From Planctomyces sp. (GTDB lineage: Bacteria; Planctomycetota; Planctomycetia; Planctomycetales; Planctomycetaceae): a stretch of DNA of 36,550 bases. The notes beneath the pieces are model-generated. The model searched no databases, was not told the DNA's origin, and saw only the letters and a list, made by a program, of their open reading frames with translations. Positions within the stretch are counted from its first letter, which is position 1. Each line of letters opens with the position of its first letter. The position numbers and the translations under genes were made by a program. Location: positions 1 through 36,550 of the forward strand of contig JAYVSP010000179.1 of NCBI GenBank assembly GCA_043775215.1, read 5' to 3'. Shown here piece after piece: positions 1 through 36,550 of the stretch.

Positions 1-60
1 AACTTCTGGTTTCAGACGGGCGGAAAAGGACGACCGGTCTATTTCTTCGGACGCATCAGC

Positions 61-327
61 ATGCTCTTGATGGCAACCGCCGCGCTGGCCTCGTTAGGAT
101 TTGTCGCGAGCCTCGTCATAGGATCATCGGCTGCAGCGTGGTCACTCATTGGAATGACTTTGGGAACAGGATTGGCAGCCGCCGGATTTCTGGCGTTGGG
201 AGTTGGCTTGGAACTCGTGAATGAAACGCACGCCGCCTTGATAGACCATCGCAGCCTGAAAATCGCTGCCGTCCGGCCTGAACCTGCGGAATCCGAGTCA
301 GTGACGTCACAACGTCACGCGGCTTGA
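61..327 (+). CDS. small hypothetical membrane protein (88 aa)
   Basis: ORF track, ATG start. Two Ala/Gly/Leu-rich hydrophobic stretches (LLMATAALASLGFVASLVIG, GTGLAAAGFLALGVGL). No recognisable family. Confidence 0.4.
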   Translation: MLLMATAALASLGFVASLVIGSSAAAWSLIGMTLGTGLAAAGFLALGVGLELVNETHAALIDHRSLKIAAVRPEPAESESVTSQRHAA

Positions 328-329
328 TT

Positions 330-380
330 CTCAGTCGCGGAGCAACTGAGCTACGTAGGCGAGTCGCTCCCGCGACTCGC
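330..380. repeat. head-to-head pair of REP-like hairpins joined at CTAC|GTAG
   Basis: ctcagtcgcggagcaactgag-CTAC|GTAG-gcgagtcgctcccgcgactcgc. Each half is a GTAG head followed by a palindrome with an AGTCGC..GCGACT core. Confidence 0.7.
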
Positions 381-442
381 ATTCTGAACGTCGGTTGATT
401 CCCGATGTTGCGATTTGCGGTGATCGATCGCGTCTCGGGAAT

Positions 443-467
443 CTCAGTCGCGGAGCGACTGAGCTAC
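443..467 (-). repeat. REP-like hairpin, same family as 330-354
   Basis: ctcagtcgcggagcgactgag (perfect 8-bp stem tcagtcgc/gcgactga) followed by ctac. The minus strand reads GTAG + palindrome. One mismatch relative to the 330-354 copy. Confidence 0.7.
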
Positions 468-670
468 GTGCTTGACGCCTCTTCCTGAGGAGTCGGTCGG
501 AAGTCTTGGAAAGATAGCCGAACTTTTCGGACGAAGTTTTGGAGAGAGATCGTCGCGATTATGAAGTTGACTGTATTTGAGACTTGAACAGTCTGAACAT
601 GGGCTTAAACTCGTGCCGCGTGCTGGCAAAGAATAAGCCGCGTCATGGACGACTCCGATTAAGGACCGTC

Positions 671-3600
671 ATGACCACACCCCCTTCTCGACCCTTCGTG
701 CCTCGCGAGTTTCCCGATGTTTTTCGGGAAGAACTGGACCTGATCGCGAGCCGTCGCAAAGCCGCGATACCTCGGAATGAGGACCAATTGCTAGCGGATC
801 GGCTAGTCAATGTGGACGCGGAAAAATTGCAACACGAGCTTGTCGGATTGGCGCTTTCTGGCGGCGGAGTCCGATCAGCCGCCTTCAACTTGGGTCTGCT
901 GCAAGCGTTCCATGAACATGACTCTTTGCGGCAGGTGGACTATCTCTCGACCGTTTCTGGTGGCGGATATGTTGGCTCGCATCTGTCATCTCTGGCGATG
1001 CATCCGCAGGCGAAGTTTGATTGGGAGTGCGACAAGCTGGCCCAGCAATCAGGACCGCGAGCGACTGCGACAGATTGCCCGCAAGAATTTGGAGCGAAAG
1101 CTCAAAGCAAATTCGACGAAACGGTTAATCCGGTGCATGCCACGCTCGGTGCGGGCCATCGCGGTCTCGCGGCGGAAGCCGTAAAACGGATCGCAAAACG
1201 CTGCCGGTATCTGGCGAACCCATCACATTTCCTCAACCGGCAGTTGATCGGGGCCGTGTGTTTGAATGCCGTGACGCTCAGTGGTCTGCTGGCATTGGCA
1301 GCGATCGTGGCTTGGGGGTTTCGAACGTTGGACGGTCGCGAGACGATGTGGTTCTTAGATGCTGCAGGCGTGCGCGGCGACATTTCACGAGCCATGTTGC
1401 CGTCCGTGCTGCTGTTCGGGGGTTGGTTGCTGGCCTGGATGCTCGCGTTCTTTCGTGACCGCGACAAAGCGCATGGCCATGTCGCGAAAATCCTGCTCAT
1501 GCTGTGGTTGATTGCCACCTTACTGGGAATTGCATCATTGGCTGGTCTGGGTGATGTTGGGATCGCAGAGCATACGAAGCAGTCCCGCAGCCTTGCGCCG
1601 AACATCGATCGACAGGTCACCGATTGGTTCGGCAAGCTGGGCTATGCGGCTTTGATCGCGATCGGCGGCGCGCTGCTGCCCTATCTCAGTCCGAAAGCGT
1701 TGCTGCGGAGCGCCACGGTCAATCGCCGGGGAATCTCCGGACTGATCTATCGCACCTCGACATGGGCAATGCTCTTTGGAGTTCCGCTCGTCCTATTTTG
1801 GTACATGTCCCAAGAAGATGTTTCCGGGTGGAATAATCAGCGAACGGCCCCGATAGTTTTGCCGGGAATTGGCGTGATCAAGGACGCTGATGAATCAAGC
1901 ACTGCGAAGACAGCAGATGTGACCACGTCACCTTCCATGATGCCCGCGGCCAAGCTGGTTCTTAGCAACCTTGGGGTAATGGACGATCCCCAAGCATTGA
2001 AAAAGCGGGTGCAAGATCACCTGACAGCGATCGGCATTCAGTCCAATGATTTAACGTATCTGGAGAAATATGATTTAAGATATTCCATACGCAGTCCGGC
2101 AGAGTTTTGGAGTCAGGTGGAACGCTGCAGCGCTGTGGAGGGGCTTGGAAGAGGGTGGTTTTTGCCATTTCGGCAAGAACAAAGAAGTCATGCTGCGGAG
2201 TTAACGGCCACACTCCACCATGACCAGTTGCTGCCGCCGAGTTTGGCGCAGAAGTTTCAGAATACGGCCAATGGAGTCTTCAAGCGAATCACTCACGATC
2301 CCAGGACGCTCGAAGAAAAATACCGGCGAGTCGAAAAGAAAGAATCACTGTGGAGTCTGGTCGGTGGTTCGTTGTTGTATTTATTCACTGGTTACGATGA
2401 CACGTATTTCGGCTATCAATGGGAGCGCAAGCGACAATTTACCGAGGGCTGGGATGAACTTGCGAAAGCAATCAGTGCCGAGGTTTTGGCTGATGTCAAC
2501 ATGTCTAGTTATGTCGCCAACTCTGCGGCTCTCACCGAAGATATTCTCAAAACGAATCCCAAAGCTGCCGATTTGAGGCCGTTATTGGTCAAGGCGGAGT
2601 CACTGAAATCCGAATTGACTCGCCTTCTACTCGCGATTCGCCAGACAGAGTTGCAGAGCACGAGCGGCACCCGAGCCAGCCCGACAAGCGTGGAGGCCGC
2701 TCTGGTGACGGTACTTCGTGTCGATCCCCGAAACTTGAAGGTCGACCGTTTCGATGAGAGGCGCGCTTCGGCCATGAAACTGGTCAAACTTTGTGAACAA
2801 GTCCGCCAGACAAATCGCGAGATTTTGCAGTCTTTGTGTCCAGAACACATCACATTGCCGGACACGATTTTCGCGAGTGTCGTTCAAGAGCATGATCAGG
2901 AACACCGGCTGTGGATGGCAGGATGCATGGGATCGACGTGGCTGGTGCTGAGCATGTTGGTCAGCCTGAATGCCATTTCGATTCAGGGAGTTTACCGCGA
3001 CGCCCTCAGTCGGGCGTGGATCGTCGATGCCACTCAGCAAAACGGCGAATCACAGACGCTGGGCGAATTGGTTGCAGCCGCCAAACGTGGCTGCCCGTAT
3101 CATCTGGTGACCGGCGCCATGAGTTTCGGAGCAAGCTGGGATTTTGAGCCAACGGGCACGCCATTTCTCTTCTCGCCGTTGTATTGCGGCAGTGAATCCA
3201 CCGGGTACGTCCCCAGCACTCGATATCAAAACGGCACAATGACGCTCTCTGACGCGATGGGAATTTCGGGTGCTGCTGTCGCGCCTCCGCAGGTTACGGA
3301 TCCTCTGGGTCGCACGCTGCTGATTCTGGCGAACTTCCGCATGGGAACTTGGTTGCCGAATCCCTTGAAAGGCTGCTGGCATCTCGATGCTCACAGTCTC
3401 CCTTGGATTCAACGAATGGCAATCCAGTTTTGGTCGGAGTACCCGCAAACGCCCGGGCGAGTCTATCTTCAGTGGTTCCTCTGGCAGTGGTTCTTTCCGG
3501 AACGGCAGACCTCGTTCGTGTATGTGAGTGACGGCGGACATCATGAGAACTTAGCAATTGAGGAATTACTCAAGCGTCGCTGCCGGCTCATCATTCTCTC

Positions 3601-4678
3601 CGACGCCGCGGAAGACTCGAAGTATTCTTTTTCCGACTTTATCAATGCAGCACATCGACTCAGTTCACAGGTGCGATTCGAACGACTGGACTGCGCCGAG
3701 CGTGATGCGATTCTGGATCCGGCCAAAACTGGCCTTTTTGAGCCGCTGATTCCTCAGGCCAATACCGGTTACACGGCAAAGCACTTCATTGTTTTGCGCA
3801 TCAAATACCTCAGCGATCTTCCTGAATCAGAATCGCAGACAGGTTATTTGATCTACATCAAACCAACGCTCACTGGCGACGAAGATCCCGGATTGCTCGG
3901 ATTTCGTACGCTGAGTCCCGAATTCCCACACGATCCAACCTCTAATCAGTTGTTCGAGGATGATAAGTTTGAGGCATACCGCCGATTGGGTTATCACATC
4001 GGGTGTGAGCTATCGACGTTCGCCCGCGGAGCGAAGTCGGATTCGTCTTGGTTGGGCAACTGGAATCCGCCTGCCGAAATCATCGGTGCAGCCGTGCATC
4101 CGAAAGTTGGCGGAGCGACGTCGGATCCCGAAATGTTGACTCTGCTCGAGATTGCTGAGGATTCGCGTGCCGATGTGCTCGAACGTTGGTTCGCGATGCG
4201 AGAACTCGCGGACTTGGGAGAAAAACATGCTTGGCCGGTATTGCTGCGTCTCTTGAAAGATCCGAAGAGGCAGGTTGCCTTCGTAGCATTTCTCACCTTG
4301 TGGCGACTTTCCCAGGGAGGTGCCGACGTCGGAATTGCGGCACTCAATTCCCCGCACCTCCGCGTCCAATTGGAATGTCTACGGCTGATGCGCGAGACCC
4401 TGCATCAGAACACATCCCAACAATTCTTCTCTGGAGCGCATGGCGACTTCTTCACGGCGACACTCTCCCTCTTCCGCCTGCCTCGGGTAACCGGGCTTTC
4501 AAAGATCGAAGAACGCCTCTGGACTGAAGCATTGAAACTTCTGGACGTGTTTGCCGCGCGGGGTTTTTCCGAGTCCTTCCGGAAGCCATTTGAACGCCAG
4601 ATGTTCGCCGTCTCATCGTGCGAATCAATACCGCAGCAGGTGCGTGATTTAGCCGATGTGCTGCGGTCGCGACTGTGA
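671..4678 (+). CDS. very large patatin/cPLA2-like phospholipase with an internal multi-TM insertion and a C-terminal HEAT-like repeat region
   Basis: ORF 584..4678. Alternative starts are TTG 584 and ATG 599; ATG 671 is preferred. Glycine-rich oxyanion motif LSGGGVRSAAFNLG. Nucleophile elbow TVSGGGYVG. Catalytic Asp motif VSDGGHHENLAIEELL lies about 855 aa downstream. Hydrophobic helices at roughly aa 220-420. C-terminus ELADLGEKHAWPVLLRLLKDPKRQV is HEAT/PBS-lyase-like. Confidence 0.85.
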   Translation: MTTPPSRPFVPREFPDVFREELDLIASRRKAAIPRNEDQLLADRLVNVDAEKLQHELVGLALSGGGVRSAAFNLGLLQAFHEHDSLRQVDYLSTVSGGGYVGSHLSSLAMHPQAKFDWECDKLAQQSGPRATATDCPQEFGAKAQSKFDETVNPVHATLGAGHRGLAAEAVKRIAKRCRYLANPSHFLNRQLIGAVCLNAVTLSGLLALAAIVAWGFRTLDGRETMWFLDAAGVRGDISRAMLPSVLLFGGWLLAWMLAFFRDRDKAHGHVAKILLMLWLIATLLGIASLAGLGDVGIAEHTKQSRSLAPNIDRQVTDWFGKLGYAALIAIGGALLPYLSPKALLRSATVNRRGISGLIYRTSTWAMLFGVPLVLFWYMSQEDVSGWNNQRTAPIVLPGIGVIKDADESSTAKTADVTTSPSMMPAAKLVLSNLGVMDDPQALKKRVQDHLTAIGIQSNDLTYLEKYDLRYSIRSPAEFWSQVERCSAVEGLGRGWFLPFRQEQRSHAAELTATLHHDQLLPPSLAQKFQNTANGVFKRITHDPRTLEEKYRRVEKKESLWSLVGGSLLYLFTGYDDTYFGYQWERKRQFTEGWDELAKAISAEVLADVNMSSYVANSAALTEDILKTNPKAADLRPLLVKAESLKSELTRLLLAIRQTELQSTSGTRASPTSVEAALVTVLRVDPRNLKVDRFDERRASAMKLVKLCEQVRQTNREILQSLCPEHITLPDTIFASVVQEHDQEHRLWMAGCMGSTWLVLSMLVSLNAISIQGVYRDALSRAWIVDATQQNGESQTLGELVAAAKRGCPYHLVTGAMSFGASWDFEPTGTPFLFSPLYCGSESTGYVPSTRYQNGTMTLSDAMGISGAAVAPPQVTDPLGRTLLILANFRMGTWLPNPLKGCWHLDAHSLPWIQRMAIQFWSEYPQTPGRVYLQWFLWQWFFPERQTSFVYVSDGGHHENLAIEELLKRRCRLIILSDAAEDSKYSFSDFINAAHRLSSQVRFERLDCAERDAILDPAKTGLFEPLIPQANTGYTAKHFIVLRIKYLSDLPESESQTGYLIYIKPTLTGDEDPGLLGFRTLSPEFPHDPTSNQLFEDDKFEAYRRLGYHIGCELSTFARGAKSDSSWLGNWNPPAEIIGAAVHPKVGGATSDPEMLTLLEIAEDSRADVLERWFAMRELADLGEKHAWPVLLRLLKDPKRQVAFVAFLTLWRLSQGGADVGIAALNSPHLRVQLECLRLMRETLHQNTSQQFFSGAHGDFFTATLSLFRLPRVTGLSKIEERLWTEALKLLDVFAARGFSESFRKPFERQMFAVSSCESIPQQVRDLADVLRSRL

Positions 4679-4682
4679 ACCA

Positions 4683-4710
4683 GTAGCCCCGCCGACTCTG
4701 TACCGGCGGG
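4683..4710 (+). repeat. GTAG-headed hairpin between convergent genes (REP-like or terminator-like)
   Basis: GTAG-c-cccgccg-actctgtac-cggcggg. 7-bp GC stem directly after the phospholipase stop. No T-run follows. Confidence 0.45.
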
Positions 4711-4757
4711 TTATCGACGAGATCATGACGAGCATCTGATGGCAAGGCTTTGTCGTG

Positions 4758-5498
4758 CTACTTGGCGGACAGTGTGGCCACCAGAATTCCCGTCGCAACG
4801 GAAACGTTCAGCGACGTAACTGCGCCTTGTGGAGTGATGCGGCAGACTGCGTCGCAGTGCTCCTGTGTCAGGCGGCGCATTCCTTTTTCTTCATTGCCGA
4901 CAACCAACAGCCAGGGACGTCCGCGGTCGACGGCTGTAACGTCGTCGGTCGCGTGCTCGGACGTGCCGAGAACCCACAGGCCGGATTCCTTCGCGGCGGT
5001 GACGGCACGAGCCAAGTTCGGCACGAGTGAGAACGGCACATGCTCAACTCCTCCTGCCGCGACGTCATAGACTGTCCCGTTTATCGGAGCGGAGCGATCC
5101 TTGGTGATGACGATGCCCTGCACGCCGAAGAAGGCCGCCGTGCGGAAGATCGCGCCGACGTTGTGCGGGTCTTGCAGATTGTCGAGCGCTAGCCACAGAC
5201 CATGTCCATTCGCTCGAGTCGCCGCGTCGGCGAAGAGCTGCTCAATCGACACGTCGGCTCGTTCGCGAACGATTGCCGACATACCGGTCTCGCGACCTTC
5301 TTTCTCGCCTCCGCGACGGTCTCGCGACGACGGCCGGCCACCGCGGGTCACACGAATCGCGTTCGCCTGGGCGACATCGAGCACTTCGGACCACGCGGCA
5401 CTCGGCGCGTCGCTCGCCACTTGAATGTCGAAGACGTCGCGCGGCCGAGTTTCAATCGCGGCCAGGACGGCGTGCGGGTTCTTCAGTTCAAGTGACAC
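4758..5498 (-). CDS. SpoU/TrmH-family RNA 2'-O-methyltransferase
   Basis: Motifs LDNLQDPHNVGAIFRTAAFFG, LLVVGNEEKGMRRL and VTSLNVSVATGILV are typical of the SPOUT class. Confidence 0.85.
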   Translation of the reverse strand: MSLELKNPHAVLAAIETRPRDVFDIQVASDAPSAAWSEVLDVAQANAIRVTRGGRPSSRDRRGGEKEGRETGMSAIVRERADVSIEQLFADAATRANGHGLWLALDNLQDPHNVGAIFRTAAFFGVQGIVITKDRSAPINGTVYDVAAGGVEHVPFSLVPNLARAVTAAKESGLWVLGTSEHATDDVTAVDRGRPWLLVVGNEEKGMRRLTQEHCDAVCRITPQGAVTSLNVSVATGILVATLSAK

Positions 5499-5630
5499 GG
5501 ATCAGCTCCTCGTTGATTTGGGTTCGTTAATATTTTTGTGCCTCGTTTTCGGTCCTTGCGTCTTTTTTGTTCCCTTGCGTTCGTTTGTCCCCATCGAAAG
5601 GACAAAAGGGATGCAAATGACGCGCAAACA

Positions 5631-6428
5631 TCAACCCAACATGGCGCCCGCACGTTGCCGCTGAGCTTCATAGAACAGTACGCCGGCGGACACGGCCGCG
5701 TTCAATGACTCCACGGCTCCGAACTGTGGGATCGTGACCAATTCGTCGCAGGCTTCAAGCAACTCCGGGCGAATCCCTGAGCCTTCGTTGCCAATCACAA
5801 TCGCAGCGGGGACTGTCAGATCACAGTCGAAGACCGGCCGCGAAGCGATGTGGCTCGCACCAATCAGGCGAATGCCGCGCGAGTGAAGCTGCCCTGCGAG
5901 GCTCAGCAAATCATCGGCCTGAGCGATCCGCAAATGATTGACCGCTCCGGCAGAACTGCGGGCCACCTGGGCAGTGACTTCAACCTGCCCGCGCACGGGA
6001 ACAAACAACGCATCAACTCCCAGCACATGAGCCGATCGAATCACCGCTCCGAAATTGTGCGGGTCTTGAATGCCGTCCAAGAGGCCAAACAACGGGCACG
6101 GTTTCGCGGCGGACAGGACAACTTCAACCGGGTCGTACGGAAAAGGCGCCATCTTGGCCAGAAAACCTTGATGCTCACGCGAGTGGCACCGCTGCGTGAG
6201 CCGTTCAGGAGGGCACTTGAAGAAATCAAAACGCTCCTGTTGTCTCGCGAAGTCGACAGCGAACTTCAAATCCTCGATCGGCAACTGATCGCTGACGTGC
6301 AGTTCCAGCACGGGCCAGCGACCGGCACGGAGCGTTTCCATGACAACGTGCCGTCCCCACAGCCAGCATTTCTGATGATTGCCGAGCAACTCGGATTTGC
6401 CTTTTTGCCGGCGATATCGCTCGACCAT
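5631..6428 (-). CDS. SpoU/TrmH-family RNA 2'-O-methyltransferase, RlmB-like with N-terminal substrate-binding domain
   Basis: GRHVVMETLRAGRWPVLELHV (SpoU_sub_bind-like), LDGIQDPHNFGAVIRSAHVLG, IVIGNEGSGIRPEL, VESLNAAVSAGVLFYE. Confidence 0.85.
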   Translation of the reverse strand: MVERYRRQKGKSELLGNHQKCWLWGRHVVMETLRAGRWPVLELHVSDQLPIEDLKFAVDFARQQERFDFFKCPPERLTQRCHSREHQGFLAKMAPFPYDPVEVVLSAAKPCPLFGLLDGIQDPHNFGAVIRSAHVLGVDALFVPVRGQVEVTAQVARSSAGAVNHLRIAQADDLLSLAGQLHSRGIRLIGASHIASRPVFDCDLTVPAAIVIGNEGSGIRPELLEACDELVTIPQFGAVESLNAAVSAGVLFYEAQRQRAGAMLG

Positions 6429-6779
6429 GACCGCCTCAGCGCGTTTTGTGGCGAACCGGGCGGCGTTAGCCCCCGGCCGGTTATTGTTACGGCTTCATCG
6501 AAGAAGGTAATAAGGAATTGGCTGCGTGTCGTCATGGCGGTCGAGAAAATCGGACCGGTTGCCTCGTTCTATTGGCCACATTAGGAATTCGACAGCATCA
6601 TCAAGGTGGCGTTCAAACGTCGTAAACTTTGTCGATTCTTCAACGCGGTTGGGTTATGAATGCCGCCGTTTTTTCCGCTCGCCGCGCGCCGGTGCGTTGG
6701 CGGGACAATGATGTGTACTTCCCACGACACAAGGCGCGTGCCTGCGGCGTGCGGTTAATCGATCACGAAAGACCAGACA

Positions 6780-8222
6780 ATGCGTCTCGCAGTTCAACGG
6801 ATGATTCGGATTGTGGTCGTGCTAATTGTGATCGTCGGCTTGCCAATCCTCGGTTTCGAAGGGATACCGCGACTCAAAGAGTGGTGGGACCGTCGTCATC
6901 CGCACGTCGATTCCGCCTCCATTCTGGCCGAGAAGGCGATGCCTCGTGGAGCGCTGGTTGACGCCAAGACGTTGCGATTGCCCCTTGAAGTCATCGAAAC
7001 GCTGCAAGTTCAGATGGCCGAGGTGCAGCCCGCGCTCACCTCGGACACGCTCAAGCTGGAAGGTTCCTTGTTTCTGGACGCGAACCGGCTGGTGCATGTC
7101 AATCCTCGCTTCTCCGGGGACGTGATTGAGTTGGGGCAGATTGAGGTTTCCGCGAGCGATCAGATCCCGACATCGGAAAAAAAGACCCCCTCGCGATCGG
7201 TCAGCTTTGGGGACGTTGTGCGCAAGGGTCAGCTTCTGGCGGTGATCTGGAGCAAAGAACTGGGCGAGAAGAAAAGCGAACTGGTTGAAGGTTTGACCAA
7301 ACTGCGATTCGATGAAGAAAAACTGAAGCGTTTGGAAGACTTGCTCGCGAAAGGGGCAGTGCCCGAGCGTACCGTGTTCGATGCGCGGCACGATGTCGAG
7401 TCGGACATCATCACGATTGCTCGCGTCGAACGGACGTTGCGGTCGTGGCGGCTGACCTCCGAACAAATTCAGGCGATTCGCGAAGAGGCAGAACGAGTCC
7501 GCGCTCACAAGGGGGACTGGCACGCGGAACTCGATGACACTTGGGCGCGGGTCGAAATCCGCGCGCCGATGGACGGGACGATCGTCGAGAAGAACATGGC
7601 GGTTGGAGATTTCGTGAGCACTGATCTCGATCTTTTCAAAATCGCTGATTTGCGGCGGCTGGATGTTCTCGCGCATGTTTATGAGGAAGACATTTCCTTG
7701 CTCGAAGCGTTGCCTGCCGAACAGCGGCGCTGGGCCATCCGATTGAACGCGGAACCGCAATCGCAGCCGTTGGAGGGAAGTTTCCAGCGAATCGGTAACT
7801 TGATCGATCCCGCGCAGCACACGGCTTTGGTGATGGGCTGGGTCGACAACTCGGCGGGACGCTTGCGGGCGGGACAATTCATCTCCGCCCAGATCACGTT
7901 GCCTCCGGACCCGGATGAGGTGGTGATTCCGTTGTCGGCGCTGGTCGATCTCGAGGGCGAGTCGCGCGTGTTCGTGGAGACCGACTCCGACACTCATGAG
8001 TTCACTTTGCGTCACGTGTTACCGACTCGCCGACGGAACCAGTCGGTGTTCGTCTCCTCGAAGTCGCAAGCAAGACAAGATCAATCGCCGACGGACGTAC
8101 TGAGGGTCGGCGAGCGTGTGGTCGCGGTCGGAGGAGTGGAAATGGCGGCGGAACTGGAAGCGTTGCGTGCCGCCGCGCGCACGACAGTCTCAACCAAAGC
8201 AACGGCGCAGAGCACACCATGA
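6780..8222 (+). CDS. RND efflux periplasmic adaptor (membrane fusion protein, CzcB/HlyD-like)
   Basis: N-terminal TM anchor IRIVVVLIVIVGLPILGF. Coiled-coil hairpin region (ELVEGLTKLRFDEEKLKRLEDLLAKGAV). Beta-barrel motifs (IRAPMDGTIVEKNMAVGDFV). Stop overlaps the start of the RND permease (ATGA at 8219-8222). Confidence 0.85.
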   Translation: MRLAVQRMIRIVVVLIVIVGLPILGFEGIPRLKEWWDRRHPHVDSASILAEKAMPRGALVDAKTLRLPLEVIETLQVQMAEVQPALTSDTLKLEGSLFLDANRLVHVNPRFSGDVIELGQIEVSASDQIPTSEKKTPSRSVSFGDVVRKGQLLAVIWSKELGEKKSELVEGLTKLRFDEEKLKRLEDLLAKGAVPERTVFDARHDVESDIITIARVERTLRSWRLTSEQIQAIREEAERVRAHKGDWHAELDDTWARVEIRAPMDGTIVEKNMAVGDFVSTDLDLFKIADLRRLDVLAHVYEEDISLLEALPAEQRRWAIRLNAEPQSQPLEGSFQRIGNLIDPAQHTALVMGWVDNSAGRLRAGQFISAQITLPPDPDEVVIPLSALVDLEGESRVFVETDSDTHEFTLRHVLPTRRRNQSVFVSSKSQARQDQSPTDVLRVGERVVAVGGVEMAAELEALRAAARTTVSTKATAQSTP

Positions 8223-11200
8223 TTGGCAAACTGCTGGATTGGGCGATTCATAATCGCGTCGTAGTCGTGCTGCTGGCGCTGTCGCTAGTGGTCACCGGCG
8301 GCTTTGCCGTCTCTCGCGTCAATGTTGAAGCGTATCCCGATCCGGCTCCCGCGATCATCGGCGTCGCGGCCATCTATCCCGGCGCATCGGCAGAAGAGGT
8401 CGAACGGCAATTGATCGTTCCGATGGAAGTCGCGCTGGCTGGAATGCCCGGTCTCAAGTACACGCGCAGCAAAGCGATGTTCGGCCTGGCTTACATGCTC
8501 AATCAGTTCAACTATGGTATCGACTTCAAAGATGCTCGGCAGGAAGTCATCAACCGGCTGTCTCAGGCGGCGCTGCCCAAAGGTGTCGTTCCACAGCTCA
8601 CTCCCGCTTCGTGCATCGACGAAATTTATCGCTACACACTGCGGAGTCCGAAAGACGCGCTGGGTCGCGACATCTACACGCTGTACGACCTGAAAGCGCT
8701 GCAAGACTGGACGCTCGACCGCGAACTCAGCCGCATCCCGCGCGTCGCCGGGATCACCGGTTGTGGCGGCATGGTTAAACGATACGAAATTCATCCCGAT
8801 CCCGATCGGCTCAAAGAGTATGGCATCACACTGCAACAACTGGAAAACGCCATCTCGTCGAGCAATGCCAATGTCGGTGGCAATCTGATCGTGCAGGGCG
8901 GCAATGTACAGGTCGTCCGCGGCATCGGACTGATTGGCGGTGGCGAAGATCCGATGGTCTATGCCGCATCGCATTTCACCGATCCAGTCGAGGCAGCCGC
9001 TTATCTTCGCGCCGAAGAGCATCGCCGCATCGCCGAGATTCGACAGATCGTCATCACGGCGACGGACAATGTTCCGATCCGCGTGGAGCATGTGGTTGAA
9101 GGCGGGCCGCTCCGAATGGGGGCCGAACTCGGCAAGCAAGGGGTTGTGGTCGGCCATCACACGCGGCAGGGCAAAATCAGTTTCGCGCATCCGCTACGAG
9201 ACAAGGATGGGCACGAAGTTCTGACGAACGGCCAGCGGACGGTCAGCGACGAAGACGAGAAAGTGCAGGGAATCATCCTGTTGCGAAAGGGAGAACAATC
9301 GCTGCCGACTTTGGAAGCCGCACGCGAAAAGATCCGCGAACTCAATGAGACCCCCGGCACGCTGCTCCCTGGCGTCAAGATCGAGCCGTATTACAACCGC
9401 ACGACCTTGATCGACGTCACAACCGCGACCGTTCGCAAGAATCTGATGGAAGGCATGGTGCTGGTGACGGTCATTCTGCTGATGTTCATCAGCAATGTGC
9501 GGACGGCGCTGATCGTGGCGATCAATGTACCGCTGGCGCTGTTGTTCGCCTTCGGCGTGCTGTATCTCCGCGGACGGTCGGCGAACTTGTTGTCGATCGG
9601 CGCGGTGGACTTTGGCATTATCGTCGATTCGACTGTGATCATGGTGGAGAACATCTACCGCCGACTGAGCGGCACCTCGGACACGATCGATGAGCCGTTG
9701 CCGGAACGGATTCTGCGGGCGGCCCGCGAGGTCGAGCGCAGTCTCTTTTTCTCGACGCTTATAATGGTCTGTGCTCTGTTGCCTCTGTTCACTATGCAGG
9801 GGCCGGAAGGACAAATCTTCGGCCCGATGGCCGACACTTACGCTTTCGCACTCGCCGGGGCGCTGCTGCTGGCGTTGACGATCTCGCCGGTCCTCTGCGT
9901 GCTGTTCTTCAAGAAGTTAAAGCCCGCCCGCGACAACCTGCTCGTGCGATCCCTTAAACGGTTGGTGCTGTGGCAACTGAACTGGGTGTTGGACCACCGG
10001 GTGTGGGTGCTGGGCTGTACGCTGGGGTTTGTCGCCGCGACGCTGGGAACCTTGCCGTTCCTCGGCCGCGAATTCATGCCCGAACTGGAAGAAGGGAATA
10101 TGGTCGTTCGTGGCATCTTCCCGGTGAACATCGCTCTGGATGAAACGGCTCGCAGCGCACGCATCGCCCGCAAGATTCTGATGAGCTTCCCGGAAGTCGA
10201 AGTGGTCGCCTCACAGATCGGCCGGCCGGACGATGGCATGGACCCGTCGGGTGCGTTTGAAATGCAATGCTTCGTTCCGCTCAAACCGCCCGATCAGTGG
10301 CCGATCCCACCCGGAGCCAAACGTCCGCGGCCGAAGTCCGAACTGATCGACGCGATGAATGAAGTGTTGTCGCGGAACATCATCGGCGTAGACTGGGATT
10401 TCTCGCAGATCATCCGCGACGACGTCATGGAATCGCTCTCCGGCGTGAAGGGCGAGAACTCCGTCAAAATTTTTGGACCGGACCTGAATGAGCTGGAGCG
10501 TCTCGCGGCCGACTTTAACCACACGCTGTCGAAAGTCCCCGGCGTCTTCGATCCCGGCGTGTTCCGCATTAAAGGGCAGACGAATCTTGCCTTCCCGATC
10601 GACCGCGCGAAGTGTGCCCTGTGGAACGTGAGCGTGGCCGACGTCGAGGACGTCATCCAGACGGCCGTCGGCGGCATGCCATTCACCGAGATGACCGAGG
10701 GCGAAAAGAAGTTCGACATCTCGCTTCGTTGGCCCAAGAGTCTGCGGGAAAACCCGGACGCGATCCTCAACATTCCCGTGGACGTGGTGAAGAACAATAT
10801 GACCGCTGGAGGCACGGAACAGCCGACTCCGGGCAGCAGTGCATCGGCCAAGCTGTCGGTCATCGGTACAACTCTCAGCATGCCCTCCCTGACCGGCCGG
10901 AGCGGCCAAGCGACGGCGAGCAGCCTCAACCAAGTGCCGCGTCGTCGGCTTCGTGATCTCGTCACGCCGGTCGACGATGAAGGACGCCCCGACCCGAAAC
11001 TTTCATTCGTGCGAACCGGCGCATCGACCATCAACCGCGAACAGGGGCAGCGGCTGATCGCCGTGAAGTTCGGCGTCCGTGTTCGGGACCTCGCCAGCAC
11101 CGTCGCTGAAGCACAGGAGAAAACCGAGTCGCTGCTCAAGCCACCCTATCGCACCACCTGGAGCGGTGAATTCCAACAGATGCAAGAAGCCGAAAAGCGG

Positions 11201-11710
11201 ATGCTGAAAGTCGTCGCAGTCTCGCTGTTGCTGATTCTGGTCATGCTCTATCTAGCGTTTTACTCGCTCCTGGACGCATTCCTGGTCTATGCGAACGTGA
11301 TCGCCATGTCATTGGGCGGTCTCTGGGCACTCATTCTGACCGGCTTGAACTTCAACATCTCGGCAGCCGTCGGATTCATTTCGATCCTGGGCGTGTCGGT
11401 GATGAACGGATTGCTTATGGTGTCATCGTTCAACAATCTGCGTTACCAAAAGGTGCCGCTACGCCAAGCGATCGTGCAAAGCACCGAAAAGCTCGTGCGT
11501 CCGATCACGATGACCGCGCTCGCAGCGATCCTCGGCCTGTTGCCCGCCGCGTTCTCGACTCAGATCGGCTCGCAATCGCAACGCCCGCTGGCGATCGTCG
11601 TGGTCGGCGGAATGTTCTCGACGCTGATCTTCTTCAACCTCGTGCCGTTTCTCTACAGCTTCTACGGCCACCGCGAACCGCTCGTCGGCATCGGGCATGC
11701 TCATGAGTGA
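8219..11710 (+). CDS. RND efflux permease, CusA/CzcA heavy-metal-efflux-like
   Basis: 1163 aa. N-terminus MIGKLLDWAIHNRVVVVLLALSLVV..VNVEAYPDPAPAII is typical of HME-RND. Two 6-TM bundles and large periplasmic loops. Translationally coupled to the adaptor. Confidence 0.9.
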   Translation: MIGKLLDWAIHNRVVVVLLALSLVVTGGFAVSRVNVEAYPDPAPAIIGVAAIYPGASAEEVERQLIVPMEVALAGMPGLKYTRSKAMFGLAYMLNQFNYGIDFKDARQEVINRLSQAALPKGVVPQLTPASCIDEIYRYTLRSPKDALGRDIYTLYDLKALQDWTLDRELSRIPRVAGITGCGGMVKRYEIHPDPDRLKEYGITLQQLENAISSSNANVGGNLIVQGGNVQVVRGIGLIGGGEDPMVYAASHFTDPVEAAAYLRAEEHRRIAEIRQIVITATDNVPIRVEHVVEGGPLRMGAELGKQGVVVGHHTRQGKISFAHPLRDKDGHEVLTNGQRTVSDEDEKVQGIILLRKGEQSLPTLEAAREKIRELNETPGTLLPGVKIEPYYNRTTLIDVTTATVRKNLMEGMVLVTVILLMFISNVRTALIVAINVPLALLFAFGVLYLRGRSANLLSIGAVDFGIIVDSTVIMVENIYRRLSGTSDTIDEPLPERILRAAREVERSLFFSTLIMVCALLPLFTMQGPEGQIFGPMADTYAFALAGALLLALTISPVLCVLFFKKLKPARDNLLVRSLKRLVLWQLNWVLDHRVWVLGCTLGFVAATLGTLPFLGREFMPELEEGNMVVRGIFPVNIALDETARSARIARKILMSFPEVEVVASQIGRPDDGMDPSGAFEMQCFVPLKPPDQWPIPPGAKRPRPKSELIDAMNEVLSRNIIGVDWDFSQIIRDDVMESLSGVKGENSVKIFGPDLNELERLAADFNHTLSKVPGVFDPGVFRIKGQTNLAFPIDRAKCALWNVSVADVEDVIQTAVGGMPFTEMTEGEKKFDISLRWPKSLRENPDAILNIPVDVVKNNMTAGGTEQPTPGSSASAKLSVIGTTLSMPSLTGRSGQATASSLNQVPRRRLRDLVTPVDDEGRPDPKLSFVRTGASTINREQGQRLIAVKFGVRVRDLASTVAEAQEKTESLLKPPYRTTWSGEFQQMQEAEKRMLKVVAVSLLLILVMLYLAFYSLLDAFLVYANVIAMSLGGLWALILTGLNFNISAAVGFISILGVSVMNGLLMVSSFNNLRYQKVPLRQAIVQSTEKLVRPITMTALAAILGLLPAAFSTQIGSQSQRPLAIVVVGGMFSTLIFFNLVPFLYSFYGHREPLVGIGHAHE

Positions 11711-11841
11711 TGGCCAGTCGGTCGTCTCGTCGCAAATACTGCCGCTGGATGCTTTCGACCTGTCAGGAATTTCGCACCATCGCGGGAATTCACTGACTTT
11801 TCGAGTCATCAAAAACGGTCTTGTTGCCGATTCTCTTCGGC

Positions 11842-12732
11842 ATGATCTTTCAAGTTTTTCATTTTCCGTGGGTCCGACTGGCCGCGCTGTCGCTTGCGAT
11901 CCTATGTCCGAATCGAACGGCTTTTGCTCAAAACGATGAGTCGCCGAAAACGCTTTTCCGTTGGTCAAGTGCTTCCATGGAGCAGCCGGAGGAAGGTGAG
12001 CACGAGGACAAGATCGTCACCGACCGTCCGCACTTCAGCGAAGCCAGTAATCTCGTGGGACTTGGCCGAGTGCAACTCGAAACGGGATACTCTTATTTTC
12101 GAGACAATGACCATGGCACGCTCGTCCAAACGCATTCGTTCGGGGAACCACTCTTGCGAGCCGGTGTGTTCGCCGAATGGTTCGAGTTCCGCCTAGGCTA
12201 TACCTATTTGGTCGAGCAGTCGCGAGTTCCCGGTGGTCCGTCGACTCGATTCAGCGGCAGCGACGATGTGTACGTCGGAGCGAAACTTGCCCTCACCGAA
12301 CAATCCGGGTGGCTTCCCGAGATGGCGATTTTTCCGCAAGCCCGCGTGCCGACCGGCAGCAGTGCGTTTACCAATAGCCAAGTCCTGCCAGGCTTCAACT
12401 TCGCCTACAGTTGGAAACTCAACGACTGGCTGGAATTGGAATGCAACACACAACTCAACCGGCGACGTGATGACGCCGCCCATTTCTATACAGAGTTCAT
12501 TCAAACCGTGAATTTCGAATACGAACTGACCGACCGCATCGGAGCGTTTACGGAGTGGTTTTGCTTCGTTCCCAGTGGTGCGCTGACGGCCGAAACTCAG
12601 CACTATTTTCACGGCGGTTTCGTTTATTTCGTCAACAACAATATCCAGTTGGATATTCACTCCGCCGTGGGCCTGAACCGCGCGGCCGACGATTTGGCGT
12701 TCAGCGGAGTCGGATTCTCGATCCGCTATTGA
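11842..12732 (+). CDS. outer-membrane beta-barrel 'transporter' family protein (MetA-pathway/phenol-degradation-like OMP)
   Basis: Signal peptide ..LAALSLAILCPNRTAFAQ. DRPHFSEASNLVGLGRVQLETGYSY motif. Alternating beta-strand pattern. C-terminal aromatic residue (..GFSIRY). TTG 11821 is an alternative start. Confidence 0.7.
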   Translation: MIFQVFHFPWVRLAALSLAILCPNRTAFAQNDESPKTLFRWSSASMEQPEEGEHEDKIVTDRPHFSEASNLVGLGRVQLETGYSYFRDNDHGTLVQTHSFGEPLLRAGVFAEWFEFRLGYTYLVEQSRVPGGPSTRFSGSDDVYVGAKLALTEQSGWLPEMAIFPQARVPTGSSAFTNSQVLPGFNFAYSWKLNDWLELECNTQLNRRRDDAAHFYTEFIQTVNFEYELTDRIGAFTEWFCFVPSGALTAETQHYFHGGFVYFVNNNIQLDIHSAVGLNRAADDLAFSGVGFSIRY

Positions 12733-12887
12733 TTGTCGCGCAGGCTAGCCGCTGGTCTCTCGATCTGCCCGATCGCACGAACGAAGTTCGCTGACAAACC
12801 TTCGCCAAAGGTTGCGAAGGAAGTGCGCCGGCACCACAATGTCGAGCCGCTTTTCACTCCGCCCGGCTTCTTTTATGGCCAGCCCAC

Positions 12888-13736
12888 TTGAGGTTTCTTG
12901 TGACGTTTTTCCGCGGTCCTCAGCTCCGGCCCGCCGTTGGGCCACTCGCGAAGATTCCCATTTACGCCAATCTCGTGGACCGCGAAGCGCTGCGAGCCGC
13001 CTGCCGGTTCAATGCCGAGGTCATGGATTTCATTCGCCCGCATGTCAAACCTGGTGTCACAACCAGTGAGATTGACCGACTGGCATACGAATACACGCTC
13101 GAACACGGACATACCCCCGCCTGCCTGGGCTACAACGGATATCCGAATACAGTTTGCACCAGCGTCAATGAAGTCGTCTGCCACGGCGTTCCCGGCGAGT
13201 ACGTGCTGCAAGAGGGAGATATTGTCAACGTGGACCTGACGACCATCGTCCGCGGCTGGCACGGCGACCAATCCGAGACATTCCTGATCGGCAACGTTTC
13301 TCCCGAGGCGCGCCGCATCGTGCAGGCGGCGTTCGACGCCTTGTGGATCGGCATTCGAGCGATCAAGCCGTTTGGCCGGGTGATCGACATTGGGCGCGCG
13401 ATCTATCGGTTCTCCAAAGATCAAAACTACGAAATCGTCCGCGAGTTCCAAGGACACGGCGTCGGCCGATCCTTCCACCAGGAGCCAGGGATTCCGCACT
13501 TCCCCGATTTACAATCGGGCAAAGCAGTGATTCGGCCGGGAACCTGCTTCACCATTGAGCCGATGCTGAACGTGGGAACGTGGAAAACCGACGTCGATAC
13601 GACCGATGGCTGGACGGTCCGGACTCAGGACCGCCGCCTGTCGGCGCAGTTCGAGCACACAATTCTGATGACCGAGAAAGGTCCAGAAATCATGACTCTG
13701 ACGAAGAATGGACCCCAGGAAGGGCATAAGTTCTGA
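12888..13736 (+). CDS. map: type I methionine aminopeptidase
   Basis: GYNGYPNTVCTSVNEVVCHGVP, DIVNVDLT, WHGDQSETFLIG, FQGHGVGRSFHQEP, FTIEPML, AQFEHTILMT (metal ligands D, D, H, E, E). Start uncertain (TTG 12888 or GTG 12899). Confidence 0.9.
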   Translation: MRFLVTFFRGPQLRPAVGPLAKIPIYANLVDREALRAACRFNAEVMDFIRPHVKPGVTTSEIDRLAYEYTLEHGHTPACLGYNGYPNTVCTSVNEVVCHGVPGEYVLQEGDIVNVDLTTIVRGWHGDQSETFLIGNVSPEARRIVQAAFDALWIGIRAIKPFGRVIDIGRAIYRFSKDQNYEIVREFQGHGVGRSFHQEPGIPHFPDLQSGKAVIRPGTCFTIEPMLNVGTWKTDVDTTDGWTVRTQDRRLSAQFEHTILMTEKGPEIMTLTKNGPQEGHKF

Positions 13737-13809
13737 AATCCCAATGTCCAAATCCCAATGTCCAAAGAAACCCCAAAGGGTCGCGCATTTAGGATTTGGA
13801 CATTGGGGT
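13736..13809. repeat. 14-nt tandem duplication (aaatcccaatgtcc x2) plus an inverted copy that forms alternative hairpins
   Basis: 13736-13749 and 13750-13763 are identical. 13792-13809 (ggatttggacattggggt) is the near-perfect reverse complement. Located in the map-rpsU intergenic region. Confidence 0.7.
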
Positions 13810-13957
13810 TTCAAGCCAGCCTGCCGTTGCGTCGATGCGGCGGATTGTTATCTTACTCACTCTCGGTTCGGTGGGCGTTATGCATTGGTGTCGCGGCTGT
13901 GGGCTGCGGCCGAGTTCCAACTCAAACAAGGCGAGGTTGTCATGAAGGAGGCCGTTC

Positions 13958-14188
13958 GTGGTTAAGTTGCGTTTGCGAGACAACGAGAAAATTCAAGATG
14001 CGGTGAAGCGGTTTCGGAAGTTGGTGGAACACGCGGGAATCAAGAAGGAAATGCGCCGCCGCGAGTACTATGAAAAGCCCAGCGAGATTTCACGCCGAAA
14101 TCGTCGCCGAGCCGAACGCCGAGCCCGATTGTCTCGTTTGAGCGCCAATGGCAGCACTACTTCTGGTGTTGGCCCCACCAGCCTCTAA
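13958..14188 (+). CDS. rpsU: 30S ribosomal protein S21
   Basis: GTG start. [49 protein letters not shown] is the canonical S21 sequence. Confidence 0.9.
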
Positions 14189-14220
14189 TGGCATCCTGAC
14201 TGTCCGTAGCCGAACCAATG

Positions 14221-14260
14221 AAAAAAGCACCCGTCAATGACGGGTGCTTTTTTATTTTTT
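14221..14260. terminator. bidirectional rho-independent terminator
   Basis: aaaaaa-gcacccgtc-aat-gacgggtgc-ttttttatttttt. 9-bp GC-rich stem flanked by an A-run and a T-run. Confidence 0.8.
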
Positions 14261-14314
14261 GGCCAGAAAGACTACATACCAATGCGGTGATTCTCACCGC
14301 ACTCCTTACTGACC

Positions 14315-14387
14315 GGCGAGCGGAGGACGTGAGCCCTCCGAGTTTTTCATCCAAGTTTGCTCGGGGGACTCACGTCCCCCGCTCGCC
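14315..14387. repeat. long imperfect inverted repeat (28-nt arms, 17-nt loop) abutting the stop of the acidic protein gene
   Basis: ggcgagcggaggacgtgagccctccgag ... ctcgggggactcacgtcccccgctcgcc. 25 of 28 positions are complementary. Confidence 0.7.
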
Positions 14388-14391
14388 AAGA

Positions 14392-14868
14392 CTATTCTTC
14401 GTCCTCTTCTTCTTCCTCTTCTTCTTCCTCTTCTTCCTCTTCCTCTTCCAATTCAATTTCTTCCTCTTCGACCGCGACTTCGGGGGCTAAGGCTTCTTCG
14501 ACAGCTTCTGAGGTCGCTGCACCAGCGGGTGCGGCGCCGATCACTTCTTTGATCGCTTGCAGCCAATACAGCCGTTTGCTCTTAGACCGGAGCACTTCGA
14601 TCCGCTCTTCCGCTTCTTTTTTCTGTTCGTAGGGGAAACGGTCTTCTTCCTTTTGGGTGCTGTTGTAGATCACCCAGACAATGCGACGTCGCTCGATCGG
14701 CTTCGATCGGGACTTTTTCTTGACGACTTTCTTTTTCGCGGCACCGGCGGCAGCTCGTTTCCGCTTTTTCGTTTCGATCTTTTCGCCATCTTCGTCGGTG
14801 GCATCAGAATCGGCGTCGCGAGCCTCCGCCGCTTCGGCCATCTTGCGCATTTCCAAACGGCTTTGCAT
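14392..14868 (-). CDS. hypothetical Lys/Glu-rich protein with poly-Glu C-terminal tail
   Basis: 158-aa ORF. Basic KKRKRAAAGAAKKKVVKKKSRSK segment. Conserved-looking core IVWVIYNSTQKEEDRFPYEQKKEAEERIEVL. About 30 terminal residues are almost all Glu/Asp. Confidence 0.6.
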   Translation of the reverse strand: MQSRLEMRKMAEAAEARDADSDATDEDGEKIETKKRKRAAAGAAKKKVVKKKSRSKPIERRRIVWVIYNSTQKEEDRFPYEQKKEAEERIEVLRSKSKRLYWLQAIKEVIGAAPAGAATSEAVEEALAPEVAVEEEEIELEEEEEEEEEEEEEEEDEE

Positions 14869-15272
14869 GTTCTCCGGCTTCCCATCTCAATGCGTCATTT
14901 GCCAGATGCCCGTCTGCCAGAACCATTTCCGGCAATCGGCGGCTGACGAAAGCGGTACAGCATAGCAAGTTGAGCCGCTCAGAGCCAACGCGGACGCCGG
15001 GTATCGAACAGCATTTTCCGCGAGATCATCGATTACCTGAGCCTTTTTAGCTCGGTGGATTCGACGATTCTTGGCGACCATTCCGGCCACAGACGCTTGG
15101 TGACACAAATCCGGACGCGACTCGAAACCTGCTCATTTTTGTCGATCTAATCAGAAAAGTTTGTGCAACCGCACTCTTTGAGCCGATTCATGGAATAGCA
15201 ATCGGACTGCGCGAGTCGTGTTCAAGAAAAGCGGCTCGGCCGAATCAGCCGTTGAATGAAGGAGAGTGGTTC

Positions 15273-16340
15273 ATGCGACATCTAGGCAAATGGCTGATGG
15301 CTTTGGGGCTGCTGGCTGCGGTCCCCACCACGACTAACGCGGGGTTGTGGGGAGACTCACCCCAAGAGGTCAAGCAAAAAAACCAAAAGGTCGCGAACGA
15401 TGTTTCCATCGCTTTGCGAGATGCCAAGCTCCAGGGCTACGACATCGGCATTGAGGTCACCGAAGGGACCGCCAAGCTAACCGGCGAAGTGACCGATGCC
15501 ACTCAAAAAGAAAAAGCATCGAAGATTGCCGGGAAGGTTCGCGGCGTCAAAAAGATTGATAATCGGCTGATCGTCACGCCGTCAAAAGTTCGTACGGTCA
15601 AGAAGCAAGCGGCGGCCCAGGAGATTCAACTGGCCTCGGCGAGCGACAATGGACCGCTCAACAACCAGCAGATGGCGGAACGGATCGCAAACTCCTTGGG
15701 GAATGCCGGTCTGAGTGCCTTTGATTTGGAAGTCCGATTCCAAGACGGAGAAGCCTCAATCGGCGGAGCGGTTGCAAATCCCGAACAGCGTGCCAGGATC
15801 ACGCAAGTGGTCGCCAATACTACTGGTGTCGAGTCGGTCGACAATCAAGTGTTGGTCTCAAAAAACGCGGCCGTTCGCCGGCCGGCCGGGCCAAATCCGT
15901 ATGCTGGTGGCCCGATGCCGGGACCAATGCCGGGACCGGGACCGATCCAGCAGGCGGGCTTCCATCAAGACGGTGGCTTCCGAGCCCCCATTCAGCAAGT
16001 CGCCTATCAGCAGGAAGGTGGCCCGATGTCCGGAGGTTCGGGAATGCCGGGGCCTCCCGTCCCAATGGGTCGCGGCGGGGCACAACAAGTCAACGACATG
16101 CCGAATCTGCCGAATCACGCGTGGCCATCCTATGCTCAGTATCCAAACTCCGCGGCGGTGACGTACCCCAAGGAATACAGTGCGAGTGCGTGGCCTTACA
16201 TCGGTCCATTCTACCCGTATCCGCAGGTTCCGCTGGGATGGCGAGCGGCTCAGCTTGAATGGGATGACGGCCACTGGAGCCTCAACTTCCGGTCGCGCAC
16301 CGATAAGTGGTGGTGGTTCCTGTCTCCGAAGAACTGGTAA
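15273..16340 (+). CDS. secreted protein with two BON domains, a Pro/Gly-rich linker and an aromatic-rich C-terminal domain
   Basis: SD gaaggagag 7 nt upstream of ATG 15273. Signal peptide MRHLGKWLMALGLLAAVPTTTNAG. BON-like KLTGEVTDATQKEKASKIAGKVRGVKKIDNRLIV and SIGGAVANPEQRARITQVVANTTGVESVDNQVLV. Confidence 0.8.
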   Translation: MRHLGKWLMALGLLAAVPTTTNAGLWGDSPQEVKQKNQKVANDVSIALRDAKLQGYDIGIEVTEGTAKLTGEVTDATQKEKASKIAGKVRGVKKIDNRLIVTPSKVRTVKKQAAAQEIQLASASDNGPLNNQQMAERIANSLGNAGLSAFDLEVRFQDGEASIGGAVANPEQRARITQVVANTTGVESVDNQVLVSKNAAVRRPAGPNPYAGGPMPGPMPGPGPIQQAGFHQDGGFRAPIQQVAYQQEGGPMSGGSGMPGPPVPMGRGGAQQVNDMPNLPNHAWPSYAQYPNSAAVTYPKEYSASAWPYIGPFYPYPQVPLGWRAAQLEWDDGHWSLNFRSRTDKWWWFLSPKNW

Positions 16341-16375
16341 CGCGGCGGAGCCGCAACCGATCAGGAGTCAGGTAG

Positions 16376-16449
16376 TTCAAAGTTCAATTTTCGCGGGCAA
16401 AGTCTCTGGCGAAACACAGGACGCAATCCGGCGAAAATTGAACTTTGAA
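16376..16449. repeat. perfect 19-bp inverted repeat with a 36-nt loop, preceded by GTAG
   Basis: ttcaaagttcaattttcgc (16376-16394) and gcgaaaattgaactttgaa (16431-16449). ggtag lies immediately 5'. Confidence 0.75.
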
Positions 16450-16504
16450 ACATCTGACCTCGGCACCCGAACCTCTGCATTCCTCCGGGAAAGGTGTGAT
16501 TCCC

Positions 16505-17077
16505 ATGAAATTGATTCGACGGCTTTCCTTGATGGTATTGCTCGGTCTGTTGATGACCACGAGCAGTGGCTGCTTACTGCTCCGCGGGTTTATCGTGGTG
16601 GCCGGGAACTACTCGAAGTTCTGGATTACGACGCCCCCGATCCCGGTCAGCCCGTACTACAGTCAGATGATCGAGGACACTTACCACGAGGAAGAGCGGT
16701 ACAAGAAAGTGCCAATCCTCGATCCGGTCGAAGGGGAGAACGCTCCTTTGTTCTGCCTCGATCCACCGTCACCCGATGAGGTCGTGCGGTCTCTGCCGGA
16801 TCAATCCGCAGGCGGCTTCGCATTCTTAGCCGAGACGGCGCGCAACAACCTTCGGATCGTGGTCGAGCCACTGGTCGATCGTGTTGACGAATGCCGCTTC
16901 TACCCGCTGGCCGGTCCAGCCCGCCTGCACCATTGCCACTATAAGTGTACGGTTTACTACGACAAAACGATCCGGTCGAATTGGCCCGTCCCGTTCACTC
17001 ACACCGACCAGACTGAAGACGTGGTCTACATCGACCACGATCATCTGATCCGCTGCTCCGGACCGGACGCACCGTAG
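16505..17077 (+). CDS. hypothetical lipoprotein
   Basis: MKLIRRLSLMVLLGLLMTTSSGC has a lipobox (TSSG|C). Start taken at ATG 16505 inside ORF 16445..17077. Confidence 0.6.
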   Translation: MKLIRRLSLMVLLGLLMTTSSGCLLLRGFIVVAGNYSKFWITTPPIPVSPYYSQMIEDTYHEEERYKKVPILDPVEGENAPLFCLDPPSPDEVVRSLPDQSAGGFAFLAETARNNLRIVVEPLVDRVDECRFYPLAGPARLHHCHYKCTVYYDKTIRSNWPVPFTHTDQTEDVVYIDHDHLIRCSGPDAP

Positions 17078-17110
17078 GTCACTGACTGAATTGCGGCCAA
17101 AGGGACGTCA

Positions 17111-17212
17111 AGGGCCGGCGCAGAAATAACTGTCAGATGTCGCTGAACTCACCATAGTTCAGATCCGAAGTCTGGCGACTTCGGCTACGACAGTTATTGA
17201 TGCGCCGGCCCT
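17111..17212. repeat. nested palindromic element (24-nt outer inverted repeat enclosing two hairpins, one GTAG-headed)
   Basis: Outer arms agggccggcgcagaaataactgtc / gacagttattgatgcgccggccct. Inner hairpin ctgaact-caccat-agttcag. Inner REP ccgaagtc-tggc-gacttcgg-ctac. Confidence 0.75.
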
Positions 17213-17270
17213 AAAGGACCGAAGGGGAAAACCCTTCATCATTTAAGACCCGTACGTCCTTTCCGCCGCC

Positions 17271-18506
17271 TCAGCCGATCCGTTGTCGCACCGCATGCAG
17301 GGTCTGTTCCAGAAATGGCCGAACGAGCTTTTCCAGCCATTCGAACTCGATCAAGAAAGCATCATGGCCGTAGGCACTGGCCAATTCGATGAATGTCACG
17401 TGACGCCGAGCCTCGATCAACGCCCGGACGAGTTGTTTGCTTTGCACCGTGGGAAATAGCCAGTCCGACGTATAGCTAGTCACCAGAAACCGAGCGTTCG
17501 TCCGGCTGAGTGCCTTCTCGATGGAGCCGTGATTTTCGGCCAGGTCGAAGTAATCCATGGCACGCGTCAGGTACAGATAGCTGTTCGCGTCGAACCGCTC
17601 GATGAAGCGTTTGCCCTGATAGTGCAGATAGCTTTCCACCTGAAACTCGATCTGCTGCATCATGTCGTAGGACAGCTTTTCGGCTCCTTGCAGACGGCGG
17701 CTGAATTTCTGCTCGATCGAGGCATCCGATAAATACGTGATGTGAGCCACCATCCGCGCCAGTGCCAAGCCGACGTTCGGACCGAGCGGCTTGTCATAAA
17801 ATTGCCCGCCGTGGAAGTTCGGGTCGGTGATGATTGCTCGACGGCCAACTGCGTTGAAAGCAATCCCTTGGGCCGTGAGCCTTGCCGCCGAGGCCATGCA
17901 GATCGCCGAGTTGATCATCTCGGGAAATCGAGCTGCCCATTCCAGCACTTGCATCCCGCCAAGACTCCCGCCCACGACCGACAGCAATTGCTCGATGCCG
18001 AGATGCTTCACGAGCGCGGCGTGAACTTCCACGATGTCGCCGACGGTCATGAAGGGGAAGTTGAGACCGTATCGCTCGATGGTGGACGGGTTGCGGCTTA
18101 GCGGCCCGGTTGTTCCCTGGCAGCCGCCGAGGCAATTCGCGCAGATCACGAAGTAGCGGTTCGTGTCCAACCCTTTCCCCGGCCCGACGAATTCCTCCCA
18201 CCATCCCGGCTTGCGGTCTTGCGGCGTATGCCATCCGGCGACGTGAGCATCTCCCGTCAGCGCGTGACAGACAAAGATCGCGTTGTCTTTCTTCGGGCTG
18301 AGCTCCCCGTAAGTCTCATACGCGATATTGACTGGTGCCAATTCGCCGCCTCCCGCGAGTCGTAGTGGGTGCGGTGGCTCAAACAGTGTCACTGACTGCT
18401 TCGTCACAAAGCCGACCGAAGTCGGGCCAGGCTGAATCGGCTCACCCCCTCGAAGTTCGTCATCATCGGTCGCCATAAATTCGTACTTTCCCGCCGCGCG
18501 GCTCAC
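17271..18506 (-). CDS. metX: homoserine O-acetyltransferase
   Basis: LAPVNIAYETYGELSPKKDNAIFVCHALTGDAHVAGW, nucleophile elbow VVGGSLGGMQVLEWA, YGHDAFLIE. The start is either GTG 18506 (overlapping the antitoxin stop) or ATG 18476. Confidence 0.9.
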   Translation of the reverse strand: MSRAAGKYEFMATDDDELRGGEPIQPGPTSVGFVTKQSVTLFEPPHPLRLAGGGELAPVNIAYETYGELSPKKDNAIFVCHALTGDAHVAGWHTPQDRKPGWWEEFVGPGKGLDTNRYFVICANCLGGCQGTTGPLSRNPSTIERYGLNFPFMTVGDIVEVHAALVKHLGIEQLLSVVGGSLGGMQVLEWAARFPEMINSAICMASAARLTAQGIAFNAVGRRAIITDPNFHGGQFYDKPLGPNVGLALARMVAHITYLSDASIEQKFSRRLQGAEKLSYDMMQQIEFQVESYLHYQGKRFIERFDANSYLYLTRAMDYFDLAENHGSIEKALSRTNARFLVTSYTSDWLFPTVQSKQLVRALIEARRHVTFIELASAYGHDAFLIEFEWLEKLVRPFLEQTLHAVRQRIG

Positions 18507-18742
18507 AATCGCTTGAGTGCCTCTTTCGCCGAAATTGACTTCTCCTTCAGTCGCGATGCGAGCAGTTTGCGAAAGCGCGGGTTGTGTTCAATGAGCTGAT
18601 CGATCAGGTCATCATCTTGGTCGAGCGGCACGAGTTCAAACGCCGGCGTTCCATTGACGGTGACGACCACCGGTTCTTTGCGGCAGAGTTGGCCATAACG
18701 GCTCAAATTGGCTTTCGCCTCAGTCAGCGAAATCACTTTCAT
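18503..18742 (-). CDS. Phd/YefM-family type II antitoxin
   Basis: MKVISLTEAKANLSRYGQLCRKEPVVVTVNGTPAFELVPLD is the canonical Phd/YefM N-terminal fold signature. Start taken at internal ATG 18742 of ORF 18503..18832. Confidence 0.8.
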   Translation of the reverse strand: MKVISLTEAKANLSRYGQLCRKEPVVVTVNGTPAFELVPLDQDDDLIDQLIEHNPRFRKLLASRLKEKSISAKEALKRL

Positions 18743-19043
18743 GATGGGCCGTAAACTCCTCGCCTCGGACAAACAGTGCTTCGCCACGTTTTTCGCCGAC
18801 AACGGCGATGGTGACTTCCCTCTCGGTGACATTGAAGTTGAACAAGACGCGGTACTTCCCGAACAACCGCAACTCTCGTTTTGCGATGCGATTCGGCCGC
18901 AAGCTCTTTATGTGTCGGCTTTGTTCAAGCGGATTCACAGCGAGACGTTCCAGTGCGGTTGTCAAAATCTTGCGGCCCTCAGCACGACCAAAGTGCCGAA
19001 GATCATCCATCACAGACTCTTTGAGTGACACACTCCATGCCAT
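18720..19043 (-). CDS. RelE/ParE-family type II toxin
   Basis: WSVSLKESVMDDLRHF..RELRLFGKYRVLFNFNVTEREVTIAVVGEKRGEALFVRGEE matches the RelE/ParE layout. Overlaps the antitoxin start by 23 nt. GTG 19061 is an alternative start. Confidence 0.75.
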   Translation of the reverse strand: MAWSVSLKESVMDDLRHFGRAEGRKILTTALERLAVNPLEQSRHIKSLRPNRIAKRELRLFGKYRVLFNFNVTEREVTIAVVGEKRGEALFVRGEEFTAHHESDFAD

Positions 19044-19061
19044 GCGGGCAAAAGTTATCAC

Positions 19062-19079
19062 TGACCAGAATCCTGGTCA
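19062..19079. promoter_or_regulatory. perfect palindrome immediately upstream of the toxin-antitoxin operon (candidate autoregulatory operator)
   Basis: tgaccag-aatc-ctggtca, 7-bp arms. The assignment rests on position only. Confidence 0.35.
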
Positions 19080-19233
19080 ACCAGTCCGCAAAAACCGACC
19101 GCTAGCAGACCATTGCGGTGCTTGGGGTGGGTTGTACGCTCGGAACCTGGGTTGAAATCCCGAACCGCTGTCGAGACACTCGCCCGCCTGCCATGTGCTC
19201 GGCAGCGGCGACTCCAATCCCGCGGAAATCTCC

Positions 19234-19295
19234 GTAGCCTGACTCTCCGAGTTGGGCATGTGGAGGATAACGCCTGACTCGGAGAGTCAGACTAC
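19234..19295. repeat. REPIN-like pair of inverted GTAG-headed hairpins
   Basis: GTAG-c-ctgactc-tcc-gagttgg on the plus strand. The minus strand reads GTAG-t-ctgactc-tcc-gagtcag. The heads face outward. Confidence 0.7.
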
Positions 19296-19337
19296 GTTTT
19301 GTATTGACCTCGATCACATTCCAGTAAGTCTCGCAAT

Positions 19338-21401
19338 ATGTCACAGCCGAAAGACCTCGCCGATCTGGCGATCAACACGATCCGCACACTCTCGATGGAT
19401 GCCGTGCAGAAGGCGAATTCGGGACATCCCGGCACGCCGATGGCATTGGCTCCCGTTGCCTATACCGTCTGGCAAGAGTTCTTGCGGTTTGACCCCAACG
19501 ACCCGATTTGGCCGAATCGCGACCGATTCGTGTTGTCGGTCGGGCACGCCTCAATGTTGTTGTATTCGATGTTGCATTTGACGGGCGTGAAGGCGGTCAA
19601 TGCAAAGTACGAACGGCTTGGTGAATTGTCAGTGCCGATGGATGACATTCAACGGTTCCGGCAACTTGACAGCCGATGCCCGGGACATCCCGAATACCGT
19701 TGGACGTCCGGTGTCGAAACGACCACCGGGCCGTTGGGTCAGGGAGTCGCGAACAGCGTCGGAATGGCGATCGCCGAACGCTGGATGGCGACGTATTTCA
19801 ATCGGCCCGAATTCGACCTGTTCAACTACAACGTCTATGCCCTTTGCGGCGATGGCTGTTTGATGGAAGGAGTCTCGGCCGAGGCCGCGTCACTGGCCGG
19901 GCATCTCAAATTGTCCAATCTCTGTTGGATCTACGACAGCAACCGGATCACGATCGAGGGGAAGACCAGTCTCGCGTTCTCTGAAGATGTTGGGCTGCGG
20001 TTTCAGGGCTACGGCTGGAATGTGATCCACGTTGCCGATGCCAATGACCGAGCGGCTCTCAGGCAAGCGATCGACGCTTTCCACTCGACGACCGACCGGC
20101 CGACGCTGATCATCGTCGAGAGCCACATTGGTTATGGCGCTCCCACCAAACAGGACACTCACGGAGCTCACGGTGAGCCGCTCGGTGATGCCGAGATCGC
20201 CGGAGCGAAGAAGTTTTACGGCTGGCCTGAAGACGCGAAGTTTCTCGTTCCAGACGGTGTGTACGAGCACTTCCAACAGGGGATTGGCCAGCGCGGCCAC
20301 ACGCAGCGAGACGCATGGATCGCGCTGTTCAACGAATATCAGCAGCAGCATCCGCAATTGGCCGACCATTTGAACTGCATGCAGCACCGCCAGCTTCCCG
20401 AAGGTTGGGACAAAGACTTGCCGACTTTCCCAGCCGATGCAAAAGGGCTGGCGACGCGCGATTCTTCTGGCAAGGTTCTAAACGCATTGGGCAAGAACCT
20501 GCCGTGGCTCATTGGCGGCTCGGCGGACCTGGCTCCGTCAACAAAGACGCTGCTGACCTTAGACGGCGCTGGCCATTTTTCCGCTGAGAATTATGCCGGC
20601 CGTAACTTTCACTTCGGTGTTCGCGAACACGCAATGGCGTCGGTCGTCAACGGCATGGTGCTGAGCAAGGTCCGCGGCTATGGCGCTGGATTCCTCATCT
20701 TCAGCGACTATGCCAAAGCGGCGATCCGACTGGCGGCCATCATGGAGATTCCGTTTATCCACATCTTCACGCACGATTCGATTGGCGTAGGAGAAGACGG
20801 CCCGACGCATCAGCCCGTCGAACAAATCGCCAGTCTCCGCGCCGTTCCCGGCATGGTGGTGCTGCGCCCGGCGGATGCCAACGAAGTCATGGAAGCTTGG
20901 AAAGTCATCGCTCAACTCCGCCATGAGCCCGCATGCCTGATTCTGACTCGGCAAGCACTGCCGACGCTCGATCGCACAAAGTACGCATCTGCGGCAGGGC
21001 TGGCCAAAGGAGCTTACATCCTGGCCGATGCACCGGGCGGCAAGCCGGATCTCATCTTGATCGGGACTGGAAGCGAAGTGCCGCTATGTGTCGAAGTCTA
21101 TGAACAGCTCACCGCCGAAGGGGCGAAAGTCCGCGTGGTCAGCATGCCTTCGTGGGAATTGTTCGAGCACCAGTCGCCGGCATATCGAGACAGCGTGTTG
21201 CCGCCGACCGTTACCGCGCGCGTGGCCGTCGAACAAGCCTCAACATTTGGTTGGGAACGCTATGTTGGCTTAAAGGGCACGATCATCGGCATGAAGACGT
21301 TCGGGGCGTCGGCACCGCTGAAGGACTTGCTCACGAAGTTCGGCTTTACTCCGGATGGAATCCTTGCGGCGGCTCGACAGCAGTTGGCGAGCAAAATGTA
21401 G
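19338..21401 (+). CDS. tkt: transketolase
   Basis: AINTIRTLSMDAVQKANSGHPGTPMALAPVAY, GHASMLLYSMLHLTG, CGDGCLMEGVSAEAASLAGHLKL (ThDP motif), FGVREHAM. Confidence 0.95.
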   Translation: MSQPKDLADLAINTIRTLSMDAVQKANSGHPGTPMALAPVAYTVWQEFLRFDPNDPIWPNRDRFVLSVGHASMLLYSMLHLTGVKAVNAKYERLGELSVPMDDIQRFRQLDSRCPGHPEYRWTSGVETTTGPLGQGVANSVGMAIAERWMATYFNRPEFDLFNYNVYALCGDGCLMEGVSAEAASLAGHLKLSNLCWIYDSNRITIEGKTSLAFSEDVGLRFQGYGWNVIHVADANDRAALRQAIDAFHSTTDRPTLIIVESHIGYGAPTKQDTHGAHGEPLGDAEIAGAKKFYGWPEDAKFLVPDGVYEHFQQGIGQRGHTQRDAWIALFNEYQQQHPQLADHLNCMQHRQLPEGWDKDLPTFPADAKGLATRDSSGKVLNALGKNLPWLIGGSADLAPSTKTLLTLDGAGHFSAENYAGRNFHFGVREHAMASVVNGMVLSKVRGYGAGFLIFSDYAKAAIRLAAIMEIPFIHIFTHDSIGVGEDGPTHQPVEQIASLRAVPGMVVLRPADANEVMEAWKVIAQLRHEPACLILTRQALPTLDRTKYASAAGLAKGAYILADAPGGKPDLILIGTGSEVPLCVEVYEQLTAEGAKVRVVSMPSWELFEHQSPAYRDSVLPPTVTARVAVEQASTFGWERYVGLKGTIIGMKTFGASAPLKDLLTKFGFTPDGILAAARQQLASKM

Positions 21402-21413
21402 TGTTTCAATACT

Positions 21414-21452
21414 CGAACCGTTGGCTCGACCGAACCGTTGGCTCGACCGAAC
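21414..21452. repeat. 17-nt tandem repeat, 2.3 copies
   Basis: cgaaccgttggctcgac at 21414-21430 and 21431-21447, then a partial cgaac. Confidence 0.7.
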
Positions 21453-21585
21453 TGGGCTAGCCGGAATGATTCTTGGGAAAGTAGTGTGCGTGGAGCAAGC
21501 CGCTGGCGCGTAGCGCGTCCCATGAATCATCTGGGCTGGCTGGACTTTGGGGATTGGATTTCGAGTTTCCCGCAGGGAGCAATCG

Positions 21586-22533
21586 GTGATCGGGTATCGG
21601 CCGTTTCGGAACAGTGACCTCCCGCAACTGGTACGACTGTGGCATCACGTCGGACTTGGTCGTGGAGCGGCTGTAGGGTTCGGCAACGAGCCGTTCGACC
21701 GGCTGGTTCTGGCACAACACTACTTTGACCCGAATGGTCTTGTCGTGGCCTGTGAAGGTTTGCGCCCGGTCGGCTTTGTGCATGCGGCATTTCGCGCAAA
21801 TAGTTCGGAAACGTGGATCGACAAGACTCAGGGAGCCATCTGCGCGATCTTGGTCGATCCCGATTGGCGCCGCCGCGGCATTGGCCGCGAACTGCTGTCG
21901 CGTGCGGAAAACTATCTGCGTGAATCGGGAGCGAACTCCATTCAAGCTGGCTCGTCCGCGCCGTGCGACGCCTTCTATGTCGGCCTTTATGGCGGCTCGC
22001 AGCTTTCGGGGTTTCTCGATTCAGATGTTGCCGCCGCTCCGTTCCTGACGGCGCTGGGCTATCAACCGGCTCAAACGTTTGCTGTTTTGCAGCGCAATCT
22101 GAAGATGGGCGATCCGATCAGTTTTCGGCTAAGCCTGATCCGCCGCAAGATGGACGCGTTCATCTTCGCGTTGCCTGAGCAACCGACTTGGTGGTGGTTC
22201 AGCCGCTACGGCCGACTGGAGAACGTGCGTTTCCGATTGATGCCCAAAGCGGGCGGGGCCGAGGTCGCCGGCGTGACGGTCAGTGGGCTGGATTTGTACA
22301 TCGACCGGTGGGGTGAGCGAGCGATCGGCCTCAGCGATCTGGAAGTCAAAGACGCTTCGCGCCGGCAAGGGCACGCACAGGCATTGCTCATTGAGGTGAT
22401 CCGCCGCATGCGTCAGGAGCAGGTGTCATTGGCGGAGGCTCACATCGCCGAAGACAACCCCGCCGCGCTGGCGACGTTCAAATCAGTCGGCTTTGAGCAA
22501 ATCGACCGCGGCGTCGTGTATCGCAAACCATAA
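21586..22533 (+). CDS. GNAT-family N-acetyltransferase (two acetyltransferase-like halves)
   Basis: ICAILVDPDWRRRGIGRELLSRAENYLRESG (acetyl-CoA Q/RxxGxG/A motif). Second half SRRQGHAQALLIEVIRRM. GTG 21586 is preceded by gggag. TTG 21547 is an alternative start. Confidence 0.8.
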   Translation: MIGYRPFRNSDLPQLVRLWHHVGLGRGAAVGFGNEPFDRLVLAQHYFDPNGLVVACEGLRPVGFVHAAFRANSSETWIDKTQGAICAILVDPDWRRRGIGRELLSRAENYLRESGANSIQAGSSAPCDAFYVGLYGGSQLSGFLDSDVAAAPFLTALGYQPAQTFAVLQRNLKMGDPISFRLSLIRRKMDAFIFALPEQPTWWWFSRYGRLENVRFRLMPKAGGAEVAGVTVSGLDLYIDRWGERAIGLSDLEVKDASRRQGHAQALLIEVIRRMRQEQVSLAEAHIAEDNPAALATFKSVGFEQIDRGVVYRKP

Positions 22534-22543
22534 ATCCTGCCGC

Positions 22544-22561
22544 GGAGATCGGGTGATCTCC
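22544..22561 (+). terminator. short hairpin after the GNAT gene
   Basis: ggagatc-gggt-gatctcc, 7-bp stem. It runs into the octamer repeat rather than a T-tract. Confidence 0.35.
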
Positions 22562-22615
22562 TCACCTCCTCACCTCCTCACCTCCTCACCTCCTCACCTC
22601 CTCACCTCCTCACCT
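22558..22615. repeat. octanucleotide tandem repeat (CTCCTCAC) x7.25
   Basis: Seven exact consecutive units, 22558-22613. In register CACCTCCT it equals the anti-Shine-Dalgarno core of the 16S rRNA 3' end. Confidence 0.95.
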
Positions 22616-22866
22616 TGGCCGCTTGTGTGAATCTCACCGATTAAGTGGTCTGCAAATTCGGCGCAAGCGAAATGACGGCACTCTGCGGCTGGCAGAGTTT
22701 GTCCCTCTCGCCTGAAAGGCCGAAGCCGCACAAAGTCCCCCCGTCCGAAAGTCCGATTCGTAGTTTCGAAGGACGCCTCAGACTGGATACTTCTATCCAT
22801 ATGCGATTTCGGGACGAAGAGACCGGTCGCTCCAAAACTCACACTTTTCACGCTGGAGGAGCACCG

Positions 22867-23139
22867 ATGCCCTCGCTGGGAAACAGAGACCGCCAGGAAT
22901 TGTCATTGCCGGGAAGCACCCTTCCCGCATTGCAAGCACTCTTGAACGAGACCGAGCTACGCGAACAGGCTCGCGAAGACCGATTCCGCGCCTGGCAGGT
23001 GCGCTGGGTCGACACGAAGGCCAATCTGATCCGACGGCTGGACGTCGTTGACGAGCAACTCTCTCGCCTGGCTGACGGCGACCGCACTTCCCCACGACTG
23101 ACGATCGTCAGCGATGAGTTCTTCGATGAGCGGGCGTAG
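22867..23139 (+). CDS. hypothetical protein (90 aa), predicted coiled-coil
   Basis: Strong SD ggagga 7 nt upstream of ATG 22867. Protein-like composition (LQALLNETELREQAREDRFRAWQVRWVD..). The longer ORF from 22645 is less likely. No family recognised. Confidence 0.35.
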   Translation: MPSLGNRDRQELSLPGSTLPALQALLNETELREQAREDRFRAWQVRWVDTKANLIRRLDVVDEQLSRLADGDRTSPRLTIVSDEFFDERA

Positions 23140-23251
23140 AGACACGACTCACAACGGCGGCGCGACACTGGCTCGCTCGATGGTGGACTTGCCGAAACCG
23201 ATGATCGCCGGGTTGCGGATGCGGGGCAGGAGTTGCACGTCGACGACCTCA

Positions 23252-24307
23252 TCAACGCTGATTGCGCAGTTGCTCGATCTGCTGCGGCGTGAGACCCGCT
23301 TGCGGCACCGAGTTGCTGTTGGACAGACTGCCGGTTCCGAATGGATTGCTAATCCCCGAGCTGCGAGATGCAGCGGACGCGTTCGTTGGCAGGCGGTCCA
23401 TGTTGGGCAACGTGCTTCCGCCCATGGCCGGAGTGACGTCACCAGCCGCGTTGCCGAGGCTCTGCTGACCGGACGTTTGCAGCACATCCTGCGGAGTCAA
23501 CCGGTGTTCCTTGACATCCAGCGATTGCAGGTGAGTGCTCGTCGGCAAGGCGCCGGCTGGAGCTTGCATTTCCGGGCGCGGACGACCGTTGGTGCCGCTC
23601 GTCCCACTGAGGAGTTGCTTGGTTTCCTTCTCGACTCGGATTTCACTCAGCCAGTATTGGGCTTGTTCGAGCGTCGGTTTCTTGACGGCAGCCTGCACGA
23701 AGAATTGCTCGGCCTGTTCGAGCTTGCCTTGATCGTGCAGGATCAGCCCCAAGTTGTAGTCTGCCTCGGCGTCGCCGACGGCATTGACAAAGTGCGGTTT
23801 CGACCCAGCGATGTCTCCCGACTTGGCCATTGCGACGGCCAAATGGAACCGAATCGTGTTGTCGTTGGGCGAGCTTTGCAGGGCCTGCCTCAAGGTGTCG
23901 ATCGCCAGCGGCCACTTTTCCTGAGTCGCATAGAACTGTCCCAAGGCATCCAGAACCAGGGGATCATTCGGTGCGGCCTTTAATGACTTGCGATATCCCT
24001 GTTCCGCTTCGGCCATTTTTCCGCCGAGTTGGTCCAGCCGTGCCAGCCCCAGCATAGCCGGGACCGAATGTGGCTCGTCATGCAACACACGCTGATAACG
24101 CTCGCGTGCCTCGGTCGTGTTCCCAATTTGCTCCTGCCATTTGGCATAGGCCAAGTCGAGCTTGTGCGGGTCTTTCAGCTTCTTGCGAGCGACTGCCGTA
24201 TCGCGATCATCTCGACGAGCGAACGGATTCCAGCGGCTGCCCGACGAGGCGCACCCGGTCAGTGCCACACAAAAGTATGCGACTGCGACCAAGCGAATTA
24301 TTGACAT
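23252..24307 (-). CDS. TPR-repeat lipoprotein
   Basis: MSIIRLVAVAYFCVALTGC has a lipobox (LTG|C). Several TPR units follow (AMLGLARLDQLGGKMAEAEQGYRKSLKAAPND.., DYNLGLILHDQGKLEQAEQFF). Start at internal ATG 24307. Confidence 0.8.
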   Translation of the reverse strand: MSIIRLVAVAYFCVALTGCASSGSRWNPFARRDDRDTAVARKKLKDPHKLDLAYAKWQEQIGNTTEARERYQRVLHDEPHSVPAMLGLARLDQLGGKMAEAEQGYRKSLKAAPNDPLVLDALGQFYATQEKWPLAIDTLRQALQSSPNDNTIRFHLAVAMAKSGDIAGSKPHFVNAVGDAEADYNLGLILHDQGKLEQAEQFFVQAAVKKPTLEQAQYWLSEIRVEKETKQLLSGTSGTNGRPRPEMQAPAGALPTSTHLQSLDVKEHRLTPQDVLQTSGQQSLGNAAGDVTPAMGGSTLPNMDRLPTNASAASRSSGISNPFGTGSLSNSNSVPQAGLTPQQIEQLRNQR

Positions 24308-24469
24308 GCCACACCTCCGTGTCGGCGGGCCCGAATGGAACCGGGGAGACTGTTTCGTGAAACCTGTTTGTGTGAAATCTCGTGACATGAGTAGCCTGTT
24401 GAATAACCGAGCCGCGACTGAATCATTCGCAGGGAAACCGCTTTCTCATGGTCGCAACTTGATTTTTCG

Positions 24470-25948
24470 TTAGACCTGACTGAAGAAGCGAGACGTGGCG
24501 TCTTCCATCAACTTCTGCGTCAGCGCGAAGCGTTGATTCCGAAATCGGCAGATCGACTGGGCAATCTCTAACAAATCTCGCGGATCTGACGATCTTGGCG
24601 TTCGACCACGATCGTAATGGTTAGTGAAGAGGTACTGGATTGCTCGTTCGTCGAATGGCACTTTTTGCTGCTCGCACACCAATCGGAAAATTTGCGAGAA
24701 CATCGCGCGATCCGGTGCCCCGATCTGAATCTTGTGCCGGATCCGCCGCAAAAACGCCTCGTCCACCAGTTGGTGCGGGTCCAGGTTCGTCGAGAAAATG
24801 ATCAACAGCTCGAACGGAACAGAGAATTTCTTGCCTGTGATCAGCGTGAGGTAGTCGATCCGCTCTTCCAGCGGCACGATCCACCGGTTGAGCAAGTCCT
24901 TCGGGCTGACGATCTGCCGGCCAAAGTCGTCGATCAAGAAGACACCGCCGTTCGCCTTCATTTGGACCGGAGCCTGGTAGAAATTGCTGACCTTGTTGTA
25001 TCGCAGTTCAAGCTGATCCAGTGTCAACTCACCGCCGGTGATGACGACCGGCCGGCGCACGCGGCGCCAGCGCAAGTCGACCGTTCCTTCCAGCTTTTGA
25101 CGCTGTTCGGCCAACGATTCGCGCTGGCCGAGGCTTTCGGCATCATGGTTGTCCGTGACGACGTGCAGTGTCGGATCGAAGATCGTGATGATGCTGTTCT
25201 CGGTCAACACGGCATACGGCACGTAGATGTCACCGCCGTATTTATTGAGGAACCGGCCCAGCCCCTTCGCGGCCATCGACTTGCCGTTCCCTGGCGGTCC
25301 GTAAATGAAGATCGACCGGCCGCTGCACACCGCCGGTCCCAATTCATCGAGCAATTGCGGCCCGACGATCATTCCCTGAAAGGCTTCGAGAAGCCGTTCG
25401 GAATCACATTTGATTCCCGCAACTGCCTGCAACCGGCACTGTGCTAAATACGCTTCCAGCGGCACGGGAGCCGGGCCAACGTAGCGGCATTGCTCAAACG
25501 CTTCGCGCGCTCGCGTGCGACCGAGGTCCGTGAGATTGAAACGATAGGACGCTCGGCCGATCAGGTCGCCGCCCGAGGAAACTTCGATGCACTTCTCATC
25601 CTTGAGGAACCGCAGGCTTTCATCGACCAGATTGAACGGCAACCGCGCATGCTTGGCGACTTCGACGCCCAACAGATTTCCGTTCAGATACAAGTGTTTC
25701 AGAATCAGCTCGCAGATTTGCATCCGTGTCAGCCCGCTGTCCCGGAGTGTGAGCGGTGCTTTCGGTGCGTTCTGAGGAGCACTGGCATCAGTCTTGACTC
25801 CCAGTGTCGCCACTTGCGGATCGGCCAAAATACGCCGAGTTTCCTCGTGCGCTTCCGCAAATAGATCCGAGAACAACTCCGACGGCGCATCGTGCAGTGG
25901 CACCAGATCGGATTCAGGCTCCAACAGAGATGTCGAACTGCTGTTCAT
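24470..25948 (-). CDS. AAA+ ATPase with N-terminal winged-helix-like domain
   Basis: Walker A GPPGNGKSMAAKG. Walker B GGVFLIDDFGRQ. Sensor/arginine region FSTNLDPHQLVDEAFLRRIRHKI. The start is placed at ATG 25948 because the 29 codons upstream are encoded by a REPIN palindrome. Confidence 0.85.
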   Translation of the reverse strand: MNSSSTSLLEPESDLVPLHDAPSELFSDLFAEAHEETRRILADPQVATLGVKTDASAPQNAPKAPLTLRDSGLTRMQICELILKHLYLNGNLLGVEVAKHARLPFNLVDESLRFLKDEKCIEVSSGGDLIGRASYRFNLTDLGRTRAREAFEQCRYVGPAPVPLEAYLAQCRLQAVAGIKCDSERLLEAFQGMIVGPQLLDELGPAVCSGRSIFIYGPPGNGKSMAAKGLGRFLNKYGGDIYVPYAVLTENSIITIFDPTLHVVTDNHDAESLGQRESLAEQRQKLEGTVDLRWRRVRRPVVITGGELTLDQLELRYNKVSNFYQAPVQMKANGGVFLIDDFGRQIVSPKDLLNRWIVPLEERIDYLTLITGKKFSVPFELLIIFSTNLDPHQLVDEAFLRRIRHKIQIGAPDRAMFSQIFRLVCEQQKVPFDERAIQYLFTNHYDRGRTPRSSDPRDLLEIAQSICRFRNQRFALTQKLMEDATSRFFSQV

Positions 25949-25965
25949 GAATTGCCGATCAAAAC

Positions 25966-26026
25966 ATAGCCGAAGCCGTGAGACTTCGGTGTTCCGGGAA
26001 ATCCGAAGTCTCATGACTTCGGCTAC
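25966..26026. repeat. REPIN-like inverted pair of GTAG/ATAG-headed hairpins
   Basis: ATAG-ccgaag-ccgtgaga-cttcgg, spacer tgttccgggaaat, then ccgaagtc-tcat-gacttcgg-CTAC. The halves are reverse complements apart from 2 substitutions. Confidence 0.8.
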
Positions 26027-26052
26027 TGCGGGCATTTCTCCGCTTTCAGTGG

Positions 26053-26784
26053 CTAACTGCCTCCTCCGCTGCTACTGGCGTCCGACGTACCAATGGTGTT
26101 CGTTCCAATCGGCGGCGTGATCCGCGGATTGACCATCGTCTCCCGCTCTTTGCGACGCAGTTGATCAATCTCTTCGGCCGGACGTCCCAGCGGACTGGTG
26201 ACGCGGACCATGACCGGTGGCGCTTGCTCTTCGCCGACCATTACGACCGCTTCGTTCTTCGCACCCGCGGCGCGAATCTCACTCATCGCCTGGTCGCTGC
26301 CCGCTTGCACGAACACATACCGATGCCGCGCCGGAGCATTCTCCAAAATCCATCGCAACTGCATCCGGCCAGAGGCGTTCAACTGATGTGTGTCAGCATC
26401 AAAGTGATAGTCGTACAGAGTCGTCATGGTCACCCAGCCGTTGCTGTTCTGTGCTCCCGAAAACGAGCGCACGAACTCGCGGTCCTGGCAGACATAGGGG
26501 TATGGCCAATAATGAGCCGCGTGATACAAATGGCTGGGCAGATTCGCTGGCCCCGTCGGACGCGGATATGGAGGCCACTGCTTCCCTTTCTTGCAGACCT
26601 GTCGAGCACCGATCGGATCGCAGGCTCGTTCGGCATACATCGCCTCATGCTCCGCACGGTGTTCCGTCATCTTCGGCGGAGCATTCCGCGTCCAAGGCCA
26701 CGGAATGATTCCGGCCTGAGCCACTGCGGGAACCAACGTCCCTAAAGCCATCAGCCCACCAAGCCACCACGCGCGAATCAGCAT
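26053..26784 (-). CDS. secreted hypothetical protein
   Basis: Signal peptide MLIRAWWLGGLMALGTLVPAVAQAG. Protein-like composition. Co-oriented with the AAA+ ATPase and TPR lipoprotein genes. Confidence 0.7.
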   Translation of the reverse strand: MLIRAWWLGGLMALGTLVPAVAQAGIIPWPWTRNAPPKMTEHRAEHEAMYAERACDPIGARQVCKKGKQWPPYPRPTGPANLPSHLYHAAHYWPYPYVCQDREFVRSFSGAQNSNGWVTMTTLYDYHFDADTHQLNASGRMQLRWILENAPARHRYVFVQAGSDQAMSEIRAAGAKNEAVVMVGEEQAPPVMVRVTSPLGRPAEEIDQLRRKERETMVNPRITPPIGTNTIGTSDASSSGGGS

Positions 26785-26889
26785 GACATGCCCTCCCCGA
26801 AGACCGAATCGTCCGTTCTGGTTATCGGCTTTCGACCGAACCGGTCATAACGAGAAAAACGATCGCAGCGGACAGGAGGCCGGGGACAA

Positions 26890-27155
26890 GAATTGGTCGT
26901 TGGTCATTTGGTCGTTAGGTCATTGATCGTTTGGTCGTTTATGTCCGGTCCCCTCTCCCCGGTACTCCGGGGAGAGGGTTAGGGAGAGGGGCGGCTGAAA
27001 CAGGCTCGACAATTTGATGTTCATTGATCTCTCTCGCATTCGGCCGAATTTGGGAGCTGGTAGGCTCCAACACCCCCTCATCCCCGGAGTACCGGGGCGA
27101 GTGGACCGGACAGTTGATAACCAATGAACAACGATCAGTAACCAATGACCAATTC
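26890..27155. repeat. large imperfect inverted repeat (~85-nt arms, ~95-nt centre) in a divergent intergenic region
   Basis: Left arm gaattggtcgttggtcatttggtc...ccccggtactccggggagaggg. Right arm ccctcatccccggagtaccgggg...accaatgaccaattc. Each arm contains its own ccccgg-NNNN-ccgggg hairpin and ttggtc/gaccaa sub-repeats. Confidence 0.7.
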
Positions 27156-27235
27156 CCCGCCCTCTGGCACATTCCGCCGGTGTTCGCCAAGATGTTGACG
27201 TCCAACTTCGAATCGCTTGATGAGGCTTCCGTCAC

Positions 27236-27487
27236 ATGCCACAACGCTTGTTGCTCGCAACTTGGCTTTGGGTCGCGATGTTCGTTTCGTCGGAGTGGTT
27301 GCCCAGCTTCGACAGCCCGGCATTGGCTCAAGCTCCCGCTCCGGCTGGCGGGGCGGCACCCGCACCCGCACCGGGCGGAGGCGTGTCGAGCGTCAGTACG
27401 CAGAGCTATCTGCTGGAGTACGGCTTGGTGATCGTGATGTTCGGTGCGGCGTTGTACTCGGTCTGCCGTACCAGCCGCCGGAATTGA
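27236..27487 (+). CDS. small secreted/membrane-anchored protein (83 aa)
   Basis: Signal peptide ..SPALAQA, Ala/Pro/Gly linker, C-terminal TM LLEYGLVIVMFGAALYSV followed by basic RTSRRN. Overlapping frame 27217.. was rejected as a false N-terminal extension of the synthase. Confidence 0.5.
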   Translation: MPQRLLLATWLWVAMFVSSEWLPSFDSPALAQAPAPAGGAAPAPAPGGGVSSVSTQSYLLEYGLVIVMFGAALYSVCRTSRRN

Positions 27488-27504
27488 GTGGCTTTCGTCG
27501 GACT

Positions 27505-28833
27505 ATGAACTCCTCCGCAACAGGCTCGCCCGAATCCTCGCCGCATCGGCGGGTCGTCGTGACTGGCATCGGCCTGATCACCCCGTTGGGCATCGGGCGA
27601 GAAGCCTCTTGGACTGCGATACGCGAAGGCCGTCGCGCGATTCGTTGGCTCACGTCCGATGACCTGAATGAACCGATTCCGCCAGGCACTTGCTGGGCCG
27701 GAGCGCCGTGCCTGACCCCAGATGCGGGTGAACCTGTCGTCGCTCTGGCGTGTTCCGCCGCGGAAGAAGCCGTGCGTGACTCCGGCCTGACGTCATTGGC
27801 CAACATCGCCGATCGTTGCGGTTGTGTGATCGGCACGAGCAAAGTAGGTCTGCGAAGTTTCGCCCGAGCGTTGCGGACGTGGGGTCAGGCACCGCAGAAT
27901 TCAGAATTGGCGGATCGCGAATTTGTCGAGCAAGATCGCTTTCCTCCGCCAATTCTGAATTCTGCGGTGCCTGACCCCCGATCGCGTTGGAGTCCCTGGC
28001 AGCAACTTTGGCCGGATGCCGCCGTGAGCACGGTGGCCGCTGCATTCGGGCTGCAAGGTCCGACGTTGTGCCCGGTAGCGGCGTGTGCGACGGGGTTGGT
28101 CAGCATCATTCGCGGAGCTGATTTGATTCGCACGGGTGAGTGCGACTTGGTGTTGGCGGGAAGTGCCGATGCATCGCTGGTGCCGATTGTGCTCGGTTCG
28201 TATCAACGACTCGGAGTGCTGGCTCGCGGATTTACCGATCCGGCCACGGCCTGCCGGCCATTTGATGTTCACCGATCGGGATTCGCGATCGGCGAAGGGG
28301 CTGCCGTTCTGGTCTTGGAAGAGTTTCACAATGCTCGCACGCGAGGAGCCTCGATCTACGCCGAGTTCGTCGCCGGCGGAACGGCCAATGACCCCAGTGG
28401 CCTCACGCAAGTTGAGGCAGACGGTACTTGCCTGGCACGGCTGATGTGCGATGTTCTGCGCCGAGCGTCGGTCTCGGCGAGCGAACTCGACTACATTAAC
28501 TTGCATGGCACGGCAACGCGTCCGAACGACATCGCCGAAACGAATGCTGTTCGTGCTGCTTGCGGAACACATGCCGATCGAGTGCCCTGCTCCAGCCAGA
28601 AGGGAGCGATCGGACATTTGCTGGGCGCTGCGGGAAGTGTCGAAACGGCGATCGCGCTGTTGGCGCTGCGCGATCAAGTGGCGCCACCGACGATGAACCT
28701 GGAGACGGCCGATCGGCAATGCGACCTGGATTACGTCGCCGGTGCCCCTCGGCCCATGCAAATGCGTCAAGTGATGAAATTGTCGCTCGGCTTCGGCGGC
28801 CACTTGGCAGCCGGACTGTTCCGGCGCCTATAG
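27505..28833 (+). CDS. beta-ketoacyl-ACP synthase II-like (FabF family) condensing enzyme
   Basis: RVVVTGIGLITPLGIG. Active-site Cys in VAACATGLVS. His in INLHGTATRPND. Second His in KGAIGHLLGAAGSVE. C-terminal SLGFGGH. Start at ATG 27505. Confidence 0.9.
   Translation: MNSSATGSPESSPHRRVVVTGIGLITPLGIGREASWTAIREGRRAIRWLTSDDLNEPIPPGTCWAGAPCLTPDAGEPVVALACSAAEEAVRDSGLTSLANIADRCGCVIGTSKVGLRSFARALRTWGQAPQNSELADREFVEQDRFPPPILNSAVPDPRSRWSPWQQLWPDAAVSTVAAAFGLQGPTLCPVAACATGLVSIIRGADLIRTGECDLVLAGSADASLVPIVLGSYQRLGVLARGFTDPATACRPFDVHRSGFAIGEGAAVLVLEEFHNARTRGASIYAEFVAGGTANDPSGLTQVEADGTCLARLMCDVLRRASVSASELDYINLHGTATRPNDIAETNAVRAACGTHADRVPCSSQKGAIGHLLGAAGSVETAIALLALRDQVAPPTMNLETADRQCDLDYVAGAPRPMQMRQVMKLSLGFGGHLAAGLFRRL
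27881..27978. repeat. 98-nt palindromic element (perfect 33-bp inverted repeat, 32-nt loop) inside the ketoacyl synthase CDS
   Basis: 27881-27913 ggggtcaggcaccgcagaattcagaattggcgg is the exact reverse complement of 27946-27978 ccgccaattctgaattctgcggtgcctgacccc. The reading frame continues through it. Confidence 0.95.
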
Positions 28834-29036
28834 AATTCCCCACCGACCCCGTGTCGGTGGTGAAATGCCTTGTTGCTACCCTTGATGGCCGGCGCCACTC
28901 GGAAAGGGAACATCGCGACCCCAGTGTCGCCCGTGTCGGTGGTGAAATGCCTTGTTGCTACCTTGATAGTTCGAGAGATCGGCGATTGGTAGCCATCAGG
29001 CATTTAACCACCGATGCGGGGTCGGTGGGGGAATTC
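28833..29036. repeat. composite ~200-nt repeat element: ~48-nt terminal inverted repeats plus an internal direct copy
   Basis: gaattccccaccgaccccgtgtcggtggtgaaatgccttgttgctacc (28833-28880). Direct copy of the 37-nt core at 28931-28967. Inverted copy ggtagccatcaggcatttaaccaccgatgcggggtcggtgggggaattc (28988-29036). Confidence 0.8.
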
Positions 29037-29241
29037 TCACGCAGCCTACGGCAGGCACCGGCTCCATTCTCTGCCAAGTTGACAGGGCCAGCGGCTATGC
29101 CGCGAACTGACTCAAGCGGCAAAACCTCGCAGCCAATCGGGTCTTATGGCGAACAGTTTGGGCGGCACAGGGATTGCTTTGCCCGCCGACCACTTGTCTG
29201 GAGATTGTCTGCCCGACTCTTTTTTGATCGAGGGAGAAGCT

Positions 29242-30924
29242 GTGGCAAAGATGTTGGTTTTTGATGATGAGGCTCGCAAGAGTCTGTTGGAAGGTGCATC
29301 GAAGTTGTCGCGGGCTGTTGCCAGCACGCTGGGGCCTCGCGGCCGCAACGCGGTGCTTGATAAGGGCTGGGGGGCTCCGAAGGTCACCAAGGACGGAGTC
29401 ACCGTCGCGGAGGACATCGAGCTGGAAAACCCGTTTGAAAATATGGGTGCCCAGTTGGTCAAAGAGGTCGCGTCGAAGACCAACGCCGTCGCCGGTGACG
29501 GCACGACGACCGCCACGGTGCTCGCTGAAGCGATCTATCGTGAAGGAATCAAGTTCATCGCGTCGGGTGCTGACCCGATGTCGCTGGGCCGAGGCGTCAC
29601 CGCCGCCGTGGATGCCGTGGTCGAACAATTGAAAAAGTTCGCCAAGCCGATCAACGAGAAGAGCAAAAAAGATCTCGAAACTGTGGCCGCGATTGCCGGC
29701 AACAACAACCTGGAAATCGGCCAGAAACTGGCGGAAGCCTTTCTGAAGGTCGGCAAAGACGGCGTGATCACAATCGAGGAAGGCCGACAGGTCGACACCG
29801 AGATTGATCTCGTCGAAGGGATGCAGTTCGAGCGAGGTTACCTCTCCCCGCACTTCGTCACCGACGAAGACGCTCAGGAAGTGGTTCTCGAAAACTGTCG
29901 CATTCTGATTTACGAAGAGAAGATCAGTTCGGCGCGCGATCTGGTGCCGCTGCTCGAAAAGACCTCGAAGGCCAATGTCCCGCTGCTCATCATTGCCGAA
30001 GATCTGGAGGGCGAGGCTCTGGCGACGTTGGTCGTCAATAAGCTGCGCGGCATCCTCAAGGTCGCGGCTGTGAAGGCTCCGGGCTACGGCGATCGCCGCA
30101 AGGCCATGCTGGAAGACCTTGCGGTTTTGACCGGTGGCAAGGCGATCTTCAAGGACTTGGGAACCAAGCTCGAAAACATCGAGTTGTCCGACCTCGGTGT
30201 GGCCAAGAAGATCATCATCGACGCCGAGAACACAACCGTCGTGCAAGGTGCGGGCAAGAAGGACGCCATCCACGGTCGTTGCGAACAAATTCGCGCAGAA
30301 GTCGAGAAGACCGAAAGCGAATACGACCGCGAGAAGCTCCAAGAGCGGCTCGCCAAGCTGGCGGGCGGTGTGGCTCAGATCAACGTCGGAGCCGCGACCG
30401 AGACCGCGATGAAAGAACGCAAGGATCTGTTCGTCGATGCTTTGTCGGCGACTCGCGCGGCCATCGAAGAGGGCATCGTTCCCGGCGGTGGCGTCGCGTT
30501 GCTGCGATGTGGTCCGGCGTTGGAGAAGCTCAAGCTGGACGGCGATGAGCAGTTCGGCGTGAGTCTCATCAAGAACGTGCTCGAAATGCCGCTGCGAATG
30601 ATCGCCGAAAACTCGGGCTTGGATGGAGCGGTTGTCGCTAATCGCGTTCGCAAGTCGAACGATCCGAACTACGGCTACGATGCCTTGAACGAACGCTACG
30701 GTGACATGTTCGACTTCGGTGTTGTCGACCCCGTCAAGGTGGTTCGCTGTGCGTTGCAGAACGCAGCCAGCGTGGCCAACCTGCTGCTGACCACCGACTG
30801 TGTCGTGGTTAATGAACCCAAGAAGGAAGATAAAGACGGCCACCACGACCATCACCACGACGACGGTGGCATGGGCGGAATGGGTGGCGGCATGGGTGGC
30901 ATGGGAATGCCCGGAATGATGTAG
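29242..30924 (+). CDS. groEL: chaperonin GroEL (copy 1) with His-rich/GGM C-terminal tail
   Basis: GTG 29242 preceded by gagggagaag gives [30 protein letters not shown] present. Tail [27 protein letters not shown]. Confidence 0.95.
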
Positions 30925-30949
30925 TGCCGAAGCGGAAATCTTAATTTCC

Positions 30950-31005
30950 AAATCCCAAATCCCAAATCCCAAATCCCAAATCCCAAATCCCAAATCCCAA
31001 ATCCC
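30950..31005. repeat. heptanucleotide tandem repeat (AAATCCC) x8
   Basis: Eight exact units between groEL1 and groES. Followed by an AT-rich region with aaatttgaaatct x2 and the palindrome aaatct-g-agattt. Confidence 0.95.
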
Positions 31006-31070
31006 AAATTTGAAATCTGAGATTTGTAATCTGAAATTTGAAATCTCAAATCTGAATAGGAGTTCGCCTC

Positions 31071-31361
31071 ATGAAACTGAACCCACTGGATGATCGCGTG
31101 GTCGTCGAACCGTTGAACGCCGAGACAACAACTGCTGGCGGCATCGTGCTGCCTGACAGTGCGAAGGAAAAGCCGCAGCGTGGCCGCGTGATTGCGATGG
31201 GCCCTGGCCGGTTGCTGGAGAGCGGCGAGCGTTGCCCGATCGCGTTGGTGATCGGCGACGAAGTCCTCTTCGCCAAGTACGGCGGGACGGAAATCGAGAT
31301 CGACAAAAAGGAAATCAAGATCCTCCGCGAGAGCGATATTCTCGCGAAGGTCGTTTCGTAG
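31071..31361 (+). CDS. groES: co-chaperonin GroES
   Basis: MKLNPLDDRVVVEPLNAETTTAGGIVLPDSAKEKPQRGRVIAMGPG is canonical Cpn10. SD aggag lies 10 nt upstream. Confidence 0.95.
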   Translation: MKLNPLDDRVVVEPLNAETTTAGGIVLPDSAKEKPQRGRVIAMGPGRLLESGERCPIALVIGDEVLFAKYGGTEIEIDKKEIKILRESDILAKVVS

Positions 31362-31498
31362 TTCGGCATCGTCAAAAGATGGGATTTATGGGACTCATGT
31401 GACTCATAAATCCCATTCTTCGCATCAGTCCCATCAGCCTATTCAGAAACAATTCCAAAGCGGTGCTGACACACCGCACTCCAAAGGAGAGCATTCCC

Positions 31499-33115
<1,617 letters not shown>

Positions 33116-33157
33116 CCGTAGCGGCTCGCGTGCCGTTGAGCCAACTTGAAAAACACC

Positions 33158-33184
33158 GCGAGCCACCCGATGAGGGTGGCTCGC
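33158..33184 (+). terminator. groEL2 terminator hairpin
   Basis: gcgagccaccc-gatga-gggtggctcgc, 11-bp stem with a weak T-tract. A counterpart at 35423-35446 is followed by ttt. Confidence 0.6.
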
Positions 33185-33340
33185 CGCATTTAGATTGAAA
33201 AAGCCACTGATTGAAAGGCGGAATCGTTTTGAACAGAAATCGGGTATAGTATCCCGCGTTAAAGCGGGTCGGATCGCTCATCTTTCTCGATGCGGTCACC
33301 GCGTTGCAGGCCTGTCTTCCCACGAATGAAAAGTCATCCC

Positions 33341-34468
33341 ATGCTCACGCGATTTTACGTTGATAACTTCCGCGCCTTGGTAAACACCGACTTGAAGCTC
33401 GGACCACGAAGCCTGTTGATGGGATCGAATGGAACCGGCAAATCGACGTTCGGCGATGTGCTCGTTCGACTTCAATTGATGATGTTCGGTCAGGCCAAGA
33501 CGGATGATACATTCACGCCCGACACGCTCACGCGTTGGCAAAGCATCCCACAGCAACGGATCGAGATGGACGTCACGGGGCCGGAAGGTGCCTACCGCTA
33601 TGAGTTGGTCATTGACCACCACGAAGTTGGTTCTGCTAACGACCCACGAACTCGAATCCTGCGAGAGATTTTGACGCTGGACACTCAGCCGTTATTTCAT
33701 TTCGAAGATGGGCTAGTGCATCTTTTCCAGGATGATCACAGCCAAGGCCCGGTCTATCCTTTTGATTGCGGTCGTTCCGCTTTGGGAACCATCTCGCCGC
33801 GCCGCGATAATCAGAAGCTCACATGGTTCGTTCGTTGGTTTCAACGATTGACGGTCCTCAGACCGAACCCACCGCAGATGGTGGACCTCATCGAGCGGGA
33901 TGATTTTTTACTGTTCGCCGACGCCGCGAATTTCGGCGCTTGGTATCATCCTCTCAGTTCTGCCGACAAACGTCGTGACCGGGAGCTTCATGACGCCCTG
34001 ATTGACGTGCTGCCTGGGTTTGATGCGCTGAACTTTGAATACGCGGGTCCAAACCGCTGGCTGCTGCGCGCGGACTTTTCCCGCGCCGGCCAAAAATTGA
34101 TGCTCCGGTTCAGTGAATTGTCTGATGGTCAGCGTGCCCTGATCCTTCTGTACTGCGTGTTGTATTTCCAATTGCAAGACGGACGAACTGTTTTCTTGGA
34201 TGAGCCGGATAATTTTGTGTCGCTCGACGAAATTCAGCCGTGGCTGCTTTCGGCTGCGGATGTCGTAGACAGCGGGTCGGGTCAGTTGGTGCTGATCTCA
34301 CATCACCCTGAGATTTTCAATCAATGGGCGGTGAGTCATGGGTTGGTCGCGGAGCGCGATGGGTGCGGTCCGGTACGCATTCGAAAATTCAGCCCGACGC
34401 CGGGTGCTGTGTTGTCACCAGCCGAGACGGTCGCGAGGGGCTGGGCGAATGCCATCGCGGCCCCTTAG
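33341..34468 (+). CDS. ABC/SMC-like AAA_21-type ATPase
   Basis: N-terminus FYVDNFRAL. Walker A GSNGTGKST. ABC-signature-like LSDGQRAL. Walker B TVFLDEPDNF. H-loop LVLISHHPE. ATG 33326 and ORF start 33290 are alternative starts. Confidence 0.85.
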   Translation: MLTRFYVDNFRALVNTDLKLGPRSLLMGSNGTGKSTFGDVLVRLQLMMFGQAKTDDTFTPDTLTRWQSIPQQRIEMDVTGPEGAYRYELVIDHHEVGSANDPRTRILREILTLDTQPLFHFEDGLVHLFQDDHSQGPVYPFDCGRSALGTISPRRDNQKLTWFVRWFQRLTVLRPNPPQMVDLIERDDFLLFADAANFGAWYHPLSSADKRRDRELHDALIDVLPGFDALNFEYAGPNRWLLRADFSRAGQKLMLRFSELSDGQRALILLYCVLYFQLQDGRTVFLDEPDNFVSLDEIQPWLLSAADVVDSGSGQLVLISHHPEIFNQWAVSHGLVAERDGCGPVRIRKFSPTPGAVLSPAETVARGWANAIAAP

Positions 34469-34480
34469 GATCGCACATCA

Positions 34481-35032
34481 ATGAGCAATCGTTTTGCCGA
34501 AGTTGTCATCGTTGCCGAAGATGAGCGATCAGCCAACTTGTTGCGCCGGTACGTGCAGCGTGCCCTGCATCTCGGTAACCGGCGTATCCGACAGGAAATT
34601 TCGCCTTCGGCAAAAGGCGATGCCAAGCAATGGGTGATCCGCCAATACGCAGTTGAAGTGAAAGAGTTGCGAACGGTGCATCGCAAAACCGGATTGGTGG
34701 TTCACCTCGATGCTGACACCGACGAAGTTGCCGACCGTGCCAGACAATTGGCGACCGCTCTGAAAAATGATGACCAGGACGAGCGCGATGCCAATGAACG
34801 GATCAGCCATGCCATTCCCAGACGACAGACTGAAACGTGGCTGTGTGTGCTGGTGGGCGAAGATGTCGATGAGGAACAGGACTGCAAACGCGACCGCCGA
34901 CTGCCTGATTTCGATCGCGCCGTACCGCAAGCAGCACTCGCTTTGTATGAAGCGACACGGCCAAACGCACCGATACCAACTCTGCCTTCGCTCGCGACAG
35001 CAGTGCCTGAGCTACGACGTCTGGAGAGCTGA
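34481..35032 (+). CDS. small Toprim-like protein (RloB/DUF4435/OLD-nuclease-like partner of the ATPase)
   Basis: Acidic motifs in the Toprim order: VVIVAEDERSANLL, then LVVHLDADTDE (DxD), then RRQTETWLCVL (E-x-W). 12 nt after the ATPase stop. Assignment made by motif pattern only. Confidence 0.6.
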   Translation: MSNRFAEVVIVAEDERSANLLRRYVQRALHLGNRRIRQEISPSAKGDAKQWVIRQYAVEVKELRTVHRKTGLVVHLDADTDEVADRARQLATALKNDDQDERDANERISHAIPRRQTETWLCVLVGEDVDEEQDCKRDRRLPDFDRAVPQAALALYEATRPNAPIPTLPSLATAVPELRRLES

Positions 35033-35033
35033 A

Positions 35034-35285
35034 ATGTGGAGCGTCGCCGCAGCATCCGACTTCGACACTCAACTTGTTCGAGGCATTCAAACGGCCTTGC
35101 GCAAAGCTCGCGGCTTGGGCTATCACGTCGAGACGATGGACGTCACGGCCTCCGTGTCTGAGGGAGTCTGCAACATTCACTTCTCCGCGATTCCCGCTCC
35201 CGGCACGATTCAGACCGGCAGCGATCTGACAGTTGCCGTCAACTCGGACACTGACGAAGTCATCGGATTCGAGCGAGGCCAATAA
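35034..35285 (+). CDS. hypothetical 83-aa protein, third gene of the cassette
   Basis: ATG 35034 lies 1 nt after the stop of the upstream gene. Protein-like composition. The upstream part of ORF 34767.. overlaps the Toprim-like gene and was discarded. Confidence 0.45.
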   Translation: MWSVAAASDFDTQLVRGIQTALRKARGLGYHVETMDVTASVSEGVCNIHFSAIPAPGTIQTGSDLTVAVNSDTDEVIGFERGQ

Positions 35286-35327
35286 GTTGGTGAGGGGATT
35301 CAGTCATGTTCATTTTCGATCCGCAAC

Positions 35328-35384
35328 CGTGCCGACGACCTCGAAGGCGGCAAGAAAGCCAAGATCGAAGGAGCGGTGCGGTAA
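35328..35384 (+). pseudogene. relic of a groEL 3' end (last ~18 codons + stop)
   Basis: Reads [18 protein letters not shown]-stop in frame, against [18 protein letters not shown]-stop at the real groEL2 end. No start codon. An in-frame stop lies at 35283. Confidence 0.7.
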
Positions 35385-35509
35385 CGCGGCTCGCGTGCCG
35401 TCGAGCAAAGTTTGAAACGCAGCGAGCCACCTGAGAAGGTGGCTCGTTTCGTATCGGAGTAAGCGCCATCAGACAGCCGGTGTCCGCATTGGACAAGAGG
35501 TACGATCAA

Positions 35510-36181
35510 ATGTCGCACAAGGAAGAAATACTGCGGCAACTCGAGTTGTTGATCGCTGACGGTCAGCGCCTTGCTGATTCGTACGAAGGTGAAGACGGTT
35601 TCTTCGAGTCGGGCGCGACCGAAATCGAACTCAGAACCTTCGCGACAGCATCGCTCGCGGCCATCGAACGTGTCAGCGGTCGAAGCAGTGAGTATTACCA
35701 AAGCATCCCGAGAAGCGAACTTTTACAACAATTGTCTTCTGTCGACGGATATGTGCAGTTTGTACCTGCCGCGACTGGTGCATTGACGGCTTTACGATCT
35801 GCGATTCAATGTGGCATGTTGACGTCGCTTGAATCTCGATTGCGTGCCAACATTCACGATGATTTCCTCGCCCAAGCTAACGAATTGCTCATGGCCGGTT
35901 ATCACGTCGCCGGCATGGTTCTCGTGGGCGGCGTGTTAGAGCACCACCTACTCAAGCTAGTTCAGGCCCGTAACCTTCAATGGTCAAATGCGGGAAGTCT
36001 CGCGAAATACAACGATCTATTGCGAGATGTCGTTTACCCGCAACCGACATGGCGGCGGATTCAGTCAATCGCCGATGTGCGCAATGAGGCTGCCCACGGG
36101 AATGGGGCGCAGGTGAAAGTCGATGATGTGAAGGATGCGTTGAACTTCACGCAAAGGATTCTTACGGATCACCCGTTGTAG
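35510..36181 (+). CDS. HEPN-superfamily protein (DUF4145-like C-terminal domain) with coiled-coil N-terminus
   Basis: Rx4H motif in IADVRNEAAHG, preceded by AGMVLVGGVLEHHLLKLV..LAKYNDLLRD, the typical DUF4145 layout. GTG 35480 is an alternative start. Confidence 0.7.
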   Translation: MSHKEEILRQLELLIADGQRLADSYEGEDGFFESGATEIELRTFATASLAAIERVSGRSSEYYQSIPRSELLQQLSSVDGYVQFVPAATGALTALRSAIQCGMLTSLESRLRANIHDDFLAQANELLMAGYHVAGMVLVGGVLEHHLLKLVQARNLQWSNAGSLAKYNDLLRDVVYPQPTWRRIQSIADVRNEAAHGNGAQVKVDDVKDALNFTQRILTDHPL

Positions 36182-36193
36182 GACGAACGAAGC

Positions 36194-36517
36194 ATGCCCT
36201 CTATCGCAATTCCCAATGTGGCCAATCGTGATTTGGATGGGGTCTTCGCGCACCTCAGTCAGTTCGGACGTTGGGGAATGGACAAGAAAAAGCGATTCGT
36301 CATCGCAAACTGGAGTTGGCACACCGTCGTTCGCATTTACGCGAAAGGAGAAACAATCGCGGTCACCGCGGTCACCGCCTCGCCACGATTCCGAACGATG
36401 TTTGTCTTTGAGGTCATCCCAATGTGTTTCATTGCGAGCGCGTTGGAGCAGGAAAAGGGGTCAGGACTGAATGGCACTGCCGTTACTGTTTTGCACATGG
36501 TCGGCGCGCAGCGGTAG
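36194..36517 (+). CDS. hypothetical 107-aa protein, 12 nt downstream of the HEPN gene
   Basis: ORF track, ATG start. One hydrophobic stretch MFVFEVIPMCFIASAL. No family recognised. Confidence 0.4.
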   Translation: MPSIAIPNVANRDLDGVFAHLSQFGRWGMDKKKRFVIANWSWHTVVRIYAKGETIAVTAVTASPRFRTMFVFEVIPMCFIASALEQEKGSGLNGTAVTVLHMVGAQR

Positions 36518-36550
36518 GACGCACGCGCGAGGGCGTGTGCTATAGGGCGT

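Follow-up and report, generated by a model that had tools for sequence, protein, structure and literature searches.

Near the 3′ end of a 36,550-nt stretch of Planctomyces sp. DNA (hereafter, the window), three consecutive open reading frames on one strand raise the question of which of them belong together. An initial annotation had read them as a candidate anti-phage module in which an ABC-type ATPase and a small Toprim-like protein are joined by a tightly coupled third component. The three frames and all motifs quoted for them are indeed present (Table 1), and none of them is a chance ORF, since the conserved homologs of each gene number in the tens to hundreds. The start of gene 1 is the ATG at 33341: its homologs begin with MLTR(L/F)YVDNFR and DNA homology to other loci sets in at ~33339, which together rule out an upstream ATG at 33290. 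In the window, 12 nt lie between the gene 1 stop and the gene 2 start; in the gene-call tables of loci L001-L003, L092, and L093, the two genes overlap by 4 nt. An Rfam scan of positions 30800-36550 returned nothing credible.

Table 1. Features of the locus, in window coordinates.
Feature	Position	Strand	Description
Gene 1	33341..34468	+	ATPase of the ABC type (AAA_21), 375 aa; putative sensor or regulator subunit
Gene 2	34481..35032	+	183-aa Toprim-like protein; proposed nuclease effector
Gene 3	35034..35285	+	Conserved 82/83-aa protein with a predicted PepSY-like fold; neighbor that anchors the locus and lies outside the pair
Spacer	33192..33340	+	Unique, ~150 bp, from the groEL terminator to gene 1
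Direct repeat, left copy	33055..33191	+	Last 61 nt of groEL and the groEL terminator hairpins
Direct repeat, right copy	35324..35455	+	Truncated groEL 3′ end (codons for 16 residues) and terminator copy, directly 3′ of gene 3

The ATPase gene and its small partner

Gene 1 encodes an ABC/AAA_21 ATPase, as had been proposed. This follows from a match to Pfam AAA_21 well above threshold (PF13304; 48.3 bits, cutoff 27, E = 1.9e-12), from matches to defense models, and from the retention of its motifs among homologs. The best match in the PADLOC library was AbiLi (1.8e-16), followed by AriA (1.4e-14) and HEC-01A (4.2e-14 and 2.3e-13, the latter covering nearly the whole length of the protein). The nucleotide-binding motifs comprise a GSNGTGKST Walker A (K34), an LSDGQR signature (260-265), an FLDEPD Walker B (D287/E288; DEPD at 287-290), and an SHH H-loop (320-322; H321), and all four (Walker A, LSxGQR, DEPxN, and SHHPE) are retained in 79 homologs at 90% conservation or higher. 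The N-terminus additionally matched the PADLOC mad3 model, reached only 32 bits against NCBIfam MAD3 (NF047739; cutoff 420) in a match confined to this end of the protein, and weakly matched Ts OLD (PDB 6P74).

The two genes are found together almost without exception. Of the 85 loci that carry a gene 2 homolog, 84 have a homolog of gene 1 immediately upstream, and the single remaining locus is cut by a contig end. This near-obligate pairing establishes genes 1 and 2 as a genuine two-gene module akin to OLD, PARIS, AbiL, and HEC-01, and the suggested linkage between the ATPase and a small partner is thereby borne out. The family spans at least 575 species-level genomes, mostly of Acidobacteriota and Planctomycetota; a planctomycete host, put forward earlier as a novelty, is thus nothing new. 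Flanking genes differ in nearly every genome, which disposes of the concern that the ATPase might belong to a housekeeping family with conserved synteny.

This scattered distribution is that of an accessory module. Among 72 genomes, the immediate neighbors of the pair were mostly housekeeping genes with a handful of defense genes (type IIG restriction-modification, SduA, AriA-like). The closest relative, L092, carries a TIR-domain gene immediately upstream of the pair; in the window, the context consists of groEL and chaperone genes. We found no match to gene 2 in plasmids by tblastn and only two marginal fragments of the family in a scan of viral contigs, so that the family is practically absent from both. 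We regard the pair as accessory and horizontally mobile because its flanks vary, because a repeat of the groEL 3′ end brackets the insert in the window (see below), and because of the TIR gene in L092.

The identity of gene 2 required more indirect evidence. It carries the acidic motifs AEDE (12-15), DADTD (77-81), and TETW (117-120) in the order expected of a Toprim domain, and it belongs to a family of 1382 representative clusters with members of ~180 aa. Across 47 diverse homologs, E13, W120, and E131 are invariant and conservation reaches 90% or more at D14, D77, D79, E118, and T119, such that the acidic positions E13, D77, D79, and E118 stand out as invariant or nearly so against a mean column identity of only 37%. 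Catalytic metal ligands typically show such a pattern. Neither Pfam nor NCBIfam contains a model of the family, and the window protein gave no match at threshold in Pfam, NCBIfam, or PDB sequences; SKI and Cucumo_2B, which surfaced when gene 2 alone was scanned against Pfam, NCBIfam, and PADLOC, were sub-threshold noise. The window protein did match HEC-01B at E = 7.8e-4 (PADLOC), and HEC-01B HMMs matched 20 of the 47 family members (best 1.3e-6). DUF4276 matched 5 of the 47 (best 2.4e-5; the window protein was not among them), and a few matched DUF3226 (best 8.4e-6) or mad4 (best 7e-5). These four, all Toprim-like partners of ATPases, are the only coherent families that gene 2 members matched repeatedly, and the matches, weak as they are, suggest that gene 2 is a distant relative of HEC-01B, DUF4276, and Mad4.

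In the AlphaFold2 model of gene 2 (pLDDT 78.7; one of five models was confident), four strands alternate with helices in a β-α-β-α-β-α-β-α core, with E13 right after strand 1 (8-12) and the DxD right after strand 3 (71-74). Toprim domains are expected to conserve a Glu where strand 1 ends and a DxD after strand 3 (PMC12065111), and gene 2 shows both, judged from the 47 homologs and the strand positions of the model. For the fold proper, a three-layer α/β arrangement with sheet order 2-1-3-4, a known Toprim protein would have to be matched significantly by structure or profile. Foldseek of the model against the PDB gave generic α/β folds only (best E 0.08), led by lumazine synthase and PTS IIA folds; the Toprims of OLD, AriB, and GajA were missing from the best 50 matches, and the best match in BFVD, an RloB-like protein (probability 0.94, E 0.023, TM 0.40), was not significant. 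Of the proposal that gene 2 is Toprim-like, the ordered acidic motifs and the repeated HEC-01B, DUF4276, and Mad4 matches therefore stand, whereas a Pfam match at threshold and a significant PDB or BFVD structure match did not materialize. From this pattern, we infer a Toprim fold and nuclease activity for gene 2.

Several other candidate relatives of gene 2 were discarded. Adenylate kinase and PheRS were chance matches of two gene 2 family profiles to PDB sequences. A BREX-embedded 252-aa partner protein from an Oceanisphaera plasmid aligned with an hhalign probability of 2%; the motif IPKxxxE(A/T)W is the sole feature that it and the gene 2 family have in common.

Gene 3 and the slot behind groEL

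Gene 3 is genuine and conserved (53 homolog clusters, 56-89% identity), yet it is an unrelated neighbor that lies outside the module. It was found in none of the 81 pair loci that could be assessed (those with at least 400 bp of downstream sequence), including the closest relatives at 72-78% identity, and the pair was in turn found in none of 19 other gene 3 loci. The triplet thus failed to recur outside its source genome. The boundaries of DNA homology, at 35026 and 35033, are sharp. Together, the co-occurrence counts and these boundaries show, at the level of sequence comparison, that the pair is one unit and gene 3 another, the two simply abutting, which removes gene 3 from the role of a tightly coupled third component.

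How, then, did they come to adjoin? In relatives, gene 3 resides on the downstream side of groEL, and varied cassettes fill the slot that separates the two, among them a PIN toxin-antitoxin pair (in L098), JAB genes, a pair of 93- and 167-aa proteins, and others. This variable slot behind groEL is thereby bounded downstream by gene 3. In the window the slot holds the ATPase-nuclease pair, and this synteny accounts for the adjacency of genes 2 and 3. A 135-bp repeat, made up of the groEL 3′ end and terminator, flanks the insert in the window on both sides. The right copy is 80-90% identical to the left, depending on the segment (D2 90%, D6 84%, D10 80%), and both fold into strong hairpins (z = -4.8 for the left and -4.7 for the right copy). 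In L096 and L098, too, gene 3 is followed by this terminator copy. The element is not a genome-wide repeat, its only two sites in the genome being those in the window. A check for a general insertion mechanism turned up no direct repeats flanking the pair in three other loci, so that the groEL repeat is specific to the window locus. No other locus shows DNA homology to the spacer ahead of gene 1, homology of the pair starting at 33320-33341, and no sigma-70-like site was found in this spacer; it presumably carries the pair's own promoter.

The product of gene 3 may have a partner of another kind. Elsewhere, the gene adjoins Prok-JAB, PIN, or other genes on their downstream side, and because its commonest partner is a Prok-JAB protein (L010, L095, L099, L101, and L104), it may encode an inhibitor or immunity partner of this metallopeptidase-like protein. 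Its AlphaFold2 model (pLDDT 85.7) consists of one helix on a four-stranded antiparallel sheet, an arrangement like that of PepSY domains, and the best PDB match in Foldseek was the C-terminal (PepSY) domain of YpeB (probability 0.99, TM 0.58). The resemblance is limited to the predicted fold, however, as the Foldseek E-value was only 0.13 and no Pfam family, PepSY included, matched the sequence; inspection of the N-terminus by eye revealed nothing resembling a signal peptide. PepSY domains have a proposed role as peptidase inhibitors (Pfam description), which the pairing of gene 3 with a metallopeptidase-like JAB protein would echo.

What the pair may do

We consider it probable that genes 1 and 2 form a self-contained mobile module, an ABC ATPase with a Toprim-like metal-dependent nuclease, that is likely defensive by analogy and to which gene 3 does not belong. 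It would be of the same kind as PARIS (AriA/AriB), AbiL (AbiLi/AbiLii), Mad3/Mad4 of MADS, and HEC-01. Modeled on PARIS and OLD, the most likely mechanism would be one where an oligomer of the gene 1 ATPase binds the gene 2 nuclease and holds it inactive; upon sensing a phage-derived cue or a defect in DNA or its replication, ATP binding or hydrolysis by the ATPase would free or activate the nuclease, which would then cut nucleic acid (tRNA or DNA) and abort the infection.

The evidence can be read in other ways, and the most serious of these readings, unlikely though we judge it, accepts the pair as real and sees in it either a selfish, toxin-antitoxin-like addiction module or an accessory role in DNA or RNA processing or in repair that the ABC ATPase would drive. 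The largely housekeeping neighborhoods, with little sign of defense islands among the 72 genomes, fit this reading; so do the toxin-antitoxin modules that occupy the same slot (for example, the PIN pair of L098), the reference to a type IV toxin-antitoxin toxin in the name that Pfam gives AAA_21, and the finding that HEC-01 conferred no protection in E. coli against the phages tested (bioRxiv 10.1101/2024.01.29.577857). However, all characterized pairs of this architecture (PARIS, AbiL, OLD, Gabija, MADS) are defense systems, and a patchy, context-free spread with TIR, type IIG restriction-modification, SduA, and AriA-like neighbors fits defense better than repair. A doubt of a different sort concerns gene 2, which could be a noncatalytic α/β adaptor or regulatory domain whose acidic motifs mimic the Toprim order. 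All its HMM matches are weaker than 1e-6, the best PDB matches of its model are lumazine synthase and PTS IIA folds, with no significant match to a Toprim structure, and the comparison with the BREX-embedded partner came to nothing. We nonetheless hold this to be quite improbable, given four near-invariant acidic residues in an otherwise divergent family, repeated matches to Toprim-like ATPase partners only, and an RloB-like protein as the best viral structural match.

Two further readings bring gene 3 back in. That all three genes form one system, with gene 3 as a sensor, inhibitor, or antitoxin of the ATPase-nuclease pair, is invited by the layout, where the ATG of gene 3 follows the gene 2 TGA by 1 nt on the same strand, with a GGAG ~9 nt ahead of it, and by its place elsewhere directly downstream of a potentially toxic Prok-JAB gene or PIN toxin, as would befit a portable inhibitor. 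The reciprocal absence of gene 3 from pair loci and of the pair from gene 3 loci largely refutes this idea, the break in DNA homology falls exactly between genes 2 and 3, and the residence of gene 3 behind groEL accounts for the adjacency, so that we deem such a system very improbable. A composite proposal, distinctly unlikely as a whole, would make the groEL-gene 3 stretch a cassette-exchange site for small toxic or defensive modules, where recombination duplicates the groEL 3′ end and terminator, and the PepSY-like gene 3 a portable inhibitor or immunity protein of whichever effector fills the slot, here modulating the Toprim-like nuclease; separately, it would take the gene 1-gene 2 family as an active, mechanistically distinct defense system typical of Acidobacteriota and Planctomycetota.

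Under the preferred reading of a two-gene defensive module, the pair, if active, would represent a divergent and so far unannotated branch of ABC-ATPase/Toprim immune modules, common in soil Acidobacteriota and in Planctomycetota. To our knowledge, phage defense in these two phyla has barely been studied, and almost no immunity systems have been characterized in them. The family escapes annotation, having no Pfam or NCBIfam model and a nuclease partner that PADLOC models match only weakly. At 183 aa, the putative nuclease would rank among the most compact stand-alone partners compared (HEC-01B models span ~217 aa and AriB is ~35 kDa), a compactness that would help to show how an ATPase controls a nuclease. 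Gene 3, the extra gene that had made the locus look new, is a bystander explained by the variable cassette slot behind groEL.

Comparison with known systems

In PARIS, an ATPase scaffold holds a nuclease that is freed by a trigger and cleaves tRNA (PMC11464382). The pair likewise combines an ABC ATPase with a separate, putatively Toprim-type effector, as AriA does with the DUF4435/Toprim nuclease AriB. The likeness is partial, however: the AriA match to gene 1 covers residues 227-326 only, neither gene 2 nor the 47 family members match DUF4435 or AriB, gene 2 is about half the size of AriB, and the pair family was not found on phage satellites or, beyond the two marginal fragments, on viral contigs. 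AbiL (AbiLi with the RloB-like AbiLii) and RloA/RloB come close on the ATPase side through the AbiLi match and on the partner side through the RloB-like BFVD neighbor, and DUF4276 and RloB have been placed in the Toprim superfamily (PMC12065111). Yet no RloB (PF13707) or AbiLii HMM matches gene 2 or the 47 family members, and for the partner the link to these systems amounts to a nonsignificant resemblance of its predicted structure.

A small Toprim-like partner of AAA_15/21 ATPases is also what Mad4 of MADS, DUF4276, and DUF3226 provide, but no methylation or other MADS genes lie nearby in the window, and gene 1 falls far short of the MAD3 cutoff. Neighbors flagged as mad3-like were set aside as a source of genuine Mad4 or DUF4276 proteins, the identifiable ATPases being ABC-F and ABC-transporter proteins, not Mad3. 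OLD and the Gabija protein GajA contain the same two domains as are predicted for the pair and probably follow the same logic, the domains being fused in GajA and OLD and carried by two polypeptides in the pair; gene 2 does not match Toprim_OLD, and no UvrD-like helicase gene adjoins the pair. PD-T4-4 was rejected as a relative, its nuclease being of the PD-(D/E)xK type.

The closest described candidate is HEC-01, a PADLOC candidate system whose HEC-01B component has been described as TOPRIM-like (Payne et al., bioRxiv 10.1101/2024.01.29.577857). The pair differs from it in its surroundings: in the window it lies among groEL and chaperone genes and is not embedded in an Hma system, and its neighbors in the 72 genomes are mostly housekeeping genes. 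Both window proteins nevertheless match HEC-01 HMMs, gene 1 clearly and gene 2 weakly, and the two share their gene order, with an ABC ATPase of ~380 aa followed by a stand-alone TOPRIM-like protein of ~200 aa.

A conserved ATPase and its Toprim-like partner

The initial annotation had described three adjacent open reading frames, whose coordinates and spacing, together with every motif quoted for them, were recovered in the window. Because homologs of gene 1 begin with MLTR(L/F)YVDNFR and other loci become similar at the DNA level from ~33339 onward, at the gene 1 start, the ATG at 33341 is the true start codon. Gene 1 passed the Pfam AAA_21 threshold (48.3 bits, threshold 27), found its top PADLOC matches in AbiLi (1.8e-16) and AriA (1.4e-14), and matched several HEC-01A models (4e-14 to 1e-9), part of them at full length. 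Its NCBIfam matches were all sub-threshold and N-terminal or ABC-F-like, and those to PDB sequences were marginal, among them the N terminus of the OLD protein 6P74. Across 79 homologs drawn from the fetched loci of other genomes (numbered below with the prefix L), the Walker A (GxNGxGK), signature (LSxGQR), Walker B (DEPxN) and H-loop (SHHPE) motifs and a C-terminal ARGW were at least 90% conserved. These profile matches and conserved motifs indicate that gene 1 encodes an ABC-type ATPase under purifying selection.

Coordinates of the features in the window
Feature	Positions	Strand	Description
521-aa protein and neighbors	24470-26784	-	521-aa protein with weak AAA_16 match
Further chaperonin gene	29146-30924		5' of groES
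Heptamer array	30927-31045		tandem repeats
groES	31071-31361		5' of genes 1-3
Palindrome	31379-31416		near-perfect, 19+19 nt
groEL	31463-33115		5' of genes 1-3
Left repeat copy	33055-33191		last 61 nt of groEL and terminator hairpins
groEL-gene 3 slot	33116-35285		variable between genomes
Gene 1	33341-34468	+	ABC-type ATPase ORF
Gene 2	34481-35032	+	183-aa ORF, 12 nt 3' of gene 1
Gene 3	35034-35285	+	83-aa ORF, 1 nt past gene 2 stop
Right repeat copy	35324-35455		truncated groEL remnant and terminator hairpins, right after gene 3
233-aa ORF	35480-36181	+	directly past the groEL remnant
107-aa ORF	36194-36517	+	window ends just beyond

Close homologs of gene 2 (60-78% identity, all ~183 aa) came from Planctomycetota and carried neither a Pfam domain nor a name. 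When 1.84 billion representative proteins were searched with a family profile, 1382 clusters passed E <= 1e-3 and 909 passed E <= 1e-10; by a second search, these were likewise all unannotated "hypothetical proteins." In a diverse alignment of 47 sequences (mean column identity 37%), E13, W120 and E131 were invariant, and D14, G46, D77, D79, P113, E118, T119, E177 and R180 were at least 90% conserved; these residues follow the acidic order Glu ... DxD ... Glu pointed out initially. When each of the 47 members was scanned with PADLOC, 20 matched HEC-01B (best 1.3e-6), which has been described as TOPRIM-like (bioRxiv 10.1101/2024.01.29.577857), and these matches spanned nine HEC-01B models, or ten with the A1 scan counted. 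The family also matched mad4 (7e-5) and the partner models PDC-M25B, PDC-M31B and PDC-M38B in PADLOC, as well as DUF4276 (best 2.4e-5) and DUF3226 (best 8.4e-6) in Pfam, and no further family recurred in these scans. DUF4276 and RloB have been placed in the Toprim superfamily by a Glu/DxD criterion (PMC12065111), the same residue pattern as in gene 2.

The predicted AF2 structure of gene 2 (pLDDT 78.7, one good model among five) consists of four strand-helix units followed by two C-terminal helices, with E13 directly after strand 1 and D77xD79 directly after strand 3. Foldseek matched this model to generic alpha/beta sandwiches alone in the PDB (E >= 0.08), and family profiles found nothing there. 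In BFVD the model came closest to an "RloB-like protein" (probability 0.94, E 0.023, TM 0.40). With a fold match short of significance, searches with the predicted model do not clinch the Toprim fold; judged by its motifs, by weak links to known profiles and by its coupling to gene 1 in genomes, gene 2 very probably encodes a divergent protein of the Toprim-like kind.

Pairing and distribution

Pairing of the two genes is near-obligate: among 85 loci carrying gene 2 homologs (80 GTDB species genomes and 5 metagenome contigs, one contig counted twice), 84 had a gene 1 homolog immediately upstream on the same strand, and in the sole exception the locus is cut by the contig end. Where gene-call tables were available (L001-L003, L092, L093), the gene 1 stop and gene 2 start overlapped by 4 nt. 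The distribution is mobile, with the gene 2 family present in at least 575 species-level genomes, among those listed mostly Acidobacteriota (Bryobacterales, Terriglobia, Solibacter) and Planctomycetota and occasionally others; it was essentially absent from the IMG/VR viral contigs and PLSDB plasmids searched. The genes flanking the pair change from genome to genome: 143 immediate neighbors in 72 genomes carried 166 Pfam families, none in more than three and mostly housekeeping. Given these differing neighborhoods, the two genes form an accessory, context-independent module, as expected of defense or addiction modules. The defense-island signal is weak, with few defense-related neighbors in the 72 genomes (a type IIG restriction-modification enzyme, SduA, AriA-like and mad3-like proteins, and transposase-type integrases).

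In L092, the closest relative of the pair (gene 2 78% identical), a TIR-domain gene lies directly upstream; its 470-aa TIR_2-domain product is encoded at 939-2351, with 30 nt separating it from the ATPase gene. On the downstream side the module is followed by a small AF2212-like pair, and the context resembles a defense islet. A BREX-1 system on an Oceanisphaera plasmid (NZ_CP136857.1) has, at 3001-4915 between its brxC and pglX genes, a remote relative of gene 1 (22.7% identity) together with a hypothetical protein of 252 aa. This partner has IPKPTSEAWL, resembling IPKRxIETW of the gene 2 family (IPKxxxEAW shared), and its comparison with the family profile was not significant.

Gene 3 and the slot downstream of groEL

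The initial annotation had proposed gene 3 as a third component of a defense module; the ATPase/Toprim-like pair stands, but gene 3 drops out of it. Gene 3 was absent from all 81 pair loci whose downstream sequence reached 400 bp or more, and neither gene 1 nor gene 2 occurred at 19 gene 3 loci, so gene 3 is a bystander outside the module. Comparison with other loci places the end of DNA homology for the pair at 35026 and its onset for gene 3 at 35033-35039; the pair and gene 3 are two units that meet at the start codon. Gene 3 itself is a real gene: its homologs, 82 aa long and 56-89% identical, fall into 53 clusters. Its confident AF2 model (pLDDT 85.7) has a single helix on a four-stranded antiparallel sheet, nearest in the PDB to the PepSY domain at the C terminus of YpeB (probability 0.99, TM 0.58, E 0.13).

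Since L095, L097, L098 and L004 show the same locus downstream of groEL, gene 3 is a resident gene there in this lineage; dnaJ-grpE follows further along in L004 and L094. The slot before it is variable, holding the ATPase-nuclease pair in the window and differing contents in the Planctomycetota relatives L004 and L094-L098: a Prok-JAB gene, an 88-aa protein with a PIN (VapC-like) partner, or a 90-93-aa and 167-aa pair. It looks like a variable hotspot inside a chaperone gene cluster. The commonest gene preceding gene 3 homologs encodes a Prok-JAB/DUF4329-like protein of ~150-177 aa (L010, L095, L099, L101, L104 and the fused call P0117), overlapping gene 3 by 4 nt where the junction is readable (L010/L011, L095, L101). 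A PIN toxin with a small partner takes this place in L097 and L098, and the 90-93-aa and 167-aa pair in L004-L006 and L094; in L007-L009 a DUF4915 gene instead comes after gene 3. Its PepSY-like fold and the recurrence of a JAB partner suggest that gene 3 may inhibit the JAB peptidase-like protein or confer immunity to it, a pairing that may be new, as we found no description of one. A reading with gene 3 as a portable inhibitor and the slot as a cassette-exchange site seems to us rather improbable.

A ~135-bp direct repeat brackets genes 1-3, its copies 80-90% identical by segment and both strongly folding (z ~ -4.8). The window contains no further copy of this groEL-end/terminator element; in L096 and L098, its terminator part is likewise present behind gene 3. 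Because three other pair loci inspected had no such flanking repeats, the duplication belongs to this locus rather than to the pair. It is compatible with recombination at the groEL 3' end as a candidate mechanism of acquisition; no integrase is present.

Several further features were observed around this cluster. The 233-aa ORF has an RNEAAH (Rx4H) motif and sub-threshold HEPN matches (RiboL-PSP-HEPN 1.7e-4, DUF4145 3.6e-3, Swt1-HEPN, PADLOC RTasHEPN); a toxin or defense gene with a HEPN domain, belonging to the same hotspot, is the probable identity, and no homolog was seen among the fetched loci. The 107-aa ORF encodes a hypothetical protein conserved at this locus, with a 72% identical 132-aa homolog immediately 3' of groEL in L004. 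L094 has an additional pair (96 and 168 aa) between gene 3 and dnaJ-grpE, and a Prok-JAB/DUF4329-like gene with a gene 3 homolog spans L010 5549-6249 and L095 91-869, the JAB-type proteins bearing an HxH...SxxD motif. The heptamer array that separates the first chaperonin gene from groES is built of CCCAAAT/CCAAATC units, with a periodicity of 14 nt, that decay into TTTGAAATC; its miRNA-like Rfam matches are spurious. The palindrome between groES and groEL (ATGGGATTTATGGGACTCA / TGTGACTCATAAATCCCAT) may act as an operator or as a processing site; its sequence differs from a classical CIRCE. Next to the 521-aa protein lie a TPR protein and a 243-aa ORF that has no annotation.

Proposed mechanism and relation to known systems

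In PARIS, AriB is kept sequestered on a scaffold of the AriA ATPase until a trigger frees this Toprim nuclease to cleave tRNA (PMC11464382), and OLD has been described as coupling an ABC ATPase sensor to a TOPRIM tRNase effector (bioRxiv 10.64898/2026.07.10.737580). By analogy with both, the gene 1 protein would sense an infection cue and control the gene 2 nuclease, whose cleavage of nucleic acid would abort the infection; from this analogy we infer a complex of the two proteins, the nuclease activity, its target and an anti-phage role. A caveat is that HEC-01, the nearest described candidate, conferred no protection in E. coli (bioRxiv 10.1101/2024.01.29.577857). Gene 1 is kin to the AbiL, PARIS and HEC-01 ATPases but belongs to none of them in particular, and the pair is a new, unannotated family inside a known kind of system.
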